Source: Candidatus Poribacteria bacterium (lineage in GTDB: Bacteria > Poribacteria > WGA-4E > PCPOR2b). Taken from it: DNA of 64,000 bases. The stretch lies in contig OZ220744.1 of assembly GCA_965116925.1 (NCBI GenBank), forward strand, positions 4,288,001 through 4,352,000. Direction: 5' to 3'. Numbering within the stretch: position 1 is the stretch's first letter; each line of letters begins with the position of its first letter. Positions 1-64,000 of this stretch are shown here, piece after piece. The notes beneath the pieces were generated by a model. That model did not search any database, was not told the DNA's origin, and saw only the letters and a list, made by a program, of their open reading frames with translations. The position numbers were made by a program, and so were the translations under genes.

Positions 1-529
1 CCCCCTGAACCGCTTCCTCAAACACTAACTCTCCCAACCGCAGCCCTGTTACCGTGACGAGGTGTTCCCGCGCAAACTCGCGAACGGTCAACTCACCCAA
101 ATACTTTGTCATTTCCACAATTTCCGGCGACGGGAGAGGTTTCCAGAGTTCGGTGATATACACATCGTCGGGGTAGTTGTTGAAAATAGATAGAGTGCTC
201 GCATAGATAAATCTCTTTATCCCCGCTTCAACCGCTGCGCTGAAGAGGACATGTGTGCCTCGTGTCGCCAAGTCTAGCAGCATCTGCTCACGCTTTAATT
301 CATCAGATGGCAGATCGGTCGGTGGTTCGCCGGTATGAATCAGGGTATCAATCCCCCGAACCGCTTCCCACGAATCATCGGGATCCAAGATGTTTCCCTG
401 AATAAAATCGCAGCCTTCTGCTGCGTGAACCGGTACACTGTCCATGAGGCGTACACTGTGGTCAGCCTTCAGTTCAGTCGCTATCGCCTGTGACAGTTGA
501 CTGGATGCACCGGTAATGAGAATATTCAT
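1..529 (-). CDS. NAD-dependent epimerase/dehydratase (extended SDR), 3' end outside window
   Basis: Not in ORF track; hand translation from ATG at 529: MNILITGASSQLSQAIA...AVRGIDTLIHTG...GIKRFIYASTLS...TKYLGELTVREF; GGAGG RBS upstream. Confidence 0.8.
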   Translation of the reverse strand, partial: MNILITGASSQLSQAIATELKADHSVRLMDSVPVHAAEGCDFIQGNILDPDDSWEAVRGIDTLIHTGEPPTDLPSDELKREQMLLDLATRGTHVLFSAAVEAGIKRFIYASTLSIFNNYPDDVYITELWKPLPSPEIVEMTKYLGELTVREFAREHLVTVTGLRLGELVFEEAVQG

Positions 530-664
530 TGAGTTACCTCCTTCGCATTTTCGTTCATCATATCAGACAACCCCGAACCTGTCAATTTTTTTCCTTTCTT
601 CCGCCGAAAGATGATATAATATTCTGAGTTATCATCCTGATAAACAGAGTAGTGCTTGGTAAAC

Positions 665-692
665 GTAGGGAATGCAGATTTGCGTTCCCTAC
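665..692. repeat. GTAG-type REP palindrome, family 1
   Basis: gtagggaatgcagatttgcgttccctac; variant of the perfect palindrome at 3051 and 8014. Confidence 0.75.
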
Positions 693-716
693 GGAGATAT
701 TAGAAAGGATAACTTC

Positions 717-3047
717 TTGCAAAACAGTCAGTATCGCCAAATCCAGAAAGTTGCTGTGGTTGGAGCGGGGACAATGGGATCTCAGATCGCTGCCCATATT
801 GCCAACGTTGGTATTCCGTGCGATCTGCTGGATATTCCGCCCACTGAGCTCACCGCTGAGGAACGTGCCAATCACTTGACACTCGACAGTCCCGCTGTGC
901 GGAATCGGATCGCACAATCGGCGTTGGATCGGATGAAAAGCGCGAAAACCCGCTCGCCGTTTTACGTCCCCGACGCCGCGGAGTTGATTCGGATTGGCAA
1001 CTTTCACGATCACGCCGAATGGCTGGCAGAGGCAGACTGGATTATAGAGGCGGTGGTCGAAAACCTTGATGTCAAGAAGCAGGTGCATGGGCGGATTGAC
1101 CGGCATCGCAGGCGCGGGGCACTTGTGAGTTCTAACACCTCCGGGATTTCGATTCGTGCAATCGCTGAAGGGCTCTCGGACGATTACCGGGAATGCTTTC
1201 TCGGGGCACATTTCTTCAATCCGCCGCGCTATATGTACCTAATCGAACTCATTCCGATGGACGCAACCCGCTCGGATATAGTCGAATTTATCTCCGATTT
1301 TGCGGAACACACGCTTGGTAAAGGGGTTGTCCGTTGTAAAGATACGCCGAACTTTATCGCCAACCGGATCGGTATTTTCTCAGTCCTGCACACCATCCAC
1401 CTGATGCTTGAAGAAGGATATACGATTGACGAGGTGGATGCGATTACGGGTCCACCGATGGGGCATCCTCGGAGTGCGACTTTCCGTTTGGGAGACATCA
1501 TTGGGCTTGATGTGCTCGTGGATGTGGCGAACAATGTCTACGAGAATGCACCTGACGATGAGCAGCGCGAGGTTTTTCGGGTTCCCGATTTTATCTTACA
1601 GATGGTTGAAAAGGGCTGGCTCGGCGAGAAAACGGGCGGCGGCTTCTATGAGAGGCGTCGCGGTGGAAACGGCGGTGAGATCTGGACGTTAGACTATAAT
1701 ACACTCGAATATGTGCCTCGTTCGGAGGTCCGGTTCGATTCGATCGGTGAGGTCAGACGAATTACAGACGCAGGGGAGCGACTGAAGCGACTGATTGACA
1801 GCGATGACCGTGCGGGCCGGTTTGCGTGGAAATGCCTCAGCCATACGATGCGCTACGCAGCGGCGCGCATCCCCGAAATCGCGGACGATATAGAGAGTAT
1901 TGACAATGTGATGAAGTGGGGGGGCAATTGGGAGCTTGGGATTTTTGAGGCGTGGGACGCAATCGGTGTATCGGAATCCGTTGAACGGATGAAATCAGAA
2001 AGCCATACGATTCCGCCGCTTGTTGCAAATCTGATAGATTCAGGGCGTACCTCGTTTTACAAAACATCGTCCAACAGCCAGCCCGTGAAATCCAATGCGG
2101 ACGCGAGCCTCATTGACATGGGCGATGGGGTCCTATGTCTTGAGTTTCACAGCAAGATGAACACGATTGATAACCCAAGCATTGAGATGATGTTTGAGGC
2201 ACTTGATGAGGTAGCGCGCAATTTTGAAGGACTCGTCATCGGGAATCACGCGGACAACTTCTCCGTCGGTGCGAACCTTGCCTTGATGCTTGAGCGGGCT
2301 CGAAACAAAGATTGGGATGCGCTTGAGGCGATGATCTCCGCCTACCAAAGGGCGAACATGAGATTCAGACTTTCCCCCAAGCCGGTAGTCGCTGCGCCCA
2401 CAGGTATGGCTTTGGGCGGGGGATGCGAAATTGCATTCGGGGCAGACCGCATCTGTGCTGCTGCCGAAACTTACATCGGTCTGGTTGAGGTGGGTGTTGG
2501 GCTTATCCCGGCTGCAGGCGGTGTAAAGGAGATGGCGATCCGCTGCCTAGAAGGCGTCCCGTTAGATGCGGACGCTGAACTGTTTCCGCACTTTAAGCGT
2601 GCCTTTGAAACTATCGCCTATGCCAAAGTATCTGAGAGTGCTGCGGGCGCGAAGCGGCTCGGCTATCTCCGTGAGACGGATGCTGTTTCAATCAATCGGG
2701 CGCATCACCTTCATGATGCCAAGCAGCTGGTACTAGCGATGGCAGCGGAGGGGTATCAGCAGCCTCAACCGAGGGGGGTATTTGTGCTAGGAGAAACGGG
2801 GCTTGACCGCTTGAGAGCGGAGATCGATCTCGCGCAACGCGCCGGGCAGCTCAGTGATCACGATGTGAAGATCTTGAATCAGCTTGCGTTAGTTCTTTGT
2901 GGTGGGGAGATTTCTACACCACAATCTGTATCCGAGGACTATCTCCTTGAGTTGGAGCGCGAGGCGTTTCTTAGACTCTGTGGTGAGGAGAAAACACATC
3001 AGCGGATCGAGTACACCCTCAAGACGGGGAAGCCGTTGAAGAACTAA
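717..3047 (+). CDS. fadN: 3-hydroxyacyl-CoA dehydrogenase/enoyl-CoA hydratase fusion (FadN-like)
   Basis: VAVVGAGTMG Rossmann motif, EAVVE, SNTSG, HFFNPP, KDTPNFIANR; C-terminal crotonase ALGGGCE and GLVEVGVGLIP; ends TGKPLKN. Start placed at in-frame TTG 717 behind AAAGGA because ATG 672 lies inside a REP. Confidence 0.9.
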   Translation: MQNSQYRQIQKVAVVGAGTMGSQIAAHIANVGIPCDLLDIPPTELTAEERANHLTLDSPAVRNRIAQSALDRMKSAKTRSPFYVPDAAELIRIGNFHDHAEWLAEADWIIEAVVENLDVKKQVHGRIDRHRRRGALVSSNTSGISIRAIAEGLSDDYRECFLGAHFFNPPRYMYLIELIPMDATRSDIVEFISDFAEHTLGKGVVRCKDTPNFIANRIGIFSVLHTIHLMLEEGYTIDEVDAITGPPMGHPRSATFRLGDIIGLDVLVDVANNVYENAPDDEQREVFRVPDFILQMVEKGWLGEKTGGGFYERRRGGNGGEIWTLDYNTLEYVPRSEVRFDSIGEVRRITDAGERLKRLIDSDDRAGRFAWKCLSHTMRYAAARIPEIADDIESIDNVMKWGGNWELGIFEAWDAIGVSESVERMKSESHTIPPLVANLIDSGRTSFYKTSSNSQPVKSNADASLIDMGDGVLCLEFHSKMNTIDNPSIEMMFEALDEVARNFEGLVIGNHADNFSVGANLALMLERARNKDWDALEAMISAYQRANMRFRLSPKPVVAAPTGMALGGGCEIAFGADRICAAAETYIGLVEVGVGLIPAAGGVKEMAIRCLEGVPLDADAELFPHFKRAFETIAYAKVSESAAGAKRLGYLRETDAVSINRAHHLHDAKQLVLAMAAEGYQQPQPRGVFVLGETGLDRLRAEIDLAQRAGQLSDHDVKILNQLALVLCGGEISTPQSVSEDYLLELEREAFLRLCGEEKTHQRIEYTLKTGKPLKN

Positions 3048-3050
3048 GTT

Positions 3051-3078
3051 GTAGTGAACGCAGATCTGCGTTCACTAC
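3051..3078. repeat. GTAG-type REP, perfect 28-bp palindrome (family 1)
   Basis: gtagtgaacgcagatctgcgttcactac is its own reverse complement; identical copy at 8014-8041. Confidence 0.9.
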
Positions 3079-3097
3079 GAACTCAGGTGATTATTTT

Positions 3098-3940
3098 ATG
3101 GAATTTGGTGAGTTTGAACTTTTTGTGGTAAGCGATGGCACATTCCGACTGGACGGGGGTGCCATGTTCGGCACGATACCGAAGGTGCTATGGGAACGCA
3201 CCCATCCTGCTGATGATCGCAACCGAATCCTCATGGGGCTAAATTGCCTGTTGATTCGGACGCCCACGGAGAACATTTTGGTGGATACCGGCCTCGGCGA
3301 TGCCTACGATGAAAAATTTGCTTTTCTGTACGGTGTTGACAAATCCGAGACGGATTTGCTGAGAAGTCTCGCAGCGGTGGGGGTACAGGCGGCGGATATC
3401 AATAAAGTTATTTTGACGCACCTGCATTTCGATCATGCCGGCGGGAATTGCTTTCAGGAAGAAGCCGGAGAATTTAGACCCACATTCCCGAACGCTGTCT
3501 ACTACATCAACGAGGGGGAGCTGGCGTATGCAAAAGATCCTGACCCACGCAGTAGCCCCAGCTATCTCCCATACACTTGGGAGCCGCTTGAAAAGCGGGG
3601 ACAGGTTGCGCCTATCTCCGGGGAGGTAGAGGTTGCCCCCGGCGTGGCGATACTGTCTGCACCGGGACATACACCCAACCATCAGATTGTTACGGTGAAA
3701 TCAGGGGGATTGACCGCGTGTTTTCTGGCGGACTTGGTCCCGACACCTTCGCACTTGAAAACACATTACGTAATGGGATTTGATCTTGACGCTTTGACTG
3801 CGATGAAAAACAAGGAACGGGTATTGAAACAGGCGCAGGCGGAAAATTGGCTACTCGTTTTTGAACATTCGCCGGGGGTCAAAGCGGGTTACTTGACTGA
3901 GGACCTTCAGGTTGAGCCCGTTGAACTCGCTTCCCTGTGA
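3098..3940 (+). CDS. MBL-fold metallo-hydrolase (YtnP-like lactonase family)
   Basis: LDGGAMFG, THLHFDHAGG, PGHT, ADLVP, FEH motifs. Confidence 0.9.
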   Translation: MEFGEFELFVVSDGTFRLDGGAMFGTIPKVLWERTHPADDRNRILMGLNCLLIRTPTENILVDTGLGDAYDEKFAFLYGVDKSETDLLRSLAAVGVQAADINKVILTHLHFDHAGGNCFQEEAGEFRPTFPNAVYYINEGELAYAKDPDPRSSPSYLPYTWEPLEKRGQVAPISGEVEVAPGVAILSAPGHTPNHQIVTVKSGGLTACFLADLVPTPSHLKTHYVMGFDLDALTAMKNKERVLKQAQAENWLLVFEHSPGVKAGYLTEDLQVEPVELASL

Positions 3941-4167
3941 GGATAGATGTGATATTTTTTGTTAATATCGTTCCAGTGGTGTAGGTTGGGTTGAACGGTT
4001 AAATGTGAATCTATGTCAAGGACAATAGTGGTGCTGCTTTTCAACAATAGTCCTTGATAGATAGGTATAGTGAAACCCAACACTCAATCCAACCAACAAT
4101 CAAGCGTTGGGTTTCACTATATTTGGGAGATTTCAAGCGGAATCAAGCCTCGCAATTCAAATGTAAT

Positions 4168-4322
4168 TAGGAGTTACGCACTTCGCTGGCAAACATCGCA
4201 CACCCCGTACAGGTTAGGCAACCTGTACCCACTATTACAGACTGGGAACCCCCAATTTCTTCAAGAGCAGGTGACGCGCCACGAAGGCAGCGGCGATATT
4301 TATATCAACTGCGTAAGTCCTA
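4168..4322. mobile_element. MITE, 155 bp, TIR taggagttacgca/tgcgtaagtccta
   Basis: Terminal inverted repeats with flanking direct repeat tgtaat; internal palindrome gtacaggttaggcaacctgtac (similar copy near 12900). Confidence 0.7.
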
Positions 4323-4329
4323 TGTAATA

Positions 4330-5268
4330 ACCCAAGTTGCTACCTATAATTGAGTAGTTGGTTGGAGTTAAAGTTGATAGATACTGCTTGCTAATACAAA
4401 CAAGACCACTTTCAATTCAAATCCTTGTTGTGTTACGGCATGAATCGAACGAGGCAGCAATCGCTCAATTAAACTGCCAGCGGTCTCGACAGACTTACGA
4501 TGGCAAGCCGCCACATAGGTCTCCCACTGTGGATAAGGTCGCTTGGAATTCTGTTTGCGTGTCGGCTTGAGGTCCACTCCAATGGTTGCCAATATATCCT
4601 CTATCTCATAGTTATTGTATGCTTTATCCCCGTAGACACAACTGCCCGGTGGTAAGTCAAAATCAAAATACTGTAATCCCTCGACATCACTCATGCTTGC
4701 TGGCGTTAGAAAAAACTCAACAGGCTGTTGGCTCGCTGTCACTAACAGGTGAACTTTCAAGCCATAGAAGTACCGACGCTTGGACGCTTGATACCCACGA
4801 AATGCCTCATCGGTATACAGTTTTGACCGACTAATGCGGATATTGTCACAGACCGCAATAGGCAGTGTATCTATCGCATAAATCTGCTGTTGATTGAGTT
4901 TTACATAACTTTCGGCTAAGATTTTGAACAATGTGATGAACATCGGTTTAATCCGATGCAACCGTCGATTGAAACGACTTTTTGACAGCATATTGGGGAT
5001 ATAGCCATGAGTGTGTAGAAAGTCACAAGTCACTTGGAAGTTACCACCGAAAAACAACGCAGCGACGACTCCGGTGGTCATGACCTCGGCGTCAGTCATC
5101 TGCGCCTGTGGAGAGGTTTTTGAGTTAAGTGCTTCTAACAGCTTGTCACAGAGATAGAAAATGGTTACAATTTGTAGGTCCATGGGTTTCTCCTTTTGAG
5201 GGGGTATGGGTGAATCCCCTCAAGTTTAACGGAAAACCCATGGATTTTCAATAACTAGCAACTTGGGT
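4330..5268 (-). mobile_element. IS982-family insertion sequence, 939 bp
   Basis: TIR acccaagttgcta/tagcaacttgggt; 9-bp direct repeat tatgtaata at 4321-4329 and 5269-5277. Confidence 0.92.
4368..5183 (-). CDS. IS982-family DDE transposase
   Basis: MTDAEVMT, SRFNRRL, IDT, YFYGLKVHL, GDKAY, RKSVET motifs. Confidence 0.93.
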   Translation of the reverse strand: MDLQIVTIFYLCDKLLEALNSKTSPQAQMTDAEVMTTGVVAALFFGGNFQVTCDFLHTHGYIPNMLSKSRFNRRLHRIKPMFITLFKILAESYVKLNQQQIYAIDTLPIAVCDNIRISRSKLYTDEAFRGYQASKRRYFYGLKVHLLVTASQQPVEFFLTPASMSDVEGLQYFDFDLPPGSCVYGDKAYNNYEIEDILATIGVDLKPTRKQNSKRPYPQWETYVAACHRKSVETAGSLIERLLPRSIHAVTQQGFELKVVLFVLASSIYQL

Positions 5269-5441
5269 TATGTAATATTCAGTATTTTTTTAGTTCCGTT
5301 CAACCCAACCTACTCTTAACTGCCAAATGTAGCGCGAACTGTTAGTTTGCACGCTAGGATCACAATCTAACAGATCGTGGTACAAAAGCGCACTTTCACG
5401 AAACAGTTTTTTGAACAGGAAGCGTCCCGATGAAAAACGGA

Positions 5442-5542
5442 GTTGGGTTTCACTCTATCTGTCTATAAACAGGTGTTGTTGGACGAGGGAGCCTCTATTA
5501 TCCTTAATAGGGATTGCCGTTTAACCGTTCAACCCAACCTAC
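5442..5542. repeat. Family-2 REP with a 72-nt loop
   Basis: gttgggtttcac...cgttcaacccaacctac; loop resembles the reverse complement of the 3998-4069 loop. Confidence 0.7.
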
Positions 5543-5570
5543 GGACTAGTAAATGTCAACAGAACCCAAG

Positions 5571-5619
5571 AGAAACCGAGTTTTGCCGAAAAAACTCGGT
5601 TTCTTTGGACGATTTCTTA
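5571..5619 (-). repeat. Palindromic repeat family (atgttaagaaatcgt..agaaaccgagttt..aaactcggtttct)
   Basis: Related copies at 35642-35697, 49097-49146 and a partial one at 25789-25818. Confidence 0.65.
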
Positions 5620-6505
5620 GAGCCTGTTTTAAAATTCATTTGATATGGTTTTGCATCAAGTAAATGGAAGCAATATACACCATAGCTTCAGCAGTCTGAG
5701 CAGACCGTTCATAGTCCACAGTCAATCGGCGAAACCAAGCGAACCAAGAAAAGGTGCGCTCCACAATCCATCGCAATGGGACCCCTGTAAATCCTGATTG
5801 CTTAACAGATGGCGCAATGTCCAATCGACACTGATGCGCCATATATAACCAGTCACCTAATTCTCCACGATAACCAGCATCAGCACAGACTAATTGAATC
5901 GTTATGTGCCAATTAAAGACCTCTTTGAGTAACTCTATTGCGACTTGATTATCACTGACATTGGCATCGGTGACCTTGACTCCCAATGGGATGCCAATGG
6001 TATCGGTGACTATATGACGTTTACGCCCTTTGACTTTCTTATGTGCATCAAAGCCGCTACTATCTGCCAGTTCGGTCGTCTTGACCGATTGGCTGTCAAT
6101 GATAGCGACTGTCGGTGAAGGGGCTTTGCCAATATCACAACGGATTTGGTTATGAAGTGCTTGATGAATCAGAATCCATGTGCCATCAGTTTTCCATTTT
6201 CTGAAACGGGAATAGACCGTTTGCCATGGTGGCATCTGATGGGGGAGCATTCGCCATTGACAGCCGGATTTGACTACATAAAAAATAGCGTTGATAATTG
6301 CGCGCAACCCCCATTTGAGCGGTCTGCCTACCGGTGAAGGTTCTGGCAGATAGGGTAACAGGTTGTCCCACTGGGCATCGGTCAAATCTGTGGGATAGGT
6401 TGTTTGGGTCATGTTTAGCCCTTTCATTGGAATGGTATTTACAGCTCCAATGAATAAACGTAAACATGAACTCTTGAGTAGAATCGATCTTTTTAAAACA
6501 GGTTC
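5620..6505 (-). mobile_element. IS5-family insertion sequence (IS1031-like), 886 bp
   Basis: TIR gagcctgttttaaaa/ttttaaaacaggttc (14/15 match); TTA duplication at 5617-5619 and 6506-6508. Confidence 0.9.
5636..6427 (-). CDS. IS5-family transposase
   Basis: YPTDLTDAQW, GCQWRMLP, IIDSQSVKT, KGRKRHI, ADAGY, RWIVERTFSW. Confidence 0.95.
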   Translation of the reverse strand: MKGLNMTQTTYPTDLTDAQWDNLLPYLPEPSPVGRPLKWGLRAIINAIFYVVKSGCQWRMLPHQMPPWQTVYSRFRKWKTDGTWILIHQALHNQIRCDIGKAPSPTVAIIDSQSVKTTELADSSGFDAHKKVKGRKRHIVTDTIGIPLGVKVTDANVSDNQVAIELLKEVFNWHITIQLVCADAGYRGELGDWLYMAHQCRLDIAPSVKQSGFTGVPLRWIVERTFSWFAWFRRLTVDYERSAQTAEAMVYIASIYLMQNHIK

Positions 6506-6545
6506 TTAATATGAGTGACAGCCGAAAGGAAAAAAAACAGAAAAA

Positions 6546-7927
6546 TGGTAGATAAGAAATACCTTCTCACTGACGACCAGATGCGCCACTTCATTGTTAA
6601 CGGTTATGTAATCGTCAACACGGATCTCCCAGCGAGTTTTCACGATTTCATTTATGAGCGAACAGAAGAGGTGTTTGAAAAGGAGGGTAATCCGGGGAAT
6701 AACCTGTTGCCTCGAATCCCTGAGATTCAAACGGTCTTTGATGATAAGTGGGTTATCGGTGGGTTAATCAGTGTTTTGGGTGAGGATTACTACATGCAGC
6801 CCCATCGCCATCCTCACTTTAATCGACCGAAAAGTGAAGGACAGCGAATGCACCAAGACGGTGGCAGGCGATGGTCGCATCACACGCGAAGATTGTTGGT
6901 TTTTTACTATCCACAGGATACGCCCATAGAGCTCGGTCCTACTGGAATCGTTCCGGGGAGTCACTACTATAATACCCCTGACGGCGCAACGGTCAGCGAT
7001 GAACTCCCGGTTTGTGGCAAAGCTGGCACGGTGGCGATTGTAAACTATGATTTGTGGCATCGCGGTATGCCGAATCGTACCGACAAGAACCGTTACATGA
7101 TGAAGTTCCTCTTTGCTCGCATGTCGGAGCCGGAGTCGCCTTCGTGGAATAACGAACAGGTGGAGTGGGATCAGCGTGATCCGATTGGCAATGGTGTACA
7201 CCAAAAGATGTTCCAGCACGTTTGGGACTGGCATCATGGAAAAACGAACGGAGATACACCGAGCAACGGTCAATCGATGCAATCTGTACCGAAACTTATC
7301 GAAGGGATGGGTGATGATTCGGAGTCAAAGGGTCTCAGTGCTGCTTATGCGTTAGGCGAATTTGGAGAGCAGGTGGTGCCTGCGTTGATGGAGGCGTTTG
7401 GGGGCGAATCCGAAACGGCACGGCGAAATGCCTATTATGCGTTGAATGCGATCGGCGCGCCTGCGGTTGACCCGCTCATAGGCAACTTGAAACACCTAGA
7501 TTCACAGGTGCGTGAGACCGCTGCGGAGGCGTTAGGAGATATTGGTTCTCCCGCACATGCCGCTGTTCCGGAATTAGTAGGAGTGTTGCAAGATGAATCG
7601 GAGGAGGTTCGTTCCCGTGCGGCGGAAGCGTTAGGGACAGTCAGTCAAGGAGAGTCAACAGCCATCCCCGCATTAAGCGCAGCACTACAGGATGGGGATG
7701 AAAGGGTCCGGCGAGATGCCCTCCTTGCATTGGCGCGGATTGGTTCCCATGCGGTTGATGCTGTTGATGCGTTGGGTGGGATGTTTTCCGATGAAAACCG
7801 GTATGTGCGCGGCGATGCGGTTCATGCTTTATATCGCATCGGTACGCCGGAGGCAAAGGAGGTTTTACTTCAATTTCTGATGAGGACTCGGTGGTGCCCC
7901 TTGACCAACCGAGAAAGCACGCATTAG
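6546..7927 (+). CDS. PhyH-family dioxygenase fused to HEAT (PBS-lyase-like) repeats
   Basis: N-terminal GYV..MHQD..GPT..PGSH..LWH..N..R; C-terminal repeats of the type VRxxAAEALG; start ATG 6546 or GTG 6515. Confidence 0.85.
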
Positions 7928-8013
7928 GGGGTGATACGGGGTTGCAGCTGCTGATACGGGATACGGTCAAAGATCGAGAATGCCTTGTAATAGCAGTTCA
8001 CCCCCTGTAGTTC

Positions 8014-8041
8014 GTAGTGAACGCAGATCTGCGTTCACTAC
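8014..8041. repeat. GTAG-type REP, perfect palindrome (family 1), between convergent genes
   Basis: Identical to 3051-3078. Confidence 0.9.
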
Positions 8042-8068
8042 AATCTGGTGGAGTGCATAAGTCCTGAA

Positions 8069-8830
8069 TCATTTCCCTTTTATCTCGTCCCAATCTACTT
8101 CATCTTCGTCCTTCTTTGCGTCGCTGTCATTGTTCCTCGCTCTGCCGCCACGACGGCCACCACCTCCACGTTCTCGTCGGATTGCCTCTAGCTTCCGACG
8201 ACGTTCTTCCGGTGAGGCGGTGCGTAACCACTCGCGCAATGCGTCGCGTTCCCGATTCGCCCCACGCCGTCCGGCTCTTTGAGTTTGGCGTTCATCATCT
8301 GAACGCTCTGCGGAAGCTTCAGAGTTTCCGCCTCCACCTGATTTTTCTCCTGAACGACTTGAACCGCTGAGAAACTGCATTGACTCCGCTTTGAGGGTTA
8401 CAATGTCATCTGAGGCTTTGAGGCTTACTTGATTCGCTGCGATGTTTTCGACAATTGCGTCGCCAACCTTCTCTCCTTGGGCTACATAATAGAGTTGGCT
8501 GGATTTTCGTTCCATCACGAGGGCTTTTGCAACTGTTCCTCGTGTGCCAATCCATGTGGCGACCAATGCGTATTCCGGATCTCGATTTGGTCTTTGCCAA
8601 CCCAGCGGACGGAACAGGTTATTTTCGATGATAACGCGATAGAAATCTCCACCGTTGTCTCGCGCTTCAACTTGCTTCCGATCCACGCGCTTTTCAACTC
8701 CGTTCCGACCCCGTTTCAAGGACTCCGATGAATCGGAGGATTTTTTAACCTGCGCGTACACGGATTGGGAGTTGGAGAACAACAAGCTCATAGCACAGCA
8801 CATCAATAAGACAGTGCACAAACGGTGCAT
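8069..8830 (-). CDS. Exported protein with GspC/PilP-like domain and Arg/Gly-rich tail
   Basis: Signal peptide; NLFRP..LVAT..ALV..YYVAQGEKVGDAIVENIAANQVSL resembles the T2SS GspC HR domain. Confidence 0.55.
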   Translation of the reverse strand: MHRLCTVLLMCCAMSLLFSNSQSVYAQVKKSSDSSESLKRGRNGVEKRVDRKQVEARDNGGDFYRVIIENNLFRPLGWQRPNRDPEYALVATWIGTRGTVAKALVMERKSSQLYYVAQGEKVGDAIVENIAANQVSLKASDDIVTLKAESMQFLSGSSRSGEKSGGGGNSEASAERSDDERQTQRAGRRGANRERDALREWLRTASPEERRRKLEAIRRERGGGGRRGGRARNNDSDAKKDEDEVDWDEIKGK

Positions 8831-9203
8831 TTGAATCTCCTCTCTGGTACATCATGTAACCGCATTTTTGCGATTGAATCGGCGTTTGCAGTGATTGTTG
8901 TTGGGTGATGCGGTAAACAACAAAGAACTTTCCATTGAGTAAGGTGCGGAGGTACTACAAACGCAAACTTCAAAATTAGACAATTTGACTTTAGCAGATT
9001 AAGAAGGTAAAATTTATGACTGAACCCTTAGACGCTAAACCTTATCTTTTTGTTCAGAAAAATTTTCGCACAGCACTTTCGCGCTCTCAATTTCGTCCAA
9101 TTGCAACAACTCAGGATTTACGCGCTCCAGACTGTAGTTGCCCGTTTCTTAATCCCGATTTATCTGGGATTCATCGGGCGTTGGCAACGGTGTCCAGTAG
9201 TGC

Positions 9204-9446
9204 GTAGGTTGGGTTGAACGCAGTCAAGAAATCCGATTTGGACACATCAAACACCTATCAAACTGGAGACTCTGTAGATAGCATCGAAGAGAGAGTGAAA
9301 CCCAACTTCATACCTCACGTTCCCGGACATCTGCTGGGAAAAGCGTTGGGTTTCACTCAGGTTTTTGAGATTTGAATGAGAGTTGTGCATCGGCATCGGG
9401 TTGTACGGTTGTTATTTTTATTTGACTTTGGTTCAACCCAACCTAC
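9204..9446. repeat. Family-2 REP doublet with 74- and 73-nt loops
   Basis: gtaggttgggttgaacg 9204-9220, gtgaaacccaac 9295-9306, gttgggtttcac 9345-9356, gttcaacccaacctac 9431-9446. Confidence 0.8.
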
Positions 9447-9699
9447 GTGTCCTCTACAGTGGTTACGGCATACGGAGTATGCCTATTACTATGTGGGTTA
9501 CTAGCAACTTGAGTTAAGATAAGTTGGGTTTCACTCAGGTTTTTGAGATTTGAATGAGAGTTGTGCAGCGGCATCGAGTTGTACGGTTGTTATTTTTATT
9601 TGACTTTGTTCAACCCAACCTACGTGTCCTCTACAGTGGTTACGGCATACGGAGTATGCCTATTACTATGTGGGTTACTAGCAACTTGAGTTAAGATAA
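9345..9699. repeat. Tandem duplication, 178 + 177 bp
   Basis: 9345-9522 vs 9523-9699 differ by about two substitutions and one indel. Confidence 0.92.
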
Positions 9700-9864
9700 G
9701 TAAGGAGAGCTAACGCTCGGCGGTTAAAATAGAATCAGTATTCATCTATATTTTGGCACATAAACCCCAACTTATTTTGCATCGTCACAGAACTACAAGA
9801 TTGCGGAGGAAAAATTGACGACACTCAATGGCTGCTCCGCCGAATAATATAAAAGGGGATAACA

Positions 9865-10545
9865 ATGCAAATCAATTTTCAGAAAGTAGTAGATCTGTCT
9901 TACACGGTTGATGAAAACAGTCCACGCGAACTTCCGATTGACCCTGTCAAAATCTACGATACAGCAACAATCGACAAGGATGGCTACTTTGAAAGCCGAG
10001 TAGATTTATCCGGGCATTGTGCGACGCATATTGACGTTCCCTGCCTGATGTACGCCGAGGGATTCACCGTCGCTGAAATTCCACAGGACAAATTAACGGG
10101 ATCTGCCGTGCTGATAGACCTATCAGACGTGAAACAACCGGGCGATGCCGTGACGGCAGAAGACATCGAGAAGTGGATTGCCGAAAACGGCGATATTCCG
10201 CCAGATAGCATCGTTTTCATGCGGACCGGCATGGATCAATATGCGTACCAAGATAGTTTCAACCGTCAATGGATTGGCTTCAGCGAGGATGCGGCGCGGT
10301 TGCTTGTCCAGAAAGAGATCAAGACGATTGGAACGGATGCCTGCAGCATCGACTCGATGGCTGGACATCCGCCTCAGCACGACGGCCTACCGCCCGCCCA
10401 TCTCGTTTTTCTCGGTGCTGGTATCCCGCAGGTCGAAGATCTCTGTAATCTGAGCGAACTGCCGACGAACTTTCACGTGGCGATTGCGCCGATGAAGTTA
10501 GCGCGGAGCTCCGGTGCCCCGACGCGCGTCTTTGCATTTGTCTAA
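9865..10545 (+). CDS. Cyclase-family metal-dependent hydrolase (kynurenine formamidase-like)
   Basis: HCATHIDVP, RTG, GTDACSID, VEDLCNL, GAPTRV. Confidence 0.88.
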   Translation: MQINFQKVVDLSYTVDENSPRELPIDPVKIYDTATIDKDGYFESRVDLSGHCATHIDVPCLMYAEGFTVAEIPQDKLTGSAVLIDLSDVKQPGDAVTAEDIEKWIAENGDIPPDSIVFMRTGMDQYAYQDSFNRQWIGFSEDAARLLVQKEIKTIGTDACSIDSMAGHPPQHDGLPPAHLVFLGAGIPQVEDLCNLSELPTNFHVAIAPMKLARSSGAPTRVFAFV

Positions 10546-10582
10546 TTGTAACTGTTCCTCTGAAAACGGATAAAACAGAGAC

Positions 10583-11440
10583 ATGAAAACTCAGACGGTC
10601 GGCATTGAATTAGAAGAAGCGGATCGAGAGGCATACAGCGATCAAGGTTTTTGGATTGGTCCCCAGTTATTCGATGACGCGACGGTGAAGGAGCTGCGTA
10701 GTGCAGTTTGCCGCACCATCCGCGGCGAGCGGGATTTCGATTCAATGCACTGGGGGCAGCCACCGAAATTCGACCCCCAAAGTCCAAAATTGGCACATGT
10801 GGTCAACGGTTGGTGGGTGAACGCCAAAATCCGCGAATTGATCCAATCCGACGAAATTGGTTATTTGGCTTCCCGACTGATGGGGACTCAGGAGGTCCGT
10901 CTGGTGCACGACCAAGTTCTTTACAAACCGGGGAATGGTTCCGAGTCGGAAGAGGTTCTGGATGGCAATGTTGGCTGGCATCAGGATGCCGCCCACTGGA
11001 CTATGTTCAACTCTACCACCTTCTGCACCGCTTGGATTGCCTTACAGGACACCGACCTTTCCAATGGAAGTATGTGTTTTGTTAGGGGATCACATAAATG
11101 GGGGTTAATCAAAGACGCCGCCGGTTTTGCGAATAAAGACCTACACGCTTCGGAAAAGAGGTTTTCTCAAGGTGACCGGCGGTGGGTGGAAATTCCTTGC
11201 GTACTCAAAGCGGGTCAAGTCAGTTTCCATACGGGGTTGACCTTTCACGGTTCCGGTCCCAATCGGACGGATGCACCACGTCTTTCGATTGCGCTCAACA
11301 TGATGCCCGGCGGGACGACCTATAACAAGCATGGTAGGGATAATTTGATTGGTGCCCAATTGGGACCCTATGTGAAACACGGGGACCTGTGCACAGATCC
11401 TTTCTTTCCAAGAATGTGGCCTCCGAACCGTGCTGATTAG
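10583..11440 (+). CDS. PhyH-family dioxygenase
   Basis: WHQD, WIAL, NG..F..GSH, FH..T.HGS..N....R. Confidence 0.9.
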   Translation: MKTQTVGIELEEADREAYSDQGFWIGPQLFDDATVKELRSAVCRTIRGERDFDSMHWGQPPKFDPQSPKLAHVVNGWWVNAKIRELIQSDEIGYLASRLMGTQEVRLVHDQVLYKPGNGSESEEVLDGNVGWHQDAAHWTMFNSTTFCTAWIALQDTDLSNGSMCFVRGSHKWGLIKDAAGFANKDLHASEKRFSQGDRRWVEIPCVLKAGQVSFHTGLTFHGSGPNRTDAPRLSIALNMMPGGTTYNKHGRDNLIGAQLGPYVKHGDLCTDPFFPRMWPPNRAD

Positions 11441-11462
11441 CTAGGGTATGTTGACATTTATC

Positions 11463-11511
11463 GTAGGGGCGAGGTTTCCTCGCCCGACGGGTTGGGGAAC
11501 CCAACCCCTAC
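11463..11511. repeat. GTAG REP doublet between convergent genes
   Basis: gtaggggcgaggtttcctcgccc-gac-gggttggggaacccaacccctac. Confidence 0.75.
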
Positions 11512-11567
11512 AGTGGGTTAGCCTATAAGCAGGTGTCAAGATATGAATCTCGACCTACAACCAGCAC

Positions 11568-12458
11568 CTATTGAATCAATTCCGCCTTTATCCCATCGAG
11601 CGGTATATCGAGCAAATCCTCCCCAAAGATGATATGACCGTCGAAAATCTGTCCCGCCTCAAACAACAACCGTTCACGTATACCAGGGCGTGCAACCTGC
11701 TCCGTTAGGTGAACCAGCACCAGTGTGCTGACTTGGGCATCACGCGCGGTACGCGCTGCGTCCAGATGTCCTGAACAACAGCTCGTCAATCTGGGATCTG
11801 TAACAACTCCATTGATAAAGTGACACATGTGCACCAGCACATCGGCACCCGCTGCGAGTTCGGTGAGTTTTGCTGTTGGCCCCGTATCACCGCCAAAGAC
11901 GATGGCATGTTCCTGTGTCTCCAAGCGGTAGGCGAGACAGGTGAGTTGGGGTTGGCAGTGAACGACTTCTGCGACCTTTACGCGCCAATCCGCACACTCC
12001 ACTATGGTGCCGTCAGCGACCTCAGTTACCGTTGGGTTTGGTCGCTTGCGTGGCAACACGCCCCCGCGCTTTTCATAGATGAAATGGCTGCCGGGATGCT
12101 CGGTTCTTCCTGCCAGATCCGGTCCGAATACACCGGATTTACCGAAGAGCAGTTGGGTCATCCTTTCTGTGTTGGGGGGACCATACACACTTAGCTCTGG
12201 AATTTTGCCGACCCCCTGATCCCAACGTGACAACACCAGATAGCCGTAATCGACACAGTGGTCGTAGTGAAGATGGGTCAGAAATAGGTGTGTAATGTGG
12301 GTTGGTGACACGTCTTTTTTCAGTAGCCGCCGCACACAACCGGGACCACAATCAAAGAGAAGTTTCTCCTCGCCTAGGGTGACCAGATAACTAGAACCCG
12401 CACGATGGAGGAGTGGTGTTGGTGTGCCTGTTCCGAGAAGGGTTAAACGGATTGACAT
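11568..12458 (-). CDS. MBL-fold hydrolase (RNase Z/AtsA-like)
   Basis: LLGTGTP, DCGPG, THLHYDH, GDT, LVH. Confidence 0.85.
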   Translation of the reverse strand: MSIRLTLLGTGTPTPLLHRAGSSYLVTLGEEKLLFDCGPGCVRRLLKKDVSPTHITHLFLTHLHYDHCVDYGYLVLSRWDQGVGKIPELSVYGPPNTERMTQLLFGKSGVFGPDLAGRTEHPGSHFIYEKRGGVLPRKRPNPTVTEVADGTIVECADWRVKVAEVVHCQPQLTCLAYRLETQEHAIVFGGDTGPTAKLTELAAGADVLVHMCHFINGVVTDPRLTSCCSGHLDAARTARDAQVSTLVLVHLTEQVARPGIRERLLFEAGQIFDGHIIFGEDLLDIPLDGIKAELIQ

Positions 12459-12508
12459 GTGGAATTGCTCCTACGGATCAAGGGTATTTGTATCATTTTT
12501 TGGGATAT

Positions 12509-12721
12509 TATAGTGGATCGTAGAATTAATGAAATACGCCAAACCGGTGCGGTTGAATGAAAATTAAAAAAATAATTCGGTAATTTGCTAGCGATGCCGG
12601 CGCGGGGGAAAACCGCGCCTACCGTATGTTTCGAGGAAAATAGGGATTACCGATTTAAATACTTAAACTTCATAAAACCGCACCTACCGGGGGGCGAAAG
12701 TGTCTATTTATTTTTACCATA
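12509..12721. mobile_element. TA-flanked MITE (tatagtggat..gaattaat), long nested form
   Basis: Highly similar to 23353-23573 and 45007-45230; right end partly deleted. Confidence 0.8.
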
Positions 12722-13079
12722 GATTGCTGAATAGGTGATGAATATCGTTGCGTTTGATGTTATCATGATTTATCCTAGCCTTCAACCTCTTTTTGGACAT
12801 AAGGGAGGGCAATCGCATCTGTTTAGGAATTAGGTAGTTGAGCAATCAGGACACTGGGGGAACCCCGGTTGTAGCACAAATTGACTGACCTCCGGGCAAG
12901 TACAGGTTAGAAACCTGTACCCACAAGGGAATTTGGAGTGCCATCTGCTACAGTCAAAGTCATGCTGTGCATGAAGGCTCGCGCCAGATTTATCTGGTGA
13001 ATGTGGAGGAGATTGTATTAGGGTGAGGATACGGATCACCGAACAATAGGGCATCTCCTGATTCATTTCCTGTTTTTTG

Positions 13080-13107
13080 TTGACACTTTACATGATGTGG
13101 CTATAAT
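13080..13107 (+). promoter_or_regulatory. sigma70 promoter upstream of the Nramp-family gene
   Basis: TTGACA-N16-TATAAT, both hexamers match consensus. Confidence 0.7.
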
Positions 13108-13143
13108 GTTGGCTAGTCCAATTTGCTGAGCGATAGGGTCATT

Positions 13144-13260
13144 TATGATAGATTTTAGAATTAATTGGACACTGTGAACGAGCGAGGTCAGGAACTTTGT
13201 TCGCGGAGTTACGGCACACGGAGTGTGCCTACTACTTTGGCAGTTTATCAATTTCACTGG
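13144..13260. mobile_element. Same MITE shell with alternative cargo (acggcacacggagtgtgcctactac), right end degenerate
   Basis: Left end tatgatagattttagaattaattggacac; body similar to 58497-58618. Confidence 0.6.
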
Positions 13261-13316
13261 GATACTGGAGGAGAATTATCCGGATTATTTTTCTACCCTA
13301 ACCAACAGGAGAAATT

Positions 13317-14813
13317 ATGGAGGAAAAAGAAACAATTGACGAGAATCAAGAGGAGATAGGCACGGTCGAAATTCCACCTGTTACTGGGGTGTTTGGTCAG
13401 TCGTGGTCAATGCAGAAACTGCTCGGCTTAATGGCTGTCTTTGGACCTGCCGCAATTGTTGCATCGGTCAGTATCGGTGCCGGCGAAACGATTGTCGTTG
13501 TCCGTACAGGTGCTTGGGCACGTTATGACCTCCTATGGCTCGTGCTTATAAGTTGTATCGTTAAAGGCGTTTTTCTTACCTATCTGCTCGGACGTTACAC
13601 CGCCGTTAGCGGTGAATATCTTGGACATCGGCTGGTAAGGCTACCCGGACCGCGCGGTTGGTTTTTGCTTATGATTATGTTAGTTGAATTAATCGGTGGT
13701 CCGATGGCTTGGGTGCCAATTGCTAAACCGTGTGCAGATCTATTTCACTTTTTACTTAACGGAGTTCCGCAATCAATCCCCGAACCGATTTGGGAAAATA
13801 TCTTTACCTCTGCCTTCATCGGTCTCGCTTTGCTACTCAGCCTGAAGATGTCATATAATAGACTGGAAAAGCAGCAGGTGATCATCTGCCTGATCCTTGT
13901 GACTGGAACGATTATCGGCACCCTGATGGTACGTCCAGATCTCTGGCAAGCATTCATTGGATCCGTAAATGTAGGACATCTGCCAGCGTTTCCAGAGTGG
14001 ACACCAGACGATGCGCGTCAGAATCCGCTGCTAACAATGGCGACAACATTTGCTTACGTTGGTGGTGGGGCGATGGGTTATATCGTCTACGCTAACTGGA
14101 TTGGCCTCCACCGTTGGGGGTTGACAGGACATCAAAATATTGATGCCATCCGCGACTATGCTTTCAAGCACGATGCGATTGACTACCTGCCCGATGCACC
14201 GGAACAGGTCAGCCGATTGCGACAACTTGTCGCACCGTTGCGGTGGGATGCTGGCATGGGTGCAGTCGTTCTGTTTATTGTAACGGCGGCATTTATGATA
14301 TCTGGCGCTGCGGTCTTGTATCCACTAGAAAGTCGATTTGAAGGATGGAGCCTACTTACCGAGCAGGCTCACGTCTGGAGTAACATCCATCCCTCGTTGG
14401 TCTGGGTTTACTACATCTGTATCATTGCCGCCCTTTGGGGAACCCTACAAGCGGTGCCCGAAGTCCTTACCCGTGTATCGCACGAATTTTTAGAGGCACT
14501 GTGGCCCTCCCGCGAATGGCCCTATGCTAAAATCCAGCGTTTCATCTGTACCTATTTTTTCGTCTCCACCTTTATTGTCATTTGGACAGATCTAAAGTTT
14601 GATATTCTCACGCAGATTGCGGGCACTTTGGGAAACTTTGCGATTTCATTTGTCATGGTTCTTGCGTTGCGCTTGAATTCCAAACTCCCTAGCTCTTATC
14701 GGACGCACCGTGTGATGTGGATCGGCGGATTTATATCTGCGCTGATTCAGATTGCTTTTGCAGGCGTTAGTATCTGGAGTTTAGGCGGCAAAATCTTCGG
14801 TGGTGGACAGTAG
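13317..14813 (+). CDS. Nramp-family (APC superfamily) transporter
   Basis: FGPAAIVASVSIGAGE, YDLLW, GRYT..SGE; about 11 TM segments. Confidence 0.75.
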   Translation: MEEKETIDENQEEIGTVEIPPVTGVFGQSWSMQKLLGLMAVFGPAAIVASVSIGAGETIVVVRTGAWARYDLLWLVLISCIVKGVFLTYLLGRYTAVSGEYLGHRLVRLPGPRGWFLLMIMLVELIGGPMAWVPIAKPCADLFHFLLNGVPQSIPEPIWENIFTSAFIGLALLLSLKMSYNRLEKQQVIICLILVTGTIIGTLMVRPDLWQAFIGSVNVGHLPAFPEWTPDDARQNPLLTMATTFAYVGGGAMGYIVYANWIGLHRWGLTGHQNIDAIRDYAFKHDAIDYLPDAPEQVSRLRQLVAPLRWDAGMGAVVLFIVTAAFMISGAAVLYPLESRFEGWSLLTEQAHVWSNIHPSLVWVYYICIIAALWGTLQAVPEVLTRVSHEFLEALWPSREWPYAKIQRFICTYFFVSTFIVIWTDLKFDILTQIAGTLGNFAISFVMVLALRLNSKLPSSYRTHRVMWIGGFISALIQIAFAGVSIWSLGGKIFGGGQ

Positions 14814-14889
14814 TATATTTTTTAACGATGTGCTGTGGATTTGCCAATCCATGGCGAGCGGGCCTCTATAGGGGAATCCTCAACGGTTA

Positions 14890-16170
14890 ATGGTAAATAA
14901 TTCACGACTGACGATGCGCAGGGGGCATTCCTTGCGCACTTTCGAGGCATTTGGTAACCGTAGCTACCGGTTGCTTTGGCCCGCGAACTTCCTCGCCTAT
15001 ATCTGCCGGTGGATGCAGCTGACGCTGCTGGGCTGGCTTGTCCTAGAGTTGACGGATTCACCATTTTCGGTAGCTTTGGTCGGTTTCTTCGGGATGCTGC
15101 CGCTTCTGATACTTGGCATGGTGGGCGGTGTATTGGCTGATAGGGTCAATAAGCACCGAATCCTCATCATGACACAGGTAATAAGCTGTGTCGCTGCCTT
15201 TGCGATGGTGCTGCTGCTCAAGATGGAAGCGATACGTTTCTGGCACGCTTACGTCGTGATGGGGTGTACCGGCATCGGGTGGGCCCTGGATATGCCCTCC
15301 CGACGTTCAGCCATACACGATCTTGTCGGCAGAGCAGGGGTGACCAACGCTATGGCGATGGATTCTGTCGGTATGCAGGCGAGCCGTATGATCGGTCCGG
15401 CGTTGGCGGGCGCACTGATAACCACGGTTGATGTGTTGGGAGGTTACATCGTTGTTAGTGCAATCTATGTTGTGGCGATTGCCCTAATCGCAGCGGTGAA
15501 CCTGCCGCCTGTCGACCGGAGCCGTCTTGGGTTGTCTAGCGTCCTTGGCAACTTGGTGGAAGGGTTCCGGTACGTGAGGCGCGACAATGTGCTGGTGGCA
15601 ACCGTACTCGTCACCATCCTAATGAATTTGCTGCTCTTTCCCTACGCACAGATGATTCCGGTTATCGCTCGCGATGTCCTTTTGATTGGTCCCGGACTGA
15701 TGGGAACGCTCCTAGGCGCTGAAGGGCTAGGCGCGCTTTTTGGTGCGATCTGTGTCGCTTCGATAGGGGTTATCCGGTTCCATGGACGGTTGTACATCGG
15801 CGGGTCAATGCTTGGGTTGGTTATGCTCTTATGTTTCTCGACGGTGCGGTGGTACTACATTGCCCTTCCGGTGCTATTTGTTCTCGGGTTCGGGACATCG
15901 GGCTTTTCAACAATGCAGTCAACCCTTGTGATGCTGCGCTCTAGGGAGGAGATGCGTGGACGGGCACTAGGCGTTATCAGTCTCGCCATCGGTGCTGGTC
16001 CGCTGGGGGCACTTATGGTAGGTGCTATTGCGTCAATGAGCAGCACACCATTTGCCATCGGAATTGACGCAGTGCTAGGGATTGTGTTGCTTTCGGTGAT
16101 AGCCTTGCTGATGCCGTCGCTGTGGCGACAACCGATGGTTTCAGACGAGCGGACTCCCAAGGTCAATTGA
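14890..16170 (+). CDS. MFS transporter (MFS_3/DUF894-like)
   Basis: GGVLADRVNK motif A, DMPSR, MRGRALG; about 12 TM segments. Confidence 0.9.
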   Translation: MVNNSRLTMRRGHSLRTFEAFGNRSYRLLWPANFLAYICRWMQLTLLGWLVLELTDSPFSVALVGFFGMLPLLILGMVGGVLADRVNKHRILIMTQVISCVAAFAMVLLLKMEAIRFWHAYVVMGCTGIGWALDMPSRRSAIHDLVGRAGVTNAMAMDSVGMQASRMIGPALAGALITTVDVLGGYIVVSAIYVVAIALIAAVNLPPVDRSRLGLSSVLGNLVEGFRYVRRDNVLVATVLVTILMNLLLFPYAQMIPVIARDVLLIGPGLMGTLLGAEGLGALFGAICVASIGVIRFHGRLYIGGSMLGLVMLLCFSTVRWYYIALPVLFVLGFGTSGFSTMQSTLVMLRSREEMRGRALGVISLAIGAGPLGALMVGAIASMSSTPFAIGIDAVLGIVLLSVIALLMPSLWRQPMVSDERTPKVN

Positions 16171-16188
16171 TGGCACAATCCGGGCTTA

Positions 16189-17838
16189 CTATCCGAAGGG
16201 ACGCCTGTACGAAAAGGCGGTTTCCTCGCTGGTGATGAATTCAAGCAGTGACGCTTGTCCGTCCTCGGTGGCTTTCCGAGCGCGTAGAATCGCCGGACCG
16301 ACATCTGCGGGATCCGCTACCCGCTCCGCCCAGCCTCCCATAGCCCGTCCCATATCGGCATAGTTCCCACCAATGTCTCGTGTCCTGTACAACTCATGAG
16401 ATCTCGCCATGTGCGTCGTCTCTATAGCCATGGTGGAGTTGTTCAGCACTACGGTGAGGATTGGTATACTGTTTCGGGCAGCTGTCTCGAAGTCCAACCC
16501 TGTCATCCCGAATGCAGCATCCCCCATAAAGTTGACCACGAATTTTTCGGGCGCAGCGAGTTTCGCCCCGATATTAAGCCCAAGTCCGGTTCCAAGTCCG
16601 TGCGACTTGCCCCAGCCTAGGTACGTTCGGGGACCACCTGATTGATAGAACGGCATTAGTTGGTCGCGAGGGCTTCCAGAGTCGTGGGTGACAATCGCTT
16701 CCGCCGGATCGACATTGTTCATGAACTCCCAGATGACGCGGTAGGGAGTGATGGGAACCTCATCCGATGTAAGTTTGGGCGTCCACTCCTTCAACCACGC
16801 TTTCCGAACAGATGCGATCTCTTCTGCAACTTTGTTGTCGGCTTGGTTGGTGCTTGGACGCAGGTCTTTGCAAGCCTCAATGAACTGCTGCAGTACTAGC
16901 TTGGCGTCCCCAACGACAGGATAGTCGGTGTAGTAATCTTTATCTATGTCTATCGGATCATTTGTCGCATGGATAAAGGTCTTACCCGAAGGAATAGTCG
17001 TGGTCATGCCGTGCTTTGTGAAGGAGGTGCCGATCCCGAATACCACATCGGCTTGACCCAAGAAGTGGTAGACACAGCCGTTCATAACACTTGAGCCGCT
17101 CCCCAGAGCCAAAGGGTGCTTTTCGGGGAAGGCACTCTTTCCCGCCAACGTGGTCATGACGGGCACCTGTAGCAGTTCTGCTAGCTCCACCAACTCCTCG
17201 GTGGCGTCCGCGCATAGTACACCCTGGCCGGCGTGGATGATGGGGGCTTTTGCGTCCAGCAGCGCGCGGGCTGCCGCAAGGATATCCTGAGAATCGGCTT
17301 TTGAAAGTGTGGATTTGACGGGCTTGTAACCCTCAAGGATTGATGCGTCTACCTCTGCGTCCGCGATGTCGGTGGGGATCTCAACCATGACGGGACCAGG
17401 CCGCCCCATCTTGAGCCTAGCGAATGCCCGGCGCATTGTCTCGCCAACCTGCGAAGCGGTGCTGATCTGCTCGACGGATTTGGTGATGTCTGAAAAGCTG
17501 CGTACCGAGCTGAAGAGAGGGAATACGCCATCACGTGCTCTAGGGTGACCCAGTGGGAGCAATAGCATGGGCACGGCGTCTGAGTAGGCGGTGGCAACGC
17601 CTGCGAAGGCGTTTTCGGCACCGGGCCCATTCTGCATGGCGAACACCCCCGGTGGGCTTCCGTTATTTACTCGTGCGTAGCCGTCTGCGATACCGACCCC
17701 TACCCGTTCCTGACGGCAGATGATTGGTCGTATGCCAACCTCGGCGGTTGACTCGATCAGAGCGGTTGTGGGATAGGCACTGAGGTACTCAACGCCCTCC
17801 TTCTTCATGATATGCGCTATGGCATCAAGAACTTTCAT
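16189..17838 (-). CDS. Thiamine diphosphate-dependent enzyme (acetolactate synthase-like)
   Basis: RQER..ADGYAR, GPGAEN, GRPGPV, GDAAF..N..NN ThDP motif. Confidence 0.9.
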   Translation of the reverse strand: MKVLDAIAHIMKKEGVEYLSAYPTTALIESTAEVGIRPIICRQERVGVGIADGYARVNNGSPPGVFAMQNGPGAENAFAGVATAYSDAVPMLLLPLGHPRARDGVFPLFSSVRSFSDITKSVEQISTASQVGETMRRAFARLKMGRPGPVMVEIPTDIADAEVDASILEGYKPVKSTLSKADSQDILAAARALLDAKAPIIHAGQGVLCADATEELVELAELLQVPVMTTLAGKSAFPEKHPLALGSGSSVMNGCVYHFLGQADVVFGIGTSFTKHGMTTTIPSGKTFIHATNDPIDIDKDYYTDYPVVGDAKLVLQQFIEACKDLRPSTNQADNKVAEEIASVRKAWLKEWTPKLTSDEVPITPYRVIWEFMNNVDPAEAIVTHDSGSPRDQLMPFYQSGGPRTYLGWGKSHGLGTGLGLNIGAKLAAPEKFVVNFMGDAAFGMTGLDFETAARNSIPILTVVLNNSTMAIETTHMARSHELYRTRDIGGNYADMGRAMGGWAERVADPADVGPAILRARKATEDGQASLLEFITSEETAFSYRRPFG

Positions 17839-17903
17839 GGGTCATTAGCGTTCGATTGTAGGAAAGCGAAAGACGAAAAAAACGTGATCCCTCGCTTTCC
17901 CGC

Positions 17904-17931
17904 TTTTTACGTTTCACGCATCACGTTTCAC
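17904..17931. repeat. Heptamer tandem repeat (tttcacg/catcacg, STRR-like)
   Basis: Similar tracts at about 25874, 30414, 31693 and 49035 (reverse strand). Confidence 0.7.
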
Positions 17932-17993
17932 TCGTGATACCTGACCGGAGAACGTATCCACAGTTACAAACTAGCACCACTAGTTATCTACGT

Positions 17994-18986
17994 TTAAGCA
18001 CATCTAGGATCGTCCGTTTTCCAGCGGTGGAAGGTGGGATTGTCATCGCTCCCCGACAGCCGGCTGCGCGTCTCATACCACAGATTTGCCCACTCCTCGG
18101 CATCGTGCAACTCACTCTCCGGATTGGAGCGGCTGCGCGCAACAAAGCCTGGAAATGCACTGCGTCCGGTCGGCTGACCCGTTGGGTTGTAGCGCAGGTC
18201 GAAGCTCCAGCGGATATTATCGCTGTTATTTGGCAGCGAGCTATGACAGTTGAGACGGTGAAAAAATAGGACGCCTCCGCGCTTGAGCGGGATCGGTACG
18301 CTATCTGGCTCACGCAGAAATTTGCCCGGAATGTGACGACCAAATCCTCTTGACAGGTCGGTGCTCGTAATGCAGTGCTGCAGTAATCCTTCACGGTGGC
18401 TTTTGGGAATAACTTCGAGGCAGCCATTTTCAATCGTAGCATCCCACAAGCCGAACCAAACTGTCAGCATATCGGTTTCATCCGCCTCTGGTGTGACAAC
18501 CCCAGTATCCTGATGCCATGGGGTCGCCCCTATCTGGGGACGTCCGGTATCTTCGTTGATTGGACAGAGGTGCTCCGGCGGCTTCAGCCGTACATGCTGC
18601 ACAGGGTTCGAGTAAATTTCGGGACCAATCAACGATTCAATCGCATCAAGAAGTCTCTCGTTACGGAGAAGGTGGAAAACTTTCGGTCCCACCCACATCG
18701 GTGTGTCTGGCTGCACATTCTGCTGCGGTAAAGAAAAATCGAAATACTGTGCATGTACCCTACCGGATTCAGCGTAAATTTTCGTCAGTCGATCGCCAAA
18801 CGGCAGGTCATCATACATCGAAGATATTTCGCCGTTATCATACAGTTCTTGGGCGAGTTGATCCAAGACGCCTGCGTACTCTTCAATGACTGGATCTAGG
18901 TCTTGTTCGGGGTCCAACACGTCTTCAACGACCAGATATCCCTCTTCCTTAAATTGTGCCACTTGGGCTTCGGTCAGATGCGCCAT
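17994..18986 (-). CDS. PhyH-family dioxygenase
   Basis: MAHLTEAQVAQFKEEGYL, WHQD, ENGCL..IP.SH, HSSLPN..RWSFDLRY; start chosen behind GGAAGG. Confidence 0.9.
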   Translation of the reverse strand: MAHLTEAQVAQFKEEGYLVVEDVLDPEQDLDPVIEEYAGVLDQLAQELYDNGEISSMYDDLPFGDRLTKIYAESGRVHAQYFDFSLPQQNVQPDTPMWVGPKVFHLLRNERLLDAIESLIGPEIYSNPVQHVRLKPPEHLCPINEDTGRPQIGATPWHQDTGVVTPEADETDMLTVWFGLWDATIENGCLEVIPKSHREGLLQHCITSTDLSRGFGRHIPGKFLREPDSVPIPLKRGGVLFFHRLNCHSSLPNNSDNIRWSFDLRYNPTGQPTGRSAFPGFVARSRSNPESELHDAEEWANLWYETRSRLSGSDDNPTFHRWKTDDPRCA

Positions 18987-19176
18987 CTTGTTACCTTCCT
19001 TTGTGTGGATTGTATCCGACTGCTTCCTATAGGACGGGTTGAGCAAGCTGTTCCTAGCTATAATTATAACAGAATTCTGAAAAATTGAGAACACAAAAAT
19101 CAACAGGAGCAAAACGGAGTGCCAAATGGAATGACAAGCGAAGTTTTGATCGTGTTATAGTGCCGCCGAAAAGGTG

Positions 19177-19205
19177 TTGACCGGTTTTTGGGGTTGTGCT
19201 ATAAT
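19177..19205 (+). promoter_or_regulatory. sigma70 promoter with extended -10
   Basis: TTGACC-N17-(TG)cTATAAT. Confidence 0.7.
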
Positions 19206-19290
19206 TCCAAATTAAAATGGAGATCGAATAGCCCTTTTTAAGGAATCCGACTGGCTATAAAACGAAATCATATTTTTAGGGTAGTTGCTT

Positions 19291-19539
19291 ATGATAGATC
19301 AATTTGTTATATTCGCTCGCAGCATTCTGTCGGACAACTGGTTTGCGTGGTTTTATCAATACCTGTTCGGCGGACTGTTCTTTTTTGCTTCCCTCTGGCT
19401 GACGCTGCGTGCCGGGATCGTTTATAAGGGACTACGCGCTGACCGGCGGATCATCTGGGTGCTCGTCGTCGGCTTCTTCCTGTTTGCTGGCATCCACCTG
19501 ATTTGGATCTTTTCTGTGGAGGGACCCCCTGGCAAATGA
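19291..19539 (+). CDS. Small two-TM membrane protein coupled to the SSS transporter
   Basis: Two hydrophobic helices; stop overlaps the next start (ATGA at 19536-19539). Confidence 0.7.
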   Translation: MIDQFVIFARSILSDNWFAWFYQYLFGGLFFFASLWLTLRAGIVYKGLRADRRIIWVLVVGFFLFAGIHLIWIFSVEGPPGK

Positions 19540-21368
19540 GCGACTCACTCCATACACTCGATTACACCGTCATTGTCCTCTACTTCGCAGCGATTGTGGC
19601 TTGTGGTATCTACTTCGGACGATATACGAAATCCACGGCGGACTTCTTCTTCGGTGGACAACGCTTTGTCTGGTGGTTGGTCGCCGCGTCATGTATTGCT
19701 ACTCTTGTCGGTTCCTACAGTTTTATCAACTACTCCGATCTTGGCTACGACAGCGGGCTTGCCAGTATGACGTACTACACGAACGACTGGTTCATCATGC
19801 CGCTGTTCCTGCTCGGCTGGTTCCCGATTATCTATTTTAACCGCATAAGCACCATCCCTGAGTATTTTGAACGTCGGTTCGATCGACGCACGCGATTCAT
19901 GGTACTCATCCTGATCGTGCTGTATCTTGTCGGCTACATCGGCATGAACCTACAGACGATCGCTGTCGTTCTGAACCGTGTCATAGGGATGCCCATAATG
20001 GTGGGTGCTGTGATAGTGGCAATCATTTCGCTTGCCTATATGCACAGCGGGGGACAGATGTCGGTGCTCATGACGGATCTGTTCCAGAGCATGATCCTGC
20101 TTGTCGCCGGTATCGGTATCTTCGTGCTCGGCATCAATCACGTTGGTGGCTGGGACGCGTTTTGGAATGGACTGCCGGCGACGCATAAAGTTCCATTCCC
20201 TCAATTCAACGAGCCCGCAAACTTTCACTTCATCGGCACGTTCTGGGGCGACGCGCTTTCAGGCACCGTCGCTTTCTTTTTTATTAATCAGGGCATCATC
20301 CTGCGTTTCCTGTCGGTCAAGTCCGTCCACGATGGTCGCAAAGCCATGATTGTTATGGTGCTTGTCCTGATGCCTATCGCAGCGATCGTTGTCAGCAATG
20401 GGGGGTGGGTCGGCAAAGCGATGGATACTTACGGTTGGCCCGAAGCACCCGAAAAGGCGAAGAGCGTTTTTGTAATGGTGATGAAAGTCATCACCCAGCC
20501 GGGGGTGTTTGGTCTGGTTATCGCTGCGCTGTTGGCAGCGTTGATGTCCACACTCGATACGCTCATTAACGCCGTCTCTGCCGTAGGCGTTAATGACATC
20601 TGGAAGACTGTTGTGCCGGGAAAAGACGACAAATACTATCTCCATGCCGCTCGCTTGGCAGCCGTTGGCGCGACACTTTTGGGGTTGGTGCTCGTTCCCA
20701 TCTTTGAACTGGATGATCAGATCTATACGGCGCATTCAAAGTTTTTCACAACGATATTGCCATCGCTGATTGTGGTCCTGCTGATGGGTGTGCTTTGGTC
20801 CCGTTTCACATCGGCAGCAGCGTTCTGGGCACTGCTCTTGGGATCCCTACTTACCCTCGTCACCCATCACAAATCCCTCTATTTTCTAATTGAACCACTC
20901 GCGCACGGTGTGCCTCCCGATAAGGGATACATCTATATGCGTGGACTGTTTGGTACACTAGTCACAGTAGTACTCGGTGTGGGCATCACGCTCTTTACCA
21001 AACCGCGGCCGAAGTCAGAACTCCCCGGACTCTGTATTGCTACCTTGTCCGAAGGGATGCGGCTGTTTAAGGGCGGCGAACCGAATCGGTCTGAACCGAA
21101 AACTTCCTCACCCCTCCAGTTTCGTACAGATGCGATTGACGCTGACCGTGTGCGGCTGCCGGTTGAGTTGATGGACGAACTTTCTATTCAGGAAGGGGAT
21201 CTCATCTATGTATCGGACGCCCGTCGATGGCTCGGCGGTCTGCGCTCCGTGCATCTGAAAGCCGACGCGCCGCATCAGGAGACTGGTGTCGTCATTCTGA
21301 ACGATGAGGCTGTCGATCGTGCAAACTTCAGTATTGAGCTGCCTGTCACGGTAGAGAAGATACTCTGA
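19536..21368 (+). CDS. Sodium:solute symporter (SSS) with extra soluble C-terminal domain
   Basis: LDY..Y, DFFFGG, TIPEYFERRF, TDLFQ, AALMSTLD. Confidence 0.92.
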   Translation: MSDSLHTLDYTVIVLYFAAIVACGIYFGRYTKSTADFFFGGQRFVWWLVAASCIATLVGSYSFINYSDLGYDSGLASMTYYTNDWFIMPLFLLGWFPIIYFNRISTIPEYFERRFDRRTRFMVLILIVLYLVGYIGMNLQTIAVVLNRVIGMPIMVGAVIVAIISLAYMHSGGQMSVLMTDLFQSMILLVAGIGIFVLGINHVGGWDAFWNGLPATHKVPFPQFNEPANFHFIGTFWGDALSGTVAFFFINQGIILRFLSVKSVHDGRKAMIVMVLVLMPIAAIVVSNGGWVGKAMDTYGWPEAPEKAKSVFVMVMKVITQPGVFGLVIAALLAALMSTLDTLINAVSAVGVNDIWKTVVPGKDDKYYLHAARLAAVGATLLGLVLVPIFELDDQIYTAHSKFFTTILPSLIVVLLMGVLWSRFTSAAAFWALLLGSLLTLVTHHKSLYFLIEPLAHGVPPDKGYIYMRGLFGTLVTVVLGVGITLFTKPRPKSELPGLCIATLSEGMRLFKGGEPNRSEPKTSSPLQFRTDAIDADRVRLPVELMDELSIQEGDLIYVSDARRWLGGLRSVHLKADAPHQETGVVILNDEAVDRANFSIELPVTVEKIL

Positions 21369-21389
21369 GAGGCTTCCAGTGTCTGCCGA

Positions 21390-23318
21390 TCAGAACAGAA
21401 ATCGGTATGTCGGTACATTCCAGATAGCACCGCGTAGCGACCAGAATCCACCGACGACAAACTCACCCAAAATCAATCCCAGAAACAGCGGAATCGCCTT
21501 TTGATGTGTTTTGACGCCACCTAACTTTAACAGAATTAGTTTCAACAACCAGCTCACGAAAATCGATCCCCAGAACACGTTCATTGACCAACTGCTGGAG
21601 ACCGCAAATCCCGCCGGATGGAACACCCACCAGATAAAGCGCATCCGCATCACCATTAGAAACAGCGTCGTGGCCATACCGAAAATCAGTCCACCCATTG
21701 CGCCGTAGTCCGGAGACAGTGGGTGATACAGCCACGACTGTAATTTATTGAACGGTCGCCAAGCATACCCAATAGCGCCGGAATATCTATAGCCATCGCT
21801 GAGATAAGCCCAAAACGCCACAGGTCCTGTTAGCGCGATTGCTACAATCATCCCCCACAGCAGGCGTCGGTGGCTTGACCGTGACCGCTCCATCAGTTTG
21901 AATCCTTCGAGTTGGTGAGGCATCACATGCCCACGATAGGCACGGTTAAAGAAGTGGAAAAGCCCGTACATGGTCAGTTCGTTTGAGCTGAGGACGCGAG
22001 TTCCTAGCGCTTTGACCAATGTTGTATCCGGTCCTGAGAAATGCAGATCGTGGACCGGGGATCCTAACTCCGCGCGCATCCGTGTAATCGCTGTTGAGAT
22101 AGCGTAGTAGATGAGAAAAAAGAGGAAGCTACTCCACAGCGCCATCCCTACCTGCTGACAGAAAAAGAGCAGTGTCCCAAAGACAAGAATCAGTCCGATC
22201 AGTGCAGCCCGATAGCTCATCGGTTCGTCCACTGATTCCCCACGCCTGCCTCTAATCGCAGCAGAAACGACCCGCTTCAGGTGGTGCCGTGTCATCCAGA
22301 GCGCGATCAGAAATAGCCCCAAGTACGCCCCTGTGGTCTGCTGTTCGATATAGGGAAATTCTGGGATGGAGTGCAAGCCGAGGAGGTTTGCGAGGATCCG
22401 CTCTCCTTTCCAGAACAGATAGAAGAACCAGCAAGCGAATGAGAGATCCAGCGGGATTAAGAACGCAAGTCCAACCGCATAGGGAAAAACGGCAACCGGG
22501 GTCCAACCTATCGCATTCCACGGTTTATTTGTGAAAAAGGGCCGGAGGTCGTAAAGCCGCCCACCGAGACCGGGAATAATTGGAGACAGGAAATGAAGCC
22601 CGTTGAGAATATCAAGTCCCGCGCCCAATCCAAACCCAATCCACATCATTCGATTGGAAAGGAGAGAGGAGCGTCCATCGGTCATCTGAAGTGGGAGTTG
22701 AATGATGGGATAACTCAGTTTTTCCGCCTCTGTCCACGGTCTGCGTACCAAGACATTGATGCAGAGCATCCCAAACACCAGTAGAAAAATGAATCCAGAC
22801 CAGAGGAGGATGGGGAATAGCCATGCCTGTACAACTTGAGGCAGATAGAAACTGGACTCACCTTCGGCGAAGCCTTTTAGAATTTCCTTGTCTTGAACAG
22901 CGAGCCAAGGGGGGATAAACCGCCAGAAGAGTTCCGCCCATTCGTTCTCCGGACGGGCATACCAGAACGGTCCCACTAGGACTGCCATTAGCACCCGCAT
23001 CATGTCGAGTCCCGCAATCCCAGAGGAGATCGACAGCATCACATAGACAATCAGCAGCTCGCCTTGATTCAATGCGGAGTTGGGGGCAAGCTGCTTGAAC
23101 AGCAGATTCAGCAGGAGCAGTATGAATAGGATAAAAATGATGTTGAAAAAGAGGGAGACAGTCGTTGAGGTCGCTTCGCCGGAAGCGATCCAATAGGCGT
23201 TGGCAGGGAGAAGCAACGTGCCGATAAACACTGCCCGCCATCGTGTTCGGTTCACAGGTTGGGAATCGCTGTTTGAAGACGGAGGGATTAGCTCATCGCG
23301 TTTTGCGTTTTTAAGCAT
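21390..23318 (-). CDS. Polytopic membrane protein, putative peptide transporter (DUF6785/DUF6784-like)
   Basis: ELLIVYVM, W..EKLSYPI..LP, RMRAELG.P, WWVFHPAGF, GLILGEF; many TM segments. Confidence 0.65.
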   Translation of the reverse strand: MLKNAKRDELIPPSSNSDSQPVNRTRWRAVFIGTLLLPANAYWIASGEATSTTVSLFFNIIFILFILLLLNLLFKQLAPNSALNQGELLIVYVMLSISSGIAGLDMMRVLMAVLVGPFWYARPENEWAELFWRFIPPWLAVQDKEILKGFAEGESSFYLPQVVQAWLFPILLWSGFIFLLVFGMLCINVLVRRPWTEAEKLSYPIIQLPLQMTDGRSSLLSNRMMWIGFGLGAGLDILNGLHFLSPIIPGLGGRLYDLRPFFTNKPWNAIGWTPVAVFPYAVGLAFLIPLDLSFACWFFYLFWKGERILANLLGLHSIPEFPYIEQQTTGAYLGLFLIALWMTRHHLKRVVSAAIRGRRGESVDEPMSYRAALIGLILVFGTLLFFCQQVGMALWSSFLFFLIYYAISTAITRMRAELGSPVHDLHFSGPDTTLVKALGTRVLSSNELTMYGLFHFFNRAYRGHVMPHQLEGFKLMERSRSSHRRLLWGMIVAIALTGPVAFWAYLSDGYRYSGAIGYAWRPFNKLQSWLYHPLSPDYGAMGGLIFGMATTLFLMVMRMRFIWWVFHPAGFAVSSSWSMNVFWGSIFVSWLLKLILLKLGGVKTHQKAIPLFLGLILGEFVVGGFWSLRGAIWNVPTYRFLF

Positions 23319-23352
23319 TCATACCTCTATTGCTAGTTTCCCGACGTAAATC

Positions 23353-23573
23353 TGTAGTAGATTTTAGAATTAATGGGACACGCCAAACCGGTGCGATTAC
23401 ATGAAAATTAAAAAAACAGTTCGGTAATTTGCTAGCGACACCGGCGCGGTTGAAAACCGCGCCTACCGTATGTTTCGAGGAAAATCGGGATTACCGATTT
23501 AAATACTTAAACTTCATAAAACCGCACCTACCGGGGGAGCGCAAGTGTTTCTTTATTTTTTGAATTCACTATA
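23353..23573. mobile_element. TA-flanked MITE, long nested form
   Basis: Ends tgtagtagattttagaattaat / ttattttttgaattcactata. Confidence 0.8.
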
Positions 23574-23600
23574 AATCCATTTTAACCACACGAGGTTGAC

Positions 23601-25130
23601 TCAAGTTTGCTTCTGATTTTGAATCCAACCCCAGAACAGATTGTCGCGCTGGTTGCCCGCAGTCAGATACTCGGCTTTCAAACGTGAAAGTTCATCGTCC
23701 TTATAGTTTACAATCGGTTGACCGTTGCTATCCAGTTCAATGCCGTACTGACCGGCGGCGTTAATACCGAAGATGGCATTTTTCACGGGACCATCGGCGG
23801 GTCCCAACGGCTCCAAATCGTATTTGTCTTGCAGGTCTGTCGGGATTTCGATGCGGCGTAGTGCCTCGATCTGCCATTGCGGTGAGCCTGCCCAGATCGA
23901 ATCGGTGCCCCACAGCACACGACTCGCGCCTAAGCCCTTAATCAGTATCCCCAACATTGCCGCTGCGATCCTCGGATGCGTAATCGCCAACGCACCGAAG
24001 GAGAGACCGATGTCGGCGTACACATTCGACACCCCATATTTTTCGGGAATGGCAGCCATCTCGTCAATCCACGGCAGTCGCCCAGTCCCTTCAAAAGTTT
24101 CGCTCACCCCGCGGGCGTCGCGCCACATCTTCAAGCCAGCGTGATAAATGTGAAAATTCAGTTGGGGCCAATCTTGGGCAGCCTTCCCAAGATCATCCAA
24201 CGTCGCATAGTGCCAGTTTGGGATGCTCTCGTAGTCGATAGGCAGCACCCCCTTGTGGACGCAGATATTTCGGACGCCGTACTTGTGGGCTTTTTCGTAG
24301 GTCGGGTAGGTCAAATCTTCATCGTCCATGCGCCACGGTTTATCAAAGGTAGGTTCAGCACCCAGAACGTCGCCAATGGTGTAGCCCTTCCACGAATCCA
24401 CCTTGAGTTCTGTGGCAGCGCGGTCCATCGCCTCCAGATACTCTGGAACGCTGGGCCAAATCACGCCGTGCGCTAGCACCCGTCGTGTGCCGGACAGTTG
24501 ATTGACCAGATTGCGTGTGGCTACCATCTGATCATCAGACAGAAGTATCTTGTATGGATCGACAGACGGAGATGTACTGAGCAGCGCAATGGTTGTGTCG
24601 CTGTCGAAGAACATGTCCTTCAGGTAGTAATCGAACTTGTAATATTTCAGATCGAGTTCCTGCTCGACCAATTCCGGATTCCAAGGCATCTTGGATTGGT
24701 TGTTGCCGCGGGCAGCGTCCCGTATCCAGAGTTGACCTTCCCAACTGTAGTCATCGTGAACGTGGTGCGTATGAACGTCGAAGATAAATTGGTCCTTGGT
24801 CTCGTCTTTCCGTGCACCCGCTGCCTCTGAATCTTCGGCTTCATCGGTATCTACGTTGTAGACTTCACCATGGACCTGATTCATCGCTAGAAATGCGGCA
24901 GCCATACCGCTAGAGGAACGGAGATAGGTTTGGCGTGGGATGCCCTGACGACTAGCATACAGATCTGCCTCCTCCTGAATCAGCGATTCGACCTGTGCCT
25001 GCTGCTGCGTTTGTGGGGGTGGGAAGCATTCGCCGCTAGAGATGACCTGCGTTGGCACAGGGCATTCCACCCGCTTTTGGTATGCGCGCTGTAGGTGCTG
25101 AAGCTGCTGATTGGTGAGCCACATGGACAT
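23601..25130 (-). CDS. Amidohydrolase-family protein (Amidohydro_2)
   Basis: FIFDVHTH, WKGY, CVHKG, YHAG, LWGTDS. Confidence 0.88.
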   Translation of the reverse strand: MSMWLTNQQLQHLQRAYQKRVECPVPTQVISSGECFPPPQTQQQAQVESLIQEEADLYASRQGIPRQTYLRSSSGMAAAFLAMNQVHGEVYNVDTDEAEDSEAAGARKDETKDQFIFDVHTHHVHDDYSWEGQLWIRDAARGNNQSKMPWNPELVEQELDLKYYKFDYYLKDMFFDSDTTIALLSTSPSVDPYKILLSDDQMVATRNLVNQLSGTRRVLAHGVIWPSVPEYLEAMDRAATELKVDSWKGYTIGDVLGAEPTFDKPWRMDDEDLTYPTYEKAHKYGVRNICVHKGVLPIDYESIPNWHYATLDDLGKAAQDWPQLNFHIYHAGLKMWRDARGVSETFEGTGRLPWIDEMAAIPEKYGVSNVYADIGLSFGALAITHPRIAAAMLGILIKGLGASRVLWGTDSIWAGSPQWQIEALRRIEIPTDLQDKYDLEPLGPADGPVKNAIFGINAAGQYGIELDSNGQPIVNYKDDELSRLKAEYLTAGNQRDNLFWGWIQNQKQT

Positions 25131-25189
25131 GGAATTTCTCCGAACGATTTGGCGTGTTTGTTAAGGTGAGATTACTATACTGAAAATCG

Positions 25190-25537
25190 TTAGGTCGAGC
25201 ATACGGGACATCGGATAACCTGTCCATCGTTTGGTTCCGGATGCCGTTCGTTATCCAGTTTTCCGTCGGGTCCCTCTAATTGATGCCACATCGCGCATTG
25301 CTGTCGGAATGCTGCGTCGGTTGATTCAACATATTGAAAGGAAAAGACACGGTAGTCGGAGTCAAGCCAACCTTTCAGCGTCGCTGCGAGGTTGCCGTCC
25401 GTGCGACCGACAAGCGCGCGGTAGTACGCGTATTTTGGTGTCTCTTTGATTCGGCGAAGCAGGAAAACGGCGGGCCCCGTGTTATTGATAACAGCGTCGA
25501 TGACACTATCCGCTAGTTGAAACGGTCCTTCCATCAC
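25190..25537 (-). CDS. Small hypothetical protein, degenerate GIY-YIG-like fold with Cys/His cluster
   Basis: GPAVFLL..LVGRTD..QQCAMWH..LDNERHP..CPVC; GAGG RBS upstream. Confidence 0.55.
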   Translation of the reverse strand: MMEGPFQLADSVIDAVINNTGPAVFLLRRIKETPKYAYYRALVGRTDGNLAATLKGWLDSDYRVFSFQYVESTDAAFRQQCAMWHQLEGPDGKLDNERHPEPNDGQVIRCPVCST

Positions 25538-25583
25538 GGCATCCTCGGAGGGAGTTTGGGACTGAATCTAATGGCTTATGTTA

Positions 25584-25787
25584 ACCTAAGTTGCTAGTTG
25601 TCAAACCGGCTCGACTTGGGAGACATGCCCAAGCCATAACTGCAGCTCTTGTATACACATTGCGCTCCTCTGGAGCGCAGGGATTAACTCTATCGTGGTT
25701 CTATAGACATATCGCTCCTCTGGAGCGAAAGATAGAATTTGATCTTTAACAGAAAACGGATCGATTTTCAACACTAGCAACTTGCGT
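25584..25787. mobile_element. IS982-related MITE, 204 bp
   Basis: TIR acctaagttgctag/ctagcaacttgcgt; 7-bp direct repeat tatgtta; last ~45 bp resemble IS982 end 5225-5268. Confidence 0.8.
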
Positions 25788-25907
25788 TATGTTAAGAGAT
25801 CGTGCGACAGAAACCGGTTGAGTTCATTAGTGCATTGGTTCATTAGTTCATAGGTGCGTGACCAACCAATTGCTTTCACGTTTTACGCATCACGTTTCAG
25901 ATAAGTC

Positions 25908-26735
25908 TTATCCATGAAAAAACTTTATACGCTCCGCTGATTTACCCGTTACTGTATTTGGAGAAAGTGCGCCCTCCCCGAAAACTATCGGAAAGGTATC
26001 GCCCGTAACCACCGAGCGAGTTTCCACATCCATATAGGTCGCACTGAATGCTCGACGCGGTGACGTGGTCGTGTTGACGCCTGAACGGTGCAGCAAAAAG
26101 TTATGTAGCAGAACGGCTTCTCCCGCCTCCGCTTCTAAGTCCATTACATCTTCATCGCGGGTATATTTCGCCTGATCTTCCTCCGACGTGAAGTGCCTTT
26201 CGTTGAGAATCCCCAGATTATTGCTGCCCGGCACAATCTGCATGCAACCGCTGGCGACGGTCGCTGCATCGAAGGTGGTCCACACCGTGATAATGGGATT
26301 GGTATCAATCTTCCAACCGACCCCGATGTCTTGGTGCCACACCAGTTCCGTCCCACGCTCGGCGGGTTTGTTCATGAACATAGATCGAAAAACCGCTACA
26401 TCTTCCCCGATGTAGCGACGGGTGATTTGGCGGATGAGGGGCTTCTGCATATAGGCGAGAAAGAGCGGATCCTGTTCCAGATCGTCAATGCGCCGGTAGT
26501 TCAGGGTTGCTTCTTGGTTCCCTACAGTACGGGTCATATCGCTCCCCGTATACCGAGGGTCAAGTTGAAAACGCATGTTTTCATAGCGGATTTTACCTAG
26601 CATAATATCGTCTATGCGTTGTTGGATGGCAGCCAGTTCGTCGGGCGACAGGAGTTTGCCCAGACGCAGATAGCCCTGCTCCATAAACTGTTCGTGATGT
26701 CGGTCTTCAAACGAGGAAAGCGTTTCCAATTGCAT
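25908..26735 (-). CDS. PhyH-family dioxygenase
   Basis: GYL, KPA..G..WHQD, GCMQIVPGS, LLHRSG.N...RR. Confidence 0.9.
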   Translation of the reverse strand: MQLETLSSFEDRHHEQFMEQGYLRLGKLLSPDELAAIQQRIDDIMLGKIRYENMRFQLDPRYTGSDMTRTVGNQEATLNYRRIDDLEQDPLFLAYMQKPLIRQITRRYIGEDVAVFRSMFMNKPAERGTELVWHQDIGVGWKIDTNPIITVWTTFDAATVASGCMQIVPGSNNLGILNERHFTSEEDQAKYTRDEDVMDLEAEAGEAVLLHNFLLHRSGVNTTTSPRRAFSATYMDVETRSVVTGDTFPIVFGEGALSPNTVTGKSAERIKFFHG

Positions 26736-26755
26736 TATCTTAATCTCCTTCTGTT

Positions 26756-27787
26756 TTATCTTTTATAGCTGAATTTCTTGATAAAGTTCTTGACAGGGTT
26801 TCCATCTGCGAACAACACCCGTCGACTCTGTGTCAGTCCGATCATCGAATATTCTGTATGCGAATCATCCATCCCACCGTGGCGGCAGATGCTTGGTTGA
26901 CCGTGGTGACGCAAAATCCTTTTCATATCCACTAGACTGTAGTCGGATAACTCGGAGAGACTTTGTTCAAGGAAGCCCTGTCTCGCTTTGGCGTTGCACT
27001 TACCGCTTTCGGTGCGACGATCGGCATCTGCAAGCGTTGGCAGCTGGTAGCAGTTGACGCAGTTCATGTGATGTGCATCTGGTTCTGGGTTGCGTACCTG
27101 CATTATTGGGCATGGTGCTTCGATGGAACACATCACGCCAGTCGCATCTACGCAGACGTGGCTGTAGCCTTTGCCGCGGGTTGGGAGTTGGGACAGGCGT
27201 CGAACAAATTCCGATGTTGTCCGGCTCTGAATCAGGCATTCGTAAGCCCAGAGCCGTATCGGGACGAAGTCATCGCTCTGTTGGAAAACGCTTCCAACCG
27301 ACGAGTGTCCTACCGCTACACCTTCGGCGTTCATGGCATCGGTTGTCGCAATCATGCCGCAGAAGGTAAAGTTTACCATAGGAATTGCGTCGTCTCGGTG
27401 GATAACCCGTGCACACGGCGGACGACGTTCATCTTTAGCAAGTCCATCGTTGTTTTTCCCCCAAAGCGGTCCGTCCGATCCGCCGTTAAATACAACGTTC
27501 GTGCATCCCTCATCAACCACTAGTTCATTGGCGTACATCGGGAGATTCAGTTGGAAGATGGTGTCGAGGGGGATGTTGGCACCGGCTGCTATCCCTTCAA
27601 GTTCCGCGAGAACCGCCGGCAGATGGGTTTTCAACGTCTCCAGGAAGCGTGGAAACCGCTGTGCCCATACGGTACTGTCGATGTTTGGCGGGAAGAGAGC
27701 AAGATGTTCGCGGATTTCCTCACGCAACGCTTCGCCGGTGAGATTGCCAATTTCGCGGGGGGAGCCTGAGACTTCAACGACTTTCAT
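26756..27787 (-). CDS. C45-family Ntn hydrolase (isopenicillin-N acyltransferase-like)
   Basis: GSPREIG, ELEGIAAGA, GCT autoprocessing site, GKNND, MNAEG. Confidence 0.82.
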   Translation of the reverse strand: MKVVEVSGSPREIGNLTGEALREEIREHLALFPPNIDSTVWAQRFPRFLETLKTHLPAVLAELEGIAAGANIPLDTIFQLNLPMYANELVVDEGCTNVVFNGGSDGPLWGKNNDGLAKDERRPPCARVIHRDDAIPMVNFTFCGMIATTDAMNAEGVAVGHSSVGSVFQQSDDFVPIRLWAYECLIQSRTTSEFVRRLSQLPTRGKGYSHVCVDATGVMCSIEAPCPIMQVRNPEPDAHHMNCVNCYQLPTLADADRRTESGKCNAKARQGFLEQSLSELSDYSLVDMKRILRHHGQPSICRHGGMDDSHTEYSMIGLTQSRRVLFADGNPVKNFIKKFSYKR

Positions 27788-27843
27788 AGCATTTCCTTAT
27801 GGAGTTTTGGGACTAAAAAATCTTGTCTTCCCCCTGTGATATG

Positions 27844-29316
27844 CTAGTAAGGGGACGGCTGCTGCAGCGCAGAGGGGTATGGACCATATTCCACAATAAG
27901 TTCTACCTCCTCTACCTTGAGCGGGCTGACCAACCCCTGCGCCCTTTTTTCCAGAATGATTTCTAGCAGGTTCTCACCCTGTCTCGGCAGAATGTTCCTT
28001 AGGTGAAATTCCAACCATTGACCGCCGTAAGCGTTGATCTCTGAGCCGTAGGTGCGTAGACAATTCTCGTCCTTGAGGGACTTGTCATTGAGCCGGATAT
28101 CGAGCCTATCGGCGGAGACAAGGTCGGTGATGTTAATCCTGAGACGGATCTGACGTATCCGCTCCTTAGCACCCGCAACATCATCGGCAATATAGAACGG
28201 AATCGGATGCCGCGTCCCGACATCTGAGGCGTTAATATCGACAGGCAGGGGTGTCGGATAGTGGGTTTTATCATCTTTGGCTTCGCGGTTTCGGGCGACC
28301 ATGTAGCACTTGTCCCCCTCTTTCACTAGCTCTGGATCACCAAGTTCGGTCAGCATACTGCGTTCTACCTCCCCTAGGGGCCAACGCATGAACCAAGTAT
28401 ACAAACCATCAACGCCACGCGCCCAGTTGTTCGCCACCGCTGCCCGCATCTGTTCGGGTGTGGGCCATATCCGTTGTGGTGCTCCGGTCATGGCATCGTG
28501 GACATAAGGTTGTAGGATACCGTAGACCGAGGCATCCGCTTGATGTGCTGTCTCAATCAACCAGTCGATGGGTATATCGGGATCGAGAACCATGTAGGCG
28601 TAACGCATCGGAACCGCAAAATCTATTAGACCGCGCTCAAACCACGTCCGCACGTCGAGACCTTGTGCTAGATTCATCTCCTCTGTGGGTAGCACGCGGA
28701 CGCCAAGATCGCACGAATCGCCACGACGGCTTCTGACCATCTCGGCGATCTGCTCGATATATTCTGTCAGGACGGGGATCATGGCGGGAGCGTCCTCGTC
28801 CCGAATGTTAGCGCTGCCTCCCGGAAATGCGAAATCCAACTCCAGTCCTTCGGTAGGATACTCGGTCGCCAGTTCCTCTAGCACGGCGAATTGGCGATCG
28901 CGTACCTCTTGATGCCCCAAACCACGACCACCGTTCTGTAGCCGATGCGCCGGATCCATACCGCCATGAGCGGGCATCCGCAGGCTAGCAATGAAGTCCA
29001 ACCCCTTGTCATGTGATCGGTCAATGAGAACCCGCAATGGATCTAGCCCTCGGTCAATTAGACTCTGCATGTTGTGCCATGTGCGCCAGTACGCAGCCAT
29101 CTCGAAAGGTTGGATGTCTTCCCCAAAGCGCATACCAATTTTGGACGGGTAAAACAACCCATCTCCCCGTTCAACGCCGTAGCAGAAGGTATCCACCGCT
29201 GTGCCGGCGACTTCGTCAACGGGAACCCAAGCGTCCTCCAGCGTCATCGGCGGCTCAAAGACAAACAGGTAGTAGTGACGCGCGTCGTTCATGTAGATGA
29301 TCCGTTTCTTTCGCAT
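27844..29316 (-). CDS. Glycoside hydrolase family 10-like (GHL10) TIM-barrel protein
   Basis: IYMNDA, DPLRVLID..H, ASLRM, EVR, EGLELDF, GLDVRTW, GVDGLY; start chosen behind AAAGGA. Confidence 0.65.
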   Translation of the reverse strand: MRKKRIIYMNDARHYYLFVFEPPMTLEDAWVPVDEVAGTAVDTFCYGVERGDGLFYPSKIGMRFGEDIQPFEMAAYWRTWHNMQSLIDRGLDPLRVLIDRSHDKGLDFIASLRMPAHGGMDPAHRLQNGGRGLGHQEVRDRQFAVLEELATEYPTEGLELDFAFPGGSANIRDEDAPAMIPVLTEYIEQIAEMVRSRRGDSCDLGVRVLPTEEMNLAQGLDVRTWFERGLIDFAVPMRYAYMVLDPDIPIDWLIETAHQADASVYGILQPYVHDAMTGAPQRIWPTPEQMRAAVANNWARGVDGLYTWFMRWPLGEVERSMLTELGDPELVKEGDKCYMVARNREAKDDKTHYPTPLPVDINASDVGTRHPIPFYIADDVAGAKERIRQIRLRINITDLVSADRLDIRLNDKSLKDENCLRTYGSEINAYGGQWLEFHLRNILPRQGENLLEIILEKRAQGLVSPLKVEEVELIVEYGPYPSALQQPSPY

Positions 29317-29599
29317 GGGGAATTTTCCTTTCTTGCAAGGTTCGACTGAATACCTCTCGATCAGTGGACGGTTCTCAATGTTGAAATAAATATCATCGTA
29401 GCAAAATTTTTCCTCAGTGTCAACGGGAAAGCGAGAAATGGCAAACGAGCAGTGGACACTTAAACACTTCCCTGTCAATTGCGTCGAATAACTGTAGTCA
29501 ATAGATATAATATACCTCTTTTTTTTAACCACATTCGCAAAAATGTCCAAGAATCAGTAGGCGATGGGGTAATCCCCATCGGAAAGGAATCTTGTTTAT

Positions 29600-30403
29600 A
29601 TGGCTAGCAATCGAACCCCAACTTCCACCTTGAATCTTTTGATCTTATGCGGTTTGGTAGTCTTATTTTCGTTGTTCATCGCTCACCTTCCTGCTTTTGC
29701 AGAAAGCCATGCTGCAGATATTGATATCGAAGCTATTGTCAAACAAATGGACGAACTCTATCGTAGCGAAACGAGCCAGACGAACATGGAGATGCAGATT
29801 GTTACGCCACACTGGGAGAGAACTTTGGCTTTGGAGGTCTGGACGCAGGGGATGGACAAGACCTTCATCTTGATAAACTCACCTAAAAAAGAGAAGGGCG
29901 TTGCGACCTTGCGGATTGGAAATGAGATGTGGAACTATCTCCCCAAGACGAACAAGGTGATGAAAGTGCCACCGTCAATGATGATGGGATCTTGGATGGG
30001 GTCTGATTTTACGAATGATGACCTCGTCAAAGAGTCATCCATGCTCGACGATTACACCTACGAACGCATCACACCGGCGGATGCCCAACCTGACCATCTC
30101 TACATTCAGCTGCTGCCAAAAGAGGATTCACCGATTGTCTGGGGCAAACTTATCGTTGCTATCCGAATGAGTGATCGGATTCCGGTTTGGCAGCATTTCT
30201 ACGACGAAACAGGGCGTCTGACACGAGTTATGAATTTCAAGGAGATCAGATCGTTCGACGGAAAGACTATACCCTCAGTAATGGAGATGATACCGCAGAA
30301 CAAAGAGGGGCACAAGACCGTTGTACGGTTCGTGGACGCCGAGTTTGACAAGGGTATTGACGAAAAAGTCTTTACCCGCCGAAACCTTCAGAAGCGGAGA
30401 TAA
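29600..30403 (+). CDS. Outer-membrane lipoprotein-sorting protein (LolA-like)
   Basis: Signal peptide; P..EKG.ATL, MWNYLP, SWMGSDFTNDDL, FTRRNL. Confidence 0.85.
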   Translation: MASNRTPTSTLNLLILCGLVVLFSLFIAHLPAFAESHAADIDIEAIVKQMDELYRSETSQTNMEMQIVTPHWERTLALEVWTQGMDKTFILINSPKKEKGVATLRIGNEMWNYLPKTNKVMKVPPSMMMGSWMGSDFTNDDLVKESSMLDDYTYERITPADAQPDHLYIQLLPKEDSPIVWGKLIVAIRMSDRIPVWQHFYDETGRLTRVMNFKEIRSFDGKTIPSVMEMIPQNKEGHKTVVRFVDAEFDKGIDEKVFTRRNLQKRR

Positions 30404-30442
30404 ATCAACTTCATTTACGTTTTACGCATTACGTTTTAGACT

Positions 30443-31660
30443 ATGATGACCCTTAAAATTGCATTCCGCAACATCTTCCGTCAAAAACGACGCACAATCC
30501 TAACCGCACTCGCAATGATTGTCGGGTTTACACTCTCGTCCGTGTTTATCGGCTGGTCTGATGGCGCGTATTCCGACATTATTGCGATGTTCACGCAGAA
30601 CCGCATGGGGCATATTCAGGTGCATCGGGGAGACTATCTTGATAAACCGTCGCTCTACAAAACGATGGATAACTACGAGTCGATCGGGGAAACCATCGAA
30701 AGCGTAAAAGGGGTAGAGGCGTGGACGCCGCGGGTTTACTCGGCGGGACTCGGCTCGGTTAGCGAAAAGAGCACCACCGTACAAATCATCGGCGTTGATG
30801 TGGCGCGTGAAGTCGAAGCGACCCGATTTGATCGGAAAATCATTGATGGGAAGGTAATCTCAGCGCATCCGGCGCGTGAAGCGGTCTTAGGGAAGGGGCT
30901 TGCGAGAAACCTTTCTGCAGCAATCGGCGACGAACTCGTGATTGTCTCGCAGGGTGCCGATGGTTCAATCGCTAACGAATTGTATGAGATTGTCGGCATA
31001 GCAGAAAGCGGCGACGACGTCACAGATCGGATGGCGTGTTATCTCCACACTGGGGATGCACAGGAGTTGCTGGTGCTCGAAGGACGCTCCCACGAAATTG
31101 TTGTGATTGTGTCAAACATCAATCGTGTCTACAAAATCACAAAGGCAATCGAAGCTGCTCTTGATGATTCGACGCTCGATGTCGCCCCGTGGCAGGTGGT
31201 CGCCAAGGATTTTTATCGGGCGATGCAGGCGGATAAGCAGGGCGATGCTATCGGACGGATTATTATCATGCTCATCGTTGCTATTGGTGTCCTGAATACG
31301 GTACTGATGTCGGTGCTGGAGCGAACAAGCGAGTACGGTGTGTTGAAGGCGGTCGGAACGAAACCGAGACAGATCTTCTGGTTGGTAGTTTGCGAGGTGC
31401 TGATCATTGCCATCGGCAGCATCGTCGTTGGTGCCGGACTCGGTACTGTGGGCAACTATCTGCTATCGATATATGGCATTACGATGCCACAGGAATTTAC
31501 TTACGGCGGCATCAAATTTCAGACGATGTACGCCGAGGTCAACGTCCGAAGTCTTATTATTCCTGCGATCGCCGTCATTCTGTCGGCAGGGATAGTCAGT
31601 ATATTTCCCGCGTTAAAGGCAGCACGAATTCTGCCAGCTAGGGCAATGCGTGCCCATTGA
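30443..31660 (+). CDS. MacB/FtsX-family ABC transporter permease
   Basis: AFRNIFRQKRRT, GHIQ, NTVLMSVLERT.EYGVLKAVG. Confidence 0.92.
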   Translation: MMTLKIAFRNIFRQKRRTILTALAMIVGFTLSSVFIGWSDGAYSDIIAMFTQNRMGHIQVHRGDYLDKPSLYKTMDNYESIGETIESVKGVEAWTPRVYSAGLGSVSEKSTTVQIIGVDVAREVEATRFDRKIIDGKVISAHPAREAVLGKGLARNLSAAIGDELVIVSQGADGSIANELYEIVGIAESGDDVTDRMACYLHTGDAQELLVLEGRSHEIVVIVSNINRVYKITKAIEAALDDSTLDVAPWQVVAKDFYRAMQADKQGDAIGRIIIMLIVAIGVLNTVLMSVLERTSEYGVLKAVGTKPRQIFWLVVCEVLIIAIGSIVVGAGLGTVGNYLLSIYGITMPQEFTYGGIKFQTMYAEVNVRSLIIPAIAVILSAGIVSIFPALKAARILPARAMRAH

Positions 31661-31723
31661 AATTGATGGTCAAAGGGCAAGACAAATCACTTTATCACGC
31701 ATCACGTTTCACGGTTCAAAACC

Positions 31724-32953
31724 ATGTGGTTAACCCTCATTAAACTGGCTTGGAGAAATCTCTTTCGGAATAAACGGCGCACCATTATCGCTTCGATAGC
31801 GATTGGTATCGGTCTGGCTGCGCTTATCTTTATGGATGCGTTGTGGGTTGGGATGGAGGAGAACATGGTCAAAACTGCCACCGCTTCGTTTCTTGGCGAT
31901 GGGCAGATTCATCGAAAAGACTTCCGTGATACGCAGACAGTCGAAATGACGATCAATCAACTCGATGAAGTAGTCGATGGTCTCTCTCAGGAAGCGATTG
32001 TCGAACAGTTCACACCCCGGACGCTCGCTTTCGGGATGATTACCTCGCCAGCAAACGTCAGCGCAATTAGTCTAGTGGGGGTCCAACCACCGACAGAACG
32101 GTTTTTATCTCAAATCGATGACGCAATTACGGAAGGGGCATACTTTGAAGGGAACAATGACCGCGATATTGTGATTGGCGTGAAGCTGGCAGAGCTGCTT
32201 GAGGTCACTCTCGGCAATCGGGTCGTCGTCACCGTCGCTCAGTCGGAGACAGGTGATCTGTCCCAAGAGATGTTTCGGATTTCAGGGATCTATCATCTCA
32301 GCGGTGATGCAATGAGCGGGGGTATGGCATTTGTGCGGCTGGGAAAAGCCCAGGAGATGCTTGCCATCGGTTCCGGTGTCCATGAAATTGCGGTCAAATT
32401 TACTGACACAAAATACGGACGGGATACAGATCTTCCATTTTGGGAGCACTATTCACAACATGACAACGAAGCATTAGGCTGGACGGAAATTCTACCTCAA
32501 TTACAAGCCATGTTTGAGATGTCCAAGTATAGCAAATACATCATGGGAGTTATTCTCTTTGGTGTTGTTGTATTCGGGATTATCAACACGCTTTTCATGT
32601 CGCTGTATGAACGAATGTTCGAGTTTGGCGTATTGCGTGCCGTAGGGACGCGCCCTTTTGGGATGGCACGACTGATCCTATTTGAAGCTGGAGCATTAGC
32701 GATTGTGAGTATCGTCCTCGGTGCTATCCTCGGTTTCGTCTTGACGTGGATATTCACAAAGGTCGGCATTGATTACACCGGTATTGAAATGATGGGCGTG
32801 ACGATACAGGAGCTTATCTACCCTATCATGACGATTGAACCGTTCATCTTGTATCCGATCTGGGTGTTTATCTTCACCATTATCACTGGGTTGTACCCGG
32901 CTCGATACGCGGCGAAGATAGCCCCGGCGACTGCGATGCGTCGGAGTTTCTAA
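31724..32953 (+). CDS. MacB/FtsX-family ABC transporter permease
   Basis: AWRNLFRNKRRT, NTLFMSLYER..EFGVLRAVG. Confidence 0.92.
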   Translation: MWLTLIKLAWRNLFRNKRRTIIASIAIGIGLAALIFMDALWVGMEENMVKTATASFLGDGQIHRKDFRDTQTVEMTINQLDEVVDGLSQEAIVEQFTPRTLAFGMITSPANVSAISLVGVQPPTERFLSQIDDAITEGAYFEGNNDRDIVIGVKLAELLEVTLGNRVVVTVAQSETGDLSQEMFRISGIYHLSGDAMSGGMAFVRLGKAQEMLAIGSGVHEIAVKFTDTKYGRDTDLPFWEHYSQHDNEALGWTEILPQLQAMFEMSKYSKYIMGVILFGVVVFGIINTLFMSLYERMFEFGVLRAVGTRPFGMARLILFEAGALAIVSIVLGAILGFVLTWIFTKVGIDYTGIEMMGVTIQELIYPIMTIEPFILYPIWVFIFTIITGLYPARYAAKIAPATAMRRSF

Positions 32954-33027
32954 GTCAGCAGGGGCGGTGGAAGAAAAGAGCAGAGGGATCTGTTTCACGG
33001 ATTAGGTTTTGTGCGAGGAGTTTAACA

Positions 33028-33720
33028 TTGACGAATACCGATGTGATTGTCATAGAGAGCATTACGAAGGTATATGAAGGAAATGGTGTGCCCGTCGAAG
33101 CCCTTCGTGGAGTTGATTTGACGATTCAATCAGGGGAGTTCACGGCATTGGTGGGACCGTCTGGGTCAGGGAAAACGACGCTGCTCAACATCATTTCTGG
33201 GTTGGATGCGCCGACAGAAGGGAAGGTCTGGCTATCAGGCAAGCTGCTGTCGGGGATGAGTGGCAATGAGCTGTCCGATTTTCGCCGAGACAACATCGGC
33301 TTCATCTTTCAGGCGTACAACCTCATCCCCGTGCTGACGGTGGAAGAGAACGTGGAATACATTATGCTCTTGCAGCGCGTGTCCAAAGCAGAACGGCATC
33401 GACGCGTTGCCGCAATGCTTGAGGAGGTTGGGCTGGCGGGATTTGCAGACCGAAACCCACCGCAGCTCTCAGGTGGTCAACAACAGCGTGTCGCCATTGC
33501 GCGGGCGATGGTCTCTGAACCTGCGATTATCCTTGCTGATGAACCGACTGCAAACCTCGATTCGAGAACGGGGGCAGACCTACTCGATATGATGAGTCAC
33601 CTCAATACGCAGACAAACATGACGTTCGTATTCTCAACCCATGATCCAATGGTGATGGAGAGGGCGAGACGTTTGATAACGCTGAAGGACGGGCAAGTTG
33701 AGAGTGACGTGGTGAAATAG
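33028..33720 (+). CDS. ABC transporter ATP-binding protein (LolD/MacB-like)
   Basis: GPSGSGKT, LSGGQQQRVAIARA, ADEPTANLD, STHD. Confidence 0.95.
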   Translation: MTNTDVIVIESITKVYEGNGVPVEALRGVDLTIQSGEFTALVGPSGSGKTTLLNIISGLDAPTEGKVWLSGKLLSGMSGNELSDFRRDNIGFIFQAYNLIPVLTVEENVEYIMLLQRVSKAERHRRVAAMLEEVGLAGFADRNPPQLSGGQQQRVAIARAMVSEPAIILADEPTANLDSRTGADLLDMMSHLNTQTNMTFVFSTHDPMVMERARRLITLKDGQVESDVVK

Positions 33721-33734
33721 CGATTTCGCTTTTT

Positions 33735-34007
33735 TCAGTCGTAATGCCCTCTGCATGCCGAAATGATGATTCTACCTTCTTCAACTCTGTAAACAATGCG
33801 ATTCGCCCGATCGATTCGTCTTGACCAGAAACCTGATAAATCGCCTTTCAGTGCCTCTGGTTTTCCTGTTCCACGAAAGGGATCTCGCTGAATTTCCCGA
33901 AGCAGATTGAGGATACGTCGGGTTTTCTTGCGGTCTTGCTGAATCCACCACGCAAGGTCTTCAAACGCTTCGGGTTCAAATTCCAAGTTTCTTGCGGACG
34001 ATCTCAT
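33735..34007 (-). CDS. yoeB: Txe/YoeB-family mRNase toxin
   Basis: PFRGTGKPEALKGDLSGFWSRRID..RIVY..CRGHY. Confidence 0.93.
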   Translation of the reverse strand: MRSSARNLEFEPEAFEDLAWWIQQDRKKTRRILNLLREIQRDPFRGTGKPEALKGDLSGFWSRRIDRANRIVYRVEEGRIIISACRGHYD

Positions 34008-34218
34008 AAGGAATTTCTTCGGTACTGTTTCGGGGTTTCAAAAGTCGATCCCTCATTTTCGGATCACTCAACAGGTATTCCGTTTCTTTTTCTGCGCTTT
34101 CCGATGCGTCCCTGACCATTTCCTCAATGATTTGAGCGACAGTCAGCCCCCGTTGTTCTGCCTGAACGGATAACCATTCGTAATCTTCATTGTTGATCTG
34201 AATAGGAATTGTCTTCAT
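33976..34218 (-). CDS. Antitoxin, 80 aa: RHH-like N-terminus and YefM-like C-terminus
   Basis: MKTIPIQINNEDYEWL..AEQRGLTVAQII followed by ETEYLLSDP; overlaps the toxin start. Confidence 0.8.
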   Translation of the reverse strand: MKTIPIQINNEDYEWLSVQAEQRGLTVAQIIEEMVRDASESAEKETEYLLSDPKMRDRLLKPRNSTEEIPYEIVRKKLGI

Positions 34219-34410
34219 TTTTTGTTTTCCAGTGGAAACTTCCACACCGTTAGGGAGGGGAAGCCACGCTTCTCCTGATATCGATTGGATTTTTTCTAAA
34301 GATACGCCCGACATACATTTATTATACCACAGTCCTAAACCCATGAGCAGGACTATTTTTAGGCATAGTGGATATAGGATTCATTTTCCTGAAACTGGAT
34401 TGAAAAAATC

Positions 34411-35634
34411 GTGAGAAAATTCCCCGTACTTACCGTCTTTCTGATTGTAACCGTGATCGCCGGACCCACCAATGCTGATCTTCAAATCAGTGGATATTAC
34501 AAAAACTTTTCCACGGGTTTGAATCCGCCCTTGCCGGACGAACCAATTATCGGTGCGGTGAACAACCGACTGCGGCTTAATTACGCTTACATCCCCACCG
34601 ATGCGCTTTCGTTTGACCTCTCCTACGATTTCGCGTCCCGTATTCAAGACCCGTCCCTGTTTTCTGATCCGCCAATCGCAGGTGCTGCGGGTTCACTCCA
34701 CCATCGCGTTGTGGATTTTGATACCGCTATCTATCCTGACGGAAATGATCCTGATAGTAGTTTTGGTCTCTTTCACAACCTTGATCGTGCTTCTATTGTG
34801 TATGGTGCTGATTTTGGCGACATCACAATTGGTCGCCAAGCTATCGCGTGGGGGAGTGCGCGGGTCGTGAACCCGACGGATGTCATTGCCCCCTACGCCT
34901 ACAATCAACTGGACACGGAGGATCGAATCGGCGTGGATGCGATTCGGGTTCAGATTCCGATTGGTGTGTTGGGAGAGTTCGATACCGGCTATGTTTTCGG
35001 CGAGAATTTGGCTTTTGAAAAGAGTGCCTTTTTCCTTCGGAGCCAACTGAATGCGCTAGAAACGGACTTCTCAATTTCGCTGTTGGGATTTCGTGAACAT
35101 CTGATGGCAGGCTTTGACATAGCGCGGGGGATCGGTGGTGCCGGATTCTGGCTTGAAGCCGCTTATGTCTACACCAACGCATTCGATAGTAAAAACGGGG
35201 AAGCAGAGAACTATCTCCGGGCATCAATAGGCCTGGACTACAGTTTTAGCGGGGTGTCTTACGGGTTTATCGAATACCATTTCAGCGGCGCAGGGGCAGG
35301 GGAGCCGGGGGATTATCTCGACAACCTAGACCGACTGGCTTACACCGATGGAGCGGTCTACCTCATGGGCAGACACTACTTCGTCCCCGGGCTCACCTTC
35401 CAAATCACACCGCTTATCTCGTTGAGTGGTGTCGTGCTATCGAACGTTTCTGATCCTTCGGTGTTTCCCTCTCTACAGCTTGAATACAACTTCGCACAGG
35501 ATATTTACCTCTCCGCCGGTGGGTTCATCGGAATTGGCACACGTCCTGAAACTGAGGACGACGAAACACAATTCAGATCGGAGTTTGGGGGATACCCAAC
35601 CCTCTTTTTTTCATCGTTCCGGATCTATTTCTGA
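34411..35634 (+). CDS. Outer-membrane beta-barrel protein associated with the LolA-like/ABC operon
   Basis: Signal peptide; LDRA, IGRQAIAWG, NPTD, GVDA; ends in YF. Confidence 0.72.
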   Translation: MRKFPVLTVFLIVTVIAGPTNADLQISGYYKNFSTGLNPPLPDEPIIGAVNNRLRLNYAYIPTDALSFDLSYDFASRIQDPSLFSDPPIAGAAGSLHHRVVDFDTAIYPDGNDPDSSFGLFHNLDRASIVYGADFGDITIGRQAIAWGSARVVNPTDVIAPYAYNQLDTEDRIGVDAIRVQIPIGVLGEFDTGYVFGENLAFEKSAFFLRSQLNALETDFSISLLGFREHLMAGFDIARGIGGAGFWLEAAYVYTNAFDSKNGEAENYLRASIGLDYSFSGVSYGFIEYHFSGAGAGEPGDYLDNLDRLAYTDGAVYLMGRHYFVPGLTFQITPLISLSGVVLSNVSDPSVFPSLQLEYNFAQDIYLSAGGFIGIGTRPETEDDETQFRSEFGGYPTLFFSSFRIYF

Positions 35635-35641
35635 ATCGCCC

Positions 35642-35697
35642 ATGTTAAGAAATCGTGCAACAGAACCCGAGTTTTGAAGAAAAAAAACTCGGGTTCT
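35642..35697 (+). repeat. Palindromic repeat (agaacccgagttt..aaactcgggttct) between convergent genes
   Basis: Same family as 5571-5619 and 49097-49146. Confidence 0.65.
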
Positions 35698-35775
35698 CTT
35701 CGTGCTTTGCACTTTCTTTTTATATGAGCCTTCTGAATCAGAGGACGATCTCGAATGAATCAGGGCATTGTATTT

Positions 35776-37242
35776 TTACGCCTCCCCCTCCCAACGCACG
35801 TTTTTGTAGGGCGAAATTAGAGGGGCTTCCGCCGGTGGGGAAACTAGGTCTCCATCTGTCACCCAGCCGCAATCCCGCGCTGCTAGTTCCGCAACCAAGT
35901 ATCCCTTCCATTTAGCGACTTCAGCCTGATATTCCGGGTGGTCAATCCGGTTATGACACTCTCCAGGATCTTCTTCAAGATCAAAAAACTGAAGTTCATC
36001 GATGCGTGGCAACCAAATCAACTTCCGTTTCCCATCGGTGACATATTGCATCTCTTGTTCATGGGAATAACAGGTACAATGTTCGCCGTGAATGTAAGGA
36101 CGCCAATTCGGGTCGGGCTGCTGTGTTAGCGGGACGACGCTCTGCCCATCAACAGTTTTTGGAACATCGACGCCAGCTGCATTGAGGATAGTCGGCATAA
36201 TGTCGCGCAGTTCGACTACTTCATCGGCTACTTTGCGGGAAGCTGCAGAACCGCGAGTCGGTGGGGTGACAATAAAGGGAATACGAGCACTGCCTTCGTA
36301 GGCGTAGGTTTTGCGCCACAGGTTATGGTCACCAAGCATTTCGCCGTGGTCGGAGGTAAAGATAAACCACGTATCCGCAAAAGTGTCCGGTTGGTGCCGC
36401 CGAAACCAGTTCATCAACCGACCAATTTGGGTGTCGATAAAGGAGATTTCACCGTAGTAGCCAGACCGTGCGCGATGGATTCGTCTTTCTGAGTGTTTTC
36501 CGCGCCATGCGTTGGGGTCAACCGCGACGTCTGGTCTGTCGTGACAGGTAGCCCAGTCGCCGACAGACGGAGACGGTGTCGTACCATTATGATACATCTC
36601 GAAATAGGGTGCGGGCGGTACAAAGGGAGAGTGTGGTCGAGCGAAGGAGATATTGAGGAAAAAAGGACGTTCCCGATCCCGTTGGGAGAGGAAATGGGTC
36701 GCACGGCTCATCGTCCATGACGTTGGATGCAGGTACTCTTCGGTGTGCCACGGGCGGGAAACCCAAGAGTTCCAATCAACGCCGTGGTCATCGGGTGTGA
36801 TGTCGCGCCGTTTTTCCGCATCAAACCAAGTGCGGTATTCGTCCTTCAGGCCGTGGCGCAACATCCGTCCGGATTCGTCTAACTCTTGGCTTTCAAACCC
36901 CATCTTGGCGCGTTGGGGAGTGAAGTGTCCTTTCCCGATGAGGTGCGTCCGGTAGCCTGCACCGGTCAATTCACCTGCCAATGTGTGTGGGAAGTCGTTT
37001 GGGATCGGTCCCTGTCCGCCCCCCATACCGAGGATGCCGGTATGCCATTGGTTCATCCCCGTCATCAGCGTTGCCCGCGCCGGGATGCAGGAAGGGGAGG
37101 CGGTATAAGCGTGTCGAAACCGGGTTCCGCGGGCGGCAAGGTAATCAAGGTTCGGTGTCTCAATATAGGTGTTGCCGTCAGCACCTATGCAATCACCGCG
37201 CATCTGGTCTACCATCATAAGAATGACATTAGGGCGGTTCAT
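35776..37242 (-). CDS. Formylglycine-dependent sulfatase (Cys-type)
   Basis: PNVILMMVDQ, TPNLD, CIPAR (CxPxR), GKGH, PH, SDHG. Confidence 0.95.
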   Translation of the reverse strand: MNRPNVILMMVDQMRGDCIGADGNTYIETPNLDYLAARGTRFRHAYTASPSCIPARATLMTGMNQWHTGILGMGGGQGPIPNDFPHTLAGELTGAGYRTHLIGKGHFTPQRAKMGFESQELDESGRMLRHGLKDEYRTWFDAEKRRDITPDDHGVDWNSWVSRPWHTEEYLHPTSWTMSRATHFLSQRDRERPFFLNISFARPHSPFVPPAPYFEMYHNGTTPSPSVGDWATCHDRPDVAVDPNAWRGKHSERRIHRARSGYYGEISFIDTQIGRLMNWFRRHQPDTFADTWFIFTSDHGEMLGDHNLWRKTYAYEGSARIPFIVTPPTRGSAASRKVADEVVELRDIMPTILNAAGVDVPKTVDGQSVVPLTQQPDPNWRPYIHGEHCTCYSHEQEMQYVTDGKRKLIWLPRIDELQFFDLEEDPGECHNRIDHPEYQAEVAKWKGYLVAELAARDCGWVTDGDLVSPPAEAPLISPYKNVRWEGEA

Positions 37243-37526
37243 CGAAAAGCTCCTTTTATATTGATCCGTGCCTTATCAAGCGAGTCGTTAAATCGTTAGA
37301 ACAGTTTTGATCGGGTGCAACAGTGGTATGCACAACCCTATCGGGAAATTCGACGCCTATCTTCTTAGATTGAATCGGCTATGCCAATATAATCAACGCA
37401 TTTGTGGCGGATGTCAAGCAGATTTTCGATTGTTGGACACATTTTTGAAGAAAGTCGGTAATTGGGGCATAGGGCAAAGGTTTAATGGATTAGTGTGGAA
37501 TATCATAGCAGGGAGATGATACAATA

Positions 37527-37777
37527 ACCGAAGTTGCTACCATATTTTCCACTTGGAATTGGACAAAAAGTAACGCGCAATGAATTGCGCTACTACGAAC
37601 CTGTGCGTGCAATTATATGCTGCGAAGTAATCGCAGGTTAGCCTACCCCGGTTATATTGGTGGCAGGTATGCGCCGATCACAGATTAGGAAATCTGTGGC
37701 TACGAGAGCGATGGTTCAGGCATAGGGAGCCTCAGATTGGGATTCAAAGCAATATATCTATCACTAGCAACCTGCGT
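37527..37777. mobile_element. Degenerate IS982-TIR-bounded element carrying REPs
   Basis: accgaagttgctac...ctagcaacctgcgt; no target duplication visible; internal palindromes ending ctac. Confidence 0.5.
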
Positions 37778-37834
37778 TAACTTAACCGAGTATTGACGTG
37801 AAATTGGGGTCTATCAGAAGCGAGGGAGAATTAT

Positions 37835-39289
37835 ATGACAGACAAGGGAACTGCCTATCTGTTTATTAACGATGCACACATAGAGAGCCTTGAGGGTGCT
37901 ACAAAAGGCGTTGTTCCGGCGCAGAAGGTGTCTGATGAGCCGTTGATTGAGAAAAGCGAACCTTGGGAGGATGAGTGGCGCATTGGCAGCTACATCAACG
38001 TGATCTACGACGACGAGGACGCCCTTTTCAAGATGTGGTATGGCGTGGGACGAAGATTAAGCGACGCTCGCGGCGAAGAAGCGGATGGACTCGCCTATGC
38101 TGTTTCACGAGATGGCTACCATTGGGAAAAGCCCATCCTCAACCTCGTCGAGGACAACGGGAGCAAAGCGAATAACCTCGTCTTTCCGATGTTCAGGTGG
38201 GGTGCGGGCACCGGAGTCATGAAGGATCCCATTGAGCTAGACCCCGCCAAGCGATACAAAATGCTCTTTATGTTCCAGAGTGCGTCAATGAGGTTTGCCG
38301 GGATCGTTCAGCCGGTTTGTGTTGCGTATTCGTCCGACGGGATTAATTGGAACGTTCCTAAATACTGGCTCAACCCGGTCATCCCAGAGGGGTCGGACAC
38401 GCATTTGGTCGCTTATTGGGATCCCCAACTCCATAAGTACGTTGTTTACCTGCGAGGTAGGCCGAACGTCCGGCTTATCTGCATGTCTGAGAGCGATGAT
38501 TTTGAAAGCTGGACGCCGCGAGAGATTATCGTCCAACCCGACGCACAAGATCCCCCGCAGGACCACGAGTTCTACGGTATGAGTTCGCTGGCGTATCGCG
38601 ATTTTCGGGTTGGATTCCTGTCTGTGTTCCACACACTCAACGAGGGTTGGATCGCCCAGAATCAGATTGAACCGTGGATGCCCGAATGGATGAACCAGAT
38701 GGACGTTCAACTTACGTACTCGAAGGACGGTCGGACGTGGCATCGTGCGGGTGCGCGTGAACGGATTTTGGTCTGTGGCCCGCGCGGCAGTTTTGATTCT
38801 GGGTGTGTTTATCCCCCACATGCTCCCTTTGTACGTGGCGAGGAGATCTGGGTCTATTATGGTGGTTCAAACGACCTACACGGCGAACCTCCTCGCCATG
38901 GTGAGCCGACCCGCCGCGGGATAAGCCTAGCTAAGATTCAGAAGGATCGATTGGTCTGTCTAAAAGCAGAGAAAGAGGGGCTTGTGACCACGACATCTCT
39001 CAGCATCAGGCCGGATTCGCTGTGGATAAACGCCGATGCTACGGGAGGGTCATTGCAGGTGGAGTTAGTAGATCCCTTTGACCGGGTGATCTCTGGTTTC
39101 TCCAAAGATGACTGTGTGCCTTTTACTGGCGATGAAACGGAACATCGGGTGATATGGAAGGACGATCGGAAGGCATCGGCAGGCACCGGCACTGACGGTC
39201 TTGAGGATAAGATGGTTTCTCAATCGGCAGGACTCTTCAAAGTCAGGGTCTACCTCAACAACGCCAAACTTTTTGCGCTTTATTCGTAG
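37835..39289 (+). CDS. Beta-propeller glycosidase-like protein (GH32/GH130-like fold)
   Basis: FKMWY; Asp-box-like SRDGYHW, SSDGINW, SDDFESW, SKDGRTW; IWVYYGG; C-terminal LWINAD sandwich. Confidence 0.65.
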   Translation: MTDKGTAYLFINDAHIESLEGATKGVVPAQKVSDEPLIEKSEPWEDEWRIGSYINVIYDDEDALFKMWYGVGRRLSDARGEEADGLAYAVSRDGYHWEKPILNLVEDNGSKANNLVFPMFRWGAGTGVMKDPIELDPAKRYKMLFMFQSASMRFAGIVQPVCVAYSSDGINWNVPKYWLNPVIPEGSDTHLVAYWDPQLHKYVVYLRGRPNVRLICMSESDDFESWTPREIIVQPDAQDPPQDHEFYGMSSLAYRDFRVGFLSVFHTLNEGWIAQNQIEPWMPEWMNQMDVQLTYSKDGRTWHRAGARERILVCGPRGSFDSGCVYPPHAPFVRGEEIWVYYGGSNDLHGEPPRHGEPTRRGISLAKIQKDRLVCLKAEKEGLVTTTSLSIRPDSLWINADATGGSLQVELVDPFDRVISGFSKDDCVPFTGDETEHRVIWKDDRKASAGTGTDGLEDKMVSQSAGLFKVRVYLNNAKLFALYS

Positions 39290-39296
39290 TGTTGCC

Positions 39297-39397
39297 TATA
39301 GTGAGTCTTAGAATTAATGAGACACTCCAAACCGGTGCGGTTGGAAACCGCACCTACCGGGGGCGAAAGTGTCTATTTATTTTTTGAATTCACCATA
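39297..39397. mobile_element. TA-flanked MITE, short form (101 bp)
   Basis: Same shell as the long form, without the 118-bp inner insert. Confidence 0.8.
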
Positions 39398-39412
39398 AAT
39401 CGTTCCTAGAGG

Positions 39413-40447
39413 TCAGTCAGCGATTGTAACTTCCCTGCCCTTTTCGGCTGCCTCGTACAGCGCGTCCATCACCCGCTGCACATCGAGCATTTCACTGAAC
39501 CGAACAATGGGCGGACGGTTTTCCAGAATGCTCCGGCAGAAGTCTTGATAGACACTGCCAAACTGGCTTGCCTCATCGGTGCGGGGTGTCACATCTACAA
39601 TGCTACCGCCTTCCTCTAGCGCAACCCGTAGAGGCCTTAGGCTGGCAGTTCCCCAATCGCCCAAGATTTCGGCGCCACTAGGACGGGAGCGTGGGTGCAT
39701 CATCCAGTTGCTTTCCACCGCCATCGTCGAACCGTCTGCAAAGTGCACCAAACCGACATTGAAGTCTTCAATATCGCAGTCTGTCACTGATCCCTGCCAT
39801 GTGATGAGTGGGGTTTTCATCCTACGCACTTTCTGGTAGCTTGCCGCCGAGGCGCGTACCGGCTTCGGATTACCCAACGCCCAGAGGGTCGCGTCGAGAA
39901 GATGGACGGTTGTATGGAACAGCACGCCGCCGCCTGCTAGGGAACGCTTATACATAGTGGGGGTGCCGGGGATGTGCATCACATGCCCGTGCCAGAGCCG
40001 CGTGTGGTAAACGTTGCCTAGTTTCCCATCAGCAAGGAATTGACGCAACGCCTGCACTTCAGGATTGGCGCGATTTTGTAAACCCATTGACATCAGTTTC
40101 CCGCAGCGCTTTGCTGTAGCGGTCATCTCCTCCGCTTCGGCGAGATTCATCGCCAACGGTTTGGAGATCAGCACATTGGCACCCGCTTCAAAGGCAGCCA
40201 CCGCCGCGTTACGGTTGGCGGACGGTGGCAGGGCAAGACTAACAACGTCCAGTGGGTGACGCTTGAGCATTTCACGGTAATCGGTGTAATGGTATGGGAC
40301 ACCAAATTCGATAGCTGCCTCTCGCATCCTGTTTGGATTTACGTCTGCGACGGCGATAATCTCTGCTTCGGGAATCTCCATGTAGCCTTGAATATGCCCA
40401 CGTCCATGCGCCCCGCAGCCAATTATACCGACCTTGAGTTGATTCAT
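39413..40447 (-). CDS. Gfo/Idh/MocA oxidoreductase
   Basis: VGIIGCG, SKPLA, GGGVL....VHLLD. Confidence 0.9.
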   Translation of the reverse strand: MNQLKVGIIGCGAHGRGHIQGYMEIPEAEIIAVADVNPNRMREAAIEFGVPYHYTDYREMLKRHPLDVVSLALPPSANRNAAVAAFEAGANVLISKPLAMNLAEAEEMTATAKRCGKLMSMGLQNRANPEVQALRQFLADGKLGNVYHTRLWHGHVMHIPGTPTMYKRSLAGGGVLFHTTVHLLDATLWALGNPKPVRASAASYQKVRRMKTPLITWQGSVTDCDIEDFNVGLVHFADGSTMAVESNWMMHPRSRPSGAEILGDWGTASLRPLRVALEEGGSIVDVTPRTDEASQFGSVYQDFCRSILENRPPIVRFSEMLDVQRVMDALYEAAEKGREVTIAD

Positions 40448-40513
40448 ATCCTACCTTCCAAAAACGAAATTCAACAATAGGTGGCTTGAGTATGTCAACG
40501 TATTATAGATGGG

Positions 40514-41350
40514 TTAAAGTGTCCGACGCACTTTCTCAGCGTCGCTGAACAGAATCTCACGGACAGCGTTGGTCGCCTTCTCATGGAACTGAACCGCAGC
40601 AGGATCCATGTCTTTGGCTGGACGCGGAGCCTCCTTAAAATGGCCGAACCGATCCGTGCCACGCACAAGTGCTGCACTGTCCCATTCACCGATGGTCTGC
40701 TTGGTGCGGGTGGGCATATAGTGCATCGAAAGACCGATGCGTCGATCCGTTGACCGGTTGGGTCCCGATGCGTGTGCCAACCGTACATTGTGCAACGAGA
40801 TCTCACCCGGTTGTAGCGGCATTTCCACAGCCTCGACTTCATCGACCTCCACCGCGATTTCCTGTCCACGGGTCAAGAGGTTGTGCTGCTTATACTCATC
40901 CGCGTGGGGCAGGAGATCACCCTTATGGCTGCCCGGTAGGACTCGCATACAACCGGTCTCCGGTGTTGCCGGTGAAAGTGCCAACCAGACGCTGACCAAG
41001 TGGTCGGTATCAAGACCCCAATAGCGCAGATCTTGATGCCACGAGACAAAAGTCTCACTGAGTGGTTCCTTGATCCAGAAGAACGTGTTCCAGCAGAGGA
41101 TATCGGGACCGATCAGATCCTCGACCGCATCAAGAATTTTGTCATAGCGCATCAGATCGTCAACCCATGTAAAGAGCAGATGAGATTTGCTTCGCTGCGC
41201 TCCCGCAATGGGGCTGCCTTGATTGGCTTCAAATTTCTCAAGTTGTGATCGATTGGCTGCGACCTGTTCGGCGTCTAGTATCTTGACAGGGAAATAGTAC
41301 CCCTCCCGATTATATTGTGCGATAGCATTTTCGCTCAGAAGTTTCATCAT
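40514..41350 (-). CDS. PhyH-family dioxygenase
   Basis: KEP...VSWHQD..YW, WLAL, GCMRVLPGSH, HASGPN...RRIG. Confidence 0.92.
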   Translation of the reverse strand: MMKLLSENAIAQYNREGYYFPVKILDAEQVAANRSQLEKFEANQGSPIAGAQRSKSHLLFTWVDDLMRYDKILDAVEDLIGPDILCWNTFFWIKEPLSETFVSWHQDLRYWGLDTDHLVSVWLALSPATPETGCMRVLPGSHKGDLLPHADEYKQHNLLTRGQEIAVEVDEVEAVEMPLQPGEISLHNVRLAHASGPNRSTDRRIGLSMHYMPTRTKQTIGEWDSAALVRGTDRFGHFKEAPRPAKDMDPAAVQFHEKATNAVREILFSDAEKVRRTL

Positions 41351-41460
41351 TTGAACCCCCTCTAGAATCACTGGTTGCCCGCTAGAATCTTAATCGAATC
41401 TAAGTGCCTAATCCTTTAGTGGATGCCGTAAACCCTCTCAACAGCTGCTTTATCAATCTT

Positions 41461-41502
41461 GCTGACTACAGCCCTATCCTTCAGGTTGGAGCTGTAGTCA
41501 GC
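41461..41502. repeat. Strong hairpin resembling IS200/IS605 end palindromes
   Basis: gctgactacagc-cctatccttcaggttgga-gctgtagtcagc, 12-bp perfect outer stem. Confidence 0.5.
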
Positions 41503-41530
41503 CAACCCCTGTTAAGTGAATCAAAAAAGG

Positions 41531-41559
41531 TTGAAATTGTGGTCTGAATATGATATACT
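41531..41559 (+). promoter_or_regulatory. sigma70 promoter with extended -10
   Basis: TTGAAA-N17-(TG)aTATACT. Confidence 0.65.
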
Positions 41560-41667
41560 CGCTTTGGGTTTCGTGGGAAGGTCTTACGCCACTGCGACAA
41601 ATGGTCCCTTAACACTAGGTGTCTACCACCATGCTAACCACAACAGATATCGCAGAATAGCCTGCAC

Positions 41668-41961
41668 ATGACACCTCAGCCAACCCAAATTCAACGCCTT
41701 CCAGACGCAATTAGTGTTCAATGGAACGATGGACACCAAAGCGAGTATTCCCATCAACTGCTACGTCAAAGGTGCCCATGTGCACGGTGCCAATCAGAGC
41801 AATCGGATAAAAACCCGCTACGCCTGTTACCCACCAACTCGTTATCCAAAAACCTTACACTCGTTGATATACAGCGTGTCGGTCGTTACGCGATCCGGTT
41901 GATTTGGGCGGACGGCCACAAGACAGGCATCTATACATTTGATTTTCTGCGCTCGCTTTAA
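41668..41961 (+). CDS. DUF971 / gamma-butyrobetaine hydroxylase N-terminal-like metal-binding protein
   Basis: WNDGH.S.Y, LR..CPCA.C, VGRYA...W.DGH.TGIY. Confidence 0.9.
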   Translation: MTPQPTQIQRLPDAISVQWNDGHQSEYSHQLLRQRCPCARCQSEQSDKNPLRLLPTNSLSKNLTLVDIQRVGRYAIRLIWADGHKTGIYTFDFLRSL

Positions 41962-41986
41962 CCAAGTCTGATAGGGACGGTGTCCG

Positions 41987-42009
41987 GTTGATGAACCCCT
42001 TTCATCAAC
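41987..42009. terminator. Hairpin between convergent genes, possible terminator
   Basis: gttgatgaa-cccct-ttcatcaac. Confidence 0.4.
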
Positions 42010-42046
42010 TGATTCTCTCTCCTGTCACCTTTTCACGGATGGTTTG

Positions 42047-43048
42047 CTAATCATTTCCAGCAGCACTTTGATTGTCCACCTGTTCCTCCGATGAAAACAC
42101 CTTAAAATCACAGATAGCGTGCCGAAAAACAACGATTTTTGATTCGTTTTCTAAAATCATCTTAATCTCGTACCTGCTGACCCAATCCACCAATCCCCGA
42201 AAAACTTCTCCTTCCAGCATCGTGACTTCGATTGTGTGCCGAGCCCGCCGCGCTTGAACAATAGTTCGCGTATCGAGACTATAGCGTTTTTTTCGTTGTA
42301 TTATGGGTTTTAAGTTTTGTTCCTTAATTTCCTCGTTGTAGCGGATAATTGACTGTATGTCCGTAGCATCCTTCGCCTTGTAACAGTATTTGACATCGGT
42401 TTTCGGCAGTTCTTGTCTTTCTGCTTCCCCCCCGATAGGATTGGGATTCCGAGCAACTTGTAAAACGAAGTCGTATTTGGTGAATCCAGTGACTGTCACA
42501 GGTAGCAGCGTATGATTATACAATCCAAAAAACATGGGCGTTTGAAGACGGATCTGTTTCTGTGTGTAGAGATCGCCAAAGGTTGGCTGTTCATCAGGCG
42601 AGGAGGCTAGTTCTGGTTTGGGAGTGTGCGGAGGAGAAGGTTTCTGATCTGGGGGAGTATCAATCAATTCAGACGTTGCTGTTTTAACTCTTGGAGTTGA
42701 TAAAGCAGCCGGTGTGGGTCGAGTAGGACTTTGAGACGAGGCAAACGCCTCCTTCTCAGAACCATCTCTTGGCTGCTGAGGTGGGACATAGTTGCGAGGT
42801 ATCACTGCCTTACCTTGCCTCAATCGCTTCTGCTCAAGTGGGGTAAGCAGGATTTTGACGTTCTGGGCGATAGGACCTCTATCGCCAACAGCTACTTCGT
42901 ATCTGACATGCTGTCCTACGTGAATTTCGTCGTATCCACCCTGGATCGCGGAGATATGCATAAAAACATCTCCTTCACCGGTGTCTTGAGCGATGAATCC
43001 ATACCCTTTGTCTGAGTTATAATATTTGACTCGTCCCGTTAGCATCAT
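42047..43048 (-). CDS. Cold-shock domain protein with two C-terminal Hfq/LSm-like domains
   Basis: aa3-67 CSD with KGYGFI (RNP1) and VFMH (RNP2); Pro-rich linker; aa~158-223 and ~259-316 Sm-like, the latter ending VVFRHAI. Confidence 0.78.
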   Translation of the reverse strand: MMLTGRVKYYNSDKGYGFIAQDTGEGDVFMHISAIQGGYDEIHVGQHVRYEVAVGDRGPIAQNVKILLTPLEQKRLRQGKAVIPRNYVPPQQPRDGSEKEAFASSQSPTRPTPAALSTPRVKTATSELIDTPPDQKPSPPHTPKPELASSPDEQPTFGDLYTQKQIRLQTPMFFGLYNHTLLPVTVTGFTKYDFVLQVARNPNPIGGEAERQELPKTDVKYCYKAKDATDIQSIIRYNEEIKEQNLKPIIQRKKRYSLDTRTIVQARRARHTIEVTMLEGEVFRGLVDWVSRYEIKMILENESKIVVFRHAICDFKVFSSEEQVDNQSAAGND

Positions 43049-43093
43049 TTTTTCTCCGTTGGATTAAAGATTTCCGATTGGAATGCGAGCGAT

Positions 43094-43915
43094 TTAGTAA
43101 TAGCACGGAAGATTCCTACCTTGGATGGGATCAACATATTTTGTTAAGTCACGCAGGGAAATAACAGTACAGTCGCTGTCGTGAAGATAATCCATGTAGG
43201 CTTCAAATGTTTCGGGATCTGTGTTGACCCAAGGGTGCTCAAGTGCGGGTACACCGTGAAAGGTCAAGACGGCAATCTGTCCATCTCTTGCCCCCTCAAC
43301 TGCCCACACCAAGTCGTCAAAGGTCCAGTGCGGTCCCGAAGCACCTGTCGTCGGGATGAGCAGCGGATGATGTTTCGCTGGGTTGTATGCGGGTCCTCGT
43401 CCTCCCTCTGAATCGCAGGTAAACTCCGGTGCAATGCCGCGTCGTGCAAAGAGGAATCCTTTCTCAGTCAAGACTTTCACAGCTTCAGGTCCGTTAGAAT
43501 AACCCGGATAACAGAATGTCTCAGGTACAGGGATATTGTATTCCTTGCAACGTAGATCGATGTGTCGCAGGTCAGCGAGCAACTCTTCGCTCGATTGGTT
43601 GTTCACGTTTTTGTGATGGCGGGTGTGGTTGCCAATTTCAAAACCGGCTTCGTGCAGTTCCTTAACCTCTTCCCATGTTACATAGCGGTCTTTGTTTTTG
43701 AGAAAGTTGAGTCCTTCAGTGATGAAAAAGGTCCCACCGAAACCGTAACTCTTCAGTAAGGGTGCTACATAGGTGGCATCCGACTTATTGCCGTCATCGA
43801 AGGTCAAGACAATCAGCCGGTCGGGAATGGGTTGGAGATCTTGGGAGGCGGATATATTCCTATCGTTATCATAAACACGTGATTCGTTCATCGGCTTCCT
43901 TTCAGCGGGACTCAT
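43094..43915 (-). CDS. Polysaccharide deacetylase (CE4/NodB)
   Basis: LTFDDG, GTFFI, EIGNHT..H, FCYPG, TFHG; true start may be at MNESR. Confidence 0.9.
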   Translation of the reverse strand: MSPAERKPMNESRVYDNDRNISASQDLQPIPDRLIVLTFDDGNKSDATYVAPLLKSYGFGGTFFITEGLNFLKNKDRYVTWEEVKELHEAGFEIGNHTRHHKNVNNQSSEELLADLRHIDLRCKEYNIPVPETFCYPGYSNGPEAVKVLTEKGFLFARRGIAPEFTCDSEGGRGPAYNPAKHHPLLIPTTGASGPHWTFDDLVWAVEGARDGQIAVLTFHGVPALEHPWVNTDPETFEAYMDYLHDSDCTVISLRDLTKYVDPIQGRNLPCYY

Positions 43916-44979
43916 TAGCTGGTTTCCAAGAACTCCCAGAGTCGGTCAAATTGCGCCCCTGTAACAGGTTGATGGCGCAGGATGGTATTGGTATCCTTTC
44001 GCTCCATGTAGCTCGGCGCAAACTCCAATCCCGCGCGAAGTTCGTCGCGGCTTATGCCTACCTCCCTTGGTCGGCGGCGCACTTTGCATCTGTCTAGTCG
44101 ATTCGTCAGAATCTCTGGATGCTCGTCACATTGCCAAGCGATGATAATTGCGCTGAACGCGACCATCTCTCCATGGATGTAGCTTGTGTTATGCTTTTCT
44201 TCTAGGGCAAGCCAGAAATCGTGGTCTCCGCTTGCAGCCTCCGGTCGTTGAATCCAGCGAGAATCGCGTTCTTGTACACTTTTCATGATGTGCCGCACGC
44301 TTTTCCCTGTCAAGTTTCCGTGCGTATCAAGAGTGGCTTCAAATCCTCGGGTAATCTCTTCATGGTGGCTGAGGACATCCGCAATTACTGTTTCGTCGCA
44401 AGGGGGGCCTATGCCGTTTTTGGCACGCCAACGCCATTCTACGGGTGCCGCATACCCGCATAGTATATCACCGAGTCCAGCGGTATTCAGATAATAGGGT
44501 GCTTCGAGAATCAGGTCGTCATCCACCAAAACATGGTCGCAGTCCACCCAGAGCCAATCATCGAGTGCTCCAACGATTTTCCGCCCTTCCCATTTCGCTA
44601 CAACTCCATGGATGATCGCTCCCGTTGATACAATCGTTGGCACCATGACAAGCGGCAGGTCTTTATCTAACGCTACGAACTTTGAAGCATCTAGTGCCCG
44701 TCCGCCGCCCAGCCCAACCACTAACTCCGCGTCATCAGCTAAACTATCGCTTATTTCCTTTTGATGTTTGGAATCCAACCACATCGCATGGGCTACCCCT
44801 GCGGGCGGTTTGGATAGATAGGGTTGTGCTGTTCTGTATGCAGTCGGTGTGGATACCATTAAGTAACGTGGCCACCCGGCACTCTCCTTTTTCAGCAGCC
44901 CTGAATCGTAGCGAATATCATATTCCGCTGCCGGCTTCATCTGACTTGCATGGGACCAGCCGCGCCCTGCTTTATTCAT
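43915..44979 (-). CDS. Glycerol/glycerol-1-phosphate dehydrogenase-like (DHQ/Fe-ADH superfamily)
   Basis: VGLGGGRALDASK, VPT, AGLGD, DH, HGE. Confidence 0.8.
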   Translation of the reverse strand: MNKAGRGWSHASQMKPAAEYDIRYDSGLLKKESAGWPRYLMVSTPTAYRTAQPYLSKPPAGVAHAMWLDSKHQKEISDSLADDAELVVGLGGGRALDASKFVALDKDLPLVMVPTIVSTGAIIHGVVAKWEGRKIVGALDDWLWVDCDHVLVDDDLILEAPYYLNTAGLGDILCGYAAPVEWRWRAKNGIGPPCDETVIADVLSHHEEITRGFEATLDTHGNLTGKSVRHIMKSVQERDSRWIQRPEAASGDHDFWLALEEKHNTSYIHGEMVAFSAIIIAWQCDEHPEILTNRLDRCKVRRRPREVGISRDELRAGLEFAPSYMERKDTNTILRHQPVTGAQFDRLWEFLETS

Positions 44980-45006
44980 GTTTCCTACCTCTCTTTTTCA
45001 GCGTTT

Positions 45007-45230
45007 TATAGTGGACCTTAGAATTAATGAAACACTCCAAATCGGTGCGGTTACATGAAGATAAAAAAAACAGTTCGGTAATTTGCTAGCGACACCGGCG
45101 CGGGGGAAAACCGCGCCTACCGTGTGTTTCGAGGAAAATCGAGATTACCGATTTAAATACTTAAATCTCATCAAACCGCACCTACCAAGTGAGGGGCGAA
45201 AGTGTCTATTTATTTTTAGAATTCACTATA
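45007..45230. mobile_element. TA-flanked MITE, long nested form
   Basis: tatagtggaccttagaattaat...atttatttttagaattcactata. Confidence 0.82.
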
Positions 45231-45466
45231 GTACTATGGATTATCTAGCACGTTTTCTATTTTGAGTTTGAACAGGAGCTCTCTCATTCTTGACCGGGTA
45301 TTGAAAACACTCCCTGCATTTTATCCAATTCCGTTTCGATTTTCAAGCCTTTTCTAATCTGGGAAGCGGTGCCAAACTTACAACCCAACCTTTAGAAGGG
45401 GCAAGCGTCAAATCTGTTGTCATCTAGATATGGAATCGCCACTGTTTCAACAAGTAGGATACCACA

Positions 45467-47278
45467 ATGAAAGATATGATTATTTCAGATCTAAGCCAGT
45501 GTCAACCAACTCACTGTCTTGACCGGGACTATCGGCACGGCACTTGGCGGTTGATTGACTATGAAACCGAAGAGTTTGCTGGCACAATGATCTATTCTGG
45601 TCCTGGGATGAATTCCGAACCGCTGACATTGTCCTTAAACTGTGAAGGCTACCATGCAATATATGTGGGCGTCCATTACCCGGGCCAGTTTGGGGATGCT
45701 CATGCGCGCCTCCGTTTGACCGATGATCCGGCATACACTCTCGTGAGGGCAGAGACGCAATCTGGAAAGGACCTCAACGGCATTCCACTGGAACTGCGAT
45801 GGAGCCACACAACGAAGGCATTCTCAGATTACCAAGTTTCTGAGGCTTTCTGGAAGGTCGCGGATCTCACCGGGGTTGACCTCATCATTAGTCGCTTCAA
45901 CGAGGGTGGTCGGGGAGGTAGTTACGGCGAGATATACAGCAACTTGGTCTATGTACGACTCGTCCCCCTTTCTGAAGCGGAGATCGAGGAATACCAGCAG
46001 GAATTGCCTCGGAGGGATACCAAACGCCTTGTGGCTATGAACGATGCCGGTATTTTCTCCGAACTGCGCACGAAGGAAGATATCTGGGCGCAATTTGAGC
46101 CGTATCGGGACAGCGATGTGGAGATTATGCTGTGGGCGACCTTCAAAGGCGAAAATTGTACCTATCGCAGCCGCATTGGGCGCACACTGACCGACAGTGA
46201 CAATCCCTTTGATCGCTTCGCTGCTCACGAACGTTGGGACGTGACGCTTGAGAAGTTAGAGGAACAGGGGGTTGACTTTATGACAGAGGTGGTACAAGCT
46301 GCCCATGCGCTTGGCATACGCATCTTCCCAAGCCTCCGTCTACAGGGACCGAAAGCGGTGCCGTTAGAGATGGAAAAGGGAAGCTTCTATGAACGGCATC
46401 CCGAATTTCGTTGCAAGGATAAGCACGGTAGGGGGATAGCGCATCTCAGTTTGGCTTTTCCTGAAGTCCGGCAGCTGTGGATTTCTCTCCTCTGTGAAGC
46501 ACTGGAATACGGATTTGATGGGGTGCATGTGATTTTTTGTCGCTCCCAGCCGTTTGTGTTATATGAAGCACCGGTGATTCAGCAATTTCGTGAGGAATAT
46601 GGAGAAGATCCCCGTGACTGTCCGGACGACGACCCACGTTTCTGGAGAGTTCTGTCCATCTTTGTTACCCAATTTGCGCGTGAACTCAGGGCGGCTGTCG
46701 ATGCCATGGGCGAAAAAATGGGGCGGAAGCTCGAAATTGCCTACAATATTACCTCGACAATGGAAAGTCGGCTTCGGGCACCGGGGGTTGATCCGACTTC
46801 TAGACCAGAAGTCGCTGGCGGCACTGGTAAATATAATCTTAGCGAGGTCATGCAAAGTAATATGGTATGGGGAATTGATGTTGAGACTTTGGTGCAAGAG
46901 GGCTTGGTAGATTACTTGATGCCCCATCCAACTTTTGCAACGAACGCGGCAGAATGGATTCGACCGATGGTGGAATTGGTGAAGGACACGCCGGTGAAGT
47001 TGTATCCAGACCTTTATCCCCGCCGTCAACCTCCAGCCGCCTCCCTGTACTCCGCGCAAACCTTATATGAATTGGGCTGTGATGGTCTCACCTTGTGGGA
47101 CACCTATTCTCGGGTGTTCCGGATCTCTGAATGGGCGATGATGAAACGTCTAGGTCATCGGGAAGTGTTGAAAGATTGGCGCGAGAGTAGCAAGGGCGAC
47201 GACTACTTTCGCGTCCTGAATTTCAAATGGATTGGCGATCGGAGTGGTGATCCACGCTATTATCAAACCAATGGATAA
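45467..47278 (+). CDS. GHL10-like TIM-barrel protein with extra N-terminal domain
   Basis: AMND, AHALGI..FPSLR, HPEF, AFPEVR, YGFDG...F.R, IDVE, GCDGL..WD. Confidence 0.65.
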   Translation: MKDMIISDLSQCQPTHCLDRDYRHGTWRLIDYETEEFAGTMIYSGPGMNSEPLTLSLNCEGYHAIYVGVHYPGQFGDAHARLRLTDDPAYTLVRAETQSGKDLNGIPLELRWSHTTKAFSDYQVSEAFWKVADLTGVDLIISRFNEGGRGGSYGEIYSNLVYVRLVPLSEAEIEEYQQELPRRDTKRLVAMNDAGIFSELRTKEDIWAQFEPYRDSDVEIMLWATFKGENCTYRSRIGRTLTDSDNPFDRFAAHERWDVTLEKLEEQGVDFMTEVVQAAHALGIRIFPSLRLQGPKAVPLEMEKGSFYERHPEFRCKDKHGRGIAHLSLAFPEVRQLWISLLCEALEYGFDGVHVIFCRSQPFVLYEAPVIQQFREEYGEDPRDCPDDDPRFWRVLSIFVTQFARELRAAVDAMGEKMGRKLEIAYNITSTMESRLRAPGVDPTSRPEVAGGTGKYNLSEVMQSNMVWGIDVETLVQEGLVDYLMPHPTFATNAAEWIRPMVELVKDTPVKLYPDLYPRRQPPAASLYSAQTLYELGCDGLTLWDTYSRVFRISEWAMMKRLGHREVLKDWRESSKGDDYFRVLNFKWIGDRSGDPRYYQTNG

Positions 47279-47543
47279 ATAGCTTTTTGCTTCGTCATTA
47301 TCCCTATTGTACAAGCGAATCGTTATTGAAAAACTGCAACAGAGTAGTAGGATCATTTAATGCTTCGGGCGGGGCAAGATGCCCCGCCTACGATGAGTAG
47401 ATTCTTGACTGTATGGGATTGGTTATGCTACGATAATCTTCGTGATTTACCTCTTTTCGATTTGGTTATGGTTGACCGGACAGATACTCAGGCGACGAGA
47501 GGTTCAGATACAATCTAATGAGCAGATTGGTAGTTTTTAACCC

Positions 47544-48932
47544 ATGACAGACCACCACCAGCGAAACAGCAATATACTCCAGCGTTGGGGAGCAGTGCTA
47601 ACAACTTGGACCGAAAGATGGATTCCAGATGCCCTCGTAATTGTTTGGATACTGACCGCAGTTTGCTTTATTTTCGCCCTCGTTTGGGGAGACGCTTCCC
47701 CGGTGTCAGCGGTAAAGGCGTGGGGCAATGGGTTTTGGGTGTTGCTTGAGTTTGGGATGCAGGTCTGTCTGACGATGATGACAGGGTATATTCTCGCTAG
47801 TGCACCGATTGTCAGACGCATCCTTCAGAAGCTGGCGTCGTTACCAAATCCGGATAAGCCGACGCAATCAATTATTCTGATGAGTCTGTTTTCGATGGTT
47901 ACTGCTTGGCTCAGTTGGGCTTTCAGTCTGATTGCAAGTGCGCTGTTTGCCGTGTTCTTGGTGCACCGAAATCAGAAGGTCGATTATCGGCTGCTTGTGG
48001 CAGCAGCTTATCTCGGACTTGGGTGTACGTGGCACGCCGGATTGTCCGCTTCCGCGCCGCTTTTGGTGAATACGCCCGATAACTTCCTAATCCAAGGTGG
48101 GATTCTCCAGACTACGATTCCAGCGAACGAAACCATTTTTAGCCTTTTTAACATTATCTTGCTTGTGTTGGTGATCCTTGTGGTAACCGCACTGATGGCG
48201 GTGATGCACCCTTCAGCAGAAAACAGTTACCGGATCAAACCCGAACTTTTAGAACAGTTGCAACTGTTCGAGGCACCTGAAAAACCACATTTGATGTCAC
48301 CATCAATACGGCTGAATTGGTGGCCCGGTTTTAACTTGATTGTCGGAATGGCTGGACTGGCTTGGCTTTTTGGCAACGTTGTCCGTTTAGGCTTCGCCAA
48401 TGCTATTACCCTGAATACCGTCAATTTCTTTTTTCTGATGCTCAGTATTCTCCTACATTGGTATCCGTGGCGATTTCTTAAAGCAGCAGAAAACGCAGGC
48501 AAAATTGTGTGGGGTGTTATTATTCAGTTCCCATTCTACGCCGGTATCTTTGGGCTGTTCAAATTTACCAATCTTGCGACTGCGTTCACCCAAGCCTTCA
48601 TTGCCATAGGAAGCAAAAACACGTTCCTGTTGATTGCTTATTGGTATGCCGGTATTTTGAATTATTTTATTCCCTCCGGTGGCTCAGAATGGGCGGTTAC
48701 AGCACCATACCTTATACCCGCGGGTAACGCGCTCGGTGTTGATGCCTCAAAGATAGTTGTTGCATACGCTTGGGGCGATATGATGACTGACATGATTCAG
48801 CCCTTCTGGGCGATTGCAATGCTTGCCATTGTTAAACTGGAATTTAGAGAGATTATGGGTCGCCTATTACTGGTTTTCTTTGTGTATTTTGGGGTGACAT
48901 CGACGGCGTTTCTTGTGTGGCCCTTGTTGTAG
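47544..48932 (+). CDS. atoE: Short-chain fatty acid transporter (AtoE family)
   Basis: PDA, WGNGFW.LL.F.MQ, DYRLLVAAAY, QFPFYAGI, PSGG, AWGD, QPFWA. Confidence 0.88.
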   Translation: MTDHHQRNSNILQRWGAVLTTWTERWIPDALVIVWILTAVCFIFALVWGDASPVSAVKAWGNGFWVLLEFGMQVCLTMMTGYILASAPIVRRILQKLASLPNPDKPTQSIILMSLFSMVTAWLSWAFSLIASALFAVFLVHRNQKVDYRLLVAAAYLGLGCTWHAGLSASAPLLVNTPDNFLIQGGILQTTIPANETIFSLFNIILLVLVILVVTALMAVMHPSAENSYRIKPELLEQLQLFEAPEKPHLMSPSIRLNWWPGFNLIVGMAGLAWLFGNVVRLGFANAITLNTVNFFFLMLSILLHWYPWRFLKAAENAGKIVWGVIIQFPFYAGIFGLFKFTNLATAFTQAFIAIGSKNTFLLIAYWYAGILNYFIPSGGSEWAVTAPYLIPAGNALGVDASKIVVAYAWGDMMTDMIQPFWAIAMLAIVKLEFREIMGRLLLVFFVYFGVTSTAFLVWPLL

Positions 48933-49217
48933 ACGGATAGGGTGGCACTGCATTTAAAGAAAAGAACGTTTGGAGACCACAGAATCGGATATATTGACAT
49001 GGCTCATGTAACAAGAAAATGCAAAACGGATGAGCGTGAAACGTGATGCGTGAAACGTGAAAACCATCAAAAAGAAAGTACAAAATGCTAGGAGCCCCCG
49101 AGTTTGTCCGAAAAAACTCGGGATCTGTTGCACCATTTCTTAACATGAGCGATTGACATAACCGTGAATAATCTTTTGGGAATATTATTTTTTTCACGAT
49201 CCATGGAGAGTTCAACA

Positions 49218-50288
49218 ATGACAAGGCACTTTGATTTTATTTGGCTGTTTGCGCTGCTTCTACTCCTTCCAACTGATGGATACGCTCCTTGTGTTGTGTT
49301 TGCGCCACCGGAGGAGGAATTAAACGGTACCGGGCAACGTGCGTTCATCGCTTATAATCCGCAAACACAACAGGTCAATCTCGTTCCTAGTATCAACATC
49401 AGCGGTGAAGTAACAGAGTTTGCTGTCGTCATCCCGACACCATCCATCCCTAAACTTGACACAGTAGATCGGCGGATCTTTAGGGAGTTGAATGACCTTA
49501 CAATGCCAGTAACCCGATGGCGCGGGGGCGGCGGAAGTTCGGGGTGTAACGTTTTCACAACAGAGGACAGTGACGGCATCGCTGTATTTGATAGTGCTAG
49601 CGAAGAGGAGGGGGTTACTGTCATCTCTGAGCAAGAGGTGGGGGCTTTTGATACCGCTATTCTCACCGCCGATAATCCGATGGCACTAACCGATTGGCTT
49701 GACGAACACGGCTATCGTCATTCCATTGACGACAATTTAATACTACAGGGCTACATCGATCAGAAATGGGTATTCACCGCTATGCGATTGCGCGTGGAGT
49801 TTACGGATGGTGCGCGTCGGTCAGCCCGCTTTTTCGACCAGCCCATTGATCCAATCTTATTGACATATAGGGCGGAGCGGTTAATCTACCCGTTGCGCCT
49901 AACCTCGATTAGTGCGCGGGAGGGCGCGGATGTTACCGTATACATTCTTACCCCGAATAAAATGGACTTTCCGAGCGCGAAAGTTGAGTACGCCAACTGG
50001 ATTACCGACAGTGAGCGCGATGCGATTCGTCTACGTCATCCAACACTCGGCAGCTTTATCGGAGAGTCACGTTATTTAACTCGTTTGCGTCGTATCTTTG
50101 CCCGAACCGAGATGGATATAGATTTTGAGTTAGTTCGTCACCAGGACAACCAAGAATTTCGCCGCGTCCGGTATATGGGGATTACTTTTCTTCCCGACCT
50201 CCTGCTCGTCGGTTTGATGGCAGCTGGCTACTCTGCATGGAGAAGGATACGATCGTTGAGACGTTGGTCGCAAACCGGAAAAGACTGA
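49218..50288 (+). CDS. DUF2330-like exported protein with C-terminal membrane anchor
   Basis: Signal peptide then PC; FA.VIPTPS.P, VGAFD..IL, L..WL...GY, F.AMRL, YPLRLT. Confidence 0.75.
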   Translation: MTRHFDFIWLFALLLLLPTDGYAPCVVFAPPEEELNGTGQRAFIAYNPQTQQVNLVPSINISGEVTEFAVVIPTPSIPKLDTVDRRIFRELNDLTMPVTRWRGGGGSSGCNVFTTEDSDGIAVFDSASEEEGVTVISEQEVGAFDTAILTADNPMALTDWLDEHGYRHSIDDNLILQGYIDQKWVFTAMRLRVEFTDGARRSARFFDQPIDPILLTYRAERLIYPLRLTSISAREGADVTVYILTPNKMDFPSAKVEYANWITDSERDAIRLRHPTLGSFIGESRYLTRLRRIFARTEMDIDFELVRHQDNQEFRRVRYMGITFLPDLLLVGLMAAGYSAWRRIRSLRRWSQTGKD

Positions 50289-50307
50289 ATCAAAGGAGAT
50301 CGATTGA

Positions 50308-50940
50308 ATGAATTCCCAACGTCATAGATTGATTATACTTTTTGGTCTTATATGTATGGCTCTCATTTTTCCATCTGTTTCGTCTGCTAGATTCCAAGAG
50401 GGCTTCGGACTGTATGGAGGATTCCATAGCCCATCAGAGGCTAGCACTGATGGCATTTACGGAAGTGGACCAATGTTCGGGGCGCAGTATAAACTCGCAG
50501 TTTCAACTCACACGGGGTTAGCATCATCAATTGGTGTTCTACAGAAGCAGGGCGATCCCTACAATGATAACACCTTCATCGGTACGGATCCATCATCTAG
50601 TGTAACGTTTGTGCCTGCTGAAATCAGTTACATTATCAATCTCATATCAAATCTACCCGAAACGGAGCGGCGGATTCACAGTTTATACATTGGCGTCGGT
50701 GTCAATCATATTTGGACCCGTGAACGGGCACCCGGATCGCCCCTTGCCAAAGGTAATGCCTTTGGCAATCAGCTTTTGGCTGGCACGACTTTCTCGATAT
50801 CGAAGGATTTTGTTTTGGGCTTAGAGTTCAAATATCTGAGAAATCGACCGCTCATGAAACTGGATTCGGGCCGCACCTATCGTGTACAGCTCGATGGCAC
50901 ACAGGCTCAAATGACGTTTATGTGGCATTTCGGGAATTAA
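50308..50940 (+). CDS. Small outer-membrane beta-barrel protein
   Basis: Signal peptide; alternating beta strands, YIGVG, LEFKY; aromatic C-terminus. Confidence 0.65.
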   Translation: MNSQRHRLIILFGLICMALIFPSVSSARFQEGFGLYGGFHSPSEASTDGIYGSGPMFGAQYKLAVSTHTGLASSIGVLQKQGDPYNDNTFIGTDPSSSVTFVPAEISYIINLISNLPETERRIHSLYIGVGVNHIWTRERAPGSPLAKGNAFGNQLLAGTTFSISKDFVLGLEFKYLRNRPLMKLDSGRTYRVQLDGTQAQMTFMWHFGN

Positions 50941-51094
50941 TGTGACTTGGGGGATAAAACTACTGCTTAACTGATAGCGGATAAGCACTTAACCCCCCTA
51001 CCCTCTTATCAGGGGGGAATTAGCGGTCTTGTTAATGTCACATTTACTGGTAAGTGTCTACTTATTTCTGGACTTCACCATAAGAAGGAGTGTT

Positions 51095-52534
51095 ATGCCT
51101 AAAATCATCGTTGCCAATTATTTCCAAGAAACCAATTCGTTCCATCCGAATCCCACTACGTATGAGGATTTTAGCGTCCACCTGGGCCAGGATTTATTTA
51201 ACGCTGGTCGTGAGGATATCAACGGTGCGCTGAATATTTTTTCTCAACGGTCCGACTTGGAGGTTGTGCCCACTTATGGGGCGAGCATGGGCGCGGGTGG
51301 CACAATCACTCACGAATGTTTTGAGCGAATCACCGGAGAATGCTTGGAAGCGATTGAGAAAAACAGTGCTGGGGCAGACGCGCTGTTTTTCGCTATGCAC
51401 GGGGCAATGGCTGCCGAGGTAGAGAAGGATCCAGAAGGCTACATCCTTCAAGAAACCCGTAAGATTTTGGGGCCGGATGTCCCCATTGTTATCTCTCTGG
51501 ATATGCACGGCACTGTCACCCGGCGTATGTTGGAGATTATGGACGGAGCCGCCATTCTGCATACCTACCCGCACATTGACTGGTATCAGTTGGGCGAACG
51601 GACTGCCACAATGCTACTGAGTATCCTTGATGGCGCGAAGCCAATTATCGGCAGCGTGTACACGCCCACCATGGTGCGTGGAGACGAGCTCAAGACCGCG
51701 ACCGGTGTGCACGGCACGTTCATCAGGCATCTTGAACGGCTTGAAGAACGGGATGATGTCTTAGCAGCGGGGATTATGTTGGGTCATCCACCTACAGACT
51801 GTCCGGAGCAGGGATCTCGAATCATCGTTGTCACCGACAGTAACAGGGAATTGGCTGAGCGGGAAGCGATGCGAATCGGTCAGAACTTCTGGGACATGCG
51901 TGAACGGATGCAGTGCGTTCTGTACAGTGTGGAGGAGGCGATTGAAAACGCAAAGAAAGCGGACGGCGCGGTTGTTTTTTCAGATGCTGCCGACGCCACC
52001 AGCTCTGGCGCGCCGGGTACTAGCAATGCGATTTTAAGAGGATTTTTAGAGAGCGACTACGTAGGACGGGTTCTTTTTCCTATCCGAGATGAGCCGGCGA
52101 TTGAGAACGCGATGGAAGCGGGTTTAGGCAGCACTATCACCGTACCACTCGGCGGCACGAAAGACCCCCGTTTTACCCCGATAGATGTAGAGGTGACAGT
52201 GGAAGCCCTCGCGATAAGAGACAATGTGCCGATAGCTGTTCTCAGGGCTAGCAACATCACTATCGTCGCCGCTACCCAAGGCGGTATACTATGCGATCGG
52301 TGGCTGTATCCCGCTGTTGGCCAAGACCCAAAAACGTTTGACGTCATTATTCAGAAGTTGCCGCATACACCCTATGAATTTTATGACGAGTGGGCTGTCC
52401 GAAATATGACTATTGATGTCCCGGGCGCAGCAAGTCCCAACATTAAGACGCTAGGTCACAAGCTGGTCCGGCGACCGATTTACCCGCTCGATGAAGACAT
52501 GTCCTACACCCCGCAAGTTGAGATATTTGAGTAG
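51095..52534 (+). CDS. M81-family metallopeptidase (MlrC-like)
   Basis: QETNSF, MHGAM, DPEG, LDMH, TYPHID, DA.D...GA.G, RRPIYPLD; AAGGAG RBS. Confidence 0.92.
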   Translation: MPKIIVANYFQETNSFHPNPTTYEDFSVHLGQDLFNAGREDINGALNIFSQRSDLEVVPTYGASMGAGGTITHECFERITGECLEAIEKNSAGADALFFAMHGAMAAEVEKDPEGYILQETRKILGPDVPIVISLDMHGTVTRRMLEIMDGAAILHTYPHIDWYQLGERTATMLLSILDGAKPIIGSVYTPTMVRGDELKTATGVHGTFIRHLERLEERDDVLAAGIMLGHPPTDCPEQGSRIIVVTDSNRELAEREAMRIGQNFWDMRERMQCVLYSVEEAIENAKKADGAVVFSDAADATSSGAPGTSNAILRGFLESDYVGRVLFPIRDEPAIENAMEAGLGSTITVPLGGTKDPRFTPIDVEVTVEALAIRDNVPIAVLRASNITIVAATQGGILCDRWLYPAVGQDPKTFDVIIQKLPHTPYEFYDEWAVRNMTIDVPGAASPNIKTLGHKLVRRPIYPLDEDMSYTPQVEIFE

Positions 52535-52591
52535 TGGATCGCGGCAAAGATAGGTTTGAATTAATTTTCTTGTCATTTTGTCATTAGGTCA

Positions 52592-52600
52592 TGATATAAT
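52592..52600 (+). promoter_or_regulatory. Extended -10 promoter
   Basis: TGaTATAAT, preceded by three GTCAT repeats. Confidence 0.5.
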
Positions 52601-52654
52601 TTTGCTCAGTTTTAGTATGCCTCGGATTATTTTTAACAGGGGAGGGCTCCATAA

Positions 52655-54316
52655 ATGGTAGACGATAGCAGAGAAGAACACCGAATGATCATTTTTGGCA
52701 ATGACAGTGACCCCGTCCAAGAGCACCTAATTCGAGAAGACGGTGCAGACAGAGGATTTTCTACGCAAAACGGGATTTTAGAGCGGAAAATTCATGCCGA
52801 ATCCTATACAGTCACTCTGTATGCGTTACTGAAAGATTACGGTCTAATCCCTGTTTTTCGGATTAAGCCGAGGATACGATTCCGCCGATTTAACTACGAT
52901 AACCAAGCTTCGAGCGCGCCGCTCCGTTACAACTTAAATGACATTGTTGATTTTGCCGAAGTCAAACGTGGTATTGAATCGGGCGAACCTGTAGATAGTG
53001 CGCTTCAGGAGCAGGTCTTCGGAGATGCTCCCACCCTTGAAGATTTGTCTGATGATCCTGCGCTAAAGCTGGTTTCTCAGCGCGATCTGTTTTTACGCAA
53101 TCCGCCTTTTAAGACCAAGACCAAGGTCTTCGGCGGCGAGGAGGGTGATGCACACGGGATTCCAATCGGAAAATTCCTTGATGCTCTCAACCATCCCGCA
53201 CAAACTCAATCTATTTTCAAACCCTTTCCTCAAGGTTCATCGTTTGCCACGGATCTCTTGGAAGCCTTAGAACCTTTTCATCACTTGGAATTTCAGTTTG
53301 GTGTTTATTCACGCTATGAAAGACGAGACTGTGTGCTAGCAGGTGATATCTCTAAAGCCGCGGGCGGATACCGTACCACTTTTGATCCGTGGACAGTATT
53401 GGGGTATATCCACTCTGATGGTCAGATGCAGCAGCTCCAGATACTTGCCCATGAAAGAGGCACACGGTGGGAACATAAAATTATGATTGAGGATATGGAC
53501 GCGCCTACACTTGAACTGATTTCTCAAGAGATACGCACGTTACGACAGGATAATCTTATTGGTCGGGTTTTGTCCAAAAGTCAGACAGGCTTATCGCTCC
53601 TAGCAAACACACAAGAAACACGGGTCAATGCAACGAATGATCTGTTTGTAGATTATGAGTTGAAAGTGGAAACGTCCATTCCGAACAACCGGTATGCAGA
53701 CATTGAATGCCGAAGAAGATTACGCCGTGTTTTTAACTCAAATGGTCAATACCAGCTTCATCCTCTTAATAAGGATATTGTTGAAAGACATCTTAACCTT
53801 GCAAAAGGTGTCAACAGTGGTGTGGTATATACTCTGGATAATGTCTATCTGATGCAGGGACCGGCTCCGCAAAAGGTCCAAGAGGCGGATTTGCTCATCA
53901 CAAGAACCCCGATTCGCGAAAGAGTCGTTATGCGGTCGGCACGGGACCTGAGGGAACGGATGCCAACAAATGGATTTGAGAAATGCTGGAATGAGTCTAT
54001 TGATGAGGCAGGATATACGATTGTCAACAAGGCAAGTGGCAGATGCTATACCGTCAGTTACGGTAGAAGGAAAACTGGAAATATCCTTGATGGTACAGTG
54101 CAAACACAACCCTTGGAACATTACCTCTCAGTCAAATATCTAGGAATCGTTCCTGACCGTTACGGAGATTTTATCTCTAAGACTTCCGCAGGCACCACGA
54201 GGAAGCGGGATATTCCACCGCGGGTGCTGTTTGGAATGATGTCCACAAGGGAAAACAGAGTTATTCAAGAGATGAAAAGTCTGGTGGTGCATCTAAAAAA
54301 TAACGGATTGGTCTGA
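52655..54316 (+). CDS. VTC/CYTH-like triphosphate tunnel metalloenzyme with a second, degenerate CYTH-like domain
   Basis: REEHR, TLY, KPRIRFR, FAEVK, YERR, RTTFD, WEHK, SK in VTC order; second half begins YELKVE; GGGAGG RBS. Confidence 0.6.
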   Translation: MVDDSREEHRMIIFGNDSDPVQEHLIREDGADRGFSTQNGILERKIHAESYTVTLYALLKDYGLIPVFRIKPRIRFRRFNYDNQASSAPLRYNLNDIVDFAEVKRGIESGEPVDSALQEQVFGDAPTLEDLSDDPALKLVSQRDLFLRNPPFKTKTKVFGGEEGDAHGIPIGKFLDALNHPAQTQSIFKPFPQGSSFATDLLEALEPFHHLEFQFGVYSRYERRDCVLAGDISKAAGGYRTTFDPWTVLGYIHSDGQMQQLQILAHERGTRWEHKIMIEDMDAPTLELISQEIRTLRQDNLIGRVLSKSQTGLSLLANTQETRVNATNDLFVDYELKVETSIPNNRYADIECRRRLRRVFNSNGQYQLHPLNKDIVERHLNLAKGVNSGVVYTLDNVYLMQGPAPQKVQEADLLITRTPIRERVVMRSARDLRERMPTNGFEKCWNESIDEAGYTIVNKASGRCYTVSYGRRKTGNILDGTVQTQPLEHYLSVKYLGIVPDRYGDFISKTSAGTTRKRDIPPRVLFGMMSTRENRVIQEMKSLVVHLKNNGLV

Positions 54317-54364
54317 GATGATTCTAATCCTCCCTTGAGGGTTTAAGTCATTGCACACATAGGA

Positions 54365-55504
54365 GTGGGCAAACCGATGATTGAGATTCGCGGGACAGGT
54401 CACATCTACCGTAACCCGAAGCCGCATCTTCGCGCTCGACATGCGTGGCACCCAACTTTGGTGGTCATTGACGAAAACGAACTCATTGCCGCGTTTGACA
54501 TCGGTGAGGCGGTTGAGAGTTTGGATTACCGGACCTATATCAGTCGCAGCGATGACGGTGGACAAACTTGGGACGCACCGGTGCCGATGCTCCCCGATAA
54601 TCTAATCCAGTATCCGACGCGGCGCACCACACACATCGGGCGACCGAGACGGATGTCGGACGGCGAACTGGTCGCATTCGTCGCTCGTTTTTACCGCGAT
54701 GATCCCGAACAAGGCATCTGGAATCCGGACACGACAGGCTTAGTTGAGATGGATTTGATGGTAGCGCGGAGCACGGATGACGGTTTGACTTGGGGACAAC
54801 CCCAGCACATCTCACCGCCTCTGGTGGGGCAACCCTTTGAGGTCTGTCATACGATTGTCGAGTTAGCGGACGATCGATGGTTGGCTCCGGTGTCATGCCT
54901 GCGATGTTGGGACGGCGCAGCTCCCAACGGTCTGAAGGTTATCGGGTTGGTTTCCGCCGATCAGGGGGTGACTTGGCCCACATACGTTGACATCCTCGAC
55001 GACTTTGCCAACGGGGTTGTCCATTTTGAGCAGTCAGTTGTACAGTTGGCAGATGAACGACTGCTCGCTGTTGGCTGGGGGTTCGATGAACGCATCGGCA
55101 AGACAAAGGCGGTCAACTACGCGGTCAGTCAGGATGGCAAGACGTTTTCGACTCCACCACGTCCGACGGGCTTGAATGGGGAGACTAGTAAGCTCTTAGC
55201 ACTGCCGGATGGGCGTGTCGTTTGTGTTTATCGTGGCATTGACCCGCCGGGGCTGTGTGGTACTATCGCGCATCTTGACGGAGAGGAATGGAGACACGAC
55301 GAACCACAGGTTCTATGGCAGGGTGATAGGCTCACAAGAATGTTCGGGGAAGCAACCGCTACAGAGGAACTGCGCTCGTTAAAGCTCGGTTGTCCTAACC
55401 TTGCCCTGCTGCCCGATGGCGATGTGCTGGTCGCGTTTTGGTGCCACGAGGATGAGGTCTACAACATCCGCTGGGTACGGCTTGTGGTCGGGGGCTTTCT
55501 TTAG
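54365..55504 (+). CDS. Sialidase-like BNR/Asp-box propeller protein
   Basis: SDDGGQTW, STDDGLTW, SADQGVTW, SQDGKTF. Confidence 0.8.
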   Translation: MGKPMIEIRGTGHIYRNPKPHLRARHAWHPTLVVIDENELIAAFDIGEAVESLDYRTYISRSDDGGQTWDAPVPMLPDNLIQYPTRRTTHIGRPRRMSDGELVAFVARFYRDDPEQGIWNPDTTGLVEMDLMVARSTDDGLTWGQPQHISPPLVGQPFEVCHTIVELADDRWLAPVSCLRCWDGAAPNGLKVIGLVSADQGVTWPTYVDILDDFANGVVHFEQSVVQLADERLLAVGWGFDERIGKTKAVNYAVSQDGKTFSTPPRPTGLNGETSKLLALPDGRVVCVYRGIDPPGLCGTIAHLDGEEWRHDEPQVLWQGDRLTRMFGEATATEELRSLKLGCPNLALLPDGDVLVAFWCHEDEVYNIRWVRLVVGGFL

Positions 55505-55818
55505 TGCCAATTAGGGAGACTTTCACCATATAGCGAATTAGTAATATTGACCGGCTTCGCCCCGTCTTTGTTTATCACAAAGATGTCTGTATTTCCGTCC
55601 AAGTATCTCTCATAGGCTATCCGCTGCCTATCAGGCGACCACGTGGGGCGACGACTATCTCCTTGAAATAGGGTGAGGTTGTTCTGGTTCGAGTTGTCGG
55701 TGTTCATGACGGAGATATCCCACTCCCCTTCACGGTGCGACATACAGGCGATTTGCTTGCTATCGGGCGACCAGTCCGGGTATTCCTCGTCGGACAGATA
55801 ATCAATCAAACGCTTCAA
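55501..55818 (-). pseudogene. TolB/PD40-repeat fragment
   Basis: PDWSPD, PTWSPD, PNW; fewer than three blades, no signal peptide, weak TTG start. Confidence 0.55.
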
Positions 55819-55827
55819 GAGAAGGAA

Positions 55828-56169
55828 TTAAGCAAGATAGTCGAGGCTTCGGAACTCGTCATGGAGTGATCGCGCCAATTCTTGGAGAGCATCCGCCTGC
55901 ATATCAGAAGTTTTGGCGAATTCATTCATTCCGGCGTTGATAAAATCGTGTCCGACTAAAACTTGTTTATATCCCCATTCAACCATTGCACGTCCCTTAT
56001 TATAGGTTGCATGTGCATGGTTTGGGTTTAAGCGGAGTGCCGCGTTGAAATCGGCAATACCTTCTTCATAATCTTGGTTACGGCATTTGTCAATGCCATT
56101 GTTGGTAATGAGATCTGCATCTGTTCTCGGAATATCAATTTCCCTATAGTCAGGTAGTTGGTAATTCAT
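55828..56169 (-). CDS. Small TPR-repeat protein
   Basis: G..ADFNAALRLNPNHAHATYNKG; GGGAG RBS. Confidence 0.75.
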   Translation of the reverse strand: MNYQLPDYREIDIPRTDADLITNNGIDKCRNQDYEEGIADFNAALRLNPNHAHATYNKGRAMVEWGYKQVLVGHDFINAGMNEFAKTSDMQADALQELARSLHDEFRSLDYLA

Positions 56170-56224
56170 ATCATTCTCCCTTTGGGGGAAGTGGGTGTCC
56201 AGTCTCCACTAGACCCCCGGTTGT

Positions 56225-56572
56225 TCAGGTTAGCTTTTGAAAGGGTTTCCCATAATCATTTTCTCCATCTGTGCCTTTTATAAGCCCACACATGATGAAA
56301 ATATAGAAAGTTCCTATTATCGGTATTAAGCCTGCCAAACAATACCAACCAGATCGATTAGTATCGTGCAGACGTTTTACGACAACAGTAATATCTATGA
56401 AGAGTAAGATAAGGAACGAACAGAATGCTATAATTGGACCACCTGGCTTGCCTGCATTTTCATTTATTAGAAAAATACAGAATATGACTATAGCACTAAC
56501 AATGGTACAACCCCAAAACAAAGTTCTGTTAATCCTCCCCTTAAAGGAAAAACAGAATTGTGCAAACGTCAT
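56225..56572 (-). CDS. DUF805 membrane protein
   Basis: FSFKGRINR..FW, VKRLHDTNRSGW, LIPIIG, GT.GEN.YG. Confidence 0.92.
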   Translation of the reverse strand: MTFAQFCFSFKGRINRTLFWGCTIVSAIVIFCIFLINENAGKPGGPIIAFCSFLILLFIDITVVVKRLHDTNRSGWYCLAGLIPIIGTFYIFIMCGLIKGTDGENDYGKPFQKLT

Positions 56573-56633
56573 GACAAAATTTCCTTTTCATAAAAAGTTT
56601 AATGGCACACCAGACTATACTGGCTGCGATAGG

Positions 56634-57092
56634 TTATCGCACATTTAGGCTGTCAGGAAGATGCCCTTTAACTTCTCCCGATTTATCAGCGACAGTTATT
56701 ATTCCCATTCCTTCATACATACTCATGAGGACTCCACCTTTCCCTGGACCGCCAGAGAGCAATATATTTCCTCCGTATTCATTGACAACCAAATCAACTT
56801 TACCGTTTCGTTTTTGATCAACGAGGTATAAGGCTGGCTTTTTTTTCTCTGTAGTCAATGAAGCGATGAAGTTCTCCGTTTTGTCCATGATAGCTAAGGT
56901 GCCCCCCTCTTGGTTGGCAGTTAAAAGAATGCGAGGCTCTCCCGTCTCATCAACTACCGCCAACGAGGTGCATACAATATCCGTTCCCTTTTGTGCTGTA
57001 ACGGGTGGGGCAATGGTACTGCCAAACAACATACCTACAAGGGCGAGCAATGCCCCAAACAGCGTGTATACCAACTTCTGTCTAAAATTCAT
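56634..57092 (-). CDS. Exported/membrane-anchored hypothetical protein with beta-hairpin repeats
   Basis: N-terminal hydrophobic helix; repeated G.L.I.D..G units; AAGGAG RBS. Confidence 0.7.
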   Translation of the reverse strand: MNFRQKLVYTLFGALLALVGMLFGSTIAPPVTAQKGTDIVCTSLAVVDETGEPRILLTANQEGGTLAIMDKTENFIASLTTEKKKPALYLVDQKRNGKVDLVVNEYGGNILLSGGPGKGGVLMSMYEGMGIITVADKSGEVKGHLPDSLNVR

Positions 57093-57305
57093 CTATATTC
57101 TCCTTTACATTGCTCAAATGTTCTATTGAGCGTCTTTGGCTTCGACAAGCGCATGCTTGTGTGCAATCGCTGGATACGCATTGTGGTCAGTTGAAGTTGA
57201 GATGGTGACTGCCATTAAATGAGTGAAAAATCTGTATGAATACAGAATGCCTGTCCCCGAATACCAGCCATTAGGAGCAAAATACTGGAATCCCGAACGG
57301 TATGG

Positions 57306-58385
57306 TCATGAATAGGATCGCCCACCGGCATATATGCCATCGACAATAGCCTGATCCGTCCACATCTCCTTCGGTGTGATGAGCGGTGACGTTTTGCCGA
57401 GTGCACAATCGATAAAATGTAGTGCTTCGGTGCGGGTTCGCACCCTCGGGTTATCTTGGAATGTTTCAGCGATGCCGGGGGCTACGTCCTCCGTCACATC
57501 TACGTAATCGCCGTCCTGCCACGTCAATAACCGAAACGGCGACAATGAAGCGAAACCCTCCGTTCCCCACACATCAACACCGCTATCCCTCGCTTTCGGG
57601 GGTGCCAACCACATACTCTCAACCGACAACGTAATATCATCGGCAAAGGTCACATAGCCGCTCACCAAATCCTCAACATCGTAGGTGTCTCGGACTGCTT
57701 CCAGATCGGGGGGCAACGTGGAGAGATCTCCAAAACGTGCGCTCGCCCGGCCTTCTACGGAGAGGAGAGTGGGGCAACCGAGGAACCAAACCCCTAGATC
57801 CAGTGTATGCACACCGGTGCTGGCGAGTGAGCCACCTCCGGACCGGGACTTGATGTAATGTGGTCCCCAAACCGGGACGCTTTCCGCGTGTATCCACGTG
57901 CGTGCGAAGCGAGGTGTTCCCAATCCGCCGCTACGGATGAAGTTGTGTGCCGCCTGTGCATCTTTACGGAAGCGAAAATTGTAACCGACCATCAGCATTC
58001 GGTCTGCCCGCTCCGCCGCTTGAAGCATCGCTTCTGCGTTGGTGAGTGAGGGTGCCATCGGCTTGGCTGCTAGCACATGGGCACCGCTGTTGAGTGCGGC
58101 AATGGTCACAGTCGGCCGGACATCCGCCATTGTGCCAACCATGACGACATCAAGAGATTCTTGATCGAACATCTCTTGATAATCCGTGTAAGTTGCTGCA
58201 CGTGGTCGCTGTGGGTGTGCGTCAAACAGCTCGCGGGCGACTGTTTCGGCGCGTTCTTCATCGACATCGCACACTGCAATCAGATTGGCGTCTGGGTGAT
58301 TGACTACGTTGTCTGAGTATGCGTGGCGGCCGAAGGAGCCGCAGCCGACGACACCGACGCGCAATGGACGAGAGATGTTATTCAT
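57306..58385 (-). CDS. Gfo/Idh/MocA oxidoreductase
   Basis: VGVVGCG, AKPMA, VGYNFRF, GGGSL...GVHTLD. Confidence 0.9.
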   Translation of the reverse strand: MNNISRPLRVGVVGCGSFGRHAYSDNVVNHPDANLIAVCDVDEERAETVARELFDAHPQRPRAATYTDYQEMFDQESLDVVMVGTMADVRPTVTIAALNSGAHVLAAKPMAPSLTNAEAMLQAAERADRMLMVGYNFRFRKDAQAAHNFIRSGGLGTPRFARTWIHAESVPVWGPHYIKSRSGGGSLASTGVHTLDLGVWFLGCPTLLSVEGRASARFGDLSTLPPDLEAVRDTYDVEDLVSGYVTFADDITLSVESMWLAPPKARDSGVDVWGTEGFASLSPFRLLTWQDGDYVDVTEDVAPGIAETFQDNPRVRTRTEALHFIDCALGKTSPLITPKEMWTDQAIVDGIYAGGRSYS

Positions 58386-58496
58386 GTTGCCTCCTCAGAA
58401 TTTAGGATATAGTATTACAATCAAGATCGGCAATAACCTCTGGTGCTAGTTTAATGAGAAAATTTTTCCACATTGTTCAAGAGTTCATTGGTTTAT

Positions 58497-58618
58497 TATG
58501 GTAGATTTCAGAATTAATCAGACACTGTGAACAAGCAAGATCAATAACCTTGTTCGTAGAGTTACGGCACACGGAGTGTGCCTACTACTTTTTGTGTCTA
58601 TTTATTTTTAGGATACAC
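58497..58618. mobile_element. MITE shell with alternative REP cargo
   Basis: tatggtagatttcagaattaatcagacac...acggcacacggagtgtgcctactac...gtgtctatttatttttaggatacac. Confidence 0.7.
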
Positions 58619-58727
58619 ATGTCGCCCCGCTGGGGTTTTCGGTTACTTGTTTACCCGTGTACGATAGACATGTCGCCCCTCTGGGGCTAAATGAACTGCT
58701 AAACCAATGCAAACTACCACCATTGAT

Positions 58728-58829
58728 TATAGTAGATTTTAGAATTAATGGGACACGCCAAACCGGTGCGGTTACAAACCCCACCTACCGGGCGGCGCAA
58801 GTGTTTCTTTATTTTTTGAATTCACTATA
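58728..58829. mobile_element. TA-flanked MITE, short form (102 bp)
   Basis: Matches 23353-23573 minus the inner insert. Confidence 0.82.
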
Positions 58830-58865
58830 ATATGATGTTATCATACTTTGCGAAATAGGTGATCG

Positions 58866-59687
58866 TCATACTTCCACCGACCCCGGGGCATCAAAGTAGC
58901 CGACTTCTGTCAGGCGGTCAATCCAAAATTGACGAGTTAAGCTGCCCTGCGGATTGGACATCCATCGTTTCGAGTATAAATACTGCCGTTTGGGATTAAA
59001 TGCCTTGACCCCGGCTTGGGCGTTACCTTCGCCTTGCCTACGGAGTGCTTCAATTTCCTCGGGGATCTTGGGATTTGCATAATAGACGACTGTGCACATA
59101 CGGCGGTCATTGCTTCCCCCATAAGAGGCGTGCCACATGCGAAGGTCAAATGCAACCACGTCTCCCGGCTCAGAAGCGAGTGCGGTACACGGTACTTGCT
59201 CCAGCGGCAGTGACCGGACACCATCGGCGAACTCGTCATCATTAGGGAGTCGATGGGCACTAGGAATGACACGCAACGCTCCTGTATTCCCGTCTACCGG
59301 TTCTAAATAAAACGCAAACTTCACGCCGTACTGATGAACCGTACCGGTGTCACGGTGCCAACGTGTGTTACCGGTATAGCGATTGGCGTCTGTGCCGATA
59401 CCGAGCACATCGTCACCGTACAACTGTTTAGCAACAGTCAAAAAACGGGGGTCCTCCATCAGGCTCGCAAAGAAAGGCGTTTCCTCGTCCGTCATCGGTG
59501 CCCAGTGTCGCTCTGTACCATCGTATGGTTTGTGTGCGTATTGCTCTGCCATGGTAGTATCAAATTCTTGGTGGATTGTTGCGAGTTCATCGGCTGAGAA
59601 TAACCCCTTCAGTACCGTATAACCGAACGTCTTGTGGAAATCTATCTGATCCTCAGTGAGCCCTACTGTATCAGTGGTTTGATTCAT
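58866..59687 (-). CDS. PhyH-family dioxygenase
   Basis: FGY, WHRD, YL.P....GALRVIPSAH, PGDVVAFD..WHAS....RR. Confidence 0.88.
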   Translation of the reverse strand: MNQTTDTVGLTEDQIDFHKTFGYTVLKGLFSADELATIHQEFDTTMAEQYAHKPYDGTERHWAPMTDEETPFFASLMEDPRFLTVAKQLYGDDVLGIGTDANRYTGNTRWHRDTGTVHQYGVKFAFYLEPVDGNTGALRVIPSAHRLPNDDEFADGVRSLPLEQVPCTALASEPGDVVAFDLRMWHASYGGSNDRRMCTVVYYANPKIPEEIEALRRQGEGNAQAGVKAFNPKRQYLYSKRWMSNPQGSLTRQFWIDRLTEVGYFDAPGSVEV

Positions 59688-59717
59688 GTTCTTATCTCCT
59701 TTCTGTAGGTTGGGTGA

Positions 59718-59745
59718 GTAGGGAACGCAGATCTGCGTTCCCTAT
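59718..59745. repeat. Family-1 REP palindrome abutting a truncated family-2 REP
   Basis: gtaggttgggtga (59705-59717) followed by gtagggaacgcagatctgcgttccctat. Confidence 0.75.
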
Positions 59746-59759
59746 AATCTGAAGTTCAC

Positions 59760-60806
59760 CTAGGGAACCTCCACGCCTAGCGATGTTGCTGTCTCGGTGA
59801 CGGACTGCCATATATCTTCGGCGATGGGGATACCGTCGCGTTGACGGGCGGCGCGTGTCCGAACCTCTGGATCGCCGGGCATCAGGACTTCATCGAAGCC
59901 GGGTGCCGGTGGAATCGCCCGGACGCGATGTCCCATTTCATCAGCGCGATCCGCATAATCCGAGAAGGGTTGGAACAGATCCGCTTTGAAAGCGATAAAT
60001 GTTACACCTTGATGCCGCATAATCGGACCGCCGTGTTTGGGATCAACAAAAGCATCCGCTCCTGTGAAGATTCGCCCTAGGAACTCTGTTGCCATCATCA
60101 AGGCATAGCCCTTGTGCCCGCCAAACGGGACATGCCCACCGCCATTAACGAAATCGTTCGCATCCGTGCTGGGATTCCCATCTTTGTCGACAATGCAGTT
60201 GGGCGGTAACGGCTCCCCTCTGCGCTGGGCGTTGAGAACTTTGACACCGGAAACTGCTGCTGTTGCAAAGTCGAACATCATTTGCGGCGCATCGCCGGAG
60301 GGAAATCCCATTGCTAGTGGATTGGTATGGAGAACCGTTTTGCTGCCACCGTAGGGAACGGTTGCGGGTTCTTCTTCAGAGTATCCTCCCGCCCAAACCA
60401 TAGCGATTAGTCTTTCAGATGCAGCCATCTCCACATAATGACCTAGTCTCCCGATATGATCTGCCTGAACAAGTCCGACCACGGCAATGTCATTCTCTTT
60501 CGCTTTTGTTATGGCGACTTCTATCGCATATTTGGCAGCGACTTGACCGAAGGTCCAATTTCCTGTTATTTGGGCACTTGTGGCGGTCTCGTTTAGAATT
60601 TCCGGATGGGCTGTTGCTACAATCTCACCGGATTTGGAGGATTCCACATAACGCGGTAAATGCCAGATACCGTGTGTATCAACGCCGCTAAGGTTTGCCA
60701 GAACTAGATGCTCTGCTACGTCTTCTGCGTTTGGCTCATCGGCACCTGCGGCCAAGAGAACGTTCTTGACCAGTTGATGAAGTTCGTCCCCTGTCTTGAT
60801 TATCAT
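59760..60806 (-). CDS. Ldh_2-family oxidoreductase (type 2 malate/L-lactate/sulfolactate dehydrogenase)
   Basis: G.DTHG, HIGRLG.Y, TNP, FDFAT, GGHKGYAL, PGDPE. Confidence 0.92.
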   Translation of the reverse strand: MIIKTGDELHQLVKNVLLAAGADEPNAEDVAEHLVLANLSGVDTHGIWHLPRYVESSKSGEIVATAHPEILNETATSAQITGNWTFGQVAAKYAIEVAITKAKENDIAVVGLVQADHIGRLGHYVEMAASERLIAMVWAGGYSEEEPATVPYGGSKTVLHTNPLAMGFPSGDAPQMMFDFATAAVSGVKVLNAQRRGEPLPPNCIVDKDGNPSTDANDFVNGGGHVPFGGHKGYALMMATEFLGRIFTGADAFVDPKHGGPIMRHQGVTFIAFKADLFQPFSDYADRADEMGHRVRAIPPAPGFDEVLMPGDPEVRTRAARQRDGIPIAEDIWQSVTETATSLGVEVP

Positions 60807-60832
60807 TGTTTTCTCCTGGATCTGTGTGTGGG

Positions 60833-62076
60833 GGTAGCACTGCACTAAAGTGTGGAGTAATCACTTGACAAGTAGGGGATCCGTTGACTATCTTTATGTA
60901 TCCCAACAATAAGGAGAGTCAACCAATGGATCCCCCACAGATATTTTGTCATAATCCCGACTGCCCGGCAAGTGGAAAAGTTGACCGGGGGAATATAGGA
61001 GTTCATAGTCGCAAGCCCGAGCGTTACATCTGTCATGAGTGCAAGACGACGTTTACGCCGAGCAAAGGGACTGCGTTCTATCGCCTTCGCTATTCAGTTG
61101 AGTTTGTCACCCAAGTCATCACGCTATTGGCTTATGGGTGTCCGCTTCAGGCGATTGTTGCTGCGTTTGGCATAGATGAACGAACCGTAGCCAATTGGCA
61201 GCAGCGCGCCGGTGTCCACTGCGAGCAGGTTCATCAGCATTTGGTGCAGCACCCACATGACTTAGGTCAGGTACAGGCTGATGAGATACGGGTCAAATAC
61301 CAGGGGGGCATCGCTTGGCTGGCTCAAGCCATTGCTGTTCCCACTCGGTTGTGGCTCGCCGGTGTCGTCAGGGGTCGGCGTGACGGTGCATTGATTCGGT
61401 GTCTTATTCAACAGGTGTATCAATGTGCGTTGTATCGACCGTTATTGTTGTGCGTTGATGGTTTGGCTGCGTATGTTTCGACTATCAAGGAGGTCTTTCG
61501 CACCCCCATTTGCACCGGCAAACGGGGACGTCCGCACCTTCGTCTGTGGCGACATCTGTGCATTGTACAGGTCATCAAGCAGCATTCTCAAAAGCAACCC
61601 AGGCGCGTGATGGGAGTCATCAGACGCATTGTCTGTGGCACATCACAACAGGTACAGACCTTGATAGAACAGACACAATCGACCCCCACTGCCCATGTGA
61701 GTTACATCGAGCGGCTTAATGGGACATTTCGCGCACGTTTAGCGATGCTAGTCCGTCGGGGACGGGGAGTGGCACGGCGGCTGCAAACGCTTGAGCGAGC
61801 GATGTATCTAATGGGGTGTGTCTACAACTTTTGTACACCGCATCAGAGTCTCCGGCTGGTGTTGTACCTGCCCAATAATCGGCGGCGATGGGTAGAAAGA
61901 ACACCCGCGATGGCGGCGGGAAGGACTGACCATGTTTGGACAGTGGGACAGCTGCTCGGTTATCAAGTGCCACCCCCACCGTGGCAACCCCCTCGACGAC
62001 GCGGAAGACCGGCTGCCAAAATTAAGGCTCTTATTCAACGCTATCTCTTATGACCACACTTTACTGCGGTGCTACC
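60833..62076 (+). mobile_element. IS1-family-like insertion sequence, 1244 bp
   Basis: 23-bp TIR ggtagcactgcactaaagtgtgg / ccacactttactgcggtgctacc (21/23 match); 8-bp direct repeat tgtgtggg at 60825-60832 and 62077-62084. Confidence 0.88.
60926..62053 (+). CDS. Single-ORF IS1-like transposase (Zn ribbon-HTH-DDE)
   Basis: CHNPDC..CHEC, HTH, QADE, DG..AY, IERLN.TFR, YNF, TPAMAAG.TDHVW; AAGGAG RBS before ATG 60926. Confidence 0.88.
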   Translation: MDPPQIFCHNPDCPASGKVDRGNIGVHSRKPERYICHECKTTFTPSKGTAFYRLRYSVEFVTQVITLLAYGCPLQAIVAAFGIDERTVANWQQRAGVHCEQVHQHLVQHPHDLGQVQADEIRVKYQGGIAWLAQAIAVPTRLWLAGVVRGRRDGALIRCLIQQVYQCALYRPLLLCVDGLAAYVSTIKEVFRTPICTGKRGRPHLRLWRHLCIVQVIKQHSQKQPRRVMGVIRRIVCGTSQQVQTLIEQTQSTPTAHVSYIERLNGTFRARLAMLVRRGRGVARRLQTLERAMYLMGCVYNFCTPHQSLRLVLYLPNNRRRWVERTPAMAAGRTDHVWTVGQLLGYQVPPPPWQPPRRRGRPAAKIKALIQRYLL

Positions 62077-62171
62077 TGTGTGGGAGCGAGGGAGCGGATG
62101 TGTGAGGCAGCGGGGAATGTGTCGTGTAGTAGGGTGGTGTTCCTAGCTTGCTCCAAGCTGCTCGATAATTT

Positions 62172-62369
62172 GTAGGGCGGGTGTCCTCGCCCGATTCAAT
62201 ACTTCGGTTATTATAACCCAAGTTGCTAGACAGTTATGATACACCTGTCGCTCCTCTGGAGCTAATGAAACATAATAAGTAATGCGTCAGAAGAAGCGGA
62301 ACGCAGATCTGCGTTCCCTACGAATTAACCTGACTAGATCGGCGGGGTCGGGCAGGATGCCCGACCTAC
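62172..62369. repeat. Cluster of REP and MITE fragments
   Basis: gtagggcgggtgtcctcgccc; lone IS982-type end acccaagttgctag at 62216; cgctcctctggagc; family-1 palindrome 62298-62321; gtcgggcaggatgcccgacctac. Confidence 0.7.
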
Positions 62370-62391
62370 GGGTACGTGTATATTTGGGTTA

Positions 62392-63897
62392 TTATAGACT
62401 ATACAACTCTCCGTACTTTGACCGCAGATAGTGGATATACGGTTCGATGCGTAACGATCCGCCGGTAACGCGCTCAATGAGTTCGGGTGTGGTGTATTTG
62501 CTGCCGTGCTGATAGATGTTCTCTTTGAGCCAGTCGTGTAAGGTGCTGAATTCCCCCATTTCAATCTCGCTTGTAATCTCAAGGTGTGCTTCCAAAGCGG
62601 TCGCAAAAAACTGTGCTCCCAGAATATTGCCCAATGTATAGCCCTGAAAACCACCGCCAATCGAGCCACCATACCAGTGGACATCTTGCAGCACCCCATC
62701 GCGGTCATCTGGTGGGACGATTCCAAAATCCGCTTGAAATCGCTCACGCCACGCTTCGGGGAGATCTTTCACAGCGAGTTTCCCCTCAAGCAGGTCGAGC
62801 TCAAAATCGAACCGGAGCATAACGTGGAGGTTGTAAGTGACCTCGTCGGCATCTGTGCGGATAAGTGAACGTTCCACTTTGTTAATCGCACGGTAAAAGG
62901 TATCTATGGGCACACTCCCAAGTTGGTCTGGGAAGGTTGATTGGAGCTTCGGGTAGAAAAAGTTCCAGAAGCCTCGGCTTCGCCCGACGACGTTTTCCCA
63001 GAGACGCGATTGGCTTTCATGAATCCCTGACGACGGTCCACCGTCGAGGGGAAGCCCTTCATAGTCCGTGCAGGTCCCTTGCTCGTACAGTGCGTGTCCG
63101 GCCTCATGCGTCATGCTGAATAGCCCTTCGCTCAAGTCATCTTCCTTTGTCCGGATGGTGATACGTACATCGCCAATTGAGAATTTTGTCATGAACGGAT
63201 GGTGGGTCATATCGCGTCGGCCGCGTTCAAAGTCATAGCCGAAGCGTTTGATGACGTCATCGGCGAATTCTAGTTGTTGTGCCTCCGGGAAGGTCTGGCG
63301 TAGGCAACTGTCGTCGGCGGTTGGTTGGGCGGTGATGGCGTTCATAATCGGGACGAGTTGTTCGCGGAGTTCGGCAAAGAGTGGACGAACAACCGAGGCT
63401 TTCATGCTCTCGTCGGCAAAGTCGATCAGGGGATCCGCGATATGTTCGTAGCCGGGAAAGAAATCGGCGAGTTGGCGGCTTAGATCGAGTGTCTTTTCGA
63501 GGTAGGGCTGCACGGCAGCGAAGTCGTTTTCCGGTCGCGCAGTCGTCCAGACCTGATACGATTCGGCTGCGTGGTTCTGGAGTTCTGCCATGAACGAAGA
63601 GGGTACTTTTGTGGCTTTCTCATATCCGCGTCGTGTGACACGAATCAGGCTGGCATCATCAGAGTCGTAGGGAAGACTTTCTTCGGAAGGTTGTAAATCA
63701 TCAAGGAGTTTCCCTATCTTTGGATCGGTGAACTTTTCATGCGCGAGGCGACTCAATGTGGCAAGTTGACGACCCCGCGCAGCTGCACCGCCCGGCGGCA
63801 TGTAGGTGGTCTGGTCCCAGTGGAGGATCGAAGCTGCTGATCCCAAGTCGTTGATTTCCATCAGGTGTGTTTTGAGTTCTTGAAGTTTGGATTCCAA
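62392..63897 (-). CDS. Carboxypeptidase Taq (M32 family)
   Basis: WD..T.MP, HPF, HEAGHALYEQ (HExxH), HESQS, IRTDADE, QDVHW; GGAGG RBS. Confidence 0.96.
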   Translation of the reverse strand: MESKLQELKTHLMEINDLGSAASILHWDQTTYMPPGGAAARGRQLATLSRLAHEKFTDPKIGKLLDDLQPSEESLPYDSDDASLIRVTRRGYEKATKVPSSFMAELQNHAAESYQVWTTARPENDFAAVQPYLEKTLDLSRQLADFFPGYEHIADPLIDFADESMKASVVRPLFAELREQLVPIMNAITAQPTADDSCLRQTFPEAQQLEFADDVIKRFGYDFERGRRDMTHHPFMTKFSIGDVRITIRTKEDDLSEGLFSMTHEAGHALYEQGTCTDYEGLPLDGGPSSGIHESQSRLWENVVGRSRGFWNFFYPKLQSTFPDQLGSVPIDTFYRAINKVERSLIRTDADEVTYNLHVMLRFDFELDLLEGKLAVKDLPEAWRERFQADFGIVPPDDRDGVLQDVHWYGGSIGGGFQGYTLGNILGAQFFATALEAHLEITSEIEMGEFSTLHDWLKENIYQHGSKYTTPELIERVTGGSLRIEPYIHYLRSKYGELYSL

Positions 63898-64000
63898 ATG
63901 TACCTCCTCCTATAAAGAGAAAACGGGAAGACGGGAAAACCTGAAAACGGGAGAGCGTGTGTGAGGCGGCGAATGTTTGATTCGCCGCCACGCGCCCACA

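Follow-up and report, generated by a model that had tools for sequence, protein, structure and literature searches.

A poribacterial protein with a cold-shock domain and two Hfq-type Sm domains, predicted to bind RNA

Bacteria have two textbook RNA chaperones, Hfq and the cold-shock proteins, each of which is normally a small protein that stands alone. The Sm2-type motif is [YF]-[KR]-H-A-[IV], and it is accompanied by a glycine in Sm1, while a cold-shock domain (CSD) is recognised by an RNP1-type motif, K-G-[FY]-G-F-I, and an RNP2-type motif, V-F-x-H. Burkholderia Hfq2 is reportedly a long Hfq that is not hexameric, and an early survey of Hfq distribution is said to have possibly recorded a two-repeat Hfq in an alphaproteobacterium. 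An Sm/Hfq domain is also found joined to an extra domain in the zinc-finger–Hfq fusions of archaeal plasmids and in Pyrobaculum SmAP3, as described in a review (PMC3710371). Like the protein considered here, these link an Sm/Hfq domain to another nucleic-acid-binding or accessory domain, but each has one Sm domain and no CSD, and the term 'cold shock' does not occur in the text of the review.

Our literature search found no description of a protein combining a CSD with a double-Hfq unit. Neither a tandem, two-domain or duplicated Hfq nor Hfq-like domains were mentioned among the matches listed, and nothing relevant on Hfq in Poribacteria was among those listed for that subject. The search found no paper on a tandem Hfq in Novosphingobium aromaticivorans, nor on Hfq-like proteins in Planctomycetes. 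Records combining the Sm fold, tandem and trimer with Hfq contained no tandem Hfq in their available portions, and those on Poribacteria and cold shock contained nothing on this protein in their titles or abstracts.

The gene lies in a stretch of 64,000 nucleotides (the window) from the genome of an uncultured, sponge-associated bacterium of the Poribacteria type. The open reading frame at 42047..43048, for which the original prediction had given no strand, is real and encodes 333 aa on the minus strand. We regard the domain architecture and homology listed here as very well founded.

42047..43048, minus strand: coding sequence of 333 codons from an ATG start, with the stop codon at 42047-42049
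43054..43057, minus strand: Shine-Dalgarno-like GGAG, 5 nt upstream of the ATG (position counted by hand)
42851..43042, minus strand: cold-shock domain, residues 3-66 (PF00313), with RNP1-like KGYGFI and RNP2-like VFMHI
42794..42850, minus strand: basic extension, residues 67-85, 9 of 19 positions invariant, helix 70-77 in the model
42593..42793, minus strand: disordered tether, residues 86-152, 52% P/S/T/Q, 0 of 67 positions invariant
42377..42592, minus strand: N module, a diverged Hfq-type Sm domain, residues 153-224 (AF2 model, structural match, bridge protein)
42272..42376, minus strand: inter-module connector, residues 225-259, conserved and modelled with confidence, short helices at 225-234 and 239-243
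42095..42271, minus strand: C module, an Hfq-type Sm domain, residues 260-318, with FRHAI at 308-312, G280 and W289
42050..42094, minus strand: acidic C-terminal tail, residues 319-333, variable (conservation and model)
41985..42011, no strand assigned: terminator-like hairpin between the coding sequence and a convergent GBBH-like_N gene (consensus scan only)

The second Met is the usual start among homologs. The neighbourhood was compared at 42 loci with flanks of only about 1.5 kb. A polysaccharide-deacetylase gene lies next to the gene on its upstream side in 15 of the 42, every one of them a locus of the window's own genus, and an Fe-ADH-like gene adjoins in 6 of the 42; on adjacency at this level, an operon with either gene is not claimed. 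Repeat families with palindromic cores, which had been remarked upon earlier, are present in the window. RNA libraries from three studies contain contigs of relatives that are 85-95% alike, with other letters substituted in the tether region. Uncovered parts of the gene carry no meaning in these contigs, and only 4-6% of the sampled words were present in the RNA runs. The contigs are a hint of expression and no proof of transcription.

The N-terminal domain matches PF00313 over residues 4-65 (67.8 bits, where the cut-off is 27; E 7.8e-19) and covers positions 2-64 of the 66 in the profile, which bears out the predicted complete CSD near the N terminus. KGYGFI is at 14-19 and VFMHI at 28-32, and none of K14, F18, I19, F29 and H31 varies across 37 homologs. 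The model has five strands, with pLDDT of about 78-91. As in the CspA family (CspB 2i5m/1csp and E. coli CspA 1mjc; E 4e-15 to 5e-14, with 3.9e-15 for B. subtilis CspB 2i5m), the whole 65-residue domain and both RNP-type motifs are present, but here it forms the N-terminal part of a 333-aa chain instead of a stand-alone protein of about 70 aa. Furthermore, the best score for the NCBIfam CspA/CspE equivalogs, 68.5 bits, falls below the cut-off of 120, and the protein is therefore a CSD-containing protein and not a CspA/E orthologue. The genome also encodes two stand-alone cold-shock proteins, so the gene is no stand-in for ordinary ones. After the CSD, a Pro/Ser/Thr-rich linker of about 85 aa had been proposed. 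This description holds for residues 86-152, which are variable and disordered (pLDDT <50 over 90-137 and 140-150), but not for residues 67-85, which are conserved and partly helical. The tether thus differs from the N and C modules, which are conserved on a par with the CSD.

The C module is, on its sequence, an Hfq relative. Single family models score it below their cut-offs: PF21979 (Hfq_1, the cyanobacterial-type Hfq) gives 21 bits on residues 261-314 and PF17209 (Hfq) gives 18 bits on 264-313, both under 27 bits, while TIGR02383 gives 19.7 bits against 61.7. Across the tandem family, Hfq_1 matches 37 of 43 members and Hfq matches 31 of 43. A profile of the family searched against the PDB returned Hfq or Hfq-like chains in 38 of 48 rows, all at profile positions 88-158, that is, on the C module only, with a best E of 5.1e-6 and four rows at E<=1e-3. 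The family profile was needed for these matches, because phmmer with this protein alone reached Hfq rows in the PDB only at E of about 0.2. These matches support the C-terminal Hfq-like domain of the original prediction. The C-module model superposes on 3hfo (Z 8.2) and 6gwk (Z 8.1) with an rmsd of 1.0 Å over 60 residues. The module has a conserved Sm2-type motif and Sm1 glycine: in 37 sequences, F308 and H310 of the FRHAI motif are invariant, while R309, A311 and I312 are kept in at least 90%, so that the motif is indeed retained by homologs. As in Hfq, G280, a pocket aromatic and a rim arginine are in place, with Y293, R309, H310 and R267 aligning with the uridine pocket and rim. Unlike Hfq, the protein does not retain the distal-face residues, carries an additional CSD on a long tether and does not reach the family cut-offs. 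Thr276 occupies the position of the distal-face aromatic, and the invariant E279 and E281 each show coupling with K220 in the N module, which makes a canonical A-rich distal site unlikely.

Is there a second Sm domain, as the original prediction held for a more diverged segment? The tandem model (pLDDT 87.3, pTM 0.83) has a helix and five strands in each module, and the Sm fold, an N-terminal helix followed by a five-stranded bent sheet, is thus predicted for both from the model, as in Hfq (PF17209, PF21979; 3hfo, 6gwk, 1kq1). In the N module these are a helix at 157-167 and strands at 171-176, 181-189, 193-198, 211-215 and 219-224, with pLDDT >90 at most positions. The resemblance of this segment to an Sm domain could be due to chance, leaving one Hfq-like domain only, and this reading would fit the lack of any sequence match for residues 153-224 in Pfam, NCBIfam or the PDB, as well as a non-significant hhalign comparison of the two module profiles (E 0.011-0.017, probability <3%). 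However, the confident model superposes over its full length on S. aureus Hfq 1kq1_A (Z 6.6, rmsd 1.2 Å, 60 of 60 residues), with further matches to 5szd (Z 6.6) and 2qtx (Z 5.0), and 13 of the 72 positions are invariant. Furthermore, a 93-aa single-domain outgroup protein that exceeds Pfam's cut-off both as Hfq_1 (40.7 bits) and as Hfq (29.6 bits) bridges the two modules. One and the same stretch of this protein aligns with either module, reaching 36.5 bits with the N profile and 22.9 bits with the C profile, far above the best of 600 shuffles (7.2 and 6.2 bits, respectively). A chance resemblance is thus extremely improbable, and the second Sm domain is supported.

Each chain would then hold two Sm domains, where an Hfq protomer is a single domain of 70-100 aa. 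The N module has diverged from the Hfq motifs: PKTDV (215-219) is found at the Sm2 position in place of a YKHAI-type motif, H179 is at the position of the Sm1 glycine, and of the Hfq pocket and rim residues only the lysine, K216, is retained. It carries an invariant Lys/Tyr-rich surface of its own. A Foldseek search with the two-domain model gave mostly Hfq chains in the top rows (TM 0.69-0.89, target-normalised), with no row reaching E<=0.001. In the ESM Atlas, clusters of FljA-type repressors (0.86-0.87) and of Hfq (0.77-0.82) matched the N module; since every score was <0.9, these matches are leads only.

How are the two modules arranged in the assembled protein? Coupling was analysed over 12403 residue pairs (Meff 182). 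The strongest couplings run from the N to the C module, among them those of K220 with E281 (rank 1) and E279 (rank 3). Pairs on opposite sheet edges, L214-F315 (rank 21) and C222-F308 (rank 34), are coupled as well, as are pairs in the pore loops, T217-H310 (rank 19) and K216-H310 (rank 31). Blocks that are not expected to touch reach ranks 56-57. For an alternating ring of N and C modules, this noisy covariation is only suggestive. The same data bear on a different arrangement, in which six chains would form a homohexameric Hfq ring through their C modules alone, with the N modules as peripheral barrels and six hanging CSDs. Only the C module retains the Sm2-type motif and the Sm1 glycine of Hfq, and V306-K316, a homotypic coupling between b4C and b5C, is within the top 1% at rank 73. 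The connector helix is coupled to the C-module sheet (I231-I305, I235-F283, I235-M277), so that the N module could sit off to the side. However, the top-ranked couplings join N to C, both outer edges of the N-C pair show couplings, and the pTM of the tandem model indicates a fixed N-C packing. Furthermore, the bridge protein indicates that the N module descends from an Hfq-type, ring-forming domain, and its place within the ring is then the simpler history. We consider the ring of C modules alone unlikely.

The tandem unit belongs to a larger set of proteins. The full protein has 195 homologs at E<=1e-3, and the CSD is present in 119 of 120 among the matches listed, in keeping with the expected conservation of the architecture. 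Within the phylum, 170 of 176 genomes encode the tandem unit, as do 132 of the 133 of high quality. Whether the genome has a canonical hfq had also been raised, and none in it exceeds the Pfam cut-off; it does encode a second tandem-Hfq protein, a paralog that lacks the CSD. Among the loci read, stand-alone Hfq-type frames (about 90-105 aa, above the Pfam cut-offs) were confirmed only in the two outgroup genomes among them (G001 and G003), and both are without the tandem unit. The profile of an unnamed double-Hfq family matches this protein with 251.6 bits over profile positions 1-161, covering both modules in one chain. This family has 521 representatives (50% identity) at E<=1e-3, and most span both modules. 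Several of the representatives scanned pass PF17209, among them P0149 (44.3 bits) and P0207 (37.7 bits). A related-locus search with P0149 returned P0149 itself as the sole match, and one from a family alignment returned no match. Two organisms outside Poribacteria are named in the wider family. The source annotation of these proteins reads merely 'cold shock protein' or 'hypothetical'.

Of the 72 representatives that were scanned, 17 have a CSD attached to the double-Hfq unit, at the N terminus in 15 and at the C terminus in 2. The other partners in the scanned representatives are HTH_3, GmrSD restriction-enzyme domains, ParB_N, HU, S1, HEAT and DnaJ_C, and the fusions to HTH, GmrSD, ParB_N and HU suggest that in these relatives the unit works in a DNA-related or defence context. 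Such partners would suit a double barrel that forms no ring and acts as a monomeric or dimeric sensor or binder of nucleic acid, like the Sm-like domains of WYL regulators; with its CSD it would bind ssDNA or ssRNA in regulation or defence. The WYL sensors DriD, BrxR, CapW and PafBC are indeed among the structural matches, and they too are Sm-like small barrels. However, they match far more weakly (Z 5.1-5.8, rmsd 3-6 Å) than Hfq, which matches with the Z and rmsd values given above for the C module, and they give no sequence signal, whereas the sequence homology points to Hfq. Furthermore, neither a DNA-binding nor an enzymatic partner is encoded by this gene. A ringless sensor thus appears improbable for the present protein.

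The explanation that we prefer, with some but not strong confidence, is a composite ssRNA-binding protein made of a CSD, a basic extension, a tether and a double-Hfq unit that assembles into an alternating ring. The double-Hfq unit would be the product of a duplicated Hfq_1-like domain, its two copies now being diverged Sm domains of the Hfq type. Double units would close into an Sm-type ring with N and C modules in alternation, three chains giving a pseudo-hexamer, and the RNA-binding pockets would lie at the N/C interfaces. Three CSDs on tethers of about 65 residues may then catch or melt ssRNA close to the ring. A role in RNA binding or as a chaperone is likely. The trimeric ring of alternating modules is a possible assembly and stoichiometry, to which we give slightly less than even credence. 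If the alternating ring is correct, it would resemble the eukaryotic Sm/Lsm hetero-rings with their differentiated paralogous subunits, since its two diverged Sm paralogs would take up fixed alternating positions, and Lsm chains are among the structural matches (Z 5-7). It would differ from them in that the paralogs are covalently joined and the ring has six units instead of seven; note that the ring here is proposed only.

A broader proposal is that the lineage has exchanged single-domain Hfq for a covalently duplicated Hfq with a three-chain alternating ring, in which CSD melting is coupled to RNA matching, and that the unit has been reused across phyla in regulators and defence enzymes. We offer this as a tentative picture that is less likely than not; its ring would be a bacterial counterpart to the differentiated subunits of eukaryotic Sm/Lsm rings. 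Genome surveys recording such lineages as devoid of Hfq are probably misleading, because the N module escapes the family libraries and the annotation is uninformative. The wider double-Hfq family, with its HTH, S1, HU and GmrSD fusions, suggests a reusable and so far uncharacterised nucleic-acid-binding unit. In this bacterium, the protein is probably an RNA chaperone that acts where the ordinary Hfq gene is missing. If this is true, a duplicated Hfq whose halves have become different would reveal a route from homomeric Sm rings to hetero-type rings, a step that, to our knowledge, is otherwise inferred only for the eukaryotic Sm/Lsm proteins, and it would provide a defined system for the role of alternate ring positions.

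The gene predicted to encode a cold-shock domain (CSD) followed by Hfq-type C-terminal segments was found at the following position.

Window 42047-43048, minus strand: CSD-tandem-Hfq ORF, 333 codons, ATG start

This ATG is preceded, at a distance of 5 nt, by a GGAG motif, and most homologs of the 333-aa protein start at the second Met. In Pfam, residues 4-65 match a CSD with 67.8 bits (cut-off 27; E = 7.8e-19). Two further matches are sub-threshold: Hfq_1 at 261-314 with 21 bits, and Hfq at 264-313 with 18 bits. The CSP models of NCBIfam match below their equivalog cut-offs, and three NCBIfam Hfq models give E values of 3e-4 to 4e-3. With the 333-aa protein alone as the query, CSPs were matched in the PDB sequences at 4e-15, and Hfq chains were reached only at E ~0.2. 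We rate the observation as a whole as confirmed.

A2 is a tandem-only alignment, which covers the N module (residues 153-224) and the C module (260-318). Its 43 sequences were extracted by DNA reference; they come from the source genome and from 41 further genomes of the phylum. The A2 profile gave 48 rows at E ≤ 10 against the PDB sequences, 38 of them Hfq or Hfq-like chains, and all 38 fall on profile positions 88-158. Ranked first are the M. jannaschii Hfq-like 5dy9 and 2qtx (5e-6 and 7e-6); Caulobacter Hfq 6gwk was matched at 1e-4 and B. subtilis Hfq 3ahu at 8e-4. Member by member, 37 of the 43 sequences match Hfq_1 and 31 match Hfq at E ≤ 0.01. The AlphaFold2 model of A2 (pLDDT 87.3, pTM 0.83) gives both modules one topology, a helix and then five strands. 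In a Foldseek-independent scan of 48,161 chains, the C module is closest to Hfq (3hfo, Z 8.2; 6gwk, Z 8.1; each with rmsd 1.0 Å over 60 residues). The top rows of Foldseek with the two-domain query are Hfq chains, none reaching E 0.001. The profile matches, down to 5e-6, and the 3hfo match provide support for the proposed Hfq pattern in the C-terminal segment.

What is the N module? It has no Hfq row among the 48 PDB sequence matches of the A2 profile at E ≤ 10, and direct comparison of the N-module and C-module profiles gave no significant match. In the scan of 48,161 chains, its model too matches Hfq: 1kq1_A with Z 6.6 and rmsd 1.2 Å over 60/60 residues, 5szd with Z 6.6, and 2qtx with Z 5.0. 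Furthermore, a single-domain protein of 93 aa from the outgroup genome G003, above the Pfam cut-offs for both Hfq_1 (40.7 bits) and Hfq (29.6 bits), acts as a bridge, scoring 36.5 bits with the N-module profile and, on the same residues, 22.9 bits with the C-module profile; a shuffle control (n = 600) reached at most 7.2 and 6.2 bits. The 1kq1_A match and the bridge protein thus bear out the suspicion of a second, diverged Sm domain. From the profile, fold and bridge-protein evidence, we conclude that an Hfq_1-type domain is the origin of both modules, the N module having diverged too far for current libraries to recognise. The reading of the protein as a CSD plus two Hfq/Sm-type modules is supported.

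The residues of Hfq were compared through the alignments of the A2 profile with PDB Hfq and of the bridge protein with the module profiles, using the E. coli residue numbers of the pocket, rim and distal face. The C module retains the pocket-position aromatic (Y293), a single arginine of the rim (R267), the glycine of Sm1 (G280) and, in FRHAI, R309-H310. The distal-face tyrosine position is Thr276. The N module retains only the lysine (K216, invariant), in its PKTDV loop, and has its own invariant set: G158, L160, Y161, K164, Q165, T170, F174, Y177, K216, K220, C222, Y223 and K224. E279 and E281 are invariant and, with K220, form the strongest covariation of the family, and further couplings link I231 and I235 of the connector helix to M277, F283 and I305 in the C-module sheet. 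Together with Thr276, these couplings suggest that the surface matching the A-rich site of Hfq may be used for intramolecular packing.

An Sm ring closes when strand 4 in each unit pairs with strand 5 in its neighbour. Mean-field coupling analysis (315 sequences, Meff 182, 12,403 pairs) recovered intra-module strand pairs, such as F283-M297 at rank 4. Between modules, L214-F315 (strand 4 of N, strand 5 of C) is at rank 21 and C222-F308 (strand 5 of N, strand 4 of C) at rank 34, with the pore-loop pairs T217-H310 and K216-H310 at ranks 19 and 31. L214-F315 and C222-F308 sit at opposite module edges, and one N-C pair therefore cannot satisfy both. Such couplings would be predicted for an alternating closed ring. 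They are only suggestive, because blocks without an expected contact reach ranks 56-57 and the homotypic pair of strands 4 and 5 of the C module reaches rank 73. A hexamer through C modules only, to which that homotypic pair would belong, seems unlikely to us beside the higher-ranked N-C pairs, and a non-ring form of the double-Hfq protein is quite improbable. The assembly that we tentatively consider plausible is a trimer, in which three chains would form a pseudo-hexameric ring of alternating N and C modules. A small-barrel survey describes the cyclic 6×5-strand sheet of an Sm-type ring and names Gln8 and Arg16/17/19 of Hfq.

A word-indexed search with the 333-aa protein gave 195 proteins at E ≤ 1e-3. 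Among the best 120 of these, a precomputed CSD is present in 119 and an Hfq_1 or Hfq match in 23, and the organism is named for three, all 'Candidatus Poribacteria bacterium'. The source annotations of the listed homologs are 'CspA family cold shock protein', 'cold shock domain-containing protein' or 'hypothetical'. Conservation by region was taken from an alignment of 37 members, with identity down to 44%.

Invariant positions by region in the 37-member alignment
Residues 3-66, CSD: 16/64
Residues 67-85, extension: 9/19
Residues 86-152, variable stretch: 0/67
Residues 153-224, N module: 13/72
Residues 260-318, C module: 17/59

The linker of ~85 aa in the original prediction holds in part. A variable tether of ~65 aa is present, with P/S/T/Q making up 52% of residues 86-152, but the linker is not uniform, since the invariant counts set its first part apart as a conserved basic extension. 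The full-length model agrees with this split, with CSD strands, a helix at 70-77, pLDDT <50 at 90-137 and 140-150, and then the tandem. RNA-library contigs of three studies hold relatives of 85-95% likeness, and in two contigs the tether region is replaced by other letters; this is consistent with expression and tether variability and proves neither.

The upstream neighbour, 46 bp away and in the same orientation, is a polysaccharide-deacetylase gene, kept at 15/42 related loci. A convergent neighbour is kept at 24/42, in two families including f4.

Window 41668-41961, plus strand: GBBH-like_N (DUF971) gene, small

The suggestion of a genome loaded with palindromic repeats fits the window, where several intergenic short-repeat families (D4, D2/D3, D7, D13) have palindromic cores.

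Window 670-707, 3056-3093, 8019-8056, 59723-59760 and 62299-62336: repeat family D4, core GAACGCAGATCTGCGTTC
Window 39292-39405, 45002-45238 and 58723-58837: repeat families D2/D3, examples
Window 12496, 23340 and 44994: repeat D1, 193 nt, three copies

In the literature searched, which lies largely outside subscription journals, we found no account of a protein that fuses a CSD to Hfq or carries Hfq domains in tandem. A 2013 Sm review (PMC3710371) names zinc-finger-Hfq and SmAP3 as fusions, and 'cold shock' is absent from its text; the small-barrel survey treats tandem Tudor and OB/SH3 barrels.

Searched against 1.84 billion representatives, the A2 profile matched 521 at E ≤ 1e-3, a number that falls to 235 with a cut-off of 1e-10 and to 35 with one of 1e-30. 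Among the best 150 of the 521, most span both modules (lengths 48-1142 aa). A Pfam scan of 72 of these 150 found a CSD in 17, N-terminal in 15 and, in two, C-terminal after GmrSD and Hfq modules. Further partners are HTH_3, DnaJ_C, HEAT, GmrSD_N/C, S1, ParB_N and HU; Pfam matches are lacking altogether in 21 of the 72, and in none is the N module assigned a Pfam family. Non-Poribacteria organism names were obtained for two members ('Candidatus Xenobia bacterium', 'Deltaproteobacteria bacterium'), and three are named 'sRNA-binding regulator protein Hfq' by JGI. Some long members have 2-4 C-type modules at a spacing of ~150 residues. Large proteins, namely representatives P0163 (1142 aa), P0264 (849 aa), P0261 (482 aa) and P0158 (577 aa) and frames of 750-1430 aa, combine 2-4 Hfq-type modules with GmrSD restriction-endonuclease domains, with S1 or with a CSD at the C terminus. 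Judged by these sequences, defence-type enzymes of the phylum seem to reuse Hfq modules.

Genus g18 has another protein set of 195-273 aa (L085:638-1222, plus; L045:943-1686, plus; L047:1495-2313, minus). The C half of L085 is above the Pfam Hfq cut-off (41.1 bits on the protein), L045 and L047 have six-frame Hfq matches at 42.6 and 42.4 bits, and the region before the Hfq part resembles a further diverged barrel. These proteins may be a second double-module lineage.

The tandem query matches 170/176 genomes of the phylum and 132/133 high-quality ones; the tandem is missing from families f10 and f11, which have three genomes between them, and from three f8 genomes of 61-79% completeness. The Hfq model is above cut-off in 53/176 genomes, nearly all matches being in frames of 155-360 aa or >750 aa, and five are in short frames (80-104 aa).

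G001: 93 and 104 aa
G003: 96 aa
G100: 101 aa
G098: 80 aa, contig ~1 kb

Pfam confirmed one short frame each in the outgroup genomes G001 and G003, both 93-aa ORFs and the two short frames examined, and neither genome has the tandem. The complementarity of tandem and short Hfq represents roughly one evolutionary event and so does not serve as a statistical test.

Fusion to a CSD is seen throughout f1-f4, in f5 (G005) and in f7 (G008), the last with an added C-terminal HTH. An Arg/Gly-rich basic tail replaces the CSD in f5, f6, f8 and f9 forms and in a source-genome paralog; basic- or RGG-tailed double-Hfq is the only type seen in f6, f8 and f9. A short N-terminal motif, T-[LR]-[VI]-W-[TR]-P, is common to basic-tailed and some CSD forms (loci L048, L050, L052, L054, L076 and L077; representatives P0127 and P0133), and in G008 (L077) it comes after the CSD extension. 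A CSD-tandem frame of G106 (L080:457-2097, minus; 547 aa, first start to stop) extends ~200 residues into a Cys-rich C-terminal part.

The A2 profile finds two tandem proteins in the source genome, and a third Hfq-like gene is also present.

G000:C1 ~4072574-4073221 (L002:1477-2124), minus strand: CSD-less paralog beyond the window, 216 aa, A2 profile 187 bits
G000:C1 ~3198524-3198877 (L006:1459-1812), minus strand: 118-aa Hfq-like protein, Hfq_1 21.1 bits, below cut-off

The paralog has an Arg/Lys/His/Ser-rich basic N-terminal tail and then the N+C double-Hfq unit. In the 118-aa protein, the third gene, the N half is predicted to be coiled-coil-like, and the C half is a single Sm-like unit that scores 18.6 bits with the C-module profile. 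The source genome has three CSD matches, two of which are stand-alone frames of 68 and 72 aa. Thus, the CSD-tandem fusion is an addition to the ordinary CSPs of this organism and does not replace them.
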